Position numbers and translations under genes: made by a program. From a virus: a DNA stretch of 64,000 nt. The stretch lies in IMG/VR virus record IMGVR_UViG_3300046522_000297, positions 32,001 to 96,000 of that record; one strand, written 5' to 3'. The notes under the pieces are model-generated. The model was not told where the DNA came from, searched no databases, and was given only the letters and a program-made list of their open reading frames with translations. Below are positions 1 to 64,000 of this stretch, in pieces; the first letter of the stretch is position 1, and the number at the start of each line of letters is the position of its first letter.

Positions 1-201
1 GCTAAGCGCATTAAAGAAGAAAGACGTTATTGCAATAGATGTAACAAGGATCTTATCGATGCAACTAGATACCACTGGTGCATACAGCACATCGATCATG
101 ATCGTACTAATAACGTAGATTCTAACTTTGAGCTTCTGTGTAAACGCTGTCATCAAATAGAGCATGAATGTCATAAGGCATTCGGAACGTCCAACGACTA
201 G
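1..201 (+). CDS. HNH homing endonuclease, C-terminal part (intron-encoded, 5' truncated by window)
   Basis: Frame 1 reads AKRIKEERRYCNRCNKDL...CIQHIDHDRTNNVDSNFELLCKRCHQIEH...SND*, i.e. CxxC + HNH + CxxC; not in the ORF track. Confidence 0.85.
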   Translation, partial: AKRIKEERRYCNRCNKDLIDATRYHWCIQHIDHDRTNNVDSNFELLCKRCHQIEHECHKAFGTSND

Positions 202-325
202 TCCTAGAGACGTAGGGCCCAAGAGGGTTCGAAGCGCACCGGATCCCACGTGGATCATGATATAGTCTGACCTGCATGGAAACATGCAGAGGGTTAGCGG
301 AATCGGCTAATCCGTAACATAAGTG
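1..325 (+). mobile_element. Group I intron (IA-like), 3' portion, inserted in DNA polymerase motif B
   Basis: R element CAACGACTA (192-200), S element GATATAGTCT (259-268), P9 hairpin CTGCATG-GAAA-CATGCAG (272-289), terminal G at 325; the polymerase frame is blocked by TGA at 324-326 and resumes as TFSLIYG. Confidence 0.85.
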
Positions 326-914
326 AACATTTTCGCTAATTTATGGCTCGTCCGCTGGTGGTATTGCAATGCAGTTGAACGTAAGTAAAGATGAAGCTCA
401 GCGTCTGATGGACCTGTTCTTCAAGGCTTACCCGAAAATGCTTGAGTTCATCGATAACGCACACAAGATGGCTACCTGGAATCAGCGAGTTGTTACCGAG
501 TTCGGTCAACGTCGTCAAGAATACGGTACCTATAAGTGCTTCGACCGTACGGCTGCTAAGAATGCAGCTCTGCGTAACTCGGCGAACGTTCTGGTTCAAT
601 CTGCGACCTCGACCCTCGGCCTTATTGTGTTTGCTCATCTAAACAGAGCTATCAAGAAAATCGGTGGCAAGGCTATTTGTACCGTGTATGACTCTTGTGA
701 GTTTGAAGTACCGCAGGAGAGAGCAGCAGAGGCAATTGAGCTGTGCTTCTATTACCTCAACGATTTCCCGCAGACCATCTTCCCGTGGCTGACGTTGCCA
801 ATCGGCTGTGATGGTGAGTTGGGCCTCAACTGGGGTGAGTGTGAACACGTTAAGCGTGGCATCACTCAAGAAGCATGTAACGATATTATCTATGAATTGA
901 GAGGTGCTGCGTAA
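326..914 (+). CDS. polA: Family A DNA polymerase, last exon
   Basis: TFSLIYGSSAGGIA (end of motif B), RNSANVLVQSATS, motif C TVYDSCEFE; the exon extends upstream of the ORF-track start at 369. Confidence 0.9.
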
Positions 915-1130
915 TGACTGACAACGAGGTAATAGCGAAGGAATTGAAAAGTGCCTTCATGGAAGGTGCAAGTCTTACCCTATATCAAGGGTACAACACT
1001 ATGGAAGACGCTTGGAATGCGAGTAGTACCAAGCATTTTCACGATTCACTGACACAAGAAGACGAGTGATACGAAGCCCCTTAACCGGGGCTTTTTGTTT
1101 TATAAACCATAACTAATACAATAGAGTAAT

Positions 1131-1655
1131 ATGAATCAACAACAGCGTAAATACGTAACCCAACGTATGCATCAAATCGTCGCTCAACGTAGGGCTACTA
1201 TCGAAGAACAATTCAGAAATGAAGAGCAGCAAGTGCAGTCCTATGTTACCCCTCGATACCCTACTCAGGCTGAGATTCTTCTCAAACTGGCAGGGTTCGA
1301 CTCTCCGGCGGTTCTCAGGTATCAAGGAGAAGAACTCAGGGAAGCAATCGTGGCATCTCAACAAAATACCCCTCGACAGAACTCCTATCGTCCAGATCCT
1401 CTTAACCCCGGTGCGTCTATTTTCTATCCTGTTGCTGCAGGTCTCCAGACCATGGTTTTTCCATTGAATCAAGAAGAGCTTGCTGCTAATGAAGAACTCA
1501 TTGCTCAAGCCGTGGAACGTCGTAAAGTCCGTCTGACGGACCGTATCGACGCGCTGACCCATGCTTATAACCAGTGCATGGACGAAATTATCCTTGGAGA
1601 AAACGCTCATATGATCCAACGAGCCATCGAGGCATTCGAAACTATGGAAGTATAA
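1131..1655 (+). CDS. hypothetical protein
   Basis: 174 aa ORF after a terminator. Confidence 0.7.
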   Translation: MNQQQRKYVTQRMHQIVAQRRATIEEQFRNEEQQVQSYVTPRYPTQAEILLKLAGFDSPAVLRYQGEELREAIVASQQNTPRQNSYRPDPLNPGASIFYPVAAGLQTMVFPLNQEELAANEELIAQAVERRKVRLTDRIDALTHAYNQCMDEIILGENAHMIQRAIEAFETMEV

Positions 1656-1945
1656 TGGAACTTAAGAAATTTCAAGAAAAACCCCGGGAACCTATCCCCG
1701 GTGTAATATGGGATCCCGAGGCTTACGAAAAGGATCCGGAATGGACTAAGACGGGTTTGTTCAAACCTATTGTCGAAAAGAGAAACGGCGAGTATTACCT
1801 TGTCGAAGGACTAGACGGAGTGGGTGAAGAATTCGTAACTCCCCTCAAGCCGGGGTACGTCATCATCCATAGTAACATTTTTGGGTACGAAGCCTTCACA
1901 CCCAGAGAGTTCGAAGCTTCTTATATATATTTGAGAGAAGCATAA
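1655..1945 (+). CDS. hypothetical protein (small beta-barrel-like, LKPGYVII)
   Basis: Likely start MELKKF, coupled to the upstream stop (TAATG). Confidence 0.6.
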   Translation: MELKKFQEKPREPIPGVIWDPEAYEKDPEWTKTGLFKPIVEKRNGEYYLVEGLDGVGEEFVTPLKPGYVIIHSNIFGYEAFTPREFEASYIYLREA

Positions 1946-1974
1946 TTCAACAAAGTCGTAATCTTTGGTATAAT
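1946..1974 (+). promoter_or_regulatory. First of 19 copies of the phage promoter TCAA-N15/16-TGGTATAA
   Basis: Intergenic extended -10-like motif repeated across the window (see findings). Confidence 0.75.
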
Positions 1975-1979
1975 TAATA

Positions 1980-2320
1980 TAGAAACAGAAATGTGCTTCC
2001 GCTTAGTTCTCAATGAGTCTATCTATGATAGCGGGATTGAAAACTAGTATCGCAATTTCTTCGTTTTCAGTTTTGGCACGAGAGATTGTTTACCCTACAG
2101 ATTAGTGTTGCGGCTCCTATTGGTGGAGTGCAGGGCACTTTGACGTAGAATCGCAATCTTTCACGCCGGTGTTTTAATGTATCTAGTAGTAGAAACTACG
2201 GGGAGGATGCTACATCCTCCTATCGTATTTCGGTCGCAATGTACCCTTCGCTGCGCTCAGGTACTGCGAGACCGAGACCCCTGAGGTCCAACGAGATTAA
2301 AACACCACCCACCTTTTTTT
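1980..2320 (+). ncRNA. Candidate structured ncRNA, about 340 nt
   Basis: ORF-free, lies after a promoter; stems GGTGTTTTAAT/ATTAAAACACC, GGAGGATG/CATCCTCC, TCGGTCGCA/TGCGAGACCGA; ends in a T-run. Confidence 0.5.
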
Positions 2321-2341
2321 AACCAACGACAGAGAATAAGA

Positions 2342-2632
2342 ATGTCAGATATCCTTACTTCAGGTCAAAAACTTGTCGCAGACAATACTCCAACTGCGGA
2401 AGAGTCTACGAACAGTGACCAGTGGATCAAAAGCCGTCTGTGCTTCTGCAACGACGACGCACCTACGGACTGCCGTTTTCACAGCCCCAAAGAACAGGGA
2501 TGGGAACAATGCCCTAACACCGAAGCCGGCCGAGCTGGTAAAGCCAAAGGCCGATGGTTGTGGATGAGAAATCCTAACTTTGGTAAGATCAGCGAAGCAG
2601 CTGAAGAATCTCTCCTCGTCGATCCCGACTGA
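2342..2632 (+). CDS. hypothetical Cys-containing protein
   Basis: 96 aa ORF preceded by AGAATAAGA. Confidence 0.6.
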   Translation: MSDILTSGQKLVADNTPTAEESTNSDQWIKSRLCFCNDDAPTDCRFHSPKEQGWEQCPNTEAGRAGKAKGRWLWMRNPNFGKISEAAEESLLVDPD

Positions 2633-2714
2633 TCAATAACCCTAGTAATTTTTGGTATAAATATAGTAAGCCGAAAATATCGGCCTATTTTATAACTTAA
2701 CTTGAAAGAGAATT

Positions 2715-3230
2715 ATGCGCAAAATGAAATCCGCTCTCCTGAGCTCGGCCCTCCTCATGGTCGTTGCCGCTGCTCTGGCTCCGGTCGCCATGGTCGGCTG
2801 CTCCAAGCAGGAACCCGAGAAGGAGAAAAACCCGGTCGTGCCGGAAGGCCAACGCATCAGCTTCCAGGTTCTGGAAGACGCACGTTCGACCTCGTACGCC
2901 AACGGCGTCATCGTCGCCAAGACCTACGTCCGTGACAACCCGCGTCTGGACGGCATGAACGTCGTCGGCCACCCGGACCAGGTGCAATCGGATACCTGCC
3001 CCCAGGGTTCCGGCTGGACCAACGTCTCGGCCATGAAAACCGACACCGAAGTCCTGGACGCCAAAGGCAAACCGACCATCCACAAGGAAAAGCTGATCTG
3101 CAGCACTGTGTCGGCCAGCATCGGCTGTTTCCGTGAAGAAGACTTCAAGAAGTCGAAGTACTCGGGCCAGGAAGATCAGTGCAACGTTCACCTGCCGTTC
3201 CCGCTGCCGAAGCTGGTCGGCCGTGGCTAA
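2715..3230 (+). CDS. Lipoprotein (early gene, GC-rich codons)
   Basis: Basic N-terminus, hydrophobic stretch, lipobox MVG-C; own promoter at 2653. Confidence 0.75.
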   Translation: MRKMKSALLSSALLMVVAAALAPVAMVGCSKQEPEKEKNPVVPEGQRISFQVLEDARSTSYANGVIVAKTYVRDNPRLDGMNVVGHPDQVQSDTCPQGSGWTNVSAMKTDTEVLDAKGKPTIHKEKLICSTVSASIGCFREEDFKKSKYSGQEDQCNVHLPFPLPKLVGRG

Positions 3231-3381
3231 AAGAGCTTAGGCTCTACACTAGAAGGTGCCCTAGAGGCACCTTTTTTTACCCTCAAATTAAGCTATAATA
3301 ATTACCCGCGTCGATAAAATCGACCGATAGAATTCTAGCAACACCATAATAAATACTATAAAAATAAGAGAATAAGAACTG

Positions 3382-4437
3382 ATGGAACCGAAACTGAATC
3401 AGACGGCTGCAGCCGTTGAAGACGCACTGATCCCGAACATTCTTAAACCCACAGAGAGTCTCAAGGTGGTATATCCTGAGGCAATCGACTTTACCGAAAA
3501 GCAGCTAAAAGTGTTCTGGCTGCCCGGCGAAGTCAAGGTGGAAAAAGACATCCAGGATATCCGTGTTAATATGACTCCAGCCGAGAGACACGGCACCCTG
3601 ACTACCCTGAAGTTGTTTACTCTGTACGAGCTAAAAGCTGGCGCAGAATACTGGGGCGGTCGATTTAAACAGAGGTTCCCGACGCATGAACTTCAGCGTA
3701 TGGCCGCTACGTTCGCAATGTTCGAACTAGCAGTGCACAAGCCGTTTTATGCAAAGATCAATGAACTTCTGTTTTTAGATAACGATGATTTCTACGCAGC
3801 TTACAAACAGGATCCGGTCCTGAAAGCTCGTATGGACTTTATCGATCAGATCATCGATCATCAAGACGATCTGGTTTCGCTGGGTGGATTTTCCCTTATC
3901 GAGGGCGGTATCCTGTATAGTGCATTCGGATTCCTCAAGCACTTCCAATCGAGGGGTAAGAACAAAGCCCTAAACGTTGTACGTGGCATTAACTTCTCGG
4001 TACGTGATGAAAACCTGCACTCCATTGCCGGGGCTTGGACTTTCAGAAAACTACTGGCTGAGAAGAAGGAGTTGATGAGTGCTGAAGACTTTGCTGTGTA
4101 TTCGGCAGAGATCAAACAACTGGTCCTCCGAGCTGCAGAGCAGATTCTTCTGCATGAAAGCTACATTGTTGATGAGATCTTCTCCCAAGGGGAGATTGAA
4201 GGCATCACGTCTTTGCAACTGAAGAACTTTGTTAAGTCTCGTATTAACCTGGTTCTTGTCGAGCTCGGTTATGAAAAGCTGTATGAAGTTACTTATAACC
4301 CGATTGCTGAATGGTTTTACGATTCGATTAATTCGTTTACGTTTAATGATACTTTCAGCGGTGTTGGAAATAGCTATCACAGAGACTGGGATGAAACCAG
4401 CTTTGCCTGGACCCCCAAGAATAAGAAACAACAATAA
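3382..4437 (+). CDS. nrdB: Ribonucleotide reductase class Ia beta subunit
   Basis: FWLPGEV, EGGILYSAF, RDENLH diiron motifs. Confidence 0.95.
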   Translation: MEPKLNQTAAAVEDALIPNILKPTESLKVVYPEAIDFTEKQLKVFWLPGEVKVEKDIQDIRVNMTPAERHGTLTTLKLFTLYELKAGAEYWGGRFKQRFPTHELQRMAATFAMFELAVHKPFYAKINELLFLDNDDFYAAYKQDPVLKARMDFIDQIIDHQDDLVSLGGFSLIEGGILYSAFGFLKHFQSRGKNKALNVVRGINFSVRDENLHSIAGAWTFRKLLAEKKELMSAEDFAVYSAEIKQLVLRAAEQILLHESYIVDEIFSQGEIEGITSLQLKNFVKSRINLVLVELGYEKLYEVTYNPIAEWFYDSINSFTFNDTFSGVGNSYHRDWDETSFAWTPKNKKQQ

Positions 4438-4465
4438 TACAATAACAAATAAATAGAATAAGAAT

Positions 4466-6163
4466 ATGGGTAAAACTGTTTACGATAAGCTTTCCGAAGA
4501 ACGCAAGAATCTCCAAGCAGCAGGACTAGTGCCTGAGTGGTACACCACCGCAGGGTGGCAGATGTTCAAAGAGAAGTACATGTACGAGACGTCGAATGTT
4601 AAGGAGCAGTTCGAACGAATCGCTAATACTGCTGCTAAGCATCTTCGGAAGATTGGCAAAGAAGAACTGGGTCGTGAGAAGTTCTTTGAACTTTTCTGGA
4701 AAGGTTGGCTCTCCCCAAGCACGCCGGTGCTGGGTAACATGGGTACTGACAGAGGTCTGCCTATCGCTTGCTCCGGAGGCAAGATTGGTGATTCCGTCTA
4801 TGATTTCTACGCAGCTCGATTGGAGACCGCAATCCTTACCAAAATGGGCTTCGGCACTTCCGGTTACTTCGGCGATGTTCGTCCTCGTGGCAGCTCGATC
4901 TCGGTAGGCGGTAAAGCTTCGGGTATGGTTCCGGTGTGGCAAGGGTTCATTGACGATATGCGCAAGATTACTCAAGGCCAGGCCCGTCGTGGCAGCTTTG
5001 CAGCATATCTGCCTATCGATCACGGAGACTTTGACGAAGCCGCAGACTATACCATGGCTGAGACTGACGATGCCAATATTGGTTGGGTGATTAAGAAGAG
5101 TTTCATCGAAGACCTGAACGATGGTCTGCCTGAAGCAACTCGACGCTTTCAGAAGTCTCTGAAGCTCAAGATGACGATGGGTAAGGGTTACTACTGCTTC
5201 ATCGACAAGATCAATGACAAACGTCCTCCGATGTATGTCAAGCATGGCCTGTATGTGAACGCTAGTAATCTTTGTGATGAGATCACCCTGTTCTCGGATA
5301 CCGACCATACTTTTACCTGCGTTCTGTCGTCCATGAACGTATCGAAGTGGGAAGAGTGGAAGGATACCGATGCCGTATATTGGGCTACCGTGTTCCTGGA
5401 TTGCGTGGTTGAAGAGTTCTTAGAGAAGGCTCGTAATATCCCGGGTCTGGAAAAGGCAGTTCGATTTACCGAGAAGGGTCGTGCATTAGGCCTGGGTCAG
5501 TGCGGTTATCATACCCTTCTGCAGAAGAAGCGTATCCCGTTCGAAGATATGCGTGCATATTTTCTGAACCGGGAAATTGCAAAGCACATTAACGCAGAGT
5601 CCCTGAAGGCCTCCCAGGATATGGCAGTATGGCTCGGTGAGCCGTTCTGGTGTGAAGGCTTCGGTGTTCGTAACACCCACCGTATTGCCATTGCACCTAC
5701 CAAGAGTACTGCACTGCTGATGGGCGGAGTTTCCGAGGGTATCAACCTCGACCCAGCAGTGATTTACACCCAGACTACTGCAGCGGGTGAAGTTGCCCGT
5801 ATCGTACCTGAATTCCTGGAGTACATGAAGGAAAAGGGTATGTACAACAAGGTTGTTATCAAACGCATCCTTGAAGCACGAGGTTCCGTACAGAGCGAAG
5901 ATTGGATCCCCGATGAAGATAAGAGGGTATTCAAGACGGCGTTCGAGATCAACCAAGAAGCCCATATCCGTCAAGCTTCCCAAAGAGCACCTGAGATTTG
6001 CCAGTGGCAATCTTTCAACCTGTCGTTCTCGGCAGAAGAGGATCCAGTTTGGATTGGTCATTGTCATCAGATGATCTTTGAAGATCCTAACATGCTTGGA
6101 GCTTATTACATTACGACTCAGTCGGGGGTAAGCGGCTCGAAGGAATGTGAGTCCTGTCAGTAA
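4466..6163 (+). CDS. nrdA: Ribonucleotide reductase class Ia alpha subunit (compact)
   Basis: SPSTPVLGN, SNLCDEI, RALGLG, AIAPT, C-terminal CESCQ. Confidence 0.95.
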   Translation: MGKTVYDKLSEERKNLQAAGLVPEWYTTAGWQMFKEKYMYETSNVKEQFERIANTAAKHLRKIGKEELGREKFFELFWKGWLSPSTPVLGNMGTDRGLPIACSGGKIGDSVYDFYAARLETAILTKMGFGTSGYFGDVRPRGSSISVGGKASGMVPVWQGFIDDMRKITQGQARRGSFAAYLPIDHGDFDEAADYTMAETDDANIGWVIKKSFIEDLNDGLPEATRRFQKSLKLKMTMGKGYYCFIDKINDKRPPMYVKHGLYVNASNLCDEITLFSDTDHTFTCVLSSMNVSKWEEWKDTDAVYWATVFLDCVVEEFLEKARNIPGLEKAVRFTEKGRALGLGQCGYHTLLQKKRIPFEDMRAYFLNREIAKHINAESLKASQDMAVWLGEPFWCEGFGVRNTHRIAIAPTKSTALLMGGVSEGINLDPAVIYTQTTAAGEVARIVPEFLEYMKEKGMYNKVVIKRILEARGSVQSEDWIPDEDKRVFKTAFEINQEAHIRQASQRAPEICQWQSFNLSFSAEEDPVWIGHCHQMIFEDPNMLGAYYITTQSGVSGSKECESCQ

Positions 6164-6202
6164 ACACAGCCCTCTTCGGAGGGCTTTTTATTTAGGTGTA
6201 TA

Positions 6203-6466
6203 ATGTCAAAAAGCAGATATGAGCAGCTAGTTGAAAGCTCATGGAAGTATACTTTTAGGCTACCCTTTCCACACAATCTTTGTTCTGATGTGATTTTAAG
6301 AGGGGATGAGAAAGTTAAATCCGTAGTAAGGTCTTATGCGGAGCTTGATATAAAGTTCGGCAATCTCGTAAGCATGTATTTGAATCTCGCCAAGGAAATT
6401 TCTACCTTGGAATCCGAGAATAAACTCTTAAAACAAATGCTATTAGAAAAGGAAAACAAAGAATGA
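6203..6466 (+). CDS. hypothetical protein
   Basis: 87 aa ORF in an operon. Confidence 0.6.
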   Translation: MSKSRYEQLVESSWKYTFRLPFPHNLCSDVILRGDEKVKSVVRSYAELDIKFGNLVSMYLNLAKEISTLESENKLLKQMLLEKENKE

Positions 6467-6753
6467 ACGCAGAACAATTCGCATACTGGGTCCAAGGTAA
6501 ATTTGAGGATCGTGAAATCGGCAACATCAGCCATGACGAAGCCTTGAAAATCATGAAGAGCATCAAGGAACATGTGGCTACGGTGTTTAAGAAGGTTACT
6601 CCTGAAGTGACCCAAGATCCTAACCGAAAGATCGATTTCGATGAATTGATTAAAAATGCGTTCCCTAAGGAAAAACCTCACAATCCCTTCGATTACGATA
6701 AAAGGGATTACTGGCTTAAACCCAAAGGCCCGCTTCCGGAGCTTACCTGCTAA
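6463..6753 (+). CDS. hypothetical protein
   Basis: 96 aa, ATGA-coupled; MNAEQFAYWVQG. Confidence 0.7.
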   Translation: MNAEQFAYWVQGKFEDREIGNISHDEALKIMKSIKEHVATVFKKVTPEVTQDPNRKIDFDELIKNAFPKEKPHNPFDYDKRDYWLKPKGPLPELTC

Positions 6754-7289
6754 TGAGTGGCCCGACCTACGTATACCGGGTCGGAATTGATCCGGCCTGG
6801 AAAAACCTTGGTGTAGCTTTGGTTAAGGAGAATTTGGAAACCCACGAAATTACGTTGGTGAAATCCTGGGTTATGAATCCGTCTACCTTCAAATCCATTC
6901 CAGACTTCGTAGACGCTCTATGGAAAGAGGTGGTTGAAGCTTTTGATAAAGACGAAGGTGAGATACTGGCATCTGCTAATATCGAACGTTTCGTTGCCTA
7001 TGCCGGTGTTTCTACCGCAGAGACTGAAAACATCTGTATGATCATAGGTGCTTTGCAGTATCTATTCAAAGACAACGAGACGGGGCTCCACCGCGCTATC
7101 GACTGGAAGATGGATCTGGTAAAGGCGCTTCACAAGAAGAAGAAATTCGAGAACCCTAGCTCCAAGCTTGACAAGAAGTTCTCCATCGCTGCAGCTAAGG
7201 CGTGCTTGGATCACGAACACACGTTCTCCACTGACCATGAAGCCGATGCTACCTGCTTGGCTTGTTACCCAGTTATAATGAGAAAATGA
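6753..7289 (+). CDS. RuvC-like Holliday junction resolvase
   Basis: VGIDPAWKNLG, central IE, C-terminal DHEADA (RNase H fold acidic residues). Confidence 0.75.
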   Translation: MSGPTYVYRVGIDPAWKNLGVALVKENLETHEITLVKSWVMNPSTFKSIPDFVDALWKEVVEAFDKDEGEILASANIERFVAYAGVSTAETENICMIIGALQYLFKDNETGLHRAIDWKMDLVKALHKKKKFENPSSKLDKKFSIAAAKACLDHEHTFSTDHEADATCLACYPVIMRK

Positions 7290-7555
7290 CCCCTGAAGAA
7301 GCAGAGCTAGCTAGAGGTGCTCACGAAACCCTGGCCAGAATACTTAAGAGTAACAAAGAAGCTGCCTGGCAGCGTCACTGTGACATCGCTCATGCCAACA
7401 TGGAGGGAGGACTCCTAAAATGGAAAGAAGCTAACGAGGCAGCTTGTAGAGTCATGATGAGCCTGTTCGGGGTAGATACTTCACCTCAATTTATAGAAGT
7501 CCTTAAACAAAGAGCACCTATTCCAAAGGCAATAGTTGAAACTCCGAAACAGTAA
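7286..7555 (+). CDS. hypothetical protein
   Basis: Likely start MTPEE, ATGA overlap. Confidence 0.55.
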   Translation: MTPEEAELARGAHETLARILKSNKEAAWQRHCDIAHANMEGGLLKWKEANEAACRVMMSLFGVDTSPQFIEVLKQRAPIPKAIVETPKQ

Positions 7556-7591
7556 TGATACAATTGCCTGATAATAATAAAGGATCTTAAT

Positions 7592-7948
7592 ATGTTTGAT
7601 TTTCTTAGCGGTATGTTAGGTGTGGTTTTCGGAAGAGTGAAATCGCCCCTGCCTACGCTGAAGCCCGAGCCTCCTAAATTCCAGGAAGTGTATCCTAATG
7701 GCGACGGAGAGTTTTCCGCAGTAGAAGTGAAAACCCCGTCTGTTTACACGGCTCCTAAGAAAGAGCCCACGGAAATAGAAAAAATGATTCAGCAATTTAA
7801 TCCCCGTCGTGATATGATTGTCATGAGCTACGCAAGACGTGATAAGCTTACTCCAGGCGAAAAGGATTGGCTGGATTCATTGGGTAACCGTGTACATTAC
7901 TTTACAGGCAACACATTGGTGAATTCGGCCATTGTAAGTTGCATGTAA
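7592..7948 (+). CDS. hypothetical protein
   Basis: 118 aa with AAGGA RBS. Confidence 0.65.
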   Translation: MFDFLSGMLGVVFGRVKSPLPTLKPEPPKFQEVYPNGDGEFSAVEVKTPSVYTAPKKEPTEIEKMIQQFNPRRDMIVMSYARRDKLTPGEKDWLDSLGNRVHYFTGNTLVNSAIVSCM

Positions 7949-7967
7949 AATATTGTTACAAAATCTC

Positions 7968-8190
7968 TTCACAAATATAAAAGTAGTGCTATAATAAATG
8001 TATATGAACACTTTCAACACTAACCCCCATTTCTCAGCAATTAAAGCTTCCTTCAAGGCGGCCAATATTGTTGCGCCCGTGGTTTTTGTAAATTCGTATA
8101 ATAGTGAGGGGATCGGCGGAGCTTAATGTAACTCTACATTAGTTAGCTTTAACCGAACCCACTCTCCCACAAGGTTAGTGGGTTTTTTGT
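7968..8190 (+). promoter_or_regulatory. Sigma70-type promoter, 40-codon leader ORF (8004-8126) and terminator/antiterminator ahead of the tRNA cluster
   Basis: TTCACA-16-TATAAT with TG extension; terminator AACCCACT/AGTGGGTT-TTTT; GAGGGGATCGG can pair with CCGAACCCACTC. Confidence 0.55.
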
Positions 8191-8201
8191 TTTATAACTA
8201 T

Positions 8202-8276
8202 CGGAGTGTAGTCCAGTGGTAGGTCGCCTGCTTTGGGAGCAGGAACTCGAAGGTTCGATTCCTTCCACTCCGACCA
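8202..8276 (+). tRNA. tRNA-Pro(UGG)
   Basis: Cloverleaf, TT-TGG-GA loop, CCA. Confidence 0.9.
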
Positions 8277-8291
8277 AATTTAAGGGCAGCT

Positions 8292-8522
8292 ATGTTTTAT
8301 AGCGTAGTTGGTTTCGCAGTAATGATGTTAGCCATGTTGTACGTTACCATAGTATATGCCGTAGTGGCATTAAATACGCTAGGTGAATACAACATTGGCG
8401 GCGTACCTAATACCCTCCGTGCAAAAATCGGAGTTCTGGTAATAGGACTCGTAATAGGTGCGCTTTGGTGGAAGCTGATTCATAATCTTCCGTTTACAAT
8501 CCATATGTCTGTTAGCACATGA
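8292..8522 (+). CDS. small membrane protein
   Basis: Two hydrophobic segments. Confidence 0.6.
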   Translation: MFYSVVGFAVMMLAMLYVTIVYAVVALNTLGEYNIGGVPNTLRAKIGVLVIGLVIGALWWKLIHNLPFTIHMSVST

Positions 8523-8693
8523 TTACTAAAATCGAGTTAGATAAAGATAACCGAATGCTTCGCATAGGCTTCGGTAAGAATGAAGGTAAATGGTTTATCC
8601 GTGTTGATCTTTGGACACACGGATATCGACTTACCGAGAAGTAAAATAACTCCGGCATTTAAATAGATGCCGGATATTAATAGAATACTAAGC

Positions 8694-8780
8694 TGTCCAG
8701 TGACCGGAACTGGCATCGGCCCCGGCTGTTAACCGGGTATGGAGTGAAATCCTTTGCAGGTTCGAAGCCTGCCTGGACAG
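8694..8780 (+). tRNA. tRNA-Asn(GUU), long variable arm, no encoded CCA
   Basis: CCCGG-CTGTTAA-CCGGG anticodon arm, GCAGG-TTCGAAG-CCTGC T arm. Confidence 0.75.
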
Positions 8781-8789
8781 CTTAGTGTT

Positions 8790-9356
8790 CTAACGTTTAA
8801 GTTTTAAATACTGTTTCCTGACAGCGTTGTCTGAAACCCCAAATTTAGTACCGAGAGTTGTCATAGGGATTTTCTGCACTTCAATAAGATCAATCAGGTC
8901 AACCGAATTCCAGTCCACCCTTCTACGCATAATAGCCGCACATTTGTTAGAGCAATACGAAAGGGTGCTAGATTTTTCTGAACCACATACCGGGCAACTA
9001 TCACGGATAGGGATAATGGAAACAGACCTACCGTTAGAGTTGAAATTAAAAAAGGACCTATCTAATCTGGAATAAGTTTCAGGAAGATCTGAAATGCCTG
9101 CGTGTACTTCTCGGTGGCAATTTGCACATAGGAGTATGCATTTATCAAGTTCATTCAGAATGGAGTCTAATTTAATTGGGTTAGCTACTATTTTACCGAA
9201 CGAGAATTCCTTCTGAGAAGGATCTATATGATGGAACTCTAAAGCCGAGTTACATTTATCGTAAAAACAGATTTGACATCTGTTACCCATAGCTTCGACT
9301 ATACGGGTTTTAGTTGATTGTCTCCAGTTTTTTACACGTTGTGACGAAGTTAGCAT
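8790..9356 (-). CDS. Free-standing HNH endonuclease
   Basis: CQIC...LEFHHIDP...LLCANCHREVH plus a zinc ribbon and C-terminal HTH. Confidence 0.85.
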   Translation of the reverse strand: MLTSSQRVKNWRQSTKTRIVEAMGNRCQICFYDKCNSALEFHHIDPSQKEFSFGKIVANPIKLDSILNELDKCILLCANCHREVHAGISDLPETYSRLDRSFFNFNSNGRSVSIIPIRDSCPVCGSEKSSTLSYCSNKCAAIMRRRVDWNSVDLIDLIEVQKIPMTTLGTKFGVSDNAVRKQYLKLKR

Positions 9357-9438
9357 TTTATTGTTTTTGTAGTATTTCGAACCTTGAGTTGTATTTTAAC
9401 ATTTTATGTAATATAATTCAAGGTTCGAAAATAATAAG

Positions 9439-9515
9439 CCTGGAGTAGCTCAGCTGGTCAGAGCATTCGCTTGATAAGCGAAGGGTCAGTGGTTCAAGTC
9501 CACTCTCTAGGACCA
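9439..9515 (+). tRNA. tRNA-Ile(GAU)
   Basis: TTCGC-TTGATAA-GCGAA, CCA. Confidence 0.92.
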
Positions 9516-9541
9516 GATTAACCATAACTAGAGAGGTCAAA

Positions 9542-18016: not shown

Positions 18017-18379
18017 ATGTCGTATAAACAGGTCATTGTCCTCCGCAAGGATTTGAACATGCGGAAGGGCAAAATGGTGGCTCAAGGCAGCCATGCAGTA
18101 GAAATGGTCATCGACATAGCTCTGGGTAATACAACCTTCAAAACCTACCGAGATAACTGGAAGGCTGAAGGTAGGACCAAGATCTGCGTCAGTGTAGACT
18201 CCGAAGCTGAACTCGTTGAAATTTACCGCAAGGCAAGGGACGCAAAGCTTCCATGTTCCATAGTAACGGACGCTGGTAAAACTGAGTTCGGCGGAGTTCC
18301 TACTAAAACAGCAGTCGCTATTGGGCCCGCACCATTGAGCGACGTCGATAAAATCACTAGTCATTTAAAGCTGCTATAA
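18017..18379 (+). CDS. pth2: Peptidyl-tRNA hydrolase Pth2
   Basis: KQVIVLRKDLNMRKGKMVAQGSHA, DAGKTE, AIGPA, ITSHLKLL. Confidence 0.93.
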   Translation: MSYKQVIVLRKDLNMRKGKMVAQGSHAVEMVIDIALGNTTFKTYRDNWKAEGRTKICVSVDSEAELVEIYRKARDAKLPCSIVTDAGKTEFGGVPTKTAVAIGPAPLSDVDKITSHLKLL

Positions 18380-18798
18380 TGTACGGAAAAGATACCCTGA
18401 CATTGCGAGATCGGTTTGAGATCTTCAAGCAACATAAAGATCAGATCAAGGCAGACTTCGAGGAATTCATCACCTCATCGGCGCACCCCTTGGAGATTCG
18501 CTGGCAGATGTTTAAGGACGCACCGGCTGATCTGAGTAATCACTTAGAATCTATTTACGGTGGGCTGGATGAGATCCTGGTGCCAGGACTTGGCAGTAGG
18601 GACATTAACTGGCCCGATGAGATAATTAACGCAGAGAGACACCAGCGCATTAATCTAATAGGTGAAGTCGAAGAGATTTTCTCCAAACCTAAGGCATACA
18701 GGGTCAAATACCCCACAGCTTATGAAGAAGGTTTCCTAGACAAAATAAAAGAACAGATTTTGAAAGATAACATTAAGTCGTTTATCTACGACTGGTAA
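18379..18798 (+). CDS. hypothetical protein
   Basis: 139 aa ORF. Confidence 0.65.
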   Translation: MYGKDTLTLRDRFEIFKQHKDQIKADFEEFITSSAHPLEIRWQMFKDAPADLSNHLESIYGGLDEILVPGLGSRDINWPDEIINAERHQRINLIGEVEEIFSKPKAYRVKYPTAYEEGFLDKIKEQILKDNIKSFIYDW

Positions 18799-18806
18799 AG
18801 AAATAC

Positions 18807-18881
18807 GCCCGCTTATCCTTAGTGGTAAAGGTCCGGCTTTGTAACCCGGGTTCAGAAGTTCGATTCTTCTAGTGGGCACCA
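18807..18881 (+). tRNA. tRNA-Thr(UGU)
   Basis: TT-TGT-AA loop, CCA. Confidence 0.88.
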
Positions 18882-19113
18882 AACACTATAACAATAAAAT
18901 GCATATCGAAATTAGAGACAATGGAAGCTTGAGTGCGGACACCGTGCAGATTGCTCTGCCTAACGGTGAGATCTTCACTGCAAGCATGAACGAGCTATGC
19001 ACTTTCCGTTTGGAAGAGCTTTTGCCTAAGCTCGGCCATACAATAAAAGTCGTTGATTGGGCTTTTGAGCACGATGTCGCTGAGTTCGATAATATCAAAC
19101 TAGGACGGCAACG

Positions 19114-19326
19114 ATGAATGACTTTACATGGCGCCCGATTACTATCGGAGACACTGTAGCAACAGCTAAAACTGGATACAACGATCTTATCCGTGGGAAA
19201 GTCGTTGAGTTTGGTGAGAAGATGATTGTTATAGAAAGAGTAGGGCCTGGGTATCCTCGTAAATTCCGTAGGTACCCGGAACAAGTAATTGTAGTAGAAC
19301 CTTCTTTTAACCCAGTAAATACATAA
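19114..19326 (+). CDS. small SH3-like hypothetical protein (paralog of 19938-20141)
   Basis: I.IGD.V...RG.V...RYPEQVIVV. Confidence 0.6.
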   Translation: MNDFTWRPITIGDTVATAKTGYNDLIRGKVVEFGEKMIVIERVGPGYPRKFRRYPEQVIVVEPSFNPVNT

Positions 19327-19332
19327 AATTAA

Positions 19333-19941
19333 ATGGTAGACCTCGCTAAGGTAGCACAGTATGACTTCGTAGTTCTCGTTGATAAATCCGGTTCCATGGC
19401 AACTAAAGACGTTAAGTCAGGTTGGTTTGGATCCAAATCCCGTTGGGAAGCGATCGAGAAAACCGCCATCGTCTTTGCTCAGGACCTGGAGAAGATTGAT
19501 AAGGATGGTATTGGTTTGGTTCTATTCGGAGGAGATGTCAAAGCCTATCCGAATAGCAACGCAGATCAGGTAGCAAAGGCGTTCTCCTATAACTCCCCTG
19601 GTGGTGGAACTCCCCTTGCAGAAGCCCTGCAGACCGCGTTGGATCTATTGAAGGATTCCAAGAAGAAGAAATTCATCATGGTATTCACTGATGGCGCGCC
19701 TAATAATCGCCAGGCTGTGAAAAACCTCATCATCAATCAGGCTAATGGCCAATCCACGGACGACGAGTGTACCATCCTATTCGTACAGGTAGGCAACGAC
19801 ACCGGGGCTACCAAGTTCCTTACGGAGCTGGATGATGATCTCAAGGGAGCGAAATTCGATATCGTAGACGCCAAGACTGCGGCTGAAGCCGAGAAGTTCT
19901 CGTCGACTCTGGAGCTGGTTGTCCACGCTATCGGAGATTGA
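19333..19941 (+). CDS. von Willebrand factor A domain protein
   Basis: MIDAS DKSGS, GGTP, VFTDG. Confidence 0.88.
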   Translation: MVDLAKVAQYDFVVLVDKSGSMATKDVKSGWFGSKSRWEAIEKTAIVFAQDLEKIDKDGIGLVLFGGDVKAYPNSNADQVAKAFSYNSPGGGTPLAEALQTALDLLKDSKKKKFIMVFTDGAPNNRQAVKNLIINQANGQSTDDECTILFVQVGNDTGATKFLTELDDDLKGAKFDIVDAKTAAEAEKFSSTLELVVHAIGD

Positions 19942-20141
19942 GAGTGGCAGAAGTCAAAAGAGACGCAGCAGGGTGTGACATCCGGGTAGGGGACATTGTT
20001 CTCTACTCAAAAAGCGAAGGCACCGATCTTTACAGAGGTAGAATCCTCCGGCTGACCGAGCTCCAGGTTCACATCGATAATGCTGGTCGATGGCCTGCTG
20101 TAGTAAAACGTTATCCGGGTCAAGTTGTTGTTATAGGGTAA
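19938..20141 (+). CDS. small SH3-like hypothetical protein
   Basis: IRVGDIV...RGRI...RYPGQVVV. Confidence 0.6.
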   Translation: MRVAEVKRDAAGCDIRVGDIVLYSKSEGTDLYRGRILRLTELQVHIDNAGRWPAVVKRYPGQVVVIG

Positions 20142-20148
20142 CAGTGTA

Positions 20149-20610
20149 TTGGTTAAAAGAACAAAAATATCGGACGAAGATATAGCCGAAGCAGTAAAAC
20201 ACTCCCGGAGCTATTTTCAAGTACTAGACCGCTTAGGGAGAAAACGAGCCGGGGGTTCCCATTCTCATATAAAACTAAGAATAGAGCGGGCTGGTATAGA
20301 TACCTCCCATTTTACCGGGCAGGGATGGAATAAAGGTGGTCATTCCAGGAACCGGAAAAGTATTGAGGAAATACTTGTTTTAAGAGAGAGTGGGGTCAGA
20401 TCTAAGCCCCATCAATTAACTAGAGCACTTATATCTCTTGGTATAAAACATGAGTGCCAGAAATGTGGTCAGGGTCCTGAGTGGATGGGTAACCCTCTTA
20501 CTCTAGACGTAGATCACATAAACCAAAATTGGCTGGATGATAGGGCTGAAAATTTAAGGTTTTTATGTCCAAATTGTCATAGCCAATTTTCTAGAAACCT
20601 GATACAATAA
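20149..20610 (+). CDS. Free-standing HNH endonuclease
   Basis: CQKC...LDVDHINQNWLDDRAENLRFLCPNCH. Confidence 0.9.
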   Translation: MVKRTKISDEDIAEAVKHSRSYFQVLDRLGRKRAGGSHSHIKLRIERAGIDTSHFTGQGWNKGGHSRNRKSIEEILVLRESGVRSKPHQLTRALISLGIKHECQKCGQGPEWMGNPLTLDVDHINQNWLDDRAENLRFLCPNCHSQFSRNLIQ

Positions 20611-20619
20611 CATTTCAAT

Positions 20620-20702
20620 GGGGATGTGGCTAATGGAAATTGGTACACCTAACACTCTTAGAAAGTGTGCTTTTACGAGTTCGAGTCTCGTCGTCCCTAC
20701 CA
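20620..20702 (+). tRNA. tRNA-Leu(UAG), short variable region
   Basis: ACACT-CTTAGAA-AGTGT, A73, CCA. Confidence 0.8.
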
Positions 20703-20936
20703 ACAAAACAGAGTAAAACAAAATGACAACCAAAGTTACTATTAGTCTTGACACACCGAATCACCAGGATGCACTGGTTGAGCAAGTAAACCCTGCTGAT
20801 GGTAAGGTATGGCACGGAGCTAGACGTCTCAAAGCAGGCGAATCTGCTGAGTTCTATGTCCACTCCAGTGTGTCTCTCCGCATCACTGAGATTCCTTCAA
20901 TCACGGAACCTCAATCCAACTAATCCCCTCAACAAT

Positions 20937-21011
20937 ATCGCTATCGTCTAATGGTTAGGACTACAGGTTTTCAACCTGTCAATCGGAGTTCAATTCTCCG
21001 TAGCGATGCCA
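20937..21011 (+). tRNA. tRNA-Glu(UUC)
   Basis: ACAGG-TTTTCAA-CCTGT, CCA. Confidence 0.9.
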
Positions 21012-21027
21012 AAACATAGGAGTCCCT

Positions 21028-21441
21028 ATGCTTTTCGTAGAAGTAAATCCTCGTAAGTACAAAGCAGTTCAATTCAATAAATTTGGTGATGTGACAGGCG
21101 TATATCGTGGTTACATCGAAACCAAGGGTAGCACGGTGCAGTATTTCGTCTCGGACGTATGTCCTCGTAGAATGGACTGCAGATTCGCTTACCTGACGCG
21201 AACTCAAGACGGGTTTCAGGAAGTTAAAGAAGGTGATTGGATTCTTACCAATACTAAAAACGGTAAGATTAAGATCCTCCCTAACAAGAAATTCCTGAAA
21301 GACTACGTCGGTTACCATGAGCCTGCACAGTCACCTGAGCCGGTCAGTCAAGTAGTAACCCTACCTCATCGCATCAGCGTAGCTCAACAGGCTGCGTGTA
21401 TCAAACAATACGAGACCGAAAATGCGGCACCGCCGTTATAA
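21028..21441 (+). CDS. hypothetical protein (KAVQF...VKEGDWI)
   Basis: 137 aa, AGGAG RBS. Confidence 0.65.
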   Translation: MLFVEVNPRKYKAVQFNKFGDVTGVYRGYIETKGSTVQYFVSDVCPRRMDCRFAYLTRTQDGFQEVKEGDWILTNTKNGKIKILPNKKFLKDYVGYHEPAQSPEPVSQVVTLPHRISVAQQAACIKQYETENAAPPL

Positions 21442-21636
21442 AGACACTTTGGTTGCACCTAGCTCACTCCTTGGCCAGCTTATGGCTAATAAAGCCGGAG
21501 CATCTGCAATCGAGAAACATTATGACGAAACCACTAAAGCCTGCAAGAAACTGTATGGCGAAGAGAACTATAAGTGGTTCGTTGAAATGCATAGAACCTT
21601 TCCTCCTGAAAACCGTAAACCTGTAGAAAGTACCCA

Positions 21637-22032
21637 ATGATCAATATGCACCGTCACTCCGTCAATGTCTCCCGTAAAGAACTCCTTACCAAACTGAAGG
21701 AGAACCTGGCAATCCATCAGAAAGATTACCGCGAAGCCTGTATCGGTTATAAAACCATTTTGGAACATGCCCTTGTGGAGTTTCTTACCAAGTGTAAGAG
21801 CCTTAACGAAGATGGTGTTTTGAAGCTGCAAATCCCTAACCCTTCCAAGCCCGTCAGCCACGAAAAGGAATATCGAGAAATTATCGACATGATGGAAGTG
21901 TCAGTCGACGACGTCATCAATCTTGACGCAGAAAGCTTCAAAGCGTATTTCAAGAACGAGTGGTCCTGGTCCAGTGGCTTTAACGCTACTGCAACCATGT
22001 ACAAGTCTGCTCTCGGCGGCGCTGTCAACTAA
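21637..22032 (+). CDS. hypothetical phage protein
   Basis: 131 aa ORF. Confidence 0.7.
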   Translation: MINMHRHSVNVSRKELLTKLKENLAIHQKDYREACIGYKTILEHALVEFLTKCKSLNEDGVLKLQIPNPSKPVSHEKEYREIIDMMEVSVDDVINLDAESFKAYFKNEWSWSSGFNATATMYKSALGGAVN

Positions 22033-22682
22033 ACCTCATCAATTTGGTATAAGAGAAGTGCAGAGAAATCCTCTGCATTTCTTTATGCAAAGGACGACTC
22101 AAATGAAAAAAGCAATCGTAGCACTTCTGATCAGTATGTTGATGATCGCACCGGTCAACGCCATGGTGTGGCTCCATCCCAGCGGCGTTTGGGTTAGTGA
22201 CACTTGTGTGACCCCGACTGGTCAATGGTTCACCTTTATTAACACCTTTGGGCCTGTCGGTGCAAACTGCTGGTTCAATATCAATGGTGTAACTTTTTAT
22301 GGCAAATTTTCATAAGGACTGATATAATGGGATTATTCCTCTGGTGCTTAGCGATCATCTTCGCAGTATGGGTTCTATGGATGATTATTAAACCTCGTCG
22401 TCCCAGTCATTCCTCAGACGGGGCTGAAGTTATCGCAGCCATTATTAGTGTCGTCGCTGACATAGTCGATTAACAGGAGTTATAATGAGTATCTCTGTCG
22501 TTGTAGTATTGGTAGCAATCGTAGTTTTGGCGTGGGTCATTTACAAAAATGCATATCGTTCCAAGTTACCGTTCGCAACGCCTAAGGTGACTCTTGAAAC
22601 TCCACGCAATAACGACGCTGTAAATTATTACGTTCCCCCGGATATGGCCTATTGGCATAAACCCGGGAAGTAATGCATCAAG

Positions 22683-22760
22683 GGCGGTTTAGCCAAGTTG
22701 GTCTAAGGCATCTGATTTTGATTCAGACATTCCTAGGTTCGAATCCTGGAACCGCTTCCA
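22683..22760 (+). tRNA. tRNA-Gln(UUG)
   Basis: TCTGA-TTTTGAT-TCAGA, CCA. Confidence 0.88.
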
Positions 22761-22764
22761 CAAA

Positions 22765-22840
22765 GGGTCTGTAGTTGTAATAGGCAAAACCCTGGGCTCC
22801 AAACCCAGAGACGACGGTTCGAATCCGTACGGGCCCGCCA
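22765..22840 (+). tRNA. tRNA-Trp(CCA)
   Basis: CTGGG-CTCCAAA-CCCAG, G73, CCA. Confidence 0.88.
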
Positions 22841-22878
22841 TTCCACCCCTCCCTCAACGTTCAATTAAGGAACATAAA

Positions 22879-23331
22879 ATGGAAGCTAAAACCTTCTCCC
22901 GTGATTCATTCGTCTATCGTTTCCTGGCATGGCCTACCGGTAACCTGTGGTTTTCCGTGCCATACGATATCTGCCAGCTCCGCCGGGACGTTATCTTGAA
23001 GATTTTTCTGCTGCTCACCATCGTTTCGGCGACGTTCGGGTACGCTTACAGCGTCACATCTTACGTGCTGTACGAGATGAGTCAACTGTTCGGCGGCGTC
23101 TTCGGCACCCGTGGATTAACAGAGATCGTAAAATTCGGGGGTGCCCTCACCTACATCACCTTGCTGTTTGCAGCTTTGGCAGGGATTTTCTGGGCTCTCG
23201 ATAAGGCTCAGAAGTACTTCAGCCGCCGTAAATGAGAACGTGATGGTCTTCCCCCGAAACCCAACGGCCCGGTCAAGGAAATGTACCTGAGCTGGAAGAA
23301 CAAACTCTGCTATCGAATTGACTTTCAATAA
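22879..23331 (+). CDS. membrane protein with in-frame TGA at 23233-23235 (readthrough or nonsense allele)
   Basis: Frame continues ERDGLPPKPNGPVKEMYLSWKNKLCYRIDFQ* with matching codon style. Confidence 0.55.
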
Positions 23332-23418
23332 TTAGCGGATCTCTGGTATAATAACAGTGTGAGGAACTTTAATGTTCCTTGCACTGTTCAAATATAAACC
23401 TCAAATTTTAGGATTAAC

Positions 23419-24081
23419 ATGGCGAAAGTAAAAAAATCAATCACCCGTCTGTTGGCAGAACGTAAAGCCCTGGAAGATCGTATCAACAAGGCTACTTCGG
23501 TGCCCTTCATCGGTACCATGAAAGGTACCCGCACTCCGACTGTGGTTGGCTACACCGGCCATGGCGTTGAGCAAATCTCCAATCTTTTCAAGGGAAACCT
23601 GGACAAAGTGCGGGGTCTGATCAGTTATCACAACCGTATCACTGCGGCTCTGGTGGAATCGAACGCTACCACCAAGGTCAAGATTGGTGAAGAAGAGCTG
23701 ACCGTCGCTGCAGCTATCGAGCGCAAGAAGTCGATTCAATTCGACAAGCGCCTCCTGGCTACACTGATCAATCAGTCTTCGCAAGTTCAAGGTCAACTCG
23801 ATCTGGCAAACCGTCAGGTTGAAGAAATGATCGAACGCCAGCTGATCAACATCTATGGTTCTGGTGACAAGGCAAAGCTGACTGCGGACCAACGCAAAGA
23901 AACCGAAGATGCGATCCGCGCCCAGCATCAACAGGCCCCGATCGATCCGAACAAGATCGCTGACCTGGCTCGTGCTGAAATGGAGCGCATCAGTAAGTTC
24001 GAAACCGAAATCGACTTTGTCCTGTCGGAAAGTAACGCCAAGACGGAAATCGAGCTCGACGACGAGACTCCCGTAGCCTAA
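23419..24081 (+). CDS. Coiled-coil protein, resembles DIP1984/DUF6847-like family (from recollection)
   Basis: SITRLLAERKALEDRI, ALVESNATTKV, TVAAAIERKK, EIDFVLSESNAKTEI. Confidence 0.6.
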   Translation: MAKVKKSITRLLAERKALEDRINKATSVPFIGTMKGTRTPTVVGYTGHGVEQISNLFKGNLDKVRGLISYHNRITAALVESNATTKVKIGEEELTVAAAIERKKSIQFDKRLLATLINQSSQVQGQLDLANRQVEEMIERQLINIYGSGDKAKLTADQRKETEDAIRAQHQQAPIDPNKIADLARAEMERISKFETEIDFVLSESNAKTEIELDDETPVA

Positions 24082-24088
24082 AGACTTC

Positions 24089-24455
24089 TGCCACACCACA
24101 TTAGTTGAACCATAACCTGACGAACAGGTGATCATCCGGTTCAGGGCCGAGAACTAAAAACGGCCAACCTAAGCCCCCTAAGAAGGGCTGCCTAAAGATA
24201 ATGGAGCTCTTCACTGAGCAATCGACTTCTAATCGATCCGTATATAATGCATATACTTTAAATTAAAGTCAACGTTCATTACCTCAAAGGTCAAAGGTTA
24301 AAGCTCAAACTTCAAGCTATCATAAGTTTAAAGTTAAAAGCTCAAGTATTACAACGCTCTTTCAAACCCATGGTTAACGTTTATGAGGGTTCAGGAATAG
24401 CCTCTACTTGTACGCATGGCTGTCAGCGTTGTGGTTCAACTAATGTGGTGTGGCA
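24089..24455 (+). ncRNA. About 370-nt structured RNA closed by a 28-bp stem, with internal heptamer repeats
   Basis: 24089-24116 pairs with 24428-24455 (27 Watson-Crick + 1 GU); followed by a terminator at 24458-24488. Confidence 0.75.
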
Positions 24456-24524
24456 CAGATCCCTAGTTTCGACTGGGGATTTTTTTTAGCTCAATTAAGC
24501 TCATCCGTTTTGGTATAAGATTAG

Positions 24525-24597
24525 TGTCATGTAACTCAGCGGTAGAGTGCTAGAACCTTTCTAGAAGTCGCCAGTTCGATTCTGGTCACGGCCTCCC
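24525..24597 (+). ncRNA. tRNA-like RNA with collapsed anticodon loop
   Basis: Canonical D (ACTC-AGCGGTA-GAGT) and T (GCCAG-TTCGATT-CTGGT) arms; CTAGAA-CCT-TTCTAG; promoter at 24511. Confidence 0.6.
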
Positions 24598-24630
24598 CGA
24601 AAGGGGAGTTTATTTAGTCAAACAGGAGAT

Positions 24631-24936
24631 ATGTCAGTGCCTATTTCATTTCAAGAAATTCAAAATAACATTGATCAAAGCATCGTGTCTAGAGTGATCC
24701 GAACCATTGACGGTAAGTTGTCGGATCCCACTTACGCAAGGGAATGGATGTGTAATTCGGATACTAACCCAACTTATCGATTTGCAATCCCCGGCTCGGT
24801 GACCGACTACGAAAAGAAGGCTATTATTAACACGTATATGAACGTGGGATGGGGCACCGTGGAGGTTAAAAACTCCTCTGAAAACGGTGAGCGTCCCGGT
24901 ATGGTCGGTGTTGTATTGAAACAGCACGCTGAATAA
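24631..24936 (+). CDS. hypothetical protein
   Basis: 101 aa, AGGAG RBS. Confidence 0.7.
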   Translation: MSVPISFQEIQNNIDQSIVSRVIRTIDGKLSDPTYAREWMCNSDTNPTYRFAIPGSVTDYEKKAIINTYMNVGWGTVEVKNSSENGERPGMVGVVLKQHAE

Positions 24937-25061
24937 GTTCTTCCCGGTCTAAGGCCGGGCTTTTTTTTAGCTCAATATATTTGTGTTATTTGGTATAAGC
25001 TAAATGTAACAAAGTATCGTTACCTTTTTTTTGGCCAACCGAGCTTATATGGAGACATTAA

Positions 25062-25637
25062 ATGTCTGCAGTAACCAAACGTAATATCAGTGCATTGAAG
25101 GGCATGAAGCAGTTCGCTGTTCGTAGCCTGGAGCAACGCCAGCTCCGTCACCCCGACCACCGCTTCCTCTCGGTGGACGCCAAGCCTTTCCCCTGTCCTG
25201 TCAACGCAGTTATCAAAGCTGCTTCGGATATCGATTTCCGAGCGACCAAACCCAAGGATCTCCCCGAGGGTATGAACGCTCCTCGCAAGCGTGCAACTCC
25301 GGCAACGTACACTCCTCGTACTAACCTCGGCAAGTCCAAGTGGGATTTCCAGTATATGGAATCGGGTAACAGCATTGCCATCCCGGTCCAGGTATCGGAA
25401 AGCAATGATTTCCAGTTCCGCCGTGAAGTGGCTCGTATCAAGGGTTGCGGTCGCGGAGTTCTCCGCTACCAAAAGAACCGTGGTTACGTCGACCCCGGTT
25501 TCCTGATTCAGACTTCTGTCGAAGACATCGTCATCAAGACTTTACCTAACGGAGATCCAGTCACGAAACCCCATGTTGTCTTCTGGCGTATCGACGGCAC
25601 TCCGATCGACCCTGCGTATCTCGCAGGTTCAATTTAA
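25062..25637 (+). CDS. hypothetical early protein (possible DNA-binding; SKWDFQYMESGNS)
   Basis: 191 aa, promoter at 24991. Confidence 0.65.
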   Translation: MSAVTKRNISALKGMKQFAVRSLEQRQLRHPDHRFLSVDAKPFPCPVNAVIKAASDIDFRATKPKDLPEGMNAPRKRATPATYTPRTNLGKSKWDFQYMESGNSIAIPVQVSESNDFQFRREVARIKGCGRGVLRYQKNRGYVDPGFLIQTSVEDIVIKTLPNGDPVTKPHVVFWRIDGTPIDPAYLAGSI

Positions 25638-26371
25638 ATAACCGCATATCTTTTTGGTATAAGGAAAGTAGAGAAGAGCATATCTTCTCTTTTTGCGCTT
25701 AACTAGCCATCTCCTTTTATGGAAATCCCAACCAAGATCCTCGAAGCTTTGGGTTTCTCAAAGCCTAGAGAGGTTCTGAAGATTCACACTGATACTATCA
25801 ATACTTCCCAGGTCAACATGATCGAGGAGTATTGCCCACCCGGTTGTGATCCTAAGAGAACCAAGCTGGCAATCAGCAAACGCGGTCGTAAGGACAGAGG
25901 TAACTTTGTTCAAGTCTACTACCGTGCAGGTAACAAACTCGCCCCTCAGCCAACGGCCGAGGACAAATCGAATCAATTCTGGAGAGAACTTAATGAGCTC
26001 GTCGAACGAAACCAAAGCCGTGGTGAACGTCCACGCAGTCAAGAAAACCGAAACGGAAGCCGCCGCTGACAAAGCGTACTACGCTGCCAAGCGCGTCCGT
26101 AAGGGCAAAACCGCCAAGAAGCGCGCCGGCAGTGGCCGTGGTCACGCAGCATAACTAAGGAAATACAATGGAAATCCTGCACAAGCTGTTCCCGTTCCTG
26201 GGCCAGGTCAAATCCCCGGCCGATAAAAAGGCCCCGAAGGTCTACCCGTTCTCGTCGACGCGTCAACACACCCGTGCAATCTGTCAAGGTTTGCACAACG
26301 TCCGGGTCAACGTCGCCGGCAAGCACAACACCGTGCTGCAAACGGGGGATGCCAAGTAAGTAGCGCCGGAC

Positions 26372-26400
26372 TTGCAGTATAGTGACTACGTTGCTATAAT
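26372..26400 (+). promoter_or_regulatory. Sigma70 promoter for the tRNA pair
   Basis: TTGCAG-17-TATAAT with TG extension. Confidence 0.7.
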
Positions 26401-26413
26401 GTAAGTCTTCTGT

Positions 26414-26501
26414 GCGCCGGAAGCCCTATTGGTCGGAGGCCCTCGACTCATAATCGAGCTGCGAAAGCACGTTGCGGGTTCAAAGCCCGCCCGGCGCACC
26501 A
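26414..26501 (+). tRNA. tRNA(CAU) Met/Ile2 with long variable arm
   Basis: CTCGA-CTCATAA-TCGAG, A73, CCA. Confidence 0.85.
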
Positions 26502-26519
26502 ATAAATAGTTGTTAAGAT

Positions 26520-26607
26520 GGACCGGAAGCCCTACTGGTCGGAGGCCCTCGACTAATAATCGAGCTTCGAAATCACATTGCGGGTTCAAAGACCGCCCGG
26601 TCCACCA
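26520..26607 (+). tRNA. tRNA(AAU), Ile-reading paralog of the CAU tRNA
   Basis: CTCGA-CTAATAA-TCGAG, GGACCGG/CCGGTCC, CCA. Confidence 0.8.
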
Positions 26608-26626
26608 ACTCCGTAATTATAATAAG

Positions 26627-27049
26627 ATGCCTCAAGAAGCACAGTTTCCATTCGAAGGATATAGACTTTACATAGTACTTCACAAAAAAGAAGGCCGACG
26701 TATGGCTAACTTAGTGAAGAAAGACACGGGTAGTCAAGTAAGAACTACCATGTCGTACGCCCGTTATCTCATGTCAGTTCATTTAGGTAGAGTTTTGACC
26801 GAAGATGAGCATGTCGATCATAAAAATGACGATAAGTTGGATGATAGAATCGATAATTATCAGATTTTAACCCCAGCACAAAACCTTGAAAAGTATAATC
26901 GGTCACACCCTAAAAAAGTCGTAGATGTAAGATGTTTTTGGTGTGGCACTACTTTTCAAATGGACAAAAGAAACGTCCCATTTAGGCCCAATGCTTGTTG
27001 CAGTAGAAAGTGCGCTAGAGCTAAGCAGTTTAACAGAGACAAAAGTTAG
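26627..27049 (+). CDS. Free-standing HNH endonuclease
   Basis: YARYLMSVHLGRVLTEDEHVDHKNDDKLDDRIDNYQILT...N, zinc ribbon; true start lies after the tRNA. Confidence 0.85.
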   Translation: MPQEAQFPFEGYRLYIVLHKKEGRRMANLVKKDTGSQVRTTMSYARYLMSVHLGRVLTEDEHVDHKNDDKLDDRIDNYQILTPAQNLEKYNRSHPKKVVDVRCFWCGTTFQMDKRNVPFRPNACCSRKCARAKQFNRDKS

Positions 27050-27084
27050 TAGTCCTCTCACACAATCCGTTTTAGGAGTTTCGC

Positions 27085-27507
27085 TTGGAAACGTCCAATT
27101 CCCCAACGGTTCTTACCGTTCCAGAGATCGAAGCAATGCTTCGTATCACCACCGCACAAGTAACAATTACGAAAGAGGTCGAAGGTGTAAACCTCGATGA
27201 CCTCTGCCGTAAACTGTTGCAAATGCATGAAGAGGCGGCAAACGATCCGAACATCGCAGCTCGTTTCCCTCCCAGAACCATTGATGTCAAGGTGCAGTTC
27301 AGCAACAACAAGATCGGCGCAATCAAAATTGTCCGTATGCTTACGGGTCAGGGTTTGAAAGAGTCGAAAGATCTCTGTGATTATGCGGCCCGTGATTTCG
27401 GAGGACGTAGCTCCGTAGTTTTACGTGGAATCCGCCCCGAGGCCTTTACGGCAGTCCAGCGAGAAACCCCTTTCATGGGTGATGTCTCGGTATCTGAACA
27501 CAACTAA
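27085..27507 (+). CDS. Protein with ribosomal bL12 (L7/L12) C-terminal-like domain
   Basis: NKIGAIKIVRMLTGQGLKESKDLCD. Confidence 0.75.
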   Translation: METSNSPTVLTVPEIEAMLRITTAQVTITKEVEGVNLDDLCRKLLQMHEEAANDPNIAARFPPRTIDVKVQFSNNKIGAIKIVRMLTGQGLKESKDLCDYAARDFGGRSSVVLRGIRPEAFTAVQRETPFMGDVSVSEHN

Positions 27508-27577
27508 GTTTCACCCCGCCGAGGGCTAAGAGAAATCTTGGCCCTTTCTTCTTTTCGTCCAACCAAATAGGACTCAT

Positions 27578-29692
27578 ATGAATCACTCCGTAGCAACTAT
27601 CCCGCGTCGTCCGCTCGCTACCGCCGTCACTCAAGCTCTGTCGGCTCTCAAGACGGTACGTGCTGCTGCAGCTGAGGATGAGTCGAATTCGGTCAACACC
27701 GAACTCGCCATTTCCCCGGAACTCGACGCTGCAGTCGAAGACGTCATCGCCCAAGCCAAGGCCCTGGAACTCCTGGAGCCGGTCAAGGCAGAACTGCCGA
27801 AAGTCGACCTGAGCACGGTCGTCGAATTCGTCCCGGTCAAGAACAAGATCGGCCGCTACCGCATCGTCTCGACGAAGCTGCGCCAGTTTATCCACGATTC
27901 CACCGATACCGGCTTCATGTCGGAAAAGATGCTGGAATCGATCCACGACAGCGAAGAGCAGAAAGCAGCCCGTCTGCGTATCTCGCTTATCGATCTGGAA
28001 GCGATGTTCCGCAGCTTCCACGACTTCGCCTCGATCGATGAAGACGACGTCAAGTCCTCGGCTTCCGGCCTGACCTGGCCCGAATACAAGACGATGTTCG
28101 ACGACCTGAACCAGCGTTATAGCACCTGGCTGGAAATGCGTCGTGCTGCTGCACAAGCCAAACATGACGCACACATGGCTCAGTTCAACAGCGGCGTGGC
28201 GGACTACGAAAGCACGCTCGTCGGCCTGAAGGGTGAATCGATCAAGCGTCTGAACGGCACGGCGATTCCGTACGTGTTCGATATGGGTGGCCAGAAGATC
28301 GTCGGCAAGATCACCAATGCCCGTGAACAAGAACACCCGATGATGGGTAAGTGGATAGAAGTCCGTTACGAAATCCACACCCACAACGGCATCGGCCTGT
28401 CGAGCACCAACCACAAGCTGGATATCCCGATCTACGAAGGCGTAGCTTCGCTGGAATCGCTCGGCCTGACCCGCCTGGACAAGTGCTCGGAAAGCGTGAA
28501 AGCTGCCCTGATCGCCCGTGGCGAGAAGTACCTGAAGTTGCACGAGAAGCCGGCGTACGTCATGTCGACGGGCAATATCACCCGCAAGGAAGGCCGCAAC
28601 ACGTACCAATTCAACGCCAAGGGTCGCGCCATGGTCGATATCCTCGGCCATCGTCAGATGGATACGAACTACTACGCACACTTCCACGTGGCGGATCCGG
28701 ACGGCATGGAACCGGACGACTACATCCCGATGTCGAAGGTCGACGACTACATCAAGATGAGCTGCAGCCCGTACCTGTACGGCTTCTCGTTCAAGGCCAA
28801 ACTCTGGGGCGAAATGCTCGTCGACCAAATCACGGAAATCCAGTTCCGTGACGACGTCTACGACAAGCTGGTCCTGGACGATGCCACCAAGCGCATGATC
28901 TTCGCTCAAGTCACCGATACCGGCGACGCTGACACAGATCTGATCGCTGGTAAAGGCGTCGGCTGCATCGCCCTGCTGGAAGGTCCTCCGGGTGTCGGTA
29001 AAACCCTGACGGCGGAAGCTGTCTCGGAAACCCTGAAGCGTCCGATTTACTATGTGTCGGTCGGCGAACTGGGTACCAGTGCTCGTTCGCTGGAAACCAA
29101 CCTGAAGGAAATTCTGGAAATCGCAGCTTCCTGGAATGCCATTCTGCTGCTGGACGAAGGTGACGTGTTCCTGGAACGCCGTGACAGCCACGATCTGGAG
29201 CGTAACGCCATGGTTGCCGTGTTCCTGCGTCTGCTGGAGTATTTCCCGGGCATCATGTTCCTGACGACCAACCGTGCCGACAACATCGACCCGGCCTTCG
29301 AGTCCCGCATCACGCTTTGCATCCACTACAAGGATCTGGACGCAAGCAGCCGCTTCAAGATCTGGACGAACCTGCTGAATGCTGCTAAAATCAAGAGCAT
29401 CAATACGGAAGCCATCGATCGTCTGTCGCACTTCAAGCTGAACGGTCGTCAGATCAAGCAGGTGATCAAGTCGGCGGGTGCACTGGCTCGTTTCGAGAAG
29501 CGCAACCTGGAATACGACGACTTCATGACCGTCATCCAGCAGAAGGAAGACTTCAAGAAGGCCACCGTCTACCAGCTCGGCAAGGGTCTGTCTGACGACA
29601 AGGCAGCAGCACCGGTGAAGGAAGTGGGCCTGGTCCGCCGTGTGTGGAACGCCCTGGTCAACAACGGCCAGAGCCTGGGTCAAGGCCAGTAA
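27578..29692 (+). CDS. AAA+ ATPase
   Basis: Walker A GPPGVGKT, Walker B LLLDE, LTTNR, DPAFESRI. Confidence 0.92.
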   Translation: MNHSVATIPRRPLATAVTQALSALKTVRAAAAEDESNSVNTELAISPELDAAVEDVIAQAKALELLEPVKAELPKVDLSTVVEFVPVKNKIGRYRIVSTKLRQFIHDSTDTGFMSEKMLESIHDSEEQKAARLRISLIDLEAMFRSFHDFASIDEDDVKSSASGLTWPEYKTMFDDLNQRYSTWLEMRRAAAQAKHDAHMAQFNSGVADYESTLVGLKGESIKRLNGTAIPYVFDMGGQKIVGKITNAREQEHPMMGKWIEVRYEIHTHNGIGLSSTNHKLDIPIYEGVASLESLGLTRLDKCSESVKAALIARGEKYLKLHEKPAYVMSTGNITRKEGRNTYQFNAKGRAMVDILGHRQMDTNYYAHFHVADPDGMEPDDYIPMSKVDDYIKMSCSPYLYGFSFKAKLWGEMLVDQITEIQFRDDVYDKLVLDDATKRMIFAQVTDTGDADTDLIAGKGVGCIALLEGPPGVGKTLTAEAVSETLKRPIYYVSVGELGTSARSLETNLKEILEIAASWNAILLLDEGDVFLERRDSHDLERNAMVAVFLRLLEYFPGIMFLTTNRADNIDPAFESRITLCIHYKDLDASSRFKIWTNLLNAAKIKSINTEAIDRLSHFKLNGRQIKQVIKSAGALARFEKRNLEYDDFMTVIQQKEDFKKATVYQLGKGLSDDKAAAPVKEVGLVRRVWNALVNNGQSLGQGQ

Positions 29693-29702
29693 CAAGTATT
29701 AC

Positions 29703-29787
29703 GGGAGCATGGTGGAACTGGGATACACTACAGTCTTAAACACTGTCGCCTTCGGGATTGCGGGTTCGACTCCCGCTGCTCCCACCA
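29703..29787 (+). tRNA. tRNA-Leu(UAA)
   Basis: ACAGT-CTTAAAC-ACTGT, variable arm, CCA. Confidence 0.92.
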
Positions 29788-29860
29788 AAACAACGGCCGG
29801 CTAGGTTAACTCTTAGTCGGTCTTTTAATTTGTGAAGTTCTTTTAAGAATGGATATTAGT

Positions 29861-30214
29861 ATGTCGAAGCAAGAAAAAATCGCAGCAGCAAAAGCAACGA
29901 AGACCTCCAAGCCGACCGTGGCCCAATTCACGGGTTCGCTCGACACGACGGCGTTCGAAAAGGACTCTGTCTCCCCGGCGGATCGTTTCTGGAACATCAA
30001 GGGCACGAGCTACTATAGCCGTGACAAGGGCCTGCTGAAGGGTCTGCGTCGTGTCCTGAACCTGAAGGCAGGCGTGAACGAAGACGTGGCTGACGTCATC
30101 GAACACGACAAGAACGACAAGGAAATCATCGTCGACAAAATCGCTGCTGTCCCGGCGAAAGACTGGCCGTTCAAGATCACCAAGGGCCCGGCTCATCCGC
30201 GCCTGAACGGCTAA
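29861..30214 (+). CDS. hypothetical protein
   Basis: GC-biased codons, start MSKQEK. Confidence 0.7.
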   Translation: MSKQEKIAAAKATKTSKPTVAQFTGSLDTTAFEKDSVSPADRFWNIKGTSYYSRDKGLLKGLRRVLNLKAGVNEDVADVIEHDKNDKEIIVDKIAAVPAKDWPFKITKGPAHPRLNG

Positions 30215-30526
30215 GCTCAGCAGTTTCAATAATCACTCTAGGTATTGGTATAATATAAGTAACATAGAAATATGTATCTTTTCTTATGCTTACCTAGGGT
30301 TAAGCTGAAAGGAATTGAGATGTTCAACATCCTCAACAATCTGGCGAAAGCTGCTGTCGGTATCGTGGTGGAAACTCCGCTGGCCATCGCAGCTGATGTC
30401 GTAACCCTCGGTGGCACCTTGACCGACAAGGACAAGACCTACACCGAGACCGCTGTCGAAAACGTTTACAAGAACGTCGAGAAAGCAACGAAGTAACAAC
30501 CTTCCATAACTTCAAAGGGAAATCCT

Positions 30527-30772
30527 GTGTCTGCAAAGAAAGAAGCTAAAGGCGGCAAGCCCGCACCCGTCGCACCGGCCAAGAAAGCCAAAGTCGATCC
30601 GGCAACCAAGATCAAGCGCAATGCTGACGGTACCAAGGCCATGAAAGTGGCACGTGGCACCGAGCGTCGTCGCCGTCGTGAAGGTCTGCGTCAGGACTGG
30701 AAAACCCATCCGAACGCAAAGCAAATGCTGAAGCCGGGTCAACAGACCGTGGCAGAAGCACAAGCAGCGTAA
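30527..30772 (+). CDS. small basic protein
   Basis: 81 aa, K/R/A-rich. Confidence 0.6.
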   Translation: MSAKKEAKGGKPAPVAPAKKAKVDPATKIKRNADGTKAMKVARGTERRRRREGLRQDWKTHPNAKQMLKPGQQTVAEAQAA

Positions 30773-30821
30773 AAGCAGTACCCACCGCTCCGGCTGAATC
30801 AGTGCGGGGCGGTGGTCCAGA

Positions 30822-30898
30822 CGGGAAGATAGCTTAGTTGGTAGAGCGCCGTATCTGAGGTACGCATGTCAGAGGTTCAAATCCTCTCTTTCCGACCA
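30822..30898 (+). ncRNA. Pro-type tRNA-like RNA with aberrant anticodon loop (TC-TGA-GG)
   Basis: CGGGAAG/CTTTCCG-A-CCA, normal D and T arms. Confidence 0.6.
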
Positions 30899-31124
30899 AA
30901 ATTCAATCAACGAAATTATCATGTACATTACCTGGACTCTCCTATTTATTGTATCTGCAATCCTCGGAGGGCTCTTCGGTGATTGTGGTATGACTGCAAC
31001 AGCGGGTGGATTGTTTTCCATCGCTCTAGTTGCAGCAATTGCATTATTCGTAACGTGGATAGATGACGTAGAAACTAAAACCGTTGACGACTCGGTACGT
31101 AAGCGTTAAAATAGTATCTCAAAT

Positions 31125-31200
31125 GCGGGGTTAGCTCAGTTGGTAGAGCGCTTTCCTTCCAAGTAAGAGGTCGCCGATTCGAATTCGGCATCCCGCTCCA
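31125..31200 (+). tRNA. tRNA-Gly(UCC)
   Basis: CT-TCC-AA loop, U73, CCA. Confidence 0.9.
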
Positions 31201-31410
31201 GGTTTCCTTCTTATCGCCGAGGTAGATCACAACGATCCCTCGGCGATTCTTTTTCGTACCTACACCGATTCCCCATCTTCAAAATTACTCTAAAGGCAAT
31301 CTCGCCATTATACGTTGTTGACACTGCGTAAGGGTCGAGGATGAGGAATCGGTGTGGGCACGTGTCCACTAGACCAATGTTGGTCATAACTCCAAATAAA
31401 TAGGAAAAAC

Positions 31411-32367
31411 ATGTTCAATCTGAATACCACCGGCTTCTCCGCTAAAGTCCTGAACCGCATGTTCCGTCAGGTCGATGGCCTGAAATGGGATCTGCAAACC
31501 GGTTCGCTGGGCGTCGTCGGCAAGGATGGTTCGATTGCCACCCTGATCAAAACCGAAGTTCCGGCCGTCGCAGCCGTCGAAGCAACCGCAGTGACCCCGG
31601 CCGTCGCCGCTCAACCGGCATCGGTCGAGTACAATATCTCGGTCAACCCGTTCGACATGTTCTCGGTCGCAATCCCGGCCTTCGCTACCCAGACCCGTCT
31701 GGAAAACGTCAAGGAAGGCGACCTGGTCGTCGGCGCCGAGAAGATCCTGGGCTTCGTCATCGGCAAGACCGCTGCTTCGCTGAAGCTGCGTGACTTCGAT
31801 GGCTTCACCAAGAACTACACCCCGCCGAAAGTCCAGATCCTGGGCAACGATGGCGTCCTGGTCGTCCAGTCGCTGGGTTCGCTGTTCGGTGGCCAGACCG
31901 GCGTCGGCGGCTTCCAATCGCTGCTGATGCCCCTGCTGCTGGCAAACGGCAACAGCACCGAAGGCCTGGACTCGATCCTGCCGCTGATCCTGTTCAGCCA
32001 ACTGCAGACCGCCAACCCGGCCGTCGCTGCTGACGCTGCAACCGCTGCTGGCAACCCGGCCCTGGCCGCAAGCCCGATCGCTTCGATGCTGCCGTTCCTG
32101 CTGCTGAAAGGCGCTGGCAAGAAAGGCTCGACCGGCGGTTCGAAAGGTGGCGCATTCGGCGACATCGACCCGATGATGCTGATGATGATGTCGGGCGGCT
32201 TCGGCGGCGGCGCACAAGCTGGCGGCATGAACCCGATGATGCTGCTGGCTCTGGCCAAAGGCGGCTTCGGCGGCGACGACGAACCGGAAGCTCCGGCTCT
32301 GGTCTCGGTACCGCGCACCTCGGCTGCTTCCGGCAACTTCGCCCCGGCCCTGACCCGTACCCGCTAA
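31411..32367 (+). CDS. Gly/Ala/Met-rich hypothetical protein
   Basis: 318 aa, repeated P-M/L-M/L-L-L motifs, strong codon bias. Confidence 0.8.
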   Translation: MFNLNTTGFSAKVLNRMFRQVDGLKWDLQTGSLGVVGKDGSIATLIKTEVPAVAAVEATAVTPAVAAQPASVEYNISVNPFDMFSVAIPAFATQTRLENVKEGDLVVGAEKILGFVIGKTAASLKLRDFDGFTKNYTPPKVQILGNDGVLVVQSLGSLFGGQTGVGGFQSLLMPLLLANGNSTEGLDSILPLILFSQLQTANPAVAADAATAAGNPALAASPIASMLPFLLLKGAGKKGSTGGSKGGAFGDIDPMMLMMMSGGFGGGAQAGGMNPMMLLALAKGGFGGDDEPEAPALVSVPRTSAASGNFAPALTRTR

Positions 32368-32548
32368 TCCAGCGGTAACGGTCTTGCACACTGAGGCTGT
32401 TATGCTATAATAGTCTCAATAAGGCAACCAAGTGGATTGGCAACCTACTGGCTTGCACCATCCGTGCACAGACGGTGGTTGCCCCAATAGCCTGTGCAAA
32501 TAGTAGAACGGAAAAGACCTTGTTCACAAGACTGGGTCTTTTCTCCAT

Positions 32549-32628
32549 GGTAGCGTGCCTGAGTCTGGTCCAAAGGAACGGATTGCAAACCCGTAAAACC
32601 GCAGGTTCAAATCCTGCCGCTATCTCCA
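32549..32628 (+). tRNA. tRNA-Cys(GCA)
   Basis: TT-GCA-AA loop, U73, CCA. Confidence 0.88.
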
Positions 32629-32792
32629 ATAAATAAAGGTGAAATATGTGGGGTAAAGAACTCGGCAATGCCCTGGAGCAAATGATCATCTTTGCTGCCA
32701 TAGGCATGATCCTATCCATGGCGTTAGGGTTAGGAGGTATCTTCTATCTTATCTGGTGGGTATTCCATCACGTACAATTCGTTTAACAATCT

Positions 32793-32869
<77 letters not shown>

Positions 32870-33013
32870 TCCCCCTCTTAAAAATGAGCAACATCAAAAC
32901 TCCTAAAAACACTTATGCATTCGTAGCAATAGTGGCGGTGTTCACACTGGCTATGGCGCGCTGCAGCCCCGCTCCGGTAACGAACCAAATGCCGTGCCCT
33001 GCAAAGGTACAGA

Positions 33014-33202
33014 ATGAAATCTAATAAACAATCACTCCCAAAGCCCCGTACGAAGTTACACGAGGTTTTGGCAATGAAAGCTACCAGTGGCGCAGCTGGG
33101 AAACATGCTGCTAACAAATTCAAACGAGCCCCGAAACATAGGGGTCTCGCAAAGCACGGGGACTTCGGTTCCCGTTTTTTTTTAGTTCAACGGAGTTTAT
33201 AA
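33014..33202 (+). CDS. small basic protein with an internal terminator
   Basis: AGKH...KRAPKH; hairpin + T-run at 33156-33183 lies before the stop. Confidence 0.5.
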   Translation: MKSNKQSLPKPRTKLHEVLAMKATSGAAGKHAANKFKRAPKHRGLAKHGDFGSRFFLVQRSL

Positions 33203-33429
33203 TGAAGAAATCCCTAGCCGTGCTTTCACTGCTAGCATTGATGTTATCTGCGTGTGGGCCCCAAGAATCCACCGAGATGCAGATGCGCAGGACCACCGCT
33301 AAGCTGAGGATATACAAAGCTCAGCTGGAAGCCTGTGAAGATAATGGTGGCGTTAAAAATATTACTCATGGAAGTAATACTACTACTGTTTATTGTGTAA
33401 ATAGTGTTAGTACCATTGCTTATAACTAA
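33202..33429 (+). CDS. small lipoprotein
   Basis: Lipobox LSA-C. Confidence 0.65.
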   Translation: MKKSLAVLSLLALMLSACGPQESTEMQMRRTTAKLRIYKAQLEACEDNGGVKNITHGSNTTTVYCVNSVSTIAYN

Positions 33430-33438
33430 GGAAGGATA

Positions 33439-33750
33439 ATGACAAAAGGAATTTGCAGAATAGGGGACTCAGTCTCAGGCACATGCAGGGTATCGGCTAC
33501 AGGACATCCCCGTGCCTTTACCGGTACTTGGAATACAGGGTCTGGAGTGGTAAAATGTGACGGCATTGGAGTCATACGAGAGAACGACACTGGCACTACC
33601 GATTGTGGGCACACCTTCAAAGCGGTAGGTGGTAGTAATACTCTCAGCGGTGAGGGTTTAAAGATGCAGAGAGTAGGAGATCCAGTAACCGTGATCGGCG
33701 GTGGAGAAGGGGTTTCTATCACGGGTTCAAGTAGCAGTACGTCTGAATAA
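33439..33750 (+). CDS. PAAR-like spike tip protein
   Basis: RIGD, CGH, RVGD, ITGSS repeats. Confidence 0.75.
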   Translation: MTKGICRIGDSVSGTCRVSATGHPRAFTGTWNTGSGVVKCDGIGVIRENDTGTTDCGHTFKAVGGSNTLSGEGLKMQRVGDPVTVIGGGEGVSITGSSSSTSE

Positions 33751-33777
33751 TAAACAAAACAATAATAGAATAAGAAA

Positions 33778-34596
33778 ATGACAAGCGGAATCAAAGTAAA
33801 AGTAGTAAAAGACAGTATTAGCAAAGGCCAACGACTGACCACTCTGCAGCTTCGTTATCACCGGTATATTCATGGTGAGTTTATGACCCACCGGGTATTT
33901 AGTCGTAATGCTTCAAGCAGCCGTGCAATCCCCGTTAAAACGATGTTGAAGCAGGTTTGGAGCGATCCTGCCATCCCGGTTCATTGGGGCGCTAATCAGC
34001 CAGGCATGCAGGCTAGGAAGCATCTGGAGGGCTTTAGACTCTGGGCTGCTAAAACTGCGTGGATCCTGGCTGCTAAGTTGATGTGTGTGTTTGCTTGGCT
34101 GATGGTTCTCATCGGTCTGCACAAACAAATTGCTAATCGTATTCTGGAACCTTGGCAGTTCATCCACGTTATTGTCTCTGCTACTGATTGGGATAACTTC
34201 TTCCTGCTAAGGGACCACCCAGATGCCCAACCAGAGATTAGGGAACTGGCGAGAGAGATAAAGTATTGGATGGATCACTCGACTCCTACTGAGTTAAAAG
34301 TCGGGGATTACCATCTTCCGTATATTACGGATGAAGAATTTAGGCTCAATAGCCTGGAGGACTGTGTCAAGATGTCCACGGCTAGATGCGCAAGGGTCTC
34401 GTATCTGACTCATGATGGGAAGAAACCCTCTAAAGAGAAGGACATTAAACTGCATGATGATCTGGTTGTAGCGGAACCTATTCATGCAAGCCCCTCTGAA
34501 CACCAAGCTACCCCGGCTGAAGATGATGACTATTACAAGAACTTCCGTGGCTGGATTCAGTATCGTACTTTTGTAGAAATGAAAAAAGGGTTCTGA
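33778..34596 (+). CDS. thyX: Flavin-dependent thymidylate synthase
   Basis: EFMTHRVFSRNASSSRAIP, HKQIANRILEP, AQPEI, HASPSEH. Confidence 0.92.
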   Translation: MTSGIKVKVVKDSISKGQRLTTLQLRYHRYIHGEFMTHRVFSRNASSSRAIPVKTMLKQVWSDPAIPVHWGANQPGMQARKHLEGFRLWAAKTAWILAAKLMCVFAWLMVLIGLHKQIANRILEPWQFIHVIVSATDWDNFFLLRDHPDAQPEIRELAREIKYWMDHSTPTELKVGDYHLPYITDEEFRLNSLEDCVKMSTARCARVSYLTHDGKKPSKEKDIKLHDDLVVAEPIHASPSEHQATPAEDDDYYKNFRGWIQYRTFVEMKKGF

Positions 34597-34699
34597 TCTT
34601 CAATTGACAAGTTCATAATTGGTATAAGTTAAGTGCACAGATATATAACGTAACAGAACGATTTCTGTGCACTCACCCTAACTTAGAAGGAAATCTATT

Positions 34700-35479
34700 A
34701 TGAACTTCAGCCTCCTCCCAGTTGTAATCACTTTCATCAGCAAACTGACCAAGTCCTACGGTCAGATGTTCCTCATCTTCTCCAACGTTGCGGCCAACGG
34801 TCTCACCGTGGTCAAGAGCGTTGATAAGACCCTGAGTCTTGAGCGCTACGCTCCAGTTCGTGCCCAGTTCCAAAGGGCAATTTTACTCCTGGTTTCTGCG
34901 TATGCAGAGTTCGGCATTGCATTCAGGGATCTTAAAGAAGCTGTTCAGAAGAATCCGGAAGACTTCTTAGAACTCAACTCCTTCATCTCTCAGTTGAAGA
35001 AGGATGTTCCGGCCGACATAGAGAAGCTTATGGAAGAGCCTGTCGAGTACCTGAATAACCTGAAAGAAAGCGACGACTTCGGCGCTGTACCAGAATTCAT
35101 CCGTAAGTCCGAAGAATATCGTTCCGCTATGAATTTCGGTAAAACGGAGATTATCAACGAAACGGAATTCAAGGAAGTCTTCCTGAACCGTTATGCGTAC
35201 GATATCTCGAATTTGGGGAAGAATCTGAAACGTGTTAATCGGGAACTTAACTCCCGTGGATACACGGTCTTGCTTAAACCTTACAAAGAGGGCAAGCCCT
35301 CTGGAAAATTCATCTATTGGGGTGAGGGTAATATCACCTTCAGTGAAGAGGAAATAAAGAAGGGGGTTATCAAGATCGACGAAACACTCTTCTCTGCAAA
35401 GGCTTCACTGATCCCTAATGCAGACTGGCCATTTACCAATGAGCAGGAAAAGAAGGACGCCGATAAAACCGGCGAGTAA
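34700..35479 (+). CDS. hypothetical early protein
   Basis: 259 aa, promoter at 34620. Confidence 0.7.
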   Translation: MNFSLLPVVITFISKLTKSYGQMFLIFSNVAANGLTVVKSVDKTLSLERYAPVRAQFQRAILLLVSAYAEFGIAFRDLKEAVQKNPEDFLELNSFISQLKKDVPADIEKLMEEPVEYLNNLKESDDFGAVPEFIRKSEEYRSAMNFGKTEIINETEFKEVFLNRYAYDISNLGKNLKRVNRELNSRGYTVLLKPYKEGKPSGKFIYWGEGNITFSEEEIKKGVIKIDETLFSAKASLIPNADWPFTNEQEKKDADKTGE

Positions 35480-35627
35480 CACACGAGCCCGGCATAACCG
35501 GGCTTTTTTTAGCTCTGCAATATTGATGAGTTTCAATTGTAAGGTCTGCTTTTGGTATAAGAGAAATAGACGGGAACATATCCCGTTGTTTTCAACAACG
35601 TTAACAATCCACCCAGGAGTTTTAGAA

Positions 35628-36578
35628 ATGCTGAAGGCAAACCAAAACGCACGTGTCGTATCCCTCGTCCTCAATACGGTCGGCATGTCGTACACTTTCT
35701 TCGAAACCAAAACTGGCTCGATCCACGATGCCGCTGGTAATTCTGTAACCCGCACGCTTGAGTACCTGATCTCCGGCATCTCGGACACCAACGAAAAAGT
35801 CAAGCGTGTCCTGACTAACCCTCTTCAGCAACTGCAACTGCTGAAGTCGGCAGTCGCAACCCGTATGCTTCCGCCGGACGTACTGCAGGAAGCCCGTTCG
35901 ACCATTAACGAACTGGAAATTTCCCTGAAGACCCCGCTGGAGAAGGCCGAAGTCCTGAAGAGCGAACTGATCTCTGCACGTACGCTGCTCGGCTTCGCCA
36001 AGCTGTACGACGACGAGAAGAAAGCCCCGGTCAAGGAAGTCCAGGAAGTCACGGCTGAAGCACCATCCCAAGCGATCATGCCGGAAGACCAGGCCCGGGA
36101 ACTCATCCAGAACGGTAAAGCTCTGGCCGAACGCCTCGGCGGTCTGACCCAGCGCATCAGCGATATGAACCGTGCTTCGTCGGCAAAGGTCCAGACCAAA
36201 GACCAGAGCAAAGCACCGCTCCCGGAAAACGTTCGTTCCCTCGTCGGAAGCCTCCTCGGTCAGCTGATCGGCGCAGAATGGATGAAGGCCCGTGAAGAGA
36301 AACCGGAAGAACGTCAGGCTCCGGTTCAGCTCCAGGGCTGCGGTGAGCCGGACTGCTTTCACTGCGGTAACGAAGACGAAGGCCAGGAAGCCAACGAAAT
36401 GGCAACCCTGCTGGGCAACGCGCTGGCCCGTCGTGACAAAACGGACGGTATGGTGAAGCCGATGTTCCTCCGTCTGGAACCGGGCGAATCGATCGAAGAC
36501 GGTCTGCGCCGCGCACTGAACATCGAAGGTGATATCCACATGGAACTCAACCCGATCAACCCGAAGACGTTCCACTAA
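35628..36578 (+). CDS. hypothetical early protein
   Basis: Start MLKANQ after AGGAG; promoter at 35553. Confidence 0.7.
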   Translation: MLKANQNARVVSLVLNTVGMSYTFFETKTGSIHDAAGNSVTRTLEYLISGISDTNEKVKRVLTNPLQQLQLLKSAVATRMLPPDVLQEARSTINELEISLKTPLEKAEVLKSELISARTLLGFAKLYDDEKKAPVKEVQEVTAEAPSQAIMPEDQARELIQNGKALAERLGGLTQRISDMNRASSAKVQTKDQSKAPLPENVRSLVGSLLGQLIGAEWMKAREEKPEERQAPVQLQGCGEPDCFHCGNEDEGQEANEMATLLGNALARRDKTDGMVKPMFLRLEPGESIEDGLRRALNIEGDIHMELNPINPKTFH

Positions 36579-36655
36579 TCGTGGAGTGAAGAACGGAGCC
36601 CTAACGAGGCTCCGTTTCTTTTTTGTGCTTAACAAAGTTTAGCTAAAGGAAATAT

Positions 36656-37570
36656 ATGAGTATCAAAGTCATCAACGTAGCAACCCATGCGGAGATTCCA
36701 CTGCAAATCTCCAAATTTCCCGGGGGCGAAGTCCACGTTAAGTTGGAGGAGAACGCCGTTCAGAATTTGGTAGAAGTAAACGTGTGGGCGTTCATCCAAA
36801 ATTCGGATGATATCATGGCTTTGCTTCTGGTAACCGACGCCATTCGCAAAGCGAGCCAGGCTACTACAGGGGTTAGTGAGACGAAGATACATCTCAGTCT
36901 CCCCTATGTTCCATATGCTCGTCAAGACAGGGTGATGACTCCTGGTGAGTCCCTGTCGATCGAAGTATTCTGTAACCTGATAAACGCCCAGAATTATAGC
37001 AGCGTCTTCGTCTGGGATCCACACAGTGATGTAACGCCGGCTCTGCTGAAGCGTGTTGCAGTGATGCCGCAGGAGAAACTGTTGAGCTGTGATCTAGGCC
37101 TTATTTTGGGCGCTCCAGAATTCGACAAGTATCAGTCGTTGCCTCGTCATGAAGCCCGTGTCCAGGCCCGAAAGGACCAGCTCGAAAATATCGTCCTTGT
37201 CTCTCCGGACGCCGGCGCAAACAAGAAGATATTCAAGGTCGCCAAAGAGTGTGGCTTCAAACACGTCGTGCGTGCTGATAAAGAACGTAACGTCGAGACA
37301 GGTCAAATCACAGGCACTGTCGTGTATAGCGATCACGTAGGTAGCAAGGATTTCCTGATTGTGGATGATATCTGTGATCGAGGGAGGACGTTCATTGAAC
37401 TGGGGAAGGTGTTACGCCCGTTAACTAATGGCAAGATCATTCTTTATGTTACGCATGCCATTTTGCCAGATGGAGTAAAAGCACTTAAAGGATACGTAGA
37501 CGAGATGTACTGTGCTCACTCATTTGGGAAATACCCCGAGGGATGTAATTTGATGGAGATGAGCGAATAA
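36656..37570 (+). CDS. Ribose-phosphate pyrophosphokinase-like protein (Adps-like)
   Basis: FPGGEV, PYVPYARQDR, DPHS, SPDAGA, IVDDICDRGRTF. Confidence 0.9.
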   Translation: MSIKVINVATHAEIPLQISKFPGGEVHVKLEENAVQNLVEVNVWAFIQNSDDIMALLLVTDAIRKASQATTGVSETKIHLSLPYVPYARQDRVMTPGESLSIEVFCNLINAQNYSSVFVWDPHSDVTPALLKRVAVMPQEKLLSCDLGLILGAPEFDKYQSLPRHEARVQARKDQLENIVLVSPDAGANKKIFKVAKECGFKHVVRADKERNVETGQITGTVVYSDHVGSKDFLIVDDICDRGRTFIELGKVLRPLTNGKIILYVTHAILPDGVKALKGYVDEMYCAHSFGKYPEGCNLMEMSE

Positions 37571-38137
37571 TTGGAAATTTGGAGAGACGTCCCGGGGTTC
37601 TCTGGCGAATTACAAGCTAGTGATTCCGGGAAATTAAGGACAATAGATAGAAGGGATGTTCTAGGTAGATTCAGGAAAGGTGTCGAGCTAAAGTTCGAGA
37701 AACATAGAACGGGATATCTTAGAGTAAAGATATCGCACAGAAGAGTTCAAAAGACATATTCTGTACATAGACTTATAGCCTTAACCTTTCTACCTAACCC
37801 TGAAAATAAACCTGAGGTGAATCACAAAGATTCCAACCGTGCAAATAATGCGGTTTCTAATTTAGAGTGGTCCACGAAGGTTGAAAATATTGAACACGCT
37901 TATGAACACGGGGCTTTAGAAAACCCATACGGTGAGACTGCGCGGCATTTTAAGTATAGAGTTTTAGTAATAGATAAAAACGGAAATATAGTTGATGTGC
38001 TAATAGGTAAGACGGATATGGAGAACAAGGGGTATCAATCGTCTCTAGTGTACCACTGTTTAAACGGTAAACAAAAAACCCATAAGGGTTTTACTTTTAA
38101 AAGGGAATATAATGGATCAAGCACTTCAAGCACGTAA
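37571..38137 (+). CDS. NUMOD4-HNH homing endonuclease
   Basis: MEIWRDVPGF, VHRLIA...EVNHKDSNRANNAVSNLEW. Confidence 0.92.
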   Translation: MEIWRDVPGFSGELQASDSGKLRTIDRRDVLGRFRKGVELKFEKHRTGYLRVKISHRRVQKTYSVHRLIALTFLPNPENKPEVNHKDSNRANNAVSNLEWSTKVENIEHAYEHGALENPYGETARHFKYRVLVIDKNGNIVDVLIGKTDMENKGYQSSLVYHCLNGKQKTHKGFTFKREYNGSSTSST

Positions 38138-39899
38138 CGAAACCTTCAAGCTGAAGCCCCAACTGGCGCGCGACAGCTACAAATTGGGTCACGATTCCCA
38201 ATACCCACTGGATACTCAGAAGGTCTACACCAACATGACCTTTCGTAGTGCCAAGCATTTCAAAGCACCGGCCGTCTGCGGATTTGACAACAAAATTACC
38301 TGGGTTGGTCTGCAAGGTACGATGATGGAATATCGTGCCATGTGGCAAGAACAGTTCTTCAGCCGACCCTGGGATGAAGTTGAAACGGAGTATGTTAACC
38401 GCACTACTCCGTTCATGGGAAAAGCCCCTGATACCAGTCGGCTGAAAGCGTTACACGACCTGAGGTATCTGCCTTTACATGTTAAGCAGATCCCTGAGGG
38501 TAGTTACCTGAACATCGGTGTTCCCGCCTTCACTATCGTCAATACCCAACCAAACGAAAATCTCTTCGGCTGGCTGACGAACGCGACGGAGACTTACCTC
38601 TCGAACGAAAGCTGGAAGCTGCCGACCATCGCTACGATCGCTACGGCGTACCGTCGTCTGTTCGACCATTACGCAGAACTGACTGGAGGTTCGATGGAGT
38701 TCGTGGACTGGCAGGGGCATTGCTTCGCAGATAGAGGCCAAAGCGGTTATATGGACGCGGCCAAGAACTGCTCCGGCCACAGCGTTGCCTTCCTGGGTAG
38801 CGACTCGGTCTCGTCGGCAGACTGGATCACCTGGGCTTACTTCGCCGAAGAGAACTTCATCGCTGGCAGCGTCCCGGCTTCGGAACACGCTGTCTCCAGC
38901 CTGAACATCGCTGTGATCAAGGCTGAGATGAAGAAGGAAATCGAGGCTATTCACGCCAATTTGAAGGAAGGTGAAGAAGCCAAAGACCTGACCGAAGACG
39001 AGTTGATGGCCGAAGCAGAGTACCGCTTCTGCAAGCGCTACATCACCGAAGTCTATCCGACCGGCGTGGCATCATATGTTGCTGACACCTACAACTTCTG
39101 GCGTGTGATCACCGAGATCGCTGCACGTCTGAAAGAAGAAATTCTGGCTCGTCAACCTGACGCCAACGGCCTGGCCAAGGTGGTGTTCCGTCCGGATAGT
39201 GGTGATCCTGTCAAGGTCCTGACGGGTTATGTTTGTGCCGAACTGCCGGCGGGAGCTACTCAAGAAGATTTTCGTAAACTCTCGTCTGACGTGGAAGCTG
39301 TAAAGCTTCACGATGGCACGTACTACGAAGTGGGCGGATGGTTAACCAGCTCTAACGGTGATCGCAGTGGCCTTATGTTGGGCCGGAAACTCTCTGAACC
39401 CGAAGTCAAGGGTGCGGTCGAATGCCTGTGGGACATCTTCGGCGGCACTGTGACCGACAAGGGCTTCAAGCAACTGCACGAACGTGTCAGCCTGATCTAT
39501 GGTGATTCCATCACTCCGGATCGTGCGGATCAGATCATGCGTCGTCTGATGGCCAAGGGCTTCGCTTCGACCAACTGGGTTGCGGGCATTGGTTCGTACA
39601 CCTACCAGTACATCACCCGTGACACTTTCGGTGCTGCACTGAAGGCAACGAACGCTGAAGTCGCTGGCGTTGCTCACGAAATCTACAAGGATCCGATCAC
39701 CGATCCGGGTAAGAAGTCGGCCAAAGGCTTGCTGCGGGTAGAATACGAGAACGGCAACTTTGTTCTCTACGACCAGCAGACGCCGGAGCAGGAGAAGCAG
39801 GGTGTGCTGCAAGACCTGTTCCTGAACGGCAAGTTCCACAACCTCGTAAACTGGAAAACGGTCCGTGAACGTTTCGGTCTGGTGAAGTTGAATGTGTAA
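38112..39899 (+). CDS. nadV: Nicotinamide phosphoribosyltransferase-like protein (NadV/Namat)
   Basis: DSYKLGH, SVPASEH, VADTY, RPDSGDP, LIYGDSI, KDPITDPGKKSAKG. Confidence 0.92.
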   Translation: MDQALQARNETFKLKPQLARDSYKLGHDSQYPLDTQKVYTNMTFRSAKHFKAPAVCGFDNKITWVGLQGTMMEYRAMWQEQFFSRPWDEVETEYVNRTTPFMGKAPDTSRLKALHDLRYLPLHVKQIPEGSYLNIGVPAFTIVNTQPNENLFGWLTNATETYLSNESWKLPTIATIATAYRRLFDHYAELTGGSMEFVDWQGHCFADRGQSGYMDAAKNCSGHSVAFLGSDSVSSADWITWAYFAEENFIAGSVPASEHAVSSLNIAVIKAEMKKEIEAIHANLKEGEEAKDLTEDELMAEAEYRFCKRYITEVYPTGVASYVADTYNFWRVITEIAARLKEEILARQPDANGLAKVVFRPDSGDPVKVLTGYVCAELPAGATQEDFRKLSSDVEAVKLHDGTYYEVGGWLTSSNGDRSGLMLGRKLSEPEVKGAVECLWDIFGGTVTDKGFKQLHERVSLIYGDSITPDRADQIMRRLMAKGFASTNWVAGIGSYTYQYITRDTFGAALKATNAEVAGVAHEIYKDPITDPGKKSAKGLLRVEYENGNFVLYDQQTPEQEKQGVLQDLFLNGKFHNLVNWKTVRERFGLVKLNV

Positions 39900-41059
39900 T
39901 ATCATTCGAGTAGAAGGTCTCAACGTCTACAATCCAACTAACGAGGAGGTATTGGCCATGGCAAAAGCCGATATCGTTAAGTGGATCGGACGCGGGGACG
40001 GTAGGTTCTACCACAAGGTAGGGGTTCAAGGTCCGGTAAAACAGGGATTGGATGTGTTGTACATGATCCGTCTCGGACCTGAAACGTCTCTGCCGAAATC
40101 CGGACTTAGCGTAAAGGGGATTCAATGCTGAAAAAAGTCCGCATTGTCCAGCTGAAAAATCTGGAACTTACGAACCTTACCGACGATGAAATCCTGGCCC
40201 TCTCCAAGGCACAAGTCATTGCCTGGATCGGGGCTGGAGATAAAGGGTTTTATTGGAAGTACGGTATCGAAGGACCTATTGGCCATGGGGATAATCCAGA
40301 TGAGTATCGAGTCAAAATCCAAATCCAGGCGCCTTCGAATCTGGAGCCTGACGGCCCCATTGTTGTAATCGACAAACCCTATAAATGGTAGAAAGGATTT
40401 AATATGCAATTCCCAGAAGGCACCCCTGTTTTCTCCCTGAACTCACCCACCTTTGCCGAAGATCTAGCAGCAGCACTAGGTATCCAGCCAGGCGAGAAAA
40501 TCCAGTTCATCACCCCTCAGTTTGACCGGGTAGATGGTAAAACGGTAAATGTCCCGGAATTTACCCCGCTGGACTGGGCTAAACTGCCGACTAAGAGCCA
40601 CGAAGAACTGATCAGCATGGGTTTGGGTGTGTGGGAGAAGAGCGAAGAAGGCACTCATTATCTGTTCCCCCATGAATGGTATAGCATCATTCCTGAGGGG
40701 TTGCAGATGAAGTGTATCGACGGCTCCATCGAAGTCTTCAAACGCGGCGTTACCGACGACGACAAACGTTTCGGTTGCATCGCTTATGGCTTCGTGAAAC
40801 CTACGACATCATGAAAATCGTTCAAGTAAGTAACCCGTTTCTCTTCAACCCAAGTGAAGAGACCCTGCGTCTCGTACGGGAAGCAGAGGCAATCCGGGTC
40901 GTAGGCAAGGACTCGACTGTTTTGAGGATGAAAGATTCCATAAAAAGTTTGGGAATTTCCTTAACTCAAGGTCAAGTATTCGAGATTATCTTAGGTGGTC
41001 TGATAAAATTGGAAAATTCTATTGGGCCTTTCGAAGCTGACACCGCTGTGATTAACTGA
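39892..41059 (+). CDS. Cluster of four small hypothetical ORFs (39892-40131, 40125-40391, 40404-40814, 40811-41059); the first, second and fourth appear paralogous
   Basis: Shared I-x-x-V/L...NP/LT-x-EE-x-L-x-L/M...A-x-x-I/V pattern. Confidence 0.6.
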
Positions 41060-41169
41060 AGTTCAAATACCGTACTTGGATTAATTTCCTTGTGCGGTAT
41101 TTTTTTGCTTGACGATGGTATTTTTTAGGTTTAATATAAAATCATAGAGACAGAGAAAGGAATCTTCAA

Positions 41170-41397
41170 ATGTCTTTCGATAATAAGTACTACCCGAATA
41201 GAAAAGATAATCGTAGGGTCTATAAATACGATTACGCTAAGCAAGTATCCAGACAGTGTCGTAATCACGGAGGCGACCCTTATAGTGAAGGCAACCGTTT
41301 ATTCAACACTAAACGAAATGAATTGATAGCCAAGAACGAGTTGGCAAATCTTGGAAAGGAAGGTGATATGTATCTCGAAGGGTCAGGGTACGCTTAA
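41170..41397 (+). CDS. hypothetical basic protein
   Basis: CRNHGG motif; sigma70-like TTGACG-17-TAATAT at 41109-41137. Confidence 0.65.
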   Translation: MSFDNKYYPNRKDNRRVYKYDYAKQVSRQCRNHGGDPYSEGNRLFNTKRNELIAKNELANLGKEGDMYLEGSGYA

Positions 41398-41809
41398 TGG
41401 CTTTAAGCGATTTATTCCCTCCCGGGTCAAAATGCCCGGCCTGCAATAAAGACCTGAACAAGGTGGCTAATGGAGAAATTCCGTGCGGGCCGTGTTTAGA
41501 AAGGGGTGAAGCACAGATTGCACAACTTACGGTATTGCAGCATTTACTAGCAGCTTTTGTTTGTATTTTTCATTTCCGGTTCTGGGATTCTATCTCTGAG
41601 TTCTCATGGACTATAGAGAGGCTATTCAAGATCGGTGATTATCATCCTGAAACAGGAGAATTCTATAGACGTGGTTTCCTTAAATCTAAAACCTAATATT
41701 TAACACAGACCCAACAATTAGCCATATCGGTGGTATAAGAGAAGTATAAAGAGATATCTATATATCTTTTTTGCTTCTCTTTTTTTATGCCTAATTGAAA
41801 GGAAATGAA

Positions 41810-42256
41810 ATGTATCTGCTGGCAACCATTAAAGCTGATCAACTGAAAGCCCGTAAAGAACGCAACGGCGTAGTCACTGCAATCCTGACCACCCTCATCG
41901 GTGAAGTCGAAACTAAACAGAAGAACGAACAGCGCGACCTGACCGAAGCTGAAGTTATCACCATCATTAAGAAATTCCTGGACGGTGTCAACGAATGCAT
42001 CGATAAATCCACGAACAGCGAAAAGCGTGATCACAGCTATGTCGAGAAAGTGGTCCTGGAAGGTTATATGCCAAAGCAGCTGACCGGCGAAGAAACTCAA
42101 AATATTTTTGACAACTTATCAGAAGGTAAACCTTTGGTGATAGGTGAAGTCATGAAGGTTTTCAAAGAATATTACGTTGGCCGTTACGACGGCAAAATCC
42201 TGAAGGCCTGTATCGAAATGTATAATGGGGTTAATTATCCTAAACAGGAGAAATGA
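41810..42256 (+). CDS. GatB/YqeY domain protein
   Basis: IKADQLKARKER...LIGEV...VLEGYMPKQLT...GRYDGK. Confidence 0.8.
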   Translation: MYLLATIKADQLKARKERNGVVTAILTTLIGEVETKQKNEQRDLTEAEVITIIKKFLDGVNECIDKSTNSEKRDHSYVEKVVLEGYMPKQLTGEETQNIFDNLSEGKPLVIGEVMKVFKEYYVGRYDGKILKACIEMYNGVNYPKQEK

Positions 42257-42441
42257 CATGGAATTTATATTAGGGTTCGTCCTTGTCTGGATTTTTCTGG
42301 ATAAAGTTTTCAGCGAAAGAAGCAGCTGCGATTGCTGCGAAGAGCTTGAAGATGATCTGGATGAACTTGATGTTGATCTCCATCGTGAGATTGAGAATCT
42401 CCAAGCACAGATTAATGGACTGAATTATAAACTGGATAAAA

Positions 42442-43047
42442 ATGACTAAACCAATTATGCTTATTGACATGGACGGTGTAGTTGCCGATTTCTACGGTCA
42501 CTTCCTATCCATCTGGCGTGAGAAATACCCGGATCGTGTTTACGTCAAACCCGAAGACGTAACGGCGTTCTATCTCGAAACCCTGTATCCAGAAGAGTAC
42601 AAGCAAGACATCCTGGACATTCTCCGTGCCCCAGGTTTCTTCGCAAACCTTCCACCTATGCCGGGTGCAATCGAAGCACTGAAAAAGATCCGAGAAGAAG
42701 ATAAGTTCGATACCCTTCTCTGCTCGACCCCGGACTCGGACTCGGTCAACCACAACTGTTCCAGCGAAAAGATGCGCTGGGTCGAACGTCACCTCGGTAA
42801 TGAATGGGTTAAGGACGTAATTCTGACCCACGACAAGACTCTGGTTTACGGGGACTTCTTGCTCGATGACAAGCCAAAAATCAACGGGCGCAGAAAACCA
42901 TCCTGGATACAGATCATGTTTCAGCATGCGTACAACAAGGACATTCACGGATTTCATATGAATGGCTGGGAATACTGGCCGAGTGTGGAGAAATATCTCC
43001 TCGACCTCGTTAAAGAAAACAACCATTTCGAACAGGTATACGAATGA
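42442..43047 (+). CDS. 5'(3')-deoxyribonucleotidase (HAD)
   Basis: IDMDGVVADF, GFFANLPPMPGA, EKMRWV, LLDDKP. Confidence 0.9.
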   Translation: MTKPIMLIDMDGVVADFYGHFLSIWREKYPDRVYVKPEDVTAFYLETLYPEEYKQDILDILRAPGFFANLPPMPGAIEALKKIREEDKFDTLLCSTPDSDSVNHNCSSEKMRWVERHLGNEWVKDVILTHDKTLVYGDFLLDDKPKINGRRKPSWIQIMFQHAYNKDIHGFHMNGWEYWPSVEKYLLDLVKENNHFEQVYE

Positions 43048-43778
43048 CCAAAGATTTGCCCAAAGCTATCAGCGACCTCTTCACCCCTAATGCAGAAATT
43101 CTCAAGGTCCCACCGGCCGAGAACGAGCCTAAGGCGGGTGGAGGAAACCTGATCAAAGTTCTGTTTCTGGATATCGACGGTGTCCTGAACAGTCATAAAA
43201 CCCAAGTCATCTGGGGTAAGCTTCCGTTCCCCGGATATGATGGTGACAAAGGTTTCGTGGACGATGCATACACCTCGGATCCCGCTGCGGCAGCTCTGGT
43301 AGATCGTCTTTGTGATGCTACCGGTGCTTATATCGTACTGAGCTCGTCGTGGCGTATCGGTTGTAACCTCGAACAGGTCCGTACGATGCTGGTAACGCTG
43401 GGTATAGAATCCCCAATCATCGGTAAAACCTCGCAGCTCAACGGCAAGCGTGGTGACCAGATTGCTCACTGGATTAACGAGTTCAATACACATGAAGGTA
43501 AGGCTCGTCTGATTCAGCAAGGTCATCTGGATACGGAGGAGCTTGACCTTCCGTTCGACGACAAGACTGTGATCCAAACCTACGCCATTGTCGATGACAA
43601 TGCTGATATGTTGGAATCGCAGAAGCATCACTTCGTTCAAACCACGTTCATGGACGGGCTCACTTGTGCCCTGACACTCGAACTCGGTAAGATCCTGAGT
43701 GATGACCCAACGTTCCATCTGAATGCTCTTACTGGCAAACCTTCCGTCGGTCAAGAGTGGGAAGATACTTTCAAATGA
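43044..43778 (+). CDS. HAD phosphatase (RNA-repair 'Swiss army knife' type)
   Basis: LFLDIDGVLNS, IVLSSSWR, RGDQI, YAIVDD, GLT. Confidence 0.82.
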   Translation: MTKDLPKAISDLFTPNAEILKVPPAENEPKAGGGNLIKVLFLDIDGVLNSHKTQVIWGKLPFPGYDGDKGFVDDAYTSDPAAAALVDRLCDATGAYIVLSSSWRIGCNLEQVRTMLVTLGIESPIIGKTSQLNGKRGDQIAHWINEFNTHEGKARLIQQGHLDTEELDLPFDDKTVIQTYAIVDDNADMLESQKHHFVQTTFMDGLTCALTLELGKILSDDPTFHLNALTGKPSVGQEWEDTFK

Positions 43779-43869
43779 TTCAATAAATTTGAAAAGCTTG
43801 GTATAAGGAAAATAGAGGAGGATAATATCCAAATCTACTTTCCTTTCTTTTTACTATAACTATAAGATC

Positions 43870-44130
43870 ATGTCTAAGAACACTAACGAAATCAAACTCA
43901 CTGCCCGTAAACTTGCAATCCTGTCGAAGAACGTCGCCCGCCACCGTAAGGCAGCCGACATGACGAAGGCAGAATTTGCTCGTAATACCACGGTGAGCCG
44001 TGACACTATTCGTCGTATTGAGACTCTCCCTGAGGGTTACATTCCGTCGATCGACACGGTTAAAGCACTGGCGGATTTGGCAGGTGCATCTGTTCAAGAA
44101 ATCCTGACTACCAAACTTGTCTTTCAATAA
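43870..44130 (+). CDS. XRE-family HTH regulator
   Basis: MTKAEFARNTTVSRDTIRRIE...PSIDTVKALA. Confidence 0.85.
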   Translation: MSKNTNEIKLTARKLAILSKNVARHRKAADMTKAEFARNTTVSRDTIRRIETLPEGYIPSIDTVKALADLAGASVQEILTTKLVFQ

Positions 44131-44217
44131 ATAACGAAGGCATGGTATAAGGGAATTGTAAGGGAGAGTCAATCTCTCTTACGTATGTTTAACCGTTAGT
44201 TTTAAGGAAGTTCCCAA

Positions 44218-44403
44218 ATGGCATCTACCCTCAATGTCACCGAGTATCTCGAAGAAGGCTTCGCTCTGATCGAAGATACCGAGGGCACGTATCTGGCGTC
44301 TAAACATACTGATGCAATCGTTGATATTCCCAAAGTAATTCCCCCAGTCATTCCTACTCGTAACTGCATCTTGGTGCAGTCTCGTGAAGCGATGCTGACC
44401 TAA
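44218..44403 (+). CDS. small hypothetical protein
   Basis: 61 aa, AAGGA RBS, promoter at 44143. Confidence 0.55.
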   Translation: MASTLNVTEYLEEGFALIEDTEGTYLASKHTDAIVDIPKVIPPVIPTRNCILVQSREAMLT

Positions 44404-44409
44404 TCTTTA

Positions 44410-45845
44410 GGTCCGAGGAGCTTCGGCTCCTCTCCACGATCAAGTATAGTAGTCTAATAAGACAGGAAAGATGTAACAGCTTTCTAAATTCTTTCGGCTG
44501 CGCCGATAGGCCTGGAGGTTCACGTCAACGACGTGACGTCCGTCGACCAGGTCCTCTGCAGCTGAAGAGCTCATCTCCTTGCAGCTCACCTCAACGAGTT
44601 GATCGTTTCACCCAGCCTGTGATATACTGCAGGCTTCACAACTTAATGTATGTTAGGCCTTGAGACGAAAGTCTCTTGAAGTCTAAGGTGGATGCCACAT
44701 TCACTGTGTACTTCTCCTCCTACGGGGAGAAAAACCTGGCGGCCTCCGGCCACCGGTGTGATCTCGAACCCGGGTACTGCTTAGCTCCTTTAATAAAGAA
44801 GTTAAACCAGGTACCTGGAGACCGGATGTGAGATCACAAGATTAAGTTATTTTCCGTCCTTAGTATTAAGCAAGTAACACCTTGCTACAGAAGGTAACCT
44901 TCTGGTACTAGCTTGGGCTTTATCGCTACGCTCAAGCCCAGAGATGAATAGACTCCCTGGGATCCGCCGGCGCCGATCGCCGACGTATCTACGTCTCTTA
45001 TGTGTAAGGACACTTTCGAACTTTGGTACAACAAGGGTATTACGCCTTTGTATCACGAGGCTACCTCGTGGGAGTACACTGGAATCAATGATTAATCCTG
45101 CGCTCAAGCATTGAGAAGTCAATGCCCGCTTGGATCATCGAGCAAAGTTCAATACCGGGTATGGGCACCGCCTCACTAAGAAAAGGGCCTTTCGACTTTA
45201 GTATTAAAGATAGAGAACCTATCTTCTACGATGCAACATTGTAGGTTTAGAGTTCTCATCACCTCTGGTGACCCCACCTCAGCTACATCCCTCTCTATGC
45301 TGTGGGCGCTCCGCTCAGGATGTATCAGAGGAGTGGTAACCAGAGGAGATGAGTAAGAAAAAGGACCGAGGTACTACTACTAATAAGATTTAATTAGTGG
45401 GCCCTGGGAGCACCTGGTACGTAATCGAGTAAAGTCAAAGGACGTTAGCATAAAAGTAAATGCACGGGTCGTCGGGCCCGACGTAAATCTCCCGGATCTC
45501 AATGACGAAACGTTGAGACGTCCTCCGTATATTATTATTGCCACAGCGTATGTTCCTTTGTGAATAGGCTAGCCAAGCAGAGAGAGGCGCATATATCCTC
45601 TGCAGGTGTAGACGCTGCCGTCATTTCGGTCTCCTCCCATAGATATAAAATCTGCCAATTAAAGTGAGAGTAGGTTCTCACCCAAACGACAACTGTCGGC
45701 GGTGGATGGAAATTCTATGGAGCGTTGATACACCAGACAACTCGGAAAGACGGGTAACGTAGCTGTCACTACGCCGGTGCTCCCGATGTGGACACATCGG
45801 TTGAGCCTCTCGATCCCTACCGTAAAACGTGGGGATTTTTTTTAG
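44410..45845 (+). ncRNA. Candidate long structured non-coding RNA (about 1.4 kb)
   Basis: No credible ORF; many hairpins with UUCG/UACG/GAAA loops; ends in a terminator at 45812-45843. Confidence 0.55.
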
Positions 45846-45869
45846 CTTAATCAAGGTCGTCCGAGCAAC

Positions 45870-46512
45870 TGTCCAGAATTTTTGGACACTGTCCATTTTC
45901 TCAGGACATCTGTCCACCTCTATACTATCAACAAACAAAGCATATATAGAAATTAATGTCCAATTGTCCAAAACGTCAAAAATAAAATTGGACACTCTAA
46001 GTCTTTGATTTTAAAAAGAAAAAGGGCAAAGTGTCCAGTTTTTTGAGATTTTCTGAAAAACATACACCAACCTTCGTGGAGAGAGTTGGGGAGAAATCAG
46101 TAGAGCCTACCCTACCCTCAACAAATCTGCTTTTATGAATTCCCCTATTCCCCCTCTATTCACTGCCTCTCTATATATATAATATATAATATATAAATAA
46201 TAAATATATATATATATAGGTAATATGACGCAGTTTTTTGACTCGTAGAGGTTGATAGGGCTTCTCCCATTTTTCCAAAAATTCTGCGATATTTTTTATA
46301 AAGGTGGGTGTATGTTTTTCAAAAAATCGAAAAAAACTGGACACTTGGCCTATAAGGCTAGTAGACACAAGCGAAAAGGGTGTCCAGTTTTATTTTCCTA
46401 TTTTTGGACACTCTGGACACCTTCTCTAAATGTCTTTATTTTAAAAGGGTTTTAAGTGTCCAGTGCGCACAGTGAAATTGGACACCTGTCCAAAAAACTG
46501 GACACTTGTCCT
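45870..46512. repeat. Symmetric iteron array around an A/T tract: probable replication origin
   Basis: 16 exact TGTCCA/TGGACA copies (8 per side), 40-bp inverted repeat 46029-46068/46306-46346, pure A/T tract 46172-46218. Confidence 0.7.
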
Positions 46513-46624
46513 GATTTAGACCCATTTGTTTCTTCTAAGTAATTAAAAACCTCCAATTTTGGTATAAGTAAGATACCTATAACTTGATTCCCCCTTTACA
46601 AACCAAATTTAGAGGTAATTTATC

Positions 46625-46849
46625 ATGCAACGTCATTCAGAAATTCTGGTTATTGTGGGCGGCAAGCAAGTGCACGTCATTCACGATCCCGCTCATCCCC
46701 CCGCTCCGCAGTCTTTCTTGGAGATACCCGACAGAGAATCTATAACCCGCTCCACCGAGCTGTACGTAACCAAGGTCAAGAACAAGTATCCAGACTCAAA
46801 CGATGCCACCTCCCCAATGGTCATCGAATGTGAATGCATACCTGTTTAA
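46625..46849 (+). CDS. hypothetical protein
   Basis: 74 aa, promoter at 46560. Confidence 0.6.
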   Translation: MQRHSEILVIVGGKQVHVIHDPAHPPAPQSFLEIPDRESITRSTELYVTKVKNKYPDSNDATSPMVIECECIPV

Positions 46850-46939
46850 GACATGAGCCGAGGATTAACCCTCGGTTTTAGATTCAATGATATACTCTTA
46901 TTTGGTATAAGACTATGTAACTAACTACGACTAAGAACA

Positions 46940-47566
46940 ATGGCTATTAATAATTTACCACTATCTGAATTTTTAGATTTACACAACTCTGCCGCGATGG
47001 AAGGTCAGGTTATGATTTCCCCTACTACGATTTTCCCCACACACCCTTCGCCCACCGCCTCAGCTACTATCGCGCCACCTTTGACCCGGACTAATATTCG
47101 CCCTGAGGTAACTGTAACCATGAACTCTCCTGCGACACACCTTGATGAAACTGCGTTGAGGGTAGCGGAACGGGCAACTATGGAGAGGATAAGGAACGAA
47201 CTCTATAGGAGTAATCAAGATAGATGGTTCCAGCCCCAAGAGTTTTCCAGCGACTTCTTCACAGGTGTTCAAAATTCTTTTAGATACTTATCTGAACAGA
47301 ACGATGAGCACACGGATATACGGAACATTCGACCTATTGGAGCGAGGATCTCTCAGGAATCCCCTAACACTCAGAGGGTTAAGGTAGCCGTACAAAGTCC
47401 TAAAGTATCCAACCACTCCGACTTGGTAAAGTTCTTCAAAGAAAAAGTAGAGCTGAAGCTCAACGGCATAAAAACCGATACAACCATCGAACTAACCCTC
47501 AGTCTCAACCTCGTGGATACCGGGGAAGAGATTCTTTCAACCCAAGAAGTAATCGAATTGGACTAA
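46940..47566 (+). CDS. hypothetical protein
   Basis: 208 aa, promoter at 46903. Confidence 0.65.
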   Translation: MAINNLPLSEFLDLHNSAAMEGQVMISPTTIFPTHPSPTASATIAPPLTRTNIRPEVTVTMNSPATHLDETALRVAERATMERIRNELYRSNQDRWFQPQEFSSDFFTGVQNSFRYLSEQNDEHTDIRNIRPIGARISQESPNTQRVKVAVQSPKVSNHSDLVKFFKEKVELKLNGIKTDTTIELTLSLNLVDTGEEILSTQEVIELD

Positions 47567-47568
47567 GC

Positions 47569-48426
47569 ATGCCGACTCAAGAACAGACTCACAAAATCTA
47601 CGTACTGTATCATGCTCATTGTACGGACGGTACCGGTAGTAAGTACGCAGCCTGGAAAAGGCTCCACCACAGGGCGACGTACATCGCTGTGAACTACAAT
47701 CAGCCGATGCCGGAGCTGGAGCCGGGGAGTGAGATCTATATCGTTGACTTCTCCTACCCTAAAACCGTTTTAGAGGCCCTACAAGCCACGCACAAGAGTG
47801 TGGTAGTACTCGACCACCATAAGACCGCTGAAGAGGCTCTGAGGGGCGTTAAAGGCTGCGTATTCGATATGCACAGGAGTGGGTGCGTCATGGCGTGGGA
47901 ATATTTCCACCCCAACACCCCTGTTCCGAATCTTTTGCTCGATATCCAGGATCGGGATCTGTGGAAGTTCGAACGTCCCAATTCCAAAGCAGTACATGCA
48001 GGTTTGAATCTCCTGGAAGGGGACATGCATGAATGGGATAAAGCGGCGACTATTCCGAACCATTACGACAAGCTGGTGAAGTCGGGTAATTTACTGCTTA
48101 AGAAACAAGATCTGGCAGTGAAGTCCGCTGTCAAGAGTAAGACTAAAGTTATTGACTTTTTAGGTTACAAGTGTGGCATCACAAATCAGACTGACTTATC
48201 GAGCGAGATTGGCAATGGTATCTGTTTGAGCAAAGAGTTGAACGTTGACTTCGCCGTTGTATATTGTATTACGGCTAAGGATGATGTACTATTGTCGTTC
48301 CGTAGCTTGGACGACTTTGATGTAAGTGAGCTGGCCAAGAAGTTTGGTGGGGGCGGTCATAAAAACGCGTCGGGTGCATCTGTAAATATTGAGACTTTGG
48401 TGAGTATCTTGAAAGGTGGAATGTGA
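47569..48426 (+). CDS. DHH/DHHA1 phosphoesterase
   Basis: YHAHCTDG, IVDFS, LDHH, SFRS, GGGGHKNASG. Confidence 0.92.
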   Translation: MPTQEQTHKIYVLYHAHCTDGTGSKYAAWKRLHHRATYIAVNYNQPMPELEPGSEIYIVDFSYPKTVLEALQATHKSVVVLDHHKTAEEALRGVKGCVFDMHRSGCVMAWEYFHPNTPVPNLLLDIQDRDLWKFERPNSKAVHAGLNLLEGDMHEWDKAATIPNHYDKLVKSGNLLLKKQDLAVKSAVKSKTKVIDFLGYKCGITNQTDLSSEIGNGICLSKELNVDFAVVYCITAKDDVLLSFRSLDDFDVSELAKKFGGGGHKNASGASVNIETLVSILKGGM

Positions 48427-48719
48427 ACGTATCTTTAGATTGGGATGGGACTTACACCCGAGATCCCGAGTGCTGGAATGAAATTATTGACACTTTCCAA
48501 AAAAATGGACATTCTGTATTTTTGGTAACGATGAGAACCCCCGATGAAGGTAGAGACGTCCGGGAAGCTTTACAGAACAAGGTTGATGGTATTTTCTTTA
48601 CGTCAAGGAAAGCCAAACAACCTTTCATGTTTGAACGAGGTATTTCCATAGATGTATGGCTGGACGACATCCCCTACTTTGTAAACAACCATGCCCCTGC
48701 CCCGGTAAGGGTGGGCTGA
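48423..48719 (+). CDS. minimal HAD-like protein
   Basis: LDWDGTYT, VTMR, DVWLDD. Confidence 0.75.
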   Translation: MNVSLDWDGTYTRDPECWNEIIDTFQKNGHSVFLVTMRTPDEGRDVREALQNKVDGIFFTSRKAKQPFMFERGISIDVWLDDIPYFVNNHAPAPVRVG

Positions 48720-48748
48720 AATAAAAATTTAACTAGAAAAATAATAAT

Positions 48749-49183
48749 ATGAGCGATAAAGAACAAGTATACACTGACGAACTCTTTAATACGGCTGTTG
48801 GGTGTTTGCCGATTTATGAGCTTTTTGAGAAAGATACGTATGAAGAAGATAATCTCAGCATTGCAGGTTGCAATCCTGATCCTGAGCCTGGTGCAGCAAT
48901 TCCGGAATCGGCGATCGGGTTCCTAGAAGAAGCTCGTAAGCAGATGGAGGCAAGGGCTCAGCTTCGTGATAGTCAATCCGGAGAGCGCACTGCGGCCAAG
49001 ATTGCGGCAGTGTTCAATGCTCTTACGGATCACAACCTTACTGAAGCAGATGCCTGGACCTTCCTCATTGTTATGAAGATGGTTAGAGCCCAGGCCGGTA
49101 ATTATCATAGGGATGATTATGTCGACGGAGCGGCCTACATGTCGCTACTGGGAGAATGTGAAAGTGTAAGGGAACACAAATGA
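48749..49183 (+). CDS. DUF6378-like all-alpha NTP pyrophosphatase-related protein
   Basis: MKMVR...HRDDYVDGAAY. Confidence 0.7.
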   Translation: MSDKEQVYTDELFNTAVGCLPIYELFEKDTYEEDNLSIAGCNPDPEPGAAIPESAIGFLEEARKQMEARAQLRDSQSGERTAAKIAAVFNALTDHNLTEADAWTFLIVMKMVRAQAGNYHRDDYVDGAAYMSLLGECESVREHK

Positions 49184-49452
49184 TTCAAAATGATATCGTG
49201 GATACGGCGTGGGGAGCGCCTTTGAAACCTGAGGTGAAATCCTTGGCGTCAGAGGCTTTGGCACCCGTGCCTAAATTTATCATCGGCAGTATGGTTCAGG
49301 GGGTGACTGATAACCTGACCAAACTCTGCGACATGATCGAAGGTGACATTGAATACTTCAATAAGTACCTAGGTCAAGCTATGGCAGTCAATCGCCTTGC
49401 TATGATCAAGTACTTCATTAAGAATGAAATCAAAGCCTTGCAAGCCCTGTAA
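49180..49452 (+). CDS. hypothetical protein
   Basis: 90 aa, ATGA coupled. Confidence 0.6.
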   Translation: MIQNDIVDTAWGAPLKPEVKSLASEALAPVPKFIIGSMVQGVTDNLTKLCDMIEGDIEYFNKYLGQAMAVNRLAMIKYFIKNEIKALQAL

Positions 49453-49488
49453 TACGCAACAAACTCTAATAATAACAGAATAAGAACA

Positions 49489-50211
49489 ATGAATAAAATC
49501 AACGTCAAACAAGTAGAAACCATGCTGGCCCTCCAGGAAGCTTCTTGCGCTATGTATAATCCTAACTGGAGAAAGGACCGCCCGGCATATACCGATGCGA
49601 TCTGGACCGAAGCGGCTGAAGCGTATAACCATACGAATTGGGAATGGTGGAAGAAACAGAGTGATACCATTGACTACGGTCAGATCAACATGGAAGTCGT
49701 CGATGTGTGGCACTTTGTTCTTTCCGAACTTCTACTCCATGAAGAAGTCGACGGAGTTACTTACACCGGTCTGATCGAGACTATCGACAAAGAAGTTCAA
49801 GCGGTTGATCTTGGCTTCGGTATCGAGGCTGTAAAGAGAGCCCTTAAAACCATCGTCGGTTCTGCTATTGTTCCGCCGGACGAGTCCCGCATCATTATGA
49901 TCCTGGCCTCATTCATCCGGCTGCTTAGAACTCTTAACATGTCGTGGGATACGCTATACAAGCTTTACGTTGGTAAGAATGCCCTGAATCAATTTAGACA
50001 GGATAACGGGTATAAGACTGATACTAAAGCCTATAAAGCAAAATGGGCTGAAGAAAAGGGTTGGGAAGATAATCAATATCTGACCGAGTACTTAAACACC
50101 TTGGAGAGTATCCCGGAGGATTCGGCAGAATTCCGAAAGCAAATCATGGATGCTCTTCAGACCATGTACAATAGTAAAGATGGGTCACAGACTAATAAAA
50201 ACGAGAATTAA
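49489..50211 (+). CDS. Dimeric (all-alpha) dUTPase
   Basis: WEWWKK, MEVVDVWHFVLS, YVGKNALNQFRQDNGYK, EDN. Confidence 0.92.
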   Translation: MNKINVKQVETMLALQEASCAMYNPNWRKDRPAYTDAIWTEAAEAYNHTNWEWWKKQSDTIDYGQINMEVVDVWHFVLSELLLHEEVDGVTYTGLIETIDKEVQAVDLGFGIEAVKRALKTIVGSAIVPPDESRIIMILASFIRLLRTLNMSWDTLYKLYVGKNALNQFRQDNGYKTDTKAYKAKWAEEKGWEDNQYLTEYLNTLESIPEDSAEFRKQIMDALQTMYNSKDGSQTNKNEN

Positions 50212-50584
50212 GGTTTATCTCGACGTAGAAATTGCGGATGTGGATTATGATAACGAGCCTTCGATTCTTCATTTGACACATCCAAAGCTTGATGGCATTC
50301 TTGAACTTTATTTAGATAAGGGTGAGGTGCCGGAAGACAGACTGGAGAGGATTGAGTGCTATGATGGGGAGGAACCTGAAGAGGAGTACGGTGCAAAATA
50401 CGATCCTTTTAAGCGTAACAATCCTTCTGTTATACACTTGGGATCTTCTTCCAGTTCTTCGAGCAGTTCTGGAAGCAGTCTCGGAAGAGTTTCAGGATCA
50501 CCTGATTCTCTCGATGACCGTCTTGTTAAGTTAGCAGGACTAGCAGGGAAAATACGGGGCCAACTAAAAGGCTTCAAGAAGTGA
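50180..50584 (+). CDS. hypothetical acidic/Ser-rich protein
   Basis: ORF overlapping the dUTPase end. Confidence 0.55.
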   Translation: MGHRLIKTRIKVYLDVEIADVDYDNEPSILHLTHPKLDGILELYLDKGEVPEDRLERIECYDGEEPEEEYGAKYDPFKRNNPSVIHLGSSSSSSSSSGSSLGRVSGSPDSLDDRLVKLAGLAGKIRGQLKGFKK

Positions 50585-50703
50585 TGAAGGCCGGGTTAAT
50601 AGCCCGGCTTTTTTTTTTAGATTAATGAGGCTATTTTTGGTATAAGAATAGTATATAGATATATATTACCTATCTTTACCGATACTTTAATCCGAGGGAA
50701 TAC

Positions 50704-51072
50704 ATGAGCTCAATATCATATCAGATCATAGGGTGTGCTCTGCTCTTAACCGCAATACTATACTTAACCTACGAGATCCATAAACATCGCCCAGATCCCA
50801 TCGGCCAGTGGCTTGGAGAAGTTTACTTAGTTAGTAAACATGGACGGGCACTCGTGTTCCGGAATAGATACTCAAGTGGACCTGCGGCGGGTCTGGCAGC
50901 AGAGGCGGCTGCTAAAAGGCTCCATAAAAAATTCAAAAAGTTTGAAATTCACTGCCCTGAAGAACATACATATTTAGTGGGTATTGAATATGTAACCATC
51001 GTCTGGTCTCTGAATGTCGTAGGCCGGTCCTCCTATGAATATTTGAAGCCCGTGAACACCCATAACATCTAA
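50704..51072 (+). CDS. membrane-anchored hypothetical protein (paralog A)
   Basis: TM + HKHRPDP.G.WL..VY.VS. Confidence 0.65.
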   Translation: MSSISYQIIGCALLLTAILYLTYEIHKHRPDPIGQWLGEVYLVSKHGRALVFRNRYSSGPAAGLAAEAAAKRLHKKFKKFEIHCPEEHTYLVGIEYVTIVWSLNVVGRSSYEYLKPVNTHNI

Positions 51073-51085
51073 CAAAGGAAAAGAA

Positions 51086-51436
51086 ATGACCCCTATCATT
51101 GCTTACGTCATTATCCCTACGCTGCTCATCCTCATCGGTGGTTTCGGCATGTACCATCAACATAACAAACACCGGCCGGATCCCTGCGGCGAATGGCTGG
51201 CTAAAGTCTACGCAGTGTCCAACCGCCACAGCAAGAGGTTAGTATTCCAACAAAGATACGAATCGTTAGTCAAGGCGGAAACTGTTGCCAAGGCCAAAGC
51301 CGATAAGCTCTATGTCACTCTCTCTAAACTTCCGAACGGAGGGGAGACTGAATTCGATTACCTCATGTACGATACCGGTATCGTAAGTAGGTCCTCTCCA
51401 TATGCAGTATCTCCTGTAAATGTGTACGGGATATAA
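51086..51436 (+). CDS. membrane-anchored hypothetical protein (paralog B)
   Basis: TM + NKHRPDPCGEWLAKVYAVS. Confidence 0.65.
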   Translation: MTPIIAYVIIPTLLILIGGFGMYHQHNKHRPDPCGEWLAKVYAVSNRHSKRLVFQQRYESLVKAETVAKAKADKLYVTLSKLPNGGETEFDYLMYDTGIVSRSSPYAVSPVNVYGI

Positions 51437-51437
51437 T

Positions 51438-51469
51438 AAAAAAGCCAGGTTTATAGCCTGGCTTTTTTT
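51438..51469. terminator. Bidirectional terminator at the convergence of + and - gene blocks
   Basis: AAAAAAGCCAGG-TTTATAG-CCTGGCTTTTTT. Confidence 0.8.
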
Positions 51470-51473
51470 AGCT

Positions 51474-51749
51474 TCATTTAGTACATTCACCTAGAGCAGC
51501 TTTGAGTTCCGTGTTCTGGCCTCTCAGTAACTTATTCTCGGACGCTAGAGCCACTGTTTTCTCATACAGCGTCATATCCTTATCCAAGTACTGAGTCGGG
51601 TACTCAGTTATTTCAGTGACTTTCACTGTAGGTTCACATTTGGTTGCTATCGGAACGTGGACTACCTGAGTCTTAGTAACTGGGTTAGTACCACAACCTG
51701 ATAACAGCAGCATACTCGTCAAAAGCAATACGATACATAGTTTGATCAT
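51474..51749 (-). CDS. o-spanin (lipoprotein)
   Basis: Lipobox LSG-C, follows the i-spanin. Confidence 0.8.
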   Translation of the reverse strand: MIKLCIVLLLTSMLLLSGCGTNPVTKTQVVHVPIATKCEPTVKVTEITEYPTQYLDKDMTLYEKTVALASENKLLRGQNTELKAALGECTK

Positions 51750-52192
51750 TTTGGACTCCTTGCATCAATCAGCTCATTCATAAGTTGTTGAGTAGCAAGA
51801 TAATCCTTCAACTGAACGTCTTTGTCGTTGCCACCATACTGAGACTGGTTCTTGGAAGTTATCACGGGTTGGACAGGCTTACGAGAGAGGAGGCTCTCGG
51901 AGGCCTTATAATCGACTACCGCCTGTTTTTTAGCCTCATCTAGTGCTGCCCTAGCCTTGGCAGTGATTTCGCCTTCACGGGCCTTTAAAGCGTCCGTAGC
52001 GTTACTACATTCCGTCAGGGCCGATACTTTATCGTCATAGGACTCTTTCAAGGCAGCGAAATTCATTTCCAGGACTCTGTATTTGTCTGATAGATGATTA
52101 TAGTACAATCCTAGCCCCACTATAAGCATGATTACCAACCCACATACGATTTGTTTAATAGATAGTTTTGGCATAGTAGGAATTCCACACAT
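51746..52192 (-). CDS. i-spanin
   Basis: N-terminal TM + coiled coil, follows the endolysin. Confidence 0.78.
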   Translation of the reverse strand: MCGIPTMPKLSIKQIVCGLVIMLIVGLGLYYNHLSDKYRVLEMNFAALKESYDDKVSALTECSNATDALKAREGEITAKARAALDEAKKQAVVDYKASESLLSRKPVQPVITSKNQSQYGGNDKDVQLKDYLATQQLMNELIDARSPK

Positions 52193-52728
52193 TATATACC
52201 TAGTACTTTTTTAGCTCTAGCCCAGTAGTTTTTACGGTCTTCGAGACCATTATATCCGCCATTGATACGTTTTGTAACTAGTTTGAAAGCGTCTTCCGTG
52301 TTAGTAACGGCGATGGTGTTCAGCTTTCTACTATTCCAAAACCATCCTGCGCTCTTAGTTGCCCACTCTGGGGTCTCCAGGAGTTCTGGCTTGTTTATGA
52401 AATCTACGCCGAATGCTTTGGACAGTTCAGCGTAATTTGCACGGCCGGTAATCTGTATAAGACCGCGACCTTTAAAACGGACACCGTCACCTTTTTGGAC
52501 GTTGCCCAGATCTTTTCTGCCTTCATAGGCTTCACCACTTGCTAGCTCCTTAGTATAGATACAGGCTCCAGACTCATGCATAATTTGGGCGATGAACATT
52601 GCTACCTGGCTTGGCGTACTGATGCCATAAGTTCCAAGAGTCTCATTGATGTACATAGTGTACACGCTAAGCTTAGGTTCTTTGATAGTCGGTGCAATGG
52701 CGGAGAACTGTTCTTTCGTTAAGGACAT
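52192..52728 (-). CDS. Endolysin, glycoside hydrolase family 19
   Basis: FIAQIMHES, FKGRGLIQITGRANY, INGGYNGLEDR. Confidence 0.93.
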   Translation of the reverse strand: MSLTKEQFSAIAPTIKEPKLSVYTMYINETLGTYGISTPSQVAMFIAQIMHESGACIYTKELASGEAYEGRKDLGNVQKGDGVRFKGRGLIQITGRANYAELSKAFGVDFINKPELLETPEWATKSAGWFWNSRKLNTIAVTNTEDAFKLVTKRINGGYNGLEDRKNYWARAKKVLGI

Positions 52729-52733
52729 GGCGA

Positions 52734-53096
52734 TTACTTCTTAGAGAATATTTCTTTCAATAGCTGTTTAATCTTATTACGGAAGGGTGCTTTCATCAAG
52801 ATGGACGCTTCATAAAACAAAATCCAGCTTAGTAAAATCACCATCGTAATTTGAAAAGTATTAAACGTGGCATGATATTTTAGGAATTCATCAGGGGCCA
52901 GGATAATCATAAATAGATTACTAATGGCCTCTATATTAATGAATGCCAACATGTATTTCAGGGACATTATCCCTATACCTTTTATGTTAGTCAGTTCCAG
53001 GGCGGCAATAAAAGATACCACCCCTAAAACAATACATAGCAGGGCTGTAGAGAACAGCTCCGGGCTTGTGATTATGAGATACAGATTCTCCATCAT
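52734..53096 (-). CDS. membrane protein (holin/antiholin candidate)
   Basis: 3 TM segments, in the lysis cassette. Confidence 0.55.
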   Translation of the reverse strand: MMENLYLIITSPELFSTALLCIVLGVVSFIAALELTNIKGIGIMSLKYMLAFINIEAISNLFMIILAPDEFLKYHATFNTFQITMVILLSWILFYEASILMKAPFRNKIKQLLKEIFSKK

Positions 53097-53479
53097 TGGG
53101 CGTCCCCCTTGTCTTTCTCAGAACCTACAGTGGTTCCAATAGCTCTATTTACTAGGCTACTGATCACATCACCACCTCGGTCTTCGATCCATTTTAGTAA
53201 AGCTCTAACGACGAAAACCCCAGTTGCGCCCATAACCCAGGAAAGTGCAACAACCCCTTCCAGAGATGTAACACCGAGTTTCTGAGCAAGCCAAGGACCT
53301 ACAAAGATAGAGAAGTTGGACCCCGTTACCGCCATGAAGAATCCATTAATAGCTGTGATCTTGGCTCTGTCTGCCAAAGCAAGGATAGGTATAATACTTC
53401 CACATACCCCTGCTATAATGCTCCATATTTTCGCTATTGAAAAATAGGTAACAACTGATGTTGATACTGGTTCCGTCAT
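53093..53479 (-). CDS. putative holin
   Basis: MTEPVSTS start, 3 TM segments. Confidence 0.65.
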   Translation of the reverse strand: MTEPVSTSVVTYFSIAKIWSIIAGVCGSIIPILALADRAKITAINGFFMAVTGSNFSIFVGPWLAQKLGVTSLEGVVALSWVMGATGVFVVRALLKWIEDRGGDVISSLVNRAIGTTVGSEKDKGDAQ

Positions 53480-53499
53480 TTCTTTTTCCAGGTTAGTGA

Positions 53500-53784
53500 C
53501 TAGACGCCACGTGAGTTATTGCAATGATTCTCGTTGACTGCGTCAAGGAACTTACATAGTAAGCACCATACCTTTACGCCTTCGTCCCTACCCCTAGCAG
53601 ACCGAGAACTCATTGTTTCCGTATCCTTACCTCCAGTAGCAGCGTTCAGTAAGCGGTCGGAGGCAACGATCATCCTCCAAGCCCGCTCACTTCCCACCAG
53701 GATTGCTACAAAACCCCAAATAAAGGATACGACGTAGATTAATCCACAGCCCAGCCACAAGAGCAGTAAAACGAATCTATTCAT
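53500..53784 (-). CDS. conserved phage hypothetical protein
   Basis: DRLLNAATGG..ETMSSR...WC.LC..LD....HC. Confidence 0.7.
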   Translation of the reverse strand: MNRFVLLLLWLGCGLIYVVSFIWGFVAILVGSERAWRMIVASDRLLNAATGGKDTETMSSRSARGRDEGVKVWCLLCKFLDAVNENHCNNSRGV

Positions 53785-53793
53785 ATTAACACC

Positions 53794-54492
53794 TTATTTG
53801 GGCCAGCCTTCGTTAATATTCAGAGTGTTCAGGTCTGAGATATTAGTAGCAGCGGTCACAGCCGCCTTCAAACCCTTTGCAAACTCATGAAGAGCATTCG
53901 CATGTAAAGCCAGAGCTACTGGTAAAGCAAGGATCTCTGTGCCTTCGAAAGTCATAGTGGTATTATCCTGACACGTCCAAACGATAAAAAAAGTTTGTCC
54001 GTTCAGGGCAGCGATTTGAGCAGCTTGAACAGCAGTGTTTATTCGTTGAACACTACGTTCGTCAGAGTCAAAAACCTTGCCTTTATACGTGAAACCTGAG
54101 GCTTCCAATTGATCACGCTTGGTATTAATGTCAATGATTTTTTGAGCTTTAGCTTCTTCCAAGGTCAGAGGCCTACTTACAGTCACGCTGTTCTCAACCC
54201 CGACGAGACCTTTAACCAAGTTCATAGAGGTGTCAACTGTAGAGCTCTTAATCTTTTCCTGAAGATCAAACCACGCAGTTGGGCAGAATGCCATTATGTA
54301 GTCTACCAAGGCTTGCCCAGTTGGGACCGGAACGGGAAGAGTGACTAGGTAGTCTGTACGGTAAAGCCTAGGAGTACCATCTGGATTCCATGCAGAAACT
54401 AAGGAAGACTCCGGTAGGCTATCTGAGTAATAGCGCACTAGTACCTGATGTTCTTCAGGGATGGTATTTATGATTTTGTATTTTATGTCCAT
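53794..54492 (-). CDS. DUF4376-type tail fiber assembly protein
   Basis: AKAQK...GFTYKGKVFDSD...WTCQDN. Confidence 0.75.
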   Translation of the reverse strand: MDIKYKIINTIPEEHQVLVRYYSDSLPESSLVSAWNPDGTPRLYRTDYLVTLPVPVPTGQALVDYIMAFCPTAWFDLQEKIKSSTVDTSMNLVKGLVGVENSVTVSRPLTLEEAKAQKIIDINTKRDQLEASGFTYKGKVFDSDERSVQRINTAVQAAQIAALNGQTFFIVWTCQDNTTMTFEGTEILALPVALALHANALHEFAKGLKAAVTAATNISDLNTLNINEGWPK

Positions 54493-54493
54493 A

Positions 54494-55417
54494 TTAAGTA
54501 CTTGAAGTTGATCCTACTAAAGTTCCATTAGAGACGAACTTGACTAAAGAAGTCCCTTTTACACTATACCCCGATGGGCCGTCGTCTCCATCGCTAGAGT
54601 AATAGGTAGTCCCTGCAGCACCTGCCGGTCCCCCCGATCCGTTAGGCCAGTTGGTGATGATAATGCCCGGTGAATAAGTAGATCCCGTTATACCTGCACT
54701 ACCGGGTCTACCCACAGTACCTCCAGGCCCGCCATATCCCCCCGCCGCAGTACCCGTGTTGTTATTAGGCCCGCCACCGTAAGCTCCATTCATATACCAT
54801 TGACCTGTTCCCCCGTTACCTCCGGGATTATAAGTCCATAGAGAAGAGTTACCGGGATCGGAAGCCATAGCCCATCTTGAGCCACCGCCACCGCCACCGC
54901 CACCTCCGCCACCATCCCCTCCGTAACCTATGGCCCCATCGCCGCCATAGCCACCAGGTCCACCAGAGATAGTTCCAGAGTTATCTATCGCAAGGAGATA
55001 CTGAACTTTGATACCAGGAGCTCCCATTCCACCATCTCCAGCGTCATAAGCGAATCCGTTAGTACCCCTAGCCCCGCTAGAGCCGTTCTGGGCAAAAGTA
55101 ACGCCAGAACCACTGCCTCCGCTACCTCCGCTACCTCCGATCCCGCTGTTAGCTAGGATTGGAACTCCGTTAGAACCTTTTACTCCTCGACCACCCTTTA
55201 TAGTCCCAGTGTTCTTGAGGAATAGTTGAGAAGCAGCGTGCCAGCCAGTCCCAGTGTCAAGAGCGGGAGTACCGCTACCATCTGTACTTGTCAGGGTACC
55301 AGTAGCGACGCACGAAACTCTAACGGGTCCGATAGGGTTGCCGGCAGCAGTTCTCATGTTATAGTTAGAAGTGTTACCTGGAGTTAACACTATAGTTCGC
55401 ATTGGTACACAAAACAT
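54494..55417 (-). CDS. Glycine-rich tail fiber tip adhesin (gp38-like)
   Basis: Poly-Gly motifs GGGGGGG, IDNSGTISGG. Confidence 0.65.
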   Translation of the reverse strand: MFCVPMRTIVLTPGNTSNYNMRTAAGNPIGPVRVSCVATGTLTSTDGSGTPALDTGTGWHAASQLFLKNTGTIKGGRGVKGSNGVPILANSGIGGSGGSGGSGSGVTFAQNGSSGARGTNGFAYDAGDGGMGAPGIKVQYLLAIDNSGTISGGPGGYGGDGAIGYGGDGGGGGGGGGGGSRWAMASDPGNSSLWTYNPGGNGGTGQWYMNGAYGGGPNNNTGTAAGGYGGPGGTVGRPGSAGITGSTYSPGIIITNWPNGSGGPAGAAGTTYYSSDGDDGPSGYSVKGTSLVKFVSNGTLVGSTSST

Positions 55418-55785
55418 TACATGTTCCTTATGTATGAAACGTAGATATTAGTCCCGTCACAAATACCTGATATTAGGTCTACGGCATTTGCTGCGGTTGA
55501 TAGCACTGGTGCTACTTTCTCAGGCCAGTGGAATACGCTACCCCACGAAGTTACTGTTCTATTCCCCGTAGCATCTTGCCTTACGAAGAGAGAGACTCCG
55601 CCTACTTTTAAGTTTGTAGGGTTATTAATAACTCGATTTCCACTAAGAGTAACCGTAGCTATATTTCCCTTGCTGATGTTCCAGTCTATATTCGCTGCAT
55701 CAGTCAGCGTTTGAGAAACGTCTGGAGTCGCAGTAGTGCCAGTGCCACCACTATAGGTCCCAGATCCTGATAATGATCTTCCCAT
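55417..55785 (-). CDS. tail-associated protein
   Basis: LTDAANIDW...VTLSGNR...QDATGNRT..WG. Confidence 0.65.
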   Translation of the reverse strand: MGRSLSGSGTYSGGTGTTATPDVSQTLTDAANIDWNISKGNIATVTLSGNRVINNPTNLKVGGVSLFVRQDATGNRTVTSWGSVFHWPEKVAPVLSTAANAVDLISGICDGTNIYVSYIRNM

Positions 55786-55905
55786 TTGTTTATCCTTGTT
55801 GTTATAGCAGATTGCCTGCCATTTTATAAAAGTATTTTAACCAGTTAAGCTATATGTTCAAAATAAAACCCTCCGAAGAGGGTTTGTGTTAAGAATTTAA
55901 GAAAG

Positions 55906-57768
55906 TTATATACCTATCGCCGTTCTAGATATCCTTAGATTCGCAACATCAGTGGTACCAGAAGTGGTCGCATCGTTGGAGGATGCTGCGGGTATCAGTC
56001 CTACTCTAAGATGCGCTACATTGGCGGAGGCTGCTTTATGAGCAACTAAAAATTCCCCCCAAGAGGTAGGTATATTAGTAGTTCCATAAAATGAATTCGA
56101 TATAAAGGTACCTGAGCTATCATATTCCTGAACTATAACTGCAAATGACGTGGCAGTATTCTTCTTAATAGATAGCTTTACAAATAATCGAGAACCCACA
56201 GTTACGGGTATAAAGCTATTAATAGTATGCTGCCGTATATTAGACGTCGTATCATCATTTATCGTAACAGCTTGTGGTGCACCAAGGGGCTTCGTAGCGG
56301 CTACCGTGGTAGTTACGGCAGGATCTACGAAATATTTGAGTTTATTAGTAGTACTATCTATATCTAGCCATGGATTTGGATTCAGATTTACGTATCCACC
56401 CGAATTCACAAAATTCCCATAAACTGAGGCATCTGCAAACCCGGGGCAGTATAAATAGTCCTGTCCGTTTTCATCTGGATTTATACCTTTAACATGGTTC
56501 ACTCCCTGGATCTTAACTCCCAATGAAGCATTTTTACTACGGTTACCGGTTATTGTGCAACCAGACGCCCCTAATGGAATAGTACCATCGGTTCTACCAG
56601 TGCCGGATTCTATAGTAGCTATGTGAGCTCCTATGTTTTCCCCGTAATTATTTATACTTTCGCAATTGATCCCGTTGAGAATTCTAAATGCATTGGTAGT
56701 AATGTTCTTTACGATGTTATCGTATATACGCACTCCAATCGAAGGATGCCCTATTCCGCTCTCCTGTGTTCTACCGTAGTCTGTTACGAATACCCCAGAA
56801 ACTACTTTACCGCCGCCATTACATACGTTATGACCTATGTTTATTCTCTCACCTTGAACTTCTATGAAATCAGTAAAAGTACCTGGCCCCGTATAAGAGG
56901 ATTCTACGACGCATAGGTTATCGGATATAATCCCGTCGAAACTTCCGTCAACGCTGTGGTGACAGTCATACATATTTTTAGTATGATTACCTCTTATTAG
57001 GAAATGTGCACATCCACGTTTTATATCAGCCAACGTTCTGATGGATTCGGCGGTATTATCATTGATATTTATATATCTAAAATTAACGGTACTATACCCA
57101 TTACCTGCCGATGAATAATCCCAAGTTTGTTCAAATCTCACTGCATCCATAGATACTACCCCGGATACCCCTCCTAGAGATCTCTTATCTGGATTCGTTA
57201 TAAATTTACAACGAGTAACACTAATATTAGAACCTGAAGCAGAAACGTCTGTAGCTATGAACCTTATAAAATGATCCTGGGCATCTTGCATGGAGCAGTT
57301 AGTTACAGTGAACCCGTTTAAGGTTTCACCAGACCCCAGTTCAATAGAAATGATTGCATTATATTGATATCCGGGGTTGGCGACTCTTCTGCCATCGAAC
57401 TTCAGATTTCTTATATGAAAATTTAACAAAGATCCTGCGCCTGCTGCCTTGGATATACCCGCTTGAGATGTAGACACTTGGGTTTGTAATAGGGTACCAG
57501 TACCGTCTAATGTCACATTACTTTTAGGAGTAATCTGGCTAAACGAATAGTTTCCGTCAGGGATAATAACTAATCCTCCTCCTGCCAGATTAGAAGTATT
57601 TATAGCAGCTTGAATAGCAGCGGTATCATCTGTTACCCCATCTCCTTTAGCCCCAAAGTCCTTGACATTGATAATATCTCCAAACTTGTCCTTAAGGGTT
57701 CTCTCTACGGAATTTGTAAGGTCGGATTTGTGTTTAATTAGTTCAGTTGAAAGTTTAGTTAATGACAT
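55906..57768 (-). CDS. Tailspike / beta-helix depolymerase
   Basis: Start MSLTKLS; VKDFGAKGDGVTDDTAAIQAA; C-terminal CBM-like domain. Confidence 0.85.
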   Translation of the reverse strand: MSLTKLSTELIKHKSDLTNSVERTLKDKFGDIINVKDFGAKGDGVTDDTAAIQAAINTSNLAGGGLVIIPDGNYSFSQITPKSNVTLDGTGTLLQTQVSTSQAGISKAAGAGSLLNFHIRNLKFDGRRVANPGYQYNAIISIELGSGETLNGFTVTNCSMQDAQDHFIRFIATDVSASGSNISVTRCKFITNPDKRSLGGVSGVVSMDAVRFEQTWDYSSAGNGYSTVNFRYININDNTAESIRTLADIKRGCAHFLIRGNHTKNMYDCHHSVDGSFDGIISDNLCVVESSYTGPGTFTDFIEVQGERINIGHNVCNGGGKVVSGVFVTDYGRTQESGIGHPSIGVRIYDNIVKNITTNAFRILNGINCESINNYGENIGAHIATIESGTGRTDGTIPLGASGCTITGNRSKNASLGVKIQGVNHVKGINPDENGQDYLYCPGFADASVYGNFVNSGGYVNLNPNPWLDIDSTTNKLKYFVDPAVTTTVAATKPLGAPQAVTINDDTTSNIRQHTINSFIPVTVGSRLFVKLSIKKNTATSFAVIVQEYDSSGTFISNSFYGTTNIPTSWGEFLVAHKAASANVAHLRVGLIPAASSNDATTSGTTDVANLRISRTAIGI

Positions 57769-57772
57769 AGTT

Positions 57773-59254
57773 TTAAAGTATTTCACAAGATACATTGAAC
57801 GGTCCCCCAGAAGCAGGCACCGCGTTCACCACCGTTATGGTAAATCCACCAGTAGTCTTCGTAGCTACGAAGGGGATGGCTGCTGCCGCAGTAGTATTTC
57901 TAGGGAAGATATTGATAGCAGAGTAAAATCCCATGACGTTACCGTTGGTAACCACCGTGGACCCTCCTGCCGCAAGCCCTGCCAGATTAACAGCAAGTAT
58001 CAATGCATCGGGACTCAGCTTACTAGTTCTAACGGTGACTCCCGAGCCGGAAGCGCTGAAGGGTCCGAAACTGTTACCGACAAGATTACTATCCGTCAAT
58101 GAGCAATCGTTGCCCGCAGTAAAGTTGACCCCGTAATCATGGTTATTAATAGCGGTGACCCCAGATACCCTGACGTTATCCGTATTAAAGGAGTAAACTC
58201 CAGAACCAGTAACAGCACCTTCTAGTCTATTAGAACCCTTGACTTGTACTTTGGTAGCTCCGTCACTGATGTTTATGCAATTATTGTATGCACCGTTTAC
58301 AGTGATGTTAACTAATTCAAAATTAGTAGTATTTCCACCAACTGAAACACCATTGTGAGTTGATCCTGAGGTAGCGGCCTGCCCTGCGTTCAAAACGGTG
58401 ATGTTAACACCACGACTGTACGAAGCAGGTTTCCCAGTATGACCAAAGTTAACACCGTTGTTAAATTGGTTGTTTTTACTTACGATGTTACAAGCTGTGG
58501 AATAGGTACTATCCAGAACAACACTAGACGCTCCACAGTTTTCAGCATGGATACCATCTATAATGTTGCCCACCCCTCCTGCACCGCTTATGGAAACCGC
58601 AGACCAGCCATTAGATCCATCACCTAAGGCGTTGATTCTTCTTATAGAGCAGTTAAGGCTGGCACCGTCGAAGTATATACCTTCCCTCTGCCACACACTT
58701 AAAAAGATATCGTGAGCGTGACACCTAACTCCGTCTACGAAAACTACACAGCCTTGGCTGGCTACGACCCCGTTACTCGATGTGTATTTATTGTTGCCTA
58801 GTTTTCTAACGTTGATTCTACAATCCGTAGGCTTTACGAATTTAATGAGACCTTGTCTATCACCAATTTGGTTAGCTGAATTTCCGTCGATCTCTCCTGA
58901 GCCCGAAATCATTATGTTAGAATTCCCATTTGTAGTATCCACATTAACGAACATATACGAATCGCTCGACGTATTAGGTTTCCGTAGACATTTTCCGTCT
59001 ATAACTAGGACAACGTTAGAGGGGATACTGACAGTATCTATAACGTAGGTATACCCCGCCGGGAATGCGATTTTTGAAAATGCGGAAACTGCGGATTGAA
59101 TAGCAGCGGTATCATCAGTAACACCATCCCCCTTAGCCCCAAAATCCCTTACGCTTACAAACTCGTCGAGCTTATCCTTAGAGGTTCTCTCAGAAGAACC
59201 TATCGGAAAGGCTTTATATCTTATTAATTCTGCCGAAATTTTTGTAGTTGACAT
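57773..59254 (-). CDS. Tailspike / beta-helix depolymerase
   Basis: VRDFGAKGDGVTDDTAAIQSA. Confidence 0.85.
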   Translation of the reverse strand: MSTTKISAELIRYKAFPIGSSERTSKDKLDEFVSVRDFGAKGDGVTDDTAAIQSAVSAFSKIAFPAGYTYVIDTVSIPSNVVLVIDGKCLRKPNTSSDSYMFVNVDTTNGNSNIMISGSGEIDGNSANQIGDRQGLIKFVKPTDCRINVRKLGNNKYTSSNGVVASQGCVVFVDGVRCHAHDIFLSVWQREGIYFDGASLNCSIRRINALGDGSNGWSAVSISGAGGVGNIIDGIHAENCGASSVVLDSTYSTACNIVSKNNQFNNGVNFGHTGKPASYSRGVNITVLNAGQAATSGSTHNGVSVGGNTTNFELVNITVNGAYNNCINISDGATKVQVKGSNRLEGAVTGSGVYSFNTDNVRVSGVTAINNHDYGVNFTAGNDCSLTDSNLVGNSFGPFSASGSGVTVRTSKLSPDALILAVNLAGLAAGGSTVVTNGNVMGFYSAINIFPRNTTAAAAIPFVATKTTGGFTITVVNAVPASGGPFNVSCEIL

Positions 59255-59256
59255 AG

Positions 59257-59310
59257 TTATCTTTACGAAAAAGAGGCCTCGAAGGGCCTCTATTATTTTA
59301 GGTGAACTTA
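59257..59310. repeat. 54-bp intergenic direct repeat, copy 1 (contains a terminator)
   Basis: 52/54 identical to 61048-61101. Confidence 0.85.
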
Positions 59311-61041
59311 CAGCCCAGTTATAACTTCGGAAGCTGGATTTGACCCAATGTTATTCATATACTCTACCAAGACCGTTGCAGTAGTAGTCCCATACGCACT
59401 AGGTATATTTAACTGAAGGTCTACCGTATTGTCACCGTTACGGATCATAGTAGCCGTAATAGTCCCCAGCGCGCTACCGCCAGTGTTGGATACCGCCGTA
59501 GCATCCCCGATCTTTGATATAGTCTGTGACGCCGTAGCTTCTTTATAGCATGCAAACTGATAAGTTTGAGCTCCTACGAAGCCGATATCCGGGTTATAAC
59601 TATTAAGTAACATCACCGTAATTTTACCGAAACAATTAGAGCCGTATGAGCTATTGTCAATTCTAATAACAGACTGAGCACTCCCCCCCGTGAGAGATTT
59701 AGTGTATACGAAGTTTTTGATATTACTCACCCCATCATATCGGCTAGTGCCATAACGGTTGATGTATCTCGTTCCACTTTCATCACGGATAGTAAGCAGA
59801 GAGTTTGCATCAGAAACATACCACCAATTAGTACCTCCGATTTCTACAGGCTTTCTAATATTATCTAATATAACGGTAGCCCCCGTAGAAGCTGAGAGTT
59901 GTCCATAGGTACCTCCAGCATTACCAGGGTTAGCGATTCCTAGCCAGGTATTGGTGAAGGTAACCCTTGTCCCGGCATCTGAGAACTGGTAAGGGAAATA
60001 CGACCCAGGTGCGGACCCTACCTTGTAAATTATAAGTGCTCCACCGACTACGGTAACTTCGGCCCCGTTAACGGCTTGGACAATACGGCTGAAGGACTCA
60101 GCACCGCATCCCGTCATTGAAATGACTGAGTTATCAAAATAATAGCAACGGTCAACACTATCTGCAGAACACGAGGTCATGGAACTATAGTTCAGGTTAG
60201 TGAAAGTGTACCCCGTTCCTCCAGCACTGCTCTTACCGTCGACTGCGACGTTTTTAAATCCATTGCTAGTGCCCGTATTAATATTGAAATGATCTTTGCT
60301 AAAACGTGACCGAATTTTAACCCACTCAATCTGCCACATATCGAAGCCCTTTATGAAGAACTTTGAGTAGTTACAGAACAGACTTTCGAACGACGAATAG
60401 CAAACCCGCTGCCCGTGGAAAACCCCAACGCTACCATCAGACGGTAGATCGAAACTACAGTTAATTATATTGAAATCGGTCAAATAACTTTCGTTAGGAC
60501 AAATTAAGTTAAAAACTACAGGTTGATCCCATGTTAAGGTTTGTACAACCCCGTTGGAATCCGTGTAGGTACGGGTTACCACATTAGTAGTTAAAGAGGT
60601 TTTCTTAAATGTGGTCTTTCTTTTTTCACCATAGACGTTCACATCGGAGGTAATATTAATTGGAGTATCTATTAGAAACGTACCTACTGCATATATATTC
60701 TTGTAAGCGTTTATAGCGCTTTGAATAGCTGAGCTACTAACGGTTGTCCCAGTGGGGTCTGCGCCAAACCATTCCACGTTTACAGCGCCGCTAAATACTC
60801 TCTTCCATCTTTTGCCGTTACCGGAAACGATAGTAGTGCCGCCATTGTCCACAGACGTAGTATCAGAATCGTTCCTAACAAAATTTCCGGCAATACCTGA
60901 CTTCGTGATATACACGGAAGTCTGGGCCCCTTCGTACAGACGTAGAGCTACATAGTCGTTTAGACGTAGGGTGTTTAGGGAACCTTCCACGGTGTCAGTA
61001 CCGTGGGTGATCATACTGCTTTTGGCTTTTGTTAATGACAT
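59308..61041 (-). CDS. Tailspike
   Basis: DTTSVDNGGTTIV..GKRWKR, VNVEWFGA. Confidence 0.85.
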   Translation of the reverse strand: MSLTKAKSSMITHGTDTVEGSLNTLRLNDYVALRLYEGAQTSVYITKSGIAGNFVRNDSDTTSVDNGGTTIVSGNGKRWKRVFSGAVNVEWFGADPTGTTVSSSAIQSAINAYKNIYAVGTFLIDTPINITSDVNVYGEKRKTTFKKTSLTTNVVTRTYTDSNGVVQTLTWDQPVVFNLICPNESYLTDFNIINCSFDLPSDGSVGVFHGQRVCYSSFESLFCNYSKFFIKGFDMWQIEWVKIRSRFSKDHFNINTGTSNGFKNVAVDGKSSAGGTGYTFTNLNYSSMTSCSADSVDRCYYFDNSVISMTGCGAESFSRIVQAVNGAEVTVVGGALIIYKVGSAPGSYFPYQFSDAGTRVTFTNTWLGIANPGNAGGTYGQLSASTGATVILDNIRKPVEIGGTNWWYVSDANSLLTIRDESGTRYINRYGTSRYDGVSNIKNFVYTKSLTGGSAQSVIRIDNSSYGSNCFGKITVMLLNSYNPDIGFVGAQTYQFACYKEATASQTISKIGDATAVSNTGGSALGTITATMIRNGDNTVDLQLNIPSAYGTTTATVLVEYMNNIGSNPASEVITGL

Positions 61042-61047
61042 ATTATA

Positions 61048-61101
61048 TTATCTTTACGAAAAAGAGGCCTCGAAGGGCCTCTAGTATTTTAGATGAACTT
61101 A
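61048..61101. repeat. 54-bp intergenic direct repeat, copy 2
   Basis: 52/54 identical to 59257-59310. Confidence 0.85.
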
Positions 61102-61108
61102 TCTTATA

Positions 61109-63004
61109 TTAATTAACTTCACCGCTGGAAGAACGAGTCACGATTACGCCCAAGCTTCCACTAGCAAGATCTATAGCGGCAGCAGTCGGGTTGTAGAAAT
61201 ATACAGTAACAACGCCTGAAGCGGTGACTTGCCCCCACATCTGAATACCCTGTAAGGGATTTGGGAACATCACCTGCACCGGCTCACCAACTAAAGCGTT
61301 ATTCACGTTTAGAGTGGTGCTAGTGCTAGCTCCAGCAGCCAAGCTAGGCGGATCATAAGTCTTACTTGCCAGACGATTTGTAGGGTACAGGAATCCACTG
61401 TAGTTGGTGGTGATCGTGCCGCCATTCACCTTAAACAGGTTCTGCTGGATGAAGTTGTTGCTTTCTGCCGAGAGGTTCGTTCCGGTGATGCAGCGGGTAC
61501 GTGTTACATTGGTTTGGGCGTAATGCACATTATTTGTGATACGAGAATACGTAAAACCACAGTTACGTATAAGGATATCATCGTCATTTACGATGGCCGA
61601 ATTCACGGTCAGCGGGGTGCCGAAGCGATTGCCGTCGATAATGCATCCCGAGAACTGACAATTGGTAAAGCCCCCAGTGCTCTCGACGCATAGACTATAT
61701 TCAGTCAGCAGGCCTGGCTGAGTCACAAACACATTGCCGGTGAACATGAAGCTGAAAACTTCGCTCGACGACGGTGTCACGAGGTTGACGTGTTTGGCCT
61801 TGACCGGCTGGCCGACCGTGCCTACCGCAAGGACGCAACTGAACGTGTTGTCCTTGATCTTAAGGCCCGGACAGTTTAGCGCCTTGAGGCCGTTGTTGAC
61901 AACGATGGTGCGCGCTTGGTCGATATCGCTCCGAAGCCAGTTCTCGTTGATGATCGTGCCATAGCACTGTTTCAGATAGATCTGAGCCTGTCCGTTAGTG
62001 TTCTTGACCTTGGTACGGCTGATCATCAGATTTTCATCAAAGCTACAGATAATATTAGCCATGCCGAGATCAGTAGCGGGGTAGGCTGCGTCCGTCGTGC
62101 CGCTGGCACCGTTGCCGACGATGTCGCATTGCTCGATCAGCGTCCCCACCGTATCGTAGGTGAAGATGCCCGCCTTGTCACATAGATAAGCTACGCAGTT
62201 GACGATTTTGTTGGTTTGTGTCTGGTCAAGATAGAAGCCGTGGCCGCAACTGTGGACAATGACATCACGGAAGACGTTCTGCAAACCCTGGACGCAGATG
62301 ACACCGGCAGCAGCTATGTTCGCGTCTCCGTTGTGCCCACGGTCCTCAATGCCCCGGAAATTGCGAATCCACACACGCTCCACTACCATGCCCTGTGGTG
62401 CCCAGGCCCCTGTATCGAATGCTGGGTCGATGAAGTTAAGCGCATGGCCATTGCCAGCAGCGCCAGTCAAACCATTTCCATTAAACTGAAGATCTTGAAT
62501 CAGGCTATTTTGTGTGCCATCTGGATAGGCTGTCTTGATAAGCGACCCCCCAATGACCTTGGAATTGAGAATCGACTGCGTCATGCCATCCCCAATCATA
62601 CCGCCGGGCTGCGGAACGACCAAAGTACGGCTAATGTTGTAGCTTCCCGTAGGCACGTAGACCCGCTTGCTGGTCGCAAGCGCGGCCTCAAATGCGCTCG
62701 TGTCATCCGTCCCCGTCCCTAGAGCGCCAAACCACTTGACGTTTACGGGCCCGGAAAAGTCTCGTTTCCATCGCTTACCGTTCAATGCCACTATAGTAGT
62801 GCCTCCGTTATCAACAGAGGTAGTATCCGAATCATCCCTTACGAAATATCCGGAAATCCCAGCCTTAGTGACGTACACAGTAGTCTGAATACCCGAATAT
62901 ACTCTAAGGGTCGCATAGTCGGTTAAACGTATGGCATTTAAAACACCTTCCACGGTATCGCTACCGTGGGAGATCATATAACTTTTTTCTCTTGTTAGTG
63001 ACAT
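61109..63004 (-). CDS. Tailspike
   Basis: Same N-terminal module as 59308-61041; beta-helix; C-terminal YDPPSLAAG. Confidence 0.85.
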   Translation of the reverse strand: MSLTREKSYMISHGSDTVEGVLNAIRLTDYATLRVYSGIQTTVYVTKAGISGYFVRDDSDTTSVDNGGTTIVALNGKRWKRDFSGPVNVKWFGALGTGTDDTSAFEAALATSKRVYVPTGSYNISRTLVVPQPGGMIGDGMTQSILNSKVIGGSLIKTAYPDGTQNSLIQDLQFNGNGLTGAAGNGHALNFIDPAFDTGAWAPQGMVVERVWIRNFRGIEDRGHNGDANIAAAGVICVQGLQNVFRDVIVHSCGHGFYLDQTQTNKIVNCVAYLCDKAGIFTYDTVGTLIEQCDIVGNGASGTTDAAYPATDLGMANIICSFDENLMISRTKVKNTNGQAQIYLKQCYGTIINENWLRSDIDQARTIVVNNGLKALNCPGLKIKDNTFSCVLAVGTVGQPVKAKHVNLVTPSSSEVFSFMFTGNVFVTQPGLLTEYSLCVESTGGFTNCQFSGCIIDGNRFGTPLTVNSAIVNDDDILIRNCGFTYSRITNNVHYAQTNVTRTRCITGTNLSAESNNFIQQNLFKVNGGTITTNYSGFLYPTNRLASKTYDPPSLAAGASTSTTLNVNNALVGEPVQVMFPNPLQGIQMWGQVTASGVVTVYFYNPTAAAIDLASGSLGVIVTRSSSGEVN

Positions 63005-63049
63005 AACATAGGTTTCATGAAAAAGGCCCGAAGACCCTATTTAAATCGA

Positions 63050-64000
63050 TTAGTACGTTACTCTACTGATTTCGTACCAGGTAGAGTCTGCACTACGGAA
63101 TACTAAGGTCATGGCCTGGACATACCCTGCGGTATTACCAAACTGGGCACTAGCTGCTCCGCCTGCAAAACGTACGTTAGTGTTAATCAACGTAACTGGC
63201 CAGGTAACACCTAACAGCCTAATTTCTTCGCCATCTTGGACACCCGTAGTACCTAGGATACATCCGGTTCTAGCTGCACCAGAACCAGTGATAACCATAG
63301 TCTTTTGAGTAGGAGTCTGAGTTTGACCGTTCGCCGTAAAGCTAAGGTTATTTAAACTGGTGTACTCTCGGTTTATCTTAACAGCTTTATTAGCATCATC
63401 CAGGGTCAAGATCATAGTAGTTCCACCGCTAGGCCCGTTGAATGAACGTAGAGTGTTACTACTAAAATCGTCCTTCCAGTTCTTCGAGAAACGAGCTCCG
63501 TTAGCAGTTTCGAATACGTAGTTCGAGGTACCTAGACTGGTAAGCTCCGAAGTACAAGCATCGAAGTGGTTACCAATGACATATGCCGCTTGATACGAGT
63601 TTGACAGACTGCGTAGTAAAACGCCGACTGCAAATCCTTCAAAATAGTTGCCGAATAGTTTCTCAGCAACAATATTCGCACCTAAGTCCACTCCATTACC
63701 TACTCCGCCGCCGGTAGATGATTGGAGAAGGTTACCCATGTAGGTATTTGCGCCGCCGGTAGTCAGCTTTATCGGTGAGTTAGATAGAATCTGATTACAG
63801 ATAAACTTACATGCTTGTAATCCTAACGTCGTTCCATCTGAAATACCTATTGCAAATGCAAATCCCGCAACGCCGATAACATTATCCCTAGCAGTGTGAG
63901 TATACGCACCTGCTACTGAAGCCGATGTATCTGGATCTACGTCAGCGTACAGAACCGCAGTCCCGACGTTGTTGGTAGCTGCCAAGAACCTATTATGCTC
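63050..64000 (-). CDS. Tailspike, C-terminal part (5' end outside the window)
   Basis: Beta-helix-like repeats, terminal WYEISR. Confidence 0.7.
   Translation of the reverse strand, partial: EHNRFLAATNNVGTAVLYADVDPDTSASVAGAYTHTARDNVIGVAGFAFAIGISDGTTLGLQACKFICNQILSNSPIKLTTGGANTYMGNLLQSSTGGGVGNGVDLGANIVAEKLFGNYFEGFAVGVLLRSLSNSYQAAYVIGNHFDACTSELTSLGTSNYVFETANGARFSKNWKDDFSSNTLRSFNGPSGGTTMILTLDDANKAVKINREYTSLNNLSFTANGQTQTPTQKTMVITGSGAARTGCILGTTGVQDGEEIRLLGVTWPVTLINTNVRFAGGAASAQFGNTAGYVQAMTLVFRSADSTWYEISRVTY

Follow-up and report, generated by a model that had tools for sequence, protein, structure and literature searches.

The enterobacterial trp, his, leu, thr, ilvGMEDA and pheA attenuators combine a promoter-proximal short open reading frame (ORF), a terminator located before the regulated gene and a helix that sequesters the 5' arm of this terminator, and they favor the terminator once a ribosome has translated the leader ORF to its end. 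Structured RNAs other than tRNAs also occur beside phage tRNA genes, as in the T4 tRNA cluster, whose small stable RNAs (species 1 and 2, rnaC/rnaD) are processed from a tRNA precursor and have no promoter-ORF-terminator layout. Phage tRNA genes themselves are usually regarded as constitutive accessories, and to our knowledge almost nothing is known about the control of their expression. The Salmonella mgt leaders sense proline and Mg2+ via specific codons. The long leaders of the chromosomal mgtCBR and mgtA operons contain short ORFs, whose translation is proposed to choose between stem-loops and thereby to control downstream transcription (PMC3641672). In Corynebacterium diphtheriae, the ilvB leader peptide of 15 amino acids, rich in Ile and Val, is reported to be encoded on a leaderless transcript (PMC5784534). 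The terminated attenuator transcript rnTrpL of Sinorhizobium meliloti doubles as a functional small RNA (PMC6614838). A full-text literature search turned up no report of tRNA genes, phage ones included, being controlled by leader-peptide attenuation.

The DNA analyzed here, referred to as the window, is a stretch of 64 kb comprising positions 32001-96000 of a 114-kb IMG/VR virus record that is estimated to be 71% complete and originates from a rhizosphere metagenome, i.e., from a soil phage. Its ribonucleotide reductase shares at most 59% identity with that of any deposited phage. Neither this protein search nor blastn of positions 7900-8300 against 50,697 phage records found a close annotated relative, the blastn match being confined to the tRNA-Pro part. 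Scans of IMG/VR identified one distinct relative, sampled twice as a 94-kb fragment (G001) and as a complete genome of 184,920 bp (G002), with a gene-level nucleotide identity of 67-88% to the window. Comparisons of the module at the DNA level cover two lineages only, the window and the relative's locus L002. A third lineage, P0002, is represented by protein only, encoded on a 181-kb JGI contig and found by searching with the short ORF itself. A metagenome scan with a protein pattern returned no match, and the sole metagenome match to the DNA pattern (L009) was rejected as a chance hit in an AT-rich coding region without tRNA. The module and its surroundings comprise the following elements.

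7968-7995, plus strand: sigma-70-type promoter (TTCACA at 7968-7973, 16-nt spacer, TG-extended TATAAT at 7990-7995)
8004-8126, plus strand: short ORF, candidate leader peptide, 40 codons (42 from an in-frame ATG at 7998), TAA at 8124-8126
8007-8055, plus strand: C-rich, G-poor 5' segment, first ~30 nt largely unpaired, holding the variable codons 6-14
8035-8073, plus strand: hairpin A, inside the ORF, predicted in every fold
8086-8101: hairpin B
8106-8164, plus strand: extended imperfect hairpin, candidate antiterminator (5' strand, last six codons and stop; 3' strand, terminator 5' arm)
8155-8192, plus strand: full intrinsic terminator (9-bp stem, 13-nt loop, U6GU4 tract)
8166-8182, plus strand: residual short hairpin CCCAC/GUGGG (5 bp, 7-nt loop) before the U-tract
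8202-8276, plus strand: tRNA-Pro (UGG), identified by ARAGORN and by the Rfam tRNA model (63.8 bits)
8292-8522, plus strand: ORF76, 76-aa membrane-type protein, Shine-Dalgarno (SD) sequence right after the tRNA, same presumed transcription unit
8519-8644, plus strand: 41-aa ORF overlapping ORF76, match to phrog_38838 (E 1.7e-12), same presumed transcription unit
L002:3905-4138: module in the relative, directly before tRNA-Pro

A first-pass annotation of this DNA had proposed a leader-peptide attenuator driven by a host-type promoter (TTCACA-16-TATAAT), with a transcription start almost on the ATG at 8004. The promoter is present at 7968-7995: with 11 of 12 consensus matches and an extended -10 element (TG), it is the top match of a promoter scan in 6-14 kb and belongs to a set of TTTCAA/TTCACA-N16-TGnTATAAT sites within the window. 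Transcription is predicted to start at A8002, 7 nt past the -10 element, or alternatively at A8004; the AUG at 8004 lies 0-2 nt from the predicted 5' end of the transcript, in agreement with the proposed start. Two candidates for an internal sigma-70 promoter of tRNA-Pro were rejected, TATAAT at 8097-8102 for having neither a -35 element nor TG, and TATAAC at 8193-8198 for lying too near to tRNA-Pro and being deleted in L002. The conserved AACCGAACCCACTCTCCCAC was discarded as a repeated T3/T7-like promoter for tRNA, given its single occurrence in the window even at 3 mismatches. Promoter-like sites at 22299-22328 and 22457-22486 lie in SD-ATG contexts and are not further copies of the architecture.

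The 40-codon ORF extends from ATG 8004 to a TAA ending at 8126, as annotated. No SD sequence was seen on reading the sequence of this ORF, and its translation would therefore need leaderless initiation or initiation from a 2-nt leader; the other small ORFs of the tRNA region, unlike this one, carry clear SDs. The leaderless ilvB leader peptide (PMC5784534) indicates that attenuation can work with a leader ORF that lacks an SD, and C. diphtheriae ilvB resembles the phage module in that transcription start and leader start codon coincide, which for the phage is a prediction. The two systems differ in that the ilvB host is an actinobacterium, where leaderless mRNAs are common, whereas other genes of this phage use SDs. 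The reading frame is kept in L002 and P0002, so that it is open in three lineages. Codons 6-14 are ~50% diverged between lineages and never gain a stop. This block also bears indels: the L002 lineage has a compensating +1/-1 pair and P0002 lacks one codon, although the intact frame of P0002 is partly owed to its discovery through the ORF itself. In the consensus fold predicted from the window and L002, hairpin A starts at 8035 and the G-poor first ~33 nt of the RNA stay unpaired, so that the start would be accessible, which also speaks for translation. The open frame and the AUG at the predicted start fit leaderless or near-leaderless translation, which we infer from these sequence features.

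Whether the peptide itself matters is a separate question. Its C-terminal 28 residues are almost invariant. A hand count of codon changes between the window and L002 (5 synonymous, 10 non-synonymous) gives a dN/dS of ~0.9, which fits a need for an open frame more than for a particular peptide sequence; as a sequence pattern, this speaks against an ordinary small-protein gene. The short ORF has no Pfam or PHROG match. An exhaustive HMMER search of 1.84 billion representative proteins found no distant homolog of the peptide, its matches being the phage's own clade and two long, repetitive and probably spurious sequences. Furthermore, the ORF contains no tandem run of regulatory codons, whichever codon is considered: Pro accounts for 2 of 42 codons and Asn for 5 of 42, four Val codons fall within codons 25-31, and both Asn and Val vary between relatives. 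Leader-ORF translation selecting between stem-loops, proposed in both cases, would be common to this phage and to mgtCBR and mgtA, but no equivalent of their codon signal was found in the phage leader. Amino acids served by the first eight tRNAs make up 25 of the 42 codons, an over-representation (p = 0.005) whose test was chosen post hoc and is not counted as evidence.

An intrinsic terminator had likewise been annotated just before tRNA-Pro, and is found there. Its arms, AACCCACT at 8156-8163 and AGTGGGTT at 8177-8184, pair and are followed by T6GT4, with the U-tract beginning ~60 nt after the stop codon of the ORF and ending 13 nt upstream of tRNA-Pro. The full hairpin has a predicted energy of -15.3 kcal/mol, and positions 8151-8188 are the same in L002 save one loop base. 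The claimed complementarity of the ORF end to the terminator 5' arm was confirmed: 8106-8116 and 8153-8164 form 10 Watson-Crick pairs, leaving an A/A mismatch and a single bulged A. The inner hairpin that this helix prolongs (8121-8147) encloses the TAA stop. Taken alone, hairpin 8106-8164 amounts to -23.5 kcal/mol, and it is part of the minimum-energy fold of both the window and L002.

Folding of both conformers, which the first-pass annotation had suggested as a check, comes out in favor of the competing fold. The minimum-energy fold of 8095-8192 (-31.8 kcal/mol) contains the extended helix, and imposing the full terminator instead raises the energy by 4.5 kcal/mol for the window and by 2.5 kcal/mol for L002, gaps that fall within the error of the nearest-neighbor model. 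The competing fold exceeds chance. When the upstream sequence is dinucleotide-shuffled, the gap of 4.5 kcal/mol is matched in only 0.3-0.5% of trials, and no shuffle reaches the 2.5 kcal/mol gap of L002. Among ~25 other clean terminators consisting of a hairpin and a U-tract in the 64-kb window, the gap is 0-0.5 kcal/mol, compared with 4.2-4.8 kcal/mol for this one.

The two structures had been described as mutually exclusive, which applies to the 8-9-bp terminator stem but not to the 5-bp CCCAC hairpin (-6.4 kcal/mol), which coexists with the antiterminator. This residual hairpin is formed by the second CCCAC (8166-8170) with GUGGG, is compatible with the extended helix 8106-8164, is present in the minimum-energy folds of the window and L002 and was itself scanned as terminator-like. 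In the folding model, the antiterminated state is a weakened terminator and not a hairpin-free one. As the 5-bp hairpin and the U-tract remain, the switch would modulate termination and not abolish it.

The effect of a translating ribosome was simulated by moving a mask of 28 nt, standing for the ribosome footprint, from codon to codon and calculating pair probabilities up to the U-tract. In the naked RNA, the antiterminator is favored in silico, with a probability of 0.94 for the window and 0.71 for the relative. With the ribosomal A site at any position from codon 32 through the stop, the full terminator reaches a probability of 1.0 in both phages, and it does so as well when 8095-8140 are masked. 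The claim that a ribosome at the stop masks the antiterminator and yields the terminator is thus borne out in silico. The complementary claim, that earlier stalling allows read-through, holds only in part: in the window, stalls in the middle of the ORF robustly favor the antiterminator at codons 12-21 and 26-30 (the latter within VAPVVFV), whereas in L002 the terminator is mostly still favored and the antiterminator prevails at few positions.

The reading we favor, tentatively and with somewhat less than an even chance of being right, is that of a promoter-proximal attenuator in which translation of the short ORF sets the strength of the terminator immediately upstream of tRNA-Pro. Transcription from a strong host-type promoter would begin at the AUG or 2 nt before it, leading to leaderless or near-leaderless translation. 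In the naked RNA, the last six codons would pair with the terminator 5' arm (helix 8106-8164); once this helix has formed, only the weak 5-bp hairpin would remain, and the polymerase would mostly continue into tRNA-Pro and the two small ORFs. A ribosome at the last ~10 codons or at the stop would cover 8106-8136 and free the 5' arm, and the freed arm would complete the full 9-bp terminator and stop transcription. An untranslated leader or a lagging ribosome, including one that lags through a general shortfall of translation, would be expected to give more read-through. In these models, the fold logic is physically consistent and its geometry is trp-like. We infer the translation of the ORF, the coupling of ribosome and polymerase and any physiological signal; overall, the original attenuation reading is partly supported.

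Compared with the enterobacterial attenuators, the module shares the promoter-proximal short ORF, the terminator before the regulated gene, the helix that sequesters the terminator 5' arm and, in silico, the preference for the terminator when a ribosome stands at the end of the leader ORF. The spacing from the trpL stop codon to its U-tract is on the same scale as the ~60 nt found here. Unlike these attenuators, the phage module has neither an SD nor a run of cognate codons, retains a weak hairpin in its antiterminated state, has a 40-codon leader that is longer than usual and would regulate a tRNA instead of a biosynthetic operon. It also differs in having no convincing 1:2 anti-antiterminator. 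The best candidate spans 8076-8111; in a four-segment trp-like model, which was rejected, its pairing of 8076-8085 with 8100-8111 is weak (-7.3 kcal/mol) and not dominant in the cotranscriptional minimum-energy folds. Without a convincing anti-antiterminator, an untranslated phage RNA is predicted to read through and not to super-attenuate.

The module is better conserved than the flanking genes and tRNA-Pro itself in the one relative available. The promoter (block 7953-8003) is 96% identical between the window and L002, the ORF 85% and the 3' hairpins 88%, compared with 72% for the upstream 118-aa gene, 76% for tRNA-Pro and 78% (80% in another comparison) for ORF76. The whole module, sought upstream of tRNA genes in relatives as the first-pass annotation had advised, was found in this single relative, where it stays beside tRNA-Pro despite a 576-nt gene inserted between the 118-aa gene and the promoter; the same insertion is seen in one soil contig. 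Soil-metagenome contigs, which are of low depth and possibly mosaic, point in the same direction. One of them shows a single difference over 7969-8118, while pieces of flanking genes from the same run differ by 9-12%, and another run yields 6 differences in 140 nt of the module, compared with 8-13% in the flanks. A further contig (X3) spans 8052-8202 with 21 substitutions and no gaps. The pairing between ORF end and terminator arm, expected to be conserved in relatives, is retained in L002 as the minimum-energy fold, but not base pair by base pair: U8113A drops one pair and CGG8117-8119UCU drops two G.U pairs, and no compensatory change was found in the helix 8106-8116/8153-8164 between the window and L002, the two DNA lineages.

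The genes that the element could control are fewer than proposed. The gap between the U-tract and tRNA-Pro measures 13 nt in the window and is absent in L002, leaving no room for a promoter, and tRNA-Pro therefore depends on read-through. The idea that the element controls entry into the tRNA cluster as a whole does not hold, since several other tRNAs have promoter-like sites of their own (1-12 nt upstream of tRNA-Asn, tRNA-Ser(GCU), tRNA-Met and tRNA-Gly) and a minus-strand HNH endonuclease gene comes after tRNA-Asn in the window. The element gates at most tRNA-Pro, ORF76 and the 41-aa ORF; in the relative, from which the HNH gene is absent, the transcription unit may be longer. A second structured leader precedes tRNA-Cys: 131 nt long (z -3.7), it lies behind a strong promoter at 32384-32411 and ends in a hairpin and a U-rich tract 5 nt upstream of the tRNA. 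This leader, 96% identical in the relative, contains no ATG-initiated ORF and only a 23-codon GTG frame, which indicates that structured leaders in this phage do not need translation.

The tRNA-Cys case lends weight to the main rival explanation, according to which the transcript of ~185-200 nt serves, with its ORF untranslated, as a structured leader or small RNA made up of hairpins A and B, the hairpin 8106-8164 and the short 3' hairpin. We regard this as possible but on balance doubtful. Under this explanation, termination would be weak and constitutive and the promoter would simply drive tRNA-Pro and the small ORFs, and RNase P would remove the leader, which may then function as a stable RNA. 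The minimum-energy fold of the naked RNA is exactly this structure in both phages, with a z-score of -3.2 for the leader transcript, and its hairpins are maintained: in L002, hairpin A stays paired through one-sided changes at 8037/8071 (G.U to A-U) and 8048/8060 (U.G to U-A), and hairpin B likewise carries one-sided changes that preserve pairing. At the nucleotide level, the module is better conserved than the flanking genes, with no focus on non-synonymous sites (dN/dS ~0.9). The missing SD of the short ORF, the restriction of peptide homologs to the phage's own clade and the conserved tRNA-Cys leader without an ATG-initiated ORF fit this explanation as well. Of the hallmarks of a small-RNA gene, an own promoter, a terminator and a stable fold are present, but the conserved ORF at the transcription start argues against it. 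An untranslated RNA would account neither for an AUG at the transcription start followed by 40 codons that stay open in three lineages across a strongly diverged, indel-bearing block nor for a stop codon inside the competing helix, and it would leave the perfectly conserved 9-bp terminator alternative and its U6GU4 tract without purpose. Nor does Rfam contain a matching family: Rfam 15 yielded no leader, riboswitch or T-box in 7500-9000 at E up to 1, and tRNA models were the only matches.

A dual role of the kind described for rnTrpL would reconcile the attenuator and the small-RNA readings of the ~185-nt unit. The phage unit differs from rnTrpL in having no predicted target or trans function and no sequence relationship. 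As a candidate structured non-tRNA RNA next to phage tRNAs, it would also be comparable in kind to T4 species 1 and 2.

Improbable, in our assessment, is a switch that uses the same helices but is operated by something other than a ribosome, such as an RNA-binding protein of phage or host, an RNA (for instance a tRNA), Rho loading on the C-rich 5' segment, or a processive antitermination factor that comes into play later in the infection. Phages commonly time their gene expression by antitermination, as lambda does with N and Q. The two folds do compete, which is unusual and is conserved, and their energies are so nearly balanced that a modest input could tip them. In addition, the 5' segment of the transcript resembles a Rho loading site, its 49 nt containing 17 C and 2 G in the window (16 C and 2 G in L002). 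However, neither a candidate factor nor a binding motif was identified, Rfam gave no T-box or riboswitch match, the motif of the terminator region is not repeated within the window, and the conservation of the ORF would be left unexplained. Least likely among the readings is an ordinary phage gene of 40-42 aa that has a promoter of its own and a leaky terminator, and whose extended hairpin would only stabilize the mRNA 3' end and overlap the terminator incidentally: small ORFs interleave with tRNAs in this region, many of them real (the phrog_38838 match, the conserved ORF76), and the ORF is kept in three lineages with its almost invariant C-terminus, but an overall dN/dS of ~0.9, the preservation of synonymous sites in closer soil relatives (1 difference in 150 nt compared with 9-12% in the flanks), the absence of an SD that adjoining small genes possess, the lack of a homolog among the representative proteins searched and the absence of a competitor at any other clean terminator in the window all stand against it.

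Within the preferred attenuator reading, a more specific version is that the leaderless module senses host translation, such that failed initiation or completion of the leader would switch on tRNA-Pro and the genes behind it. We consider this version unlikely as it stands; such failure could come, among other causes, from a depleted tRNA pool, an anticodon nuclease or a shut-off of translation. It is relevant to current ideas of phage tRNAs offsetting the loss of host tRNAs in infection or defense, and, if the switch is real, it would provide a concrete and testable mechanism tying phage tRNA expression to the state of host translation. Should the ORF prove to be untranslated, the clade would carry conserved, structured, promoter-driven leaders before both tRNA-Pro and tRNA-Cys. 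If the attenuator reading is true, a known mechanism would appear in a new setting, that of phage tRNA genes with leaderless initiation; in the version that senses host translation, the module would represent the first known attenuator regulating tRNA genes, providing a built-in feedback on the phage tRNA supply.

An additional promoter-like site (7953-7981, TTGTTA-17-TATAAA) is located 14 nt upstream of the main promoter of the tRNA-Pro module, and transcription from this site would leave the first ATG of the short ORF (7998) with an AU-rich leader of ~10 nt. The 5' part of the module transcript (8007-8055) is C-rich and almost G-free, with 17 C and 2 G in the window and 16 C and 2 G in the 185-kb relative. 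This segment could serve as an unstructured region for initiation lacking a Shine-Dalgarno (SD) sequence or, alternatively, as a Rho loading site.

In the relative and in one soil contig, a 576-nt insertion (L002:3358-3905, at the locus matching the tRNA-Pro region), corresponding to a position between 7904 and 7945 of the window, separates the upstream 118-aa gene from the main promoter. It carries TGTTACA at both junctions and contains a small gene, listed as an ORF of 148 aa (L002:3437-3883) with a likely start at 3588, whose product was judged Ig-like by eye. Despite this insertion, the module of promoter, ORF, terminator and tRNA is intact and still adjoins the tRNA.

Two further genes lie among the tRNAs downstream:
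8519-8641, ORF of 41 aa overlapping by ATGA the end of ORF76, the membrane-type ORF that follows tRNA-Pro
8790-9356, minus strand, HNH endonuclease gene between tRNA-Asn and tRNA-Ile (PHROG matches down to E 8e-38)

The 41-aa ORF matches phrog_38838, a family of unknown function (E 1.7e-12), indicating that the tiny ORFs interspersed among the tRNAs include real phage genes. The HNH gene, probably a homing-endonuclease insertion, is missing from the relative, where a plus-strand ORF of 140 aa occupies the same place.

A second long tRNA leader was observed at 32384-32548, ahead of tRNA-Cys (32549-32628). Its promoter (TTGCAC-16-TG-TATAAT) is followed by a structured leader of 131 nt (minimum free energy -46.2 kcal/mol, z -3.7), which contains no ATG-initiated ORF, the sole frame being a GTG-initiated one of 23 codons, and which ends in a hairpin and UUUUCU 5 nt before the tRNA. 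Downstream of tRNA-Cys follow an SD, a membrane-type ORF (46 aa) and tRNA-Arg. Identity to the 185-kb relative across the leader region reaches 96%, far exceeding usual gene identity.

A tRNA with a CUA anticodon (amber suppressor type, labeled Pyl by ARAGORN) is found at 11313-11388, directly 3' of tRNA-Val. At 26414-26607, a tRNA-Met (CAU) and a tRNA called Ile (AAU) by ARAGORN, 88 nt each and longer than is usual for such isoacceptors, are arranged in tandem behind a TGCTATAAT promoter.

Promoter-like sites precede four tRNAs at distances of 1-12 nt:
8658-8686, upstream of tRNA-Asn
14408-14435, upstream of tRNA-Ser(GCU)
26392-26400, upstream of tRNA-Met
31084-31112, upstream of tRNA-Gly

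Judged from this spacing in the sequence, many tRNAs of the phage appear to possess their own promoters with hardly any leader.

What the first reader, a model, noticed from the sequence alone, without database searches (positions are those of the whole stretch)
23419..24488. Coiled-coil gene followed by a 370-nt RNA with a 28-bp closing stem and about 11 heptamer repeats: candidate ribonucleoprotein system
This is a self-contained unit: promoter (23344), 220-aa helical protein, then 8 nt after the stop an RNA whose ends pair over 28 bp (TGCCACACCACATTAGTTGAACCATAAC with GTTGTGGTTCAACTAATGTGGTGTGGCA, plus CTGAC/GTCAG), then a terminator. Inside are several small hairpins and an unstructured tract (about 24260-24347) of imperfect 7-mers: ATTAAAG, CTCAAAG, GTCAAAG, GTTAAAG, CTCAAAC, TTCAAGC, TTTAAAG, TTAAAAG, CTCAAGT. 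Evenly spaced single-stranded repeats resemble the way RNA wraps oligomeric rings such as TRAP. The protein resembles, from recollection, the oligomeric DIP1984/DUF6847-like family. The long stem could be an RNase III site that releases the RNA (possibly circularised by the phage RtcB). Inference: a protein-RNA scaffold, sponge, or type III toxin-antitoxin-like pair.
Basis: partly seen in the sequence, partly recalled or inferred. Interest (0 to 1): 0.85.

Follow-up and report, generated by a model that had tools for sequence, protein, structure and literature searches.

The report
Phage heptamer-repeat knotted RNA with partner protein
Directly behind a small helical-protein gene, this T5-like phage encodes a real 367-base, doubly knotted non-coding RNA displaying a row of 7-base units; the same uncatalogued gene-plus-RNA pair recurs in phage T5, hundreds of other phages and many Bacillus-type genomes, so it is probably an undescribed protein-RNA particle of unknown job.

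Summary
The window carries an extended -10 promoter, a 220-aa helical protein (phage T5 gene T5.085 family, phrog_1491, mislabelled "tail fiber") and, 8 nt after the stop, a 367-nt RNA closed by a 34-bp helix, then a terminator.

The RNA belongs to a conserved family. A covariance model of its 3' domain found one same-strand hit 170-400 nt behind the gene in all 30 tested viral loci, 3 of 4 most distant phage homologues, and 79 of 80 bacterial-genome loci. The closing helix, a long-range pseudoknot, a 5' H-type pseudoknot and helix Px all covary. The central tract has 7-nt periodicity around a UYAA core.

The same motif is enriched over the protein gene's own ribosome-binding site (39% vs 5% of leaders have two or more copies). 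The protein is predicted to form a homodimer.

I read it as an autoregulated protein-RNA particle (about 0.5) whose role is unknown. RNase III/RtcB circularisation and a type III toxin-antitoxin pair are not supported. Rfam holds only an 86-nt fragment of one sublineage (RAGATH-27).

This scan had already found the same module on other phage DNA several times.

The parts
23344..23352 (+). Extended -10 promoter TGGTATAAT
   Evidence: Read directly. The -35/-10 scanner does not list it. A near-identical TGGTATAAG precedes the downstream tRNA.
23354..23387 (+). 5' UTR hairpin (ACAGTG.. / ..CACTGT, loop TTTAAT)
   Evidence: Read directly. Not tested for conservation.
23387..23421 (+). Leader with heptamer-like units (UUCAAAU AUAAACC UCAAAUU UUAGGAU UAACAUG) spanning the Shine-Dalgarno AGGA and the start codon
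   Evidence: There are two strict UYAAR motifs here. Family-wide, leaders carry a mean of 1.30 motifs, against 0.33 in 195 other gene leaders from the same loci; Mann-Whitney p = 9e-11.
23419..24081 (+). 220-aa helical protein, T5.085 / phrog_1491 family
   Evidence: phrog_1491 E 5.6e-52. 736 phage records by tblastn. AlphaFold2 pLDDT 88. Homodimer prediction ipSAE 0.68 against best control 0.00.
24089..24122 (+). P1 closing helix, 5' arm (28 bp + 6 bp)
   Evidence: Family-wide, 95% of cells pair, against 58% with shuffled partners, with 4-6 pair types per position.
24124..24130 (+). Long-range pseudoknot, 5' strand ACAGGUG (pairs with 24405-24411)
   Evidence: Cognate duplexes average -6.4 kcal/mol, non-cognate -2.9 kcal/mol, across 30 RNAs.
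24138..24165 (+). 5' H-type pseudoknot: S1 24138-24142 / 24151-24155; S2 24145-24149 / 24161-24165; A-rich loop 24156-24160
   Evidence: Found in 26 of 30 family RNAs, mostly at the same offset (+17 to +21), against 36% of shuffles. Stem sequences differ between lineages.
24172..24256 (+). Variable region with four small hairpins (24172-24189, 24206-24219, 24221-24238, 24240-24256)
   Evidence: Minimum-free-energy fold and direct reading. Length and content vary between lineages.
24257..24347 (+). Heptamer tract with a UYAA core every 7 nt; strict arrays at 24284-24316 and 24328-24346
   Evidence: Invariant A columns lie 7 nt apart in the family alignment.
24353..24420 (+). Conserved 3' domain: Px 24368-24372 / 24415-24419; Py 24385-24388 / 24401-24404; pseudoknot 3' strand 24405-24411; conserved AAAYCC and GGC
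   Evidence: Px is 98% paired, and 3 of its 5 pairs show changes on both sides. Model R1 scores 59.9 bits here, the only credible hit in the 114-kb genome.
24421..24455 (+). P1 closing helix, 3' arm (bulged C at 24427)
24457..24490 (+). Intrinsic terminator
   Evidence: 11-pair stem followed by a T run.

Best explanation
This is a self-contained early phage module that makes a protein-RNA particle.

Shown from sequence:
- One transcript runs from the extended -10 promoter, through the gene for a T5.085-family helical protein, and straight into a 367-nt RNA. No room exists for a separate promoter.
- The RNA is closed by helix P1. It is locked by a long-range pseudoknot and helix Px at the P1 junction, and it carries a 5' H-type pseudoknot.
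- It displays roughly ten UYAA-centred heptamers as a mostly single-stranded array.

Inferred:
- The protein, acting as a dimer, binds the heptamers in register, and the array serves as the assembly platform.
- Weaker heptamer copies lie over the gene's own ribosome-binding site. Once the array is full, surplus protein binds there and shuts off its own translation. This is the logic of ribosomal-protein autoregulation and of CsrA/CsrB.
- The 3' end is set by a terminator here. In other lineages it is set by RNase P cutting at a tRNA that starts 2-11 nt after P1.

What the finished particle does is unknown. Its habitual place inside phage tRNA arrays suggests a role in host RNA or tRNA metabolism, or in host takeover.
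For: Linkage of gene and RNA:
- Model R1 gives exactly one same-strand hit 170-400 nt after the gene in 30 of 30 tested viral sources.
- It hits 3 of 4 of the most distant phage homologues. The fourth, an Erwinia jumbo phage, has a divergent copy that I read by eye.
- It hits 79 of 80 bacterial-genome loci.
- A sequence-only HMM hit 58 of 84 loci, always on the + strand.

Structure:
- P1 pairs in 95% of cells, against 58% with shuffled partners.
- By my tally of the table, G.U pairs outnumber A.C pairs about 92 to 4, so the folded strand is the gene's strand.
- Px is 98% paired with changes on both sides.
- The long-range pseudoknot averages -6.4 kcal/mol for cognate pairs and -2.9 for non-cognate pairs.
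- The 5' H-type pseudoknot is present in 26 of 30 RNAs.

Periodicity: 7-nt spacing holds family-wide.

Co-transcription: the P1 5' arm starts a median of about 10 nt after the stop codon.

Leader motif: two or more UYAAR motifs occur in 39% of family leaders, against 4.6% of 195 other leaders; Fisher p = 7e-9.

Homodimer prediction:
- Score 0.68, best of 3 controls 0.00.
- That mark was reached by 20 of 30 proteins solved as pairs of one chain and by 1 of 23 solved as single chains.
- The runs agree in at least 97% of contacts, and partner pLDDT is at least 86.
- The tool's own verdict: the model supports binding; it does not show it.

Context:
- Neighbouring genes are not conserved, but the pair is.
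- 27 of 47 loci have same-strand tRNAs within 2.5 kb.
Against: - No experiment or expression data exist.
- The protein is not basic: median pI is 6.2, range 5.1-7.9.
- It has no recognised RNA-binding domain.
- Leader enrichment is absent in about a third of lineages. A-rich leaders are also common in phages.
- The sequences compared are related, so the p-values overstate independence.
- Part of the tract can form small hairpins, so it may not be fully single-stranded.
- Conserved adjacency would also arise if the RNA works alone and merely shares a transcript with the gene.
Confidence: 0.5

Rival explanations
1. The RNA works without the neighbouring protein. It would be a large ornate phage RNA that functions alone or with host factors, as proposed for GOLLD and ROOL. 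The heptamer tract would then be one of three things: a sponge or decoy for a host single-strand RNA-binding protein; a sponge or decoy for the main decay endonuclease (AAAG|UUY resembles RNase E and RNase Y preferences); or part of a tertiary or multimeric fold. The protein gene would merely share the transcript, or act as a chaperone.
For: - The architecture is elaborate, with two pseudoknots and conserved unpaired nucleotides.
- It sits in tRNA arrays, as GOLLD and ROOL do.
- The protein is near neutral and has no RNA-binding domain.
Against: - Gene-RNA linkage is near-universal across proteins only 27-40% identical, and in changing gene neighbourhoods.
- The heptamer motif is enriched over the protein's own ribosome-binding site. 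An RNA-only model does not explain this.
- The host-factor idea needs a target shared by Gram-negative and Gram-positive hosts.
Confidence: 0.25
2. It is a cis-acting 3' UTR element. The closed, knotted structure would protect the mRNA from 3' exonucleases, or the long helix would be an RNase III site giving retroregulation of the upstream gene, as with lambda sib.
For: - The RNA is co-transcribed, starting 2-85 nt after the stop codon.
- In this window P1 is 34 bp, long enough for RNase III.
Against: - P1 is 13-17 bp in many lineages.
- About 300 nt with two covarying pseudoknots and a register-conserved heptamer array is far more than mRNA protection needs.
- In several lineages a tRNA follows within 2-11 nt, which implies excision.
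Confidence: 0.08
3. It is a type III toxin-antitoxin-like pair, in which the repeat RNA neutralises a toxic protein.
For: A repeat-bearing RNA lies next to a protein gene on one transcript.
Against: - The repeats are 7 nt, not about 34-36 nt.
- The RNA lies downstream of the gene, not upstream behind a terminator.
- The protein is a helical dimer with no match to ToxN/AbiQ or to any PADLOC model.
- The module sits mostly in lytic phages.
Confidence: 0.04
4. It is a DNA-level element, such as a miniature inverted-repeat transposon, a replication origin, or a set of protein-binding iterons.
For: 28-bp terminal inverted repeats flank an A/T-rich repeat tract.
Against: - There is a single copy in the 114-kb genome.
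- Helices keep pairing through compensatory changes. By my tally of the table, G.U pairs outnumber A.C pairs about 92 to 4, which only makes sense for RNA read from the + strand.
- The element always has the same orientation relative to the gene.
Confidence: 0.01

Closest known systems
RAGATH-27 RNA motif (Rfam RF03100, orphan candidate sRNA, 86 positions)
   Same: In the gut-phage lineage (locus L067), the first 84 nt of the homologous RNA match this model at 94.7 bits, above the gathering score of 76.1. Those 84 nt cover the P1 5' arm, the CG|AAAAC junction and the first hairpin. So a fragment of one sublineage is already catalogued.
   Different: - The Rfam model treats its first 46 positions as unstructured and holds a single hairpin.
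- It lacks the closing helix, both pseudoknots, the heptamer array, the 3' domain and any link to the protein.
- It does not hit this window, even at E <= 10, nor 10 other lineages at E <= 1.
- My literature searches found no paper on it.
GOLLD and ROOL RNAs (large ornate RNAs of phages and prophages, often beside tRNA genes)
   Same: All are large, intricately folded phage-borne RNAs of unknown function that habitually sit in tRNA gene arrays.
   Different: - There is no Rfam match to either.
- This RNA is smaller, 255-464 nt.
- It carries a periodic heptamer array.
- It is tied to one dedicated protein gene. GOLLD and ROOL are described as RNA-only assemblies (bioRxiv 10.1101/2024.12.08.627333, abstract seen).
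TRAP with the trp leader and HutP with the hut leader (Bacillus subtilis); CsrA with CsrB/RsmZ sponge RNAs
   Same: The logic is shared. Short sequence units at a fixed spacing in single-stranded RNA would be read by an oligomeric protein. As with CsrA, copies of the unit overlap a Shine-Dalgarno sequence, while a separate RNA carries many copies.
   Different: - The protein fold is unrelated: a helical dimer with remote likeness to 3kdq.
- The unit is a UYAA-centred heptamer rather than a GAG/UAG triplet or GGA.
- The array is embedded in a knotted scaffold and is co-transcribed with the protein gene.
- Binding has not been demonstrated.
DIP1984 / DUF6847 proteins (PF20935; PDB 3kdq, function unknown)
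   Same: 3kdq is the best structural match of the protein model, covering the whole of 3kdq. Foldseek gives E 0.022; VIA gives Z 10.8 and rmsd 8.8 A over 150 of 152 residues, with the next hit at Z 7.9. The nearest Pfam-bearing Atlas cluster is DUF6847, with score 0.87 and TM 0.51/0.64.
   Different: - The PF20935 and NCBIfam models do not match.
- This protein is about 60 residues longer.
- The rmsd is high, and Z is below the level at which helical folds can be trusted.
- DUF6847 has no known function, so the likeness explains nothing yet.

Membership tests
phrog_1491 / phage T5 T5.085 protein family | Full-length profile match | tested here: met
   E 5.6e-52 over residues 5-214, covering profile positions 4-210 of 211. 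736 phage records by tblastn, including T5-like phages. The T5 gene is T5.085. The 'tail fiber' label is unsupported: the gene sits among early and tRNA genes.
The gene-linked heptamer-repeat RNA family defined here (model R1 plus anatomy) | 3' domain with AAAYCC-Px-Py-GGC, directly downstream of the protein gene on the same strand | tested here: met
   59.9 bits, E 2.5e-10, at 24353-24422. The window sequence was part of the seed alignment, so this hit is expected by construction. The independent support comes from hits in loci that were not in the seed.
The gene-linked heptamer-repeat RNA family defined here | Closing helix P1 ending in a G.U pair, long-range pseudoknot next to it, 5' H-type pseudoknot, and a 7-nt periodic tract | tested here: met
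   All four are present in the window at the coordinates given under parts.
RAGATH-27 (RF03100) | Covariance-model score at or above the gathering score (76.1 bits) | tested here: not met
   No hit in 23300-24700 even at E <= 10. Only the L067 lineage reaches the threshold.
GOLLD / ROOL / other Rfam large RNAs | Covariance-model match | tested here: not met
   Only tRNA hits at gathering threshold in the whole window. Nothing credible in the RNA at E <= 10.
DUF6847 / DIP1984 (PF20935) | Pfam HMM match at or above 27 bits | tested here: not met
   No match at E <= 10. No NCBIfam match.
DUF6847 / DIP1984 (PF20935) | Shared fold with PDB 3kdq | tested here: inconclusive
   3kdq is the top hit, but Foldseek E is 0.022 and VIA Z is 10.8 with rmsd 8.8 A. 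The tool warns that Z under about 13 for helical proteins may reflect only a common arrangement.
Type III toxin-antitoxin (ToxIN-like) | Tandem repeats of about 34-36 nt upstream of a ToxN/AbiQ-fold endoribonuclease gene | tested here: not met
   The units are 7 nt. The RNA is downstream of the gene. There is no ToxN-like or PADLOC match.
TRAP / HutP-type repeat-reading attenuation proteins | Regularly spaced short units in single-stranded RNA | tested here: met
   Period 7 family-wide. This shows a resemblance in how it may work, not membership.
TRAP / HutP-type repeat-reading attenuation proteins | TRAP or HutP protein family | tested here: not met
   No Pfam or NCBIfam match. The model is helical.
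Ro60 / Y RNA module | Adjacent TROVE-domain (Ro60) protein gene | tested here: not met
   The adjacent protein has no TROVE match. The only shared trait is a stem formed by the 5' and 3' ends. RtcB and a vWA protein lie 4-8 kb upstream in this window, but RtcB is absent from 5 of 5 other carriers.

The most novel reading that the evidence does not exclude
This would be a new class of phage ribonucleoprotein. A dimeric DUF6847-like helical protein would load in register onto an array of about ten UYAA heptamers. The array is held out by a doubly pseudoknotted RNA scaffold. The particle's stoichiometry would be set by feedback on the protein's own ribosome-binding site. The particle would act in trans during early infection, on host RNA or tRNA metabolism or against a host defence. 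It is present in the model phage T5 and has gone unannotated there.
Probability: 0.45. Interest if true: 0.85.

Novelty: categorically new. Interest (0 to 1): 0.8.

Why it matters
- Phage T5 has been studied for decades, yet this roughly 360-nt RNA between T5.085 and T5.084 is not annotated in any of the 60 listed T5-like records, out of 440 that matched.
- The pair occurs in 736 of about 50,700 phage records and in 461 IMG/VR contigs.
- It also occurs in 172 of about 185,000 bacterial and archaeal species genomes. The 80 listed are mostly Bacillota.
- A conserved RNA with two pseudoknots, a sequence ruler of heptamers and a dedicated protein is a ready-made system for studying a new mode of protein-RNA recognition. 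It also offers a way to ask what large RNAs in phage tRNA arrays do.
- It can be tested directly in T5 and E. coli K-12.
- It also corrects a widespread "tail fiber protein" misannotation.

Tried and rejected
I have no evidence on expression or RNA ends.
- DNA similarity: blastn of the region against phages found nothing. Only protein-level and model-level searches reach relatives.
- Protein family searches:
  - Pfam, NCBIfam and PADLOC gave no family.
  - PDB searches by sequence and by profile gave only chance coiled-coil hits.
- Literature: searches for DIP1984, RAGATH-27, T5.085, large phage RNAs and T5 transcriptomes found no description. The library lacks most subscription journals, so prior description is not excluded.
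- T5 anti-defence island: I checked whether the paper on it (bioRxiv 10.1101/2023.03.15.532788) concerns this gene.
  - Rad is a different, 189-aa protein.
  - The roughly 8-kb island is deleted in the T5n strain.
  - The shorter T5 record AY692264 still carries this RNA, so I infer the module lies outside the island.
- Alignment: full-length MAFFT alignments misplace the 5' ends of seven sequences, the window included. I therefore counted P1 and the long-range pseudoknot with an anchored script rather than with the count of structure pairs. A full-length covariance model would exceed the calibration limit.
- T-loop idea: the conserved UUCAAAUCC is not a tRNA T-loop, because its pairing partner lies downstream.
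- Anticodon-loop idea: reading the heptamers as anticodon-loop mimics is numerology without stems.
- tRNA-like hairpins: the hairpins at 24206-24238 look like a D arm plus an anticodon arm, but the Rfam tRNA model does not hit them.
Full report
**Where this is.**
- The window is part of a 114-kb IMG/VR virus record.
- It holds about 22 tRNA genes, an RtcB ligase, HNH endonucleases and many small ORFs.
- That layout matches the early/tRNA region of T5-like phages.

**The observation.**
- ORF 23419-24081 encodes a 220-aa protein.
- Eight nt after its stop codon, 24089-24116 pairs with 24428-24455 over 28 bp. With one bulged C, a further 6 bp follow (24117-24122 with 24421-24426), as shown.
- The arm sequence occurs nowhere else in the window.
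- The 406-nt stretch folds at -142 kcal/mol, against -93 +/- 6 for shuffles, z = -8.2.
- A terminator follows at 24457-24482.
- An extended -10 promoter, TGGTATAAT, sits at 23344-23352. I read it by eye; the scanner needs a -35 and does not list it.
- The only strict heptamer arrays in the 64-kb window lie inside this RNA.
- The description is therefore correct.

**The protein.**
- It matches phrog_1491 at E 5.6e-52 but no Pfam, NCBIfam or PADLOC family.
- tblastn finds it at 27-39% identity in 736 phage records. These include T5-like, Otagovirus, Vibrio pVp-1, PVP-SE1, Bacillus Bcp1, Lactococcus and Clostridium phages.
- In T5 it is T5.085, annotated as a hypothetical protein.
- The frequent "tail fiber" label has no support.
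- AlphaFold2 (pLDDT 88, pTM 0.68) gives long helices plus a small sheet built from the N-terminal strand, a hairpin at 86-95 and the C-terminal strand.
- An ESNAxT motif occurs twice, before each of two sheet strands (and direct reading).
- The best structural match is PDB 3kdq, a Corynebacterium diphtheriae protein of unknown function.
  - Foldseek gives E 0.022. VIA gives Z 10.8, rmsd 8.8 A over 150 of 152 residues, with the next hit at Z 7.9.
  - The Atlas points to DUF6847 as the nearest named cluster, but the PF20935 HMM does not match.
  - This is a remote fold-level lead, not family membership.
- Median pI across the family is 6.2.
- A two-copy complex prediction passed.
  - Score 0.68, best of 3 controls 0.00.
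  - That mark was reached by 20 of 30 proteins solved as pairs of one chain and by 1 of 23 solved as single chains.
  - The runs agree in at least 97% of contacts, and partner pLDDT is at least 86.
  - The model supports a symmetric homodimer; it does not show one.

**The RNA is a conserved family tied to the gene.**
- In COT4, pVp-1 and a T5-like phage, the homologue is followed by an unannotated gap of 367-442 nt. The gap has the same anatomy.
- I collected 80 IMG/VR loci.
- In 30 of 48 dereplicated loci, an uninterrupted helix of 12-28 bp closes 255-464 nt, and the helix sequence differs between loci.
- A sequence HMM of the 3' domain hit 58 of 84 loci. Each had a single hit, always on the + strand.
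- Covariance model R1 gave exactly one hit at the expected place in all 30 tested sources. These included the 26 HMM-negative loci and T5. Nothing else scored at E <= 1 in 228 kb.
- R1 also hits Bcp1, Lactococcus PMBT69 and Salmonella phage 41.
- The Erwinia jumbo phage has a divergent, larger copy that I read by eye.
- R1 hits 79 of the 80 listed bacterial-genome loci, mostly Lysinibacillus, Solibacillus, Bacillus, Brevibacillus and Paenibacillus.
- The own genome has one copy.

**Structure.** These counts come from 30 dereplicated RNAs, anchored at the P1 junction unless stated otherwise.
- P1 pairs in 95% of cells, against 58% with shuffled partners (maximum 69%). Each position shows 4-6 pair types.
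- The innermost P1 pair is G.U in 27 of 30 RNAs.
- By my tally of the table, G.U pairs outnumber A.C pairs about 92 to 4. The folded molecule is therefore RNA read from the gene's strand.
- The 7 or so nt just after the P1 5' arm pair with a segment just 5' of Px.
  - Cognate duplexes average -6.4 kcal/mol; non-cognate average -2.9.
  - Clear compensatory switches occur between close relatives: AAAGAU/AUCUUU against AAAGAA/UUCUUU, and GUUGG/CUAAC against GUCAG/CUGAC.
  - In the window this pairing is 24124-24130 with 24405-24411.
- Px (24368-24372 with 24415-24419) is 98% paired. Three of its 5 pairs show changes on both sides, and none of the three is ever broken.
- Py is weaker, at 70% paired.
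- A 5' H-type pseudoknot with an A-rich third loop appears in 26 of 30 RNAs, mostly at offset +17 to +21, against 36% of shuffles. In the window it spans 24138-24165.
- Between it and the tract lie variable hairpins. In some lineages these include a whole tRNA (L034) or a permuted tRNA-like piece (Erwinia phage).

**The heptamers.**
- Autocorrelation of the tract across the family is 0.435 at lag 7, 0.410 at lag 14 and 0.362 at lag 21, with troughs of 0.21.
- In the family alignment, invariant A columns fall exactly 7 nt apart. The register is therefore fixed relative to the scaffold.
- The core is U-Y-A-A. This holds even in lineages whose full unit differs, such as UUAAGUA in Vibrio phages and GGUCAAC in another group.

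**Biogenesis.**
- The P1 5' arm begins 2-85 nt after the stop codon, median about 10, so the RNA is co-transcribed with the gene.
- A terminator follows in 9 of 30 RNAs.
- A same-strand tRNA starts 2-11 nt after P1 in 5 of 30 RNAs, which implies RNase P makes that 3' end. This last step is an inference.
- P1 is 13-37 bp, median 17. RNase III cleavage is possible here (34 bp) but cannot be the general rule.
- RtcB is absent from T5, pVp-1, PVP-SE1 and two further near-complete carriers.

**A second site for the motif.**
- Family genes have a mean of 1.30 motifs. Composition-matched shuffles give 0.53, and 195 other Shine-Dalgarno-bearing gene starts in the same loci give 0.33.
- Two or more motifs occur in 39% of family leaders against 4.6% of the others. 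Mann-Whitney p = 9e-11 and Fisher p = 7e-9.
- In T5-like, Otagovirus-like and gut-phage leaders the units run in 7-nt register up to the Shine-Dalgarno sequence.
- In the window they span 23387-23421.
- The sequences are related, so these p-values are generous.
- Even so, this is the pattern expected if the protein reads the heptamers and controls its own translation.

**Interpretation.**
- Best reading (about 0.5): an autoregulated protein-RNA particle, as set out under Best explanation.
- Shown: the RNA family, its fold, its periodic tract, its co-transcription and its linkage to the gene.
- Inferred: protein binding, feedback on translation, and how the ends are formed.
- Unknown: the biological role.
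- Rivals: an RNA that works without this protein (0.25), a cis-acting 3' UTR element (0.08), a type III toxin-antitoxin pair (0.04) and a DNA-level element (0.01).

**Novelty.**
- Rfam has no match for the window's RNA.
- One gut-phage sublineage matches RAGATH-27 over its first 84 nt. That model is an orphan 86-position motif with a single hairpin.
- None of the 60 listed T5-like records, out of 440 that matched, annotates an RNA here.
- My literature searches found no description, though the library is incomplete.
- Earlier follow-ups in this scan reached the same reading on other phage genomes. One earlier report carries a later check: "part of it fell; seen 94/100, bold reading 1/100". That fits a real RNA with an unproven function.

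Noticed in passing
window 46025-46350: Arms of 50 nt (90% complementary) flank 226 nt with a (TA)n-rich centre, in an intergenic region where ORF strands diverge. The fold z-score is -13. It looks like a DNA-level element such as a replication origin or a regulatory palindrome.
   Followed up: partly
window 8681-8792: A 20-nt inverted repeat (95% complementary) brackets the 88-nt tRNA-Asn gene at 8694-8781. It may be an extended precursor helix.
   Followed up: no
window 11313-11388: A tRNA with anticodon CUA, which ARAGORN calls Pyl, scores 63 bits on the Rfam tRNA model. It is a candidate amber suppressor in the phage tRNA array.
   Followed up: no
window 24525-24594: The tRNA just downstream of the module is found by Rfam (38.5 bits) but missed by ARAGORN. 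It has its own TGGTATAAG promoter-like box and a terminator at 24593-24608.
   Followed up: no
window 15768-16973, 19333-19941, 27578-29692: Three genes lie in the tRNA region: RtcB RNA ligase (E 8.6e-125), a 202-aa vWA-domain protein and a 704-aa AAA ATPase. RtcB is not part of the module, being absent from 5 of 5 other carriers.
   Followed up: partly
window 24206-24238: Two adjacent hairpins in the RNA's variable region resemble a tRNA D arm (GCUC/GAGC stem) followed by an anticodon arm (5-bp stem, 7-nt loop CUUCUAA). The Rfam tRNA model does not hit them.
   Followed up: partly
L034 3226-3302; L114 2255-2345: In one IMG/VR lineage, ARAGORN calls a tRNA-Thr inside the RNA, between the 5' domain and the heptamer tract. 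The Erwinia jumbo phage copy carries what reads as a circularly permuted tRNA-like insert: T arm and 3' acceptor strand, then 5' acceptor strand and D arm.
   Followed up: no
L110 4447-5165 (T5, AY543070 40848-41566): T5 is annotated with a separate 719-nt 'RNAX, stable RNA with unknown functions' about 1.6 kb downstream of this module, next to tRNA-Arg.
   Followed up: no
L182 2337-2408 and 2699-2766: A Parabacteroides metagenome-assembled contig has two hits of the 3'-domain model behind one copy of the gene. This may be a tandem duplication of the RNA.
   Followed up: no

Follow-up and report, generated by a model that had tools for sequence, protein, structure and literature searches.

Tandem paralogous junction modules make up a predicted large non-coding RNA of a tRNA-rich phage

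What fills the roughly 1.4 kb of a phage genome in which no protein appears to be encoded is the question raised by this locus. The window, that is, the whole 64,000-nt stretch that was analysed, comes from a phage record of IMG/VR (114 kb, estimated completeness 71%), in which it spans bases 32001-96000, and the sequencing runs that contain the region come mostly from rhizosphere, soil and root samples. Rfam finds 19 tRNAs in the window and ARAGORN 21, and the phage also encodes RtcB, ribonucleotide reductase, NAMPT, a YqeY-like protein, NT5C and a protein with a HAD 'Swiss-army-knife' RNA-repair domain. The closest cultured phages are distant, with flanking proteins sharing less than 40% identity at best. 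One tRNA with a CUA anticodon (amber suppressor) at 11313-11388 is called tRNA-Pyl by ARAGORN and scores 63 bits with Rfam; two 88-nt 'tRNAs' (Met CAT and Ile AAT) at 26414-26607 are called by ARAGORN only, lie below the Rfam tRNA threshold and may be spurious or aberrant. For the ORF-free stretch the original prediction had offered a large RNA of the GOLLD/ROOL class or a new one, a cluster of small RNAs, or a replication primer for the adjacent iterons.

The lack of a credible ORF was confirmed. Between the stop codon of a 61-aa ORF (at 44403) and an intrinsic terminator (45812-45845), positions 44405-45845 contain no credible frame under genetic code 11, the longest + strand ORF being 56 aa, and recoding of TGA as W, TAG as Q or TAA as Q, each tried singly, opened no long frame. 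Relative to the homologous stretch of a related phage, substitutions fall on the three codon phases 25/18/18, i.e., without codon periodicity, and the indels measure 1, 2, 6, 7, 12, 26, 37, 73, 93 and 276 nt, most of them not multiples of three. Stop recodings, substitution phase and indel lengths thus all speak against a protein-coding gene under an alternative code. In the 61-aa ORF (44218-44403, + strand), seven of nine substitutions occupy third codon positions; based on this contrast with the even phases downstream, we consider the small ORF to be coding and the region to be its untranslated 3' continuation. The protein has no Pfam or PHROG match, and among 5.8 billion proteins it appears in only two protein clusters, encoded on contigs of 181 kb and 185 kb.

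The + strand of the region is predicted to fold strongly. Its minimum free energy is -523 kcal/mol, compared with -436 +/- 9 kcal/mol for shuffled sequences (25 dinucleotide shuffles; z -9.5), and the reverse complement folds less strongly (z -4.0). In sliding windows of 200 nt, z is mostly -2 to -4 within the region, whereas the flanking genes give about 0 to -1. The hairpins that had been named beforehand are all present, namely GAGGAGC-UUCG-GCUCCUC at 44415-44432, GAGAC-GAAA-GUCUC at 44661-44674 and CUCC-UACG-GGGAG at about 44717. The long helix UGUGAUCUC/GAGAUCACA is likewise found in the sequence. The long-range pairs of the full-length minimum-free-energy structure are broken in the related phage and were rejected, and we therefore see no evidence for a global fold.

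The region sits at the end of what appears to be a compact transcription unit, with both the upstream promoter and the terminator found as originally claimed. A phage-type promoter (TTCAATAAAT, 11 nt, GGTATAAGG) at 43779-43808 on the + strand precedes a gene for an 86-aa HTH protein (Cro/C1-type, Pfam HTH_31/HTH_3; 43870-44130, + strand) and may be an upstream transcript start. A second promoter of the same type (44123-44152, + strand) lies directly 5' of the small ORF and the RNA, followed by an 11-pair leader hairpin (44157-44183, + strand), and the upstream box TTCAATAAAT is identical at both promoters, at 43800 for the HTH gene and 44144 for the small ORF. The + strand unit ends in the terminator at 45812-45845, with a nine-pair stem and U8, 25 nt ahead of the first TGTCCA iteron; the related phage has another stem sequence at the equivalent site, followed by U7. 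In the 114-kb record, the + strand contains 42 copies of the heptamer GGTATAA and the - strand three, mostly preceded at about 22 nt by a TCAAT-like box; this strand bias identifies the heptamer as the phage's own promoter type. Its commonest context in the record is tTGGTATAAg, copies of which (e.g., window positions 10973, 25656, 43800 and 44144) provide a ready-made map of the phage's early/middle transcription units.

Contigs from RNA libraries cover this unit. In a root-metagenome RNA library (X14), a single 2172-nt contig with a depth of 21.5 extends from 43830 to about 45753 (~19 nt beyond 45734), and contigs from another study (X3) begin at 43814 and end near 45724. Both sets contain the HTH gene together with the RNA, both stop before the iterons, and their sequences represent variants ~90% identical to the window. 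A further RNA-library run (X22) covered only two short pieces, and the parts it leaves uncovered are uninformative. The extents of the X14 and X3 contigs are as expected if transcription begins at the 43800 promoter and stops close to the terminator. Contigs that run from promoter to near terminator suggest transcription of the unit but do not prove it: contaminating DNA could also give rise to them, and strand, ends and processing are not readable from contigs. Within the region, a sigma-70-like promoter at 44599-44628 (TTGATC, 18 nt, TATACT, with TG before it), in the hairpin just 5' of the second module described below, is nearly invariant in the related phage and does not exceed chance statistically; it could be the source of a shorter transcript containing M2-M6. 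Internal promoters at the module starts were rejected because helix P1 pairs across the motif and covaries between paralogues. As a genome-wide motif, TTAGTATTAA is not enriched, with 7 matches versus 4.8 expected.

Folded piecewise, the RNA resolves into five tandem paralogous multi-helix modules, M1-M5 (136-248 nt), each with its own closing helix P1, followed by a distinct domain, M6, rather than one undivided giant fold. Each module closes on itself in both phages. The shared plan comprises P1 (7-8 pairs), a GUAU/GUAC junction (J), hairpin P2, hairpin P3 (7-9 pairs with a G[YNA]C triloop) and further hairpins, and (A/U)CGAG stands just 5' of the returning strand P1' in four of the six copies (M1, M4, M5 and a solitary copy, S1). 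The GUA opposite GA beside P1 may resemble a loop-E/S-turn motif. All elements lie on the + strand. The array opens with M0, the UUCG-capped hairpin at 44415-44432, located just past the stop codon and without a U-run; in the related phage a different sequence forms the same 7-bp hairpin. The divergent M1 (44436-44606) has P1 CGAUCAA/UUGAUCG, J GUAUAGUA, P2, P3, a long variable hairpin, AACGAG and P1'; it folds closed alone in both phages, its core is 100% identical, and its inner hairpin keeps its shape with a different sequence. An inter-module hairpin (44613-44635) presents the sigma-70-like -10 box TGATATACT in its loop, with TTGATC before it. M2 (44638-44848) consists of P1 AACUUAAU/AUUAAGUU, J GUAUGUUA, P2, P3 GGUGGAUG-CCA-CAUUCACU and three more hairpins, and has the strings UUAAUGUAU and GGAUGCYACAUYC in common with S1.

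The next three modules are the most alike. M3 (44855-45013; 66 bits with a covariance model, R1, trained on M3-M5) has P1 GUCCUUA/UAAGGAC, J GUAUUA, P2, P3 CAGAAGG-UAA-CCUUCUG, P4 and P5; M4 (45017-45152; 61 bits) has P1 GAACUUUG/CAAAGUUC, J GUACAA, P2 and P3 CACGAGG-CUA-CCUCGUG, in which the C-G pair 45056/45068 is U-A in the related phage. A variable linker (45153-45191) of 39 nt separates M4 from M5; its counterpart in the related phage is 141 nt long and contains hairpins and a (TTCTAGC)5 tandem repeat (L003 8566-8600) that is absent from the window. M5 (45192-45439; 68 bits) has P1 GACUUUA/UAAAGUC, J GUAUUAA, P2, P3 CUACGAUG-CAA-CAUUGUAG, a 100-nt hairpin, a variable hairpin, AUCGAG and P1'. 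A variable hairpin block follows (45440-45534), missing in the related phage and replaced in the RNA-library variants, then M6 (45535-45735), a hairpin and a nested long-range three-way-junction domain, and finally variable 3' hairpins (45736-45811) that lead to the terminator. As the strands given here for P1 of M1-M5 and P3 of M2-M5 illustrate, P1, P2 and P3 differ in sequence among modules yet always pair, which represents covariation among paralogues.

The comparison with the related phage separates what is conserved from what is exchanged. IMG/VR yielded this one relative on two contigs, one of them complete at 184,920 nt, and an exact 23-mer matched only those two. Its homologous stretch (L003 7542-9210) aligns as blocks between which whole pieces are replaced: window positions 45441-45533 are absent, the 3' hairpins and terminator stem have other sequences, and a 276-nt insert with a tRNA-Met(CAU) gene occupies window position 44854, between M2 and M3. 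The inserted tRNA lies at L003 8072-8147 and is followed by a short element at about 8165-8255 with a T-loop-like box, GGUUCGAUUCC, closed by CCGAAU/AUUCGG; this tRNA-minihelix-like element is not called by ARAGORN. The variants X14, X3 and X2 have changes at the same between-module sites as the relative. From P1 to P3, the module cores of the two phages share 96-100% identity, versus 82-86% for the neighbouring NT5C and HAD genes, and the inter-module linkers are only ~50% identical, with large gaps. Where hairpins have been replaced, unrelated sequences adopt the same shape in the same place in both phages.

Structural covariation among homologs, the lack of which the original prediction had taken as grounds for abandoning a structured RNA, is visible in this comparison. 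Across the well-aligned parts there are seven double compensatory pairs, where chance would give ~0.4 (estimated from ~6% divergence and about 300 pairs), along with nine changes to or from G-U and 27 unpaired substitutions; ten pairs are broken, most of them bordering replaced hairpins, where the alignment is uncertain. Within M6, five double changes and two wobble changes are kept among 47 predicted pairs and none is broken, and these changes account for 12 of the 16 differences. With one aligned independent relative and difference tables of three variants, this covariation consists of few events.

A solitary sixth copy of the module, S1 (2168-2306, + strand), was found far from the array by a descriptor built from M3-M5 only, for which shuffles give 0.43 chance matches per genome. 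It forms the 3' half of a stand-alone RNA of ~340 nt (1967-2320, + strand) that lies where ORFs are lacking; the phage-type promoter TTTGGTATAAT stands at 1965-1975, a T7 run follows at 2314, and the 5' half (1978-2167) folds separately with z -2.2. S1 itself folds with z -4.76 and is conserved in the related phage, in which the stand-alone RNA is 88% identical. A looser descriptor, which asks for a GUAY junction after the closing helix P1, then P2, a P3 capped by a G[YNA]C triloop and P1' within 280 nt, returned exactly five matches per genome (S1 and M2-M5). All five are on the sense strand, and the two strands of 114 kb + 185 kb gave nothing beyond these; M1 fits the descriptor only loosely. 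Model R1 scores M3-M5 at 60-68 bits in both genomes, which makes them clear paralogues, gives S1 12 bits (E 1.6) and misses M2. The proposed homology of S1, M2 and especially M1 to M3-M5 therefore draws on the shared architecture and the short strings UUAAUGUAU, GGAUGCYACAUYC and ACGAG.

Based on these data, the stretch is very probably a real, strongly structured non-coding RNA of the + strand under purifying selection, forming the untranslated tail of the small-ORF unit, transcribed from the promoters at 43800 and/or 44144 to the terminator at 45845, and arranged as beads on a string from M1 to M5, then M6, with S1 apart. The part of the original prediction that saw a large, non-coding, + strand structured RNA thus stands, in accordance with the fold statistics, the compensatory changes and the RNA-library contigs, and the part that proposed GOLLD/ROOL membership does not. 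Searches of the region with all 4227 models of Rfam 15, as had been suggested, gave no true match at E<=10, including OLE, RNase P, tmRNA, group I/II introns, self-cleaving ribozymes and riboswitches; at gathering thresholds the window contains tRNAs only, and at E<=10 there are chance-level fragments, the best scoring 15-20 bits against cut-offs of 39-100. In separate searches, GOLLD (RF02032; a 416-position 3'-domain model with a gathering score of 150 bits) matched neither the window's record nor the complete relative at E<=10, and the same was true of ROOL (RF03087; 574 positions, gathering score 99.1 bits), for which the control genomes were also without ROOL and provide no positive control. 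Neither Rfam nor the literature searched yielded a description of such an RNA or of an anatomy of tandem paralogous junction modules.

This RNA family also seems, from sequence searches, to be confined to a narrow clade of uncultured phages. A blastn search of the region in distant mode against 50,697 phage records gave no match, tblastn reached no more than distant phages (<40% identity) with the flanking proteins and nothing with one of 208 aa, and a metagenome search with the HTH protein returned only an unrelated HTH protein of 44% identity. Scanning IMG/VR for the motif pair shared by S1 and M2 gave six loci, which were rejected as chance because none folds like a module. A 24-mer of M5 had no match in GTDB genomes and hence offered no clue to the host.

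What such an RNA does is best approached through its module. Independent folding, freely swapped linkers, a tRNA gene that would be excised from between modules in relatives and the solitary S1 point to the module, and not the whole 1.4 kb, as the likely working unit. The fixed junction and P3 triloop frame, the covarying helices and the drifting first two letters of the triloop would be expected of a shape-specific recognition surface rather than an antisense seed. With one conserved surface present five times on an abundant early/middle transcript, the RNA would offer a multivalent binding platform, a sponge or scaffold whose target would be a protein or RNA of host or phage, possibly as part of the phage's large tRNA and RNA-repair programme. 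We hold this account as a whole, a structured modular RNA with the module as its working unit, to be the best explanation, at somewhat better than even chances, and propose a sponge or scaffold function of the module array more tentatively, as an idea that may well prove wrong. The 61-aa protein of the same unit is acidic and lacks the look of an RNA-binding protein, which counts against the binding-platform reading. CsrB and RsmZ are multi-site sponge RNAs that have many copies of one recognition element per transcript; the array would resemble them as a multivalent platform, binding being a working model only in its case, and differs in that their elements are simple GGA hairpin loops whereas the modules are junctions of 130-250 nt, with no sequence relation. 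A bolder form of the proposal, which we regard as improbable, sees in the array a covalent multimer of a single RNA protomer, an intramolecular counterpart of GOLLD/ROOL assemblies, or else a decoy whose five valencies would disarm a host RNA-targeting defence or RNA-processing factor.

The array could instead be one giant RNA with a global tertiary fold or a higher-order assembly like the GOLLD and ROOL cages, with the modules playing the protomers. GOLLD shares with it a very large, ornate, phage-borne RNA in a tRNA-rich context, a variable part and sometimes a tRNA in a linker, and that setting is present here, as tRNA-Met lies inside the homologous stretch of the relative; ROOL, likewise large and structured, occurs in phages and prophages, often close to tRNA islands, and is abundant, with no partner known. 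The contig at depth 21.5 in an RNA library would also suit such an RNA. GOLLD, however, is ~800 nt long compared with ~1.4 kb for the array, and combines a variable 5' half with one conserved 3' domain where the array has repeated paralogous modules; internal repeats have not been described for ROOL, and both are known as homo-oligomeric RNA-only cages from cryo-EM. The GOLLD and ROOL models without a match and the broken long-range pairs argue against this possibility, and a fixed global geometry is hard to square with linkers of 0-276 nt that are exchanged freely. Kissing contacts between the loops of different modules, among them a ring like that of phi29 pRNA, were rejected since the complementarities, sought by eye, are not kept in the relative and show no covariation. 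We consider a single giant fold or assembly unlikely.

Among the originally predicted options, a cluster of small RNAs comes closest to the tandem paralogous folding modules seen here. A precursor from which small RNAs are cut, each pairing in trans with mRNAs of host or phage or serving as decoy of a particular RNA, is also unlikely in our view. The beads-on-a-string layout and the occurrence of one module within the stand-alone S1 gene would suit a precursor, and a tRNA between modules in relatives implies that RNase P and RNase Z would cut the chain. T4 species 1 and 2 RNAs are small, structured and stable RNAs transcribed together with phage tRNA clusters, from which tRNA-processing enzymes release them, and the array would be like them in yielding structured RNAs from a polycistronic precursor, but the array is 11.5 kb from the phage's last tRNA and has no sequence relation to them. 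The conserved letters of the modules lie in junctions and a 3-nt loop with no long single-stranded seed, and the triloop letters drift between close relatives (UAA/CUA, CAA/UAA, CUA/UUA), which argues against base pairing in trans.

A link to replication, with the RNA as primer, transcriptional activator or insulator for the adjacent element of TGTCCA iterons and an A/T core, appears very unlikely. The RNA ends 25 nt before the first iteron and transcription is directed towards the element, but a strong terminator intervenes, the RNA-library contigs end before the iterons, and solitary S1 is not at an origin. The element exists in two copies, at window positions 45846-46512 and record positions 27912-28494, both entered via the same junction (terminator, TTTTTTAG, GTCCAGAATTTTTGGRCACTGTCCA), which gives two origin-like elements per genome. 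The second (iteron copy at record positions 28031-28494) follows a gene for a 238-aa protein with no such RNA, and by this arrangement the RNA is not an obligatory partner of the origin-like element. Still less probable are tandem ligand-sensing aptamers or another cis element through which read-through or mRNA stability would be controlled in the small-ORF operon. The modules, as closed multi-way junctions in which junction letters are conserved, do resemble aptamers, and S1 is followed by a T-run 22 nt ahead of a gene, but no riboswitch family matches, there is no gene 3' of the array, and as regulators five copies past the sole ORF would make no sense. A functionless spacer, or decayed genes that fold well by accident, would agree with the narrow clade but can hardly be reconciled with module cores better conserved than neighbouring genes, compensatory changes and a shape kept where sequence is replaced.

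Very large structured RNAs of bacteria and phages are rare (rRNA, group II introns, GOLLD, ROOL and OLE), and their functions have long been puzzling. The array RNA is longer than GOLLD, shows selection on structure and has cores better conserved than the neighbouring genes. Its modular anatomy makes it experimentally tractable, as a single module of 130-160 nt such as M4 or S1 can be studied and copy number varied. If the covalent multimer or five-valent decoy were true, it would represent a new class of large functional phage RNA derived from module duplication. Our findings highlight how large RNAs may grow, by duplication of a folding unit.
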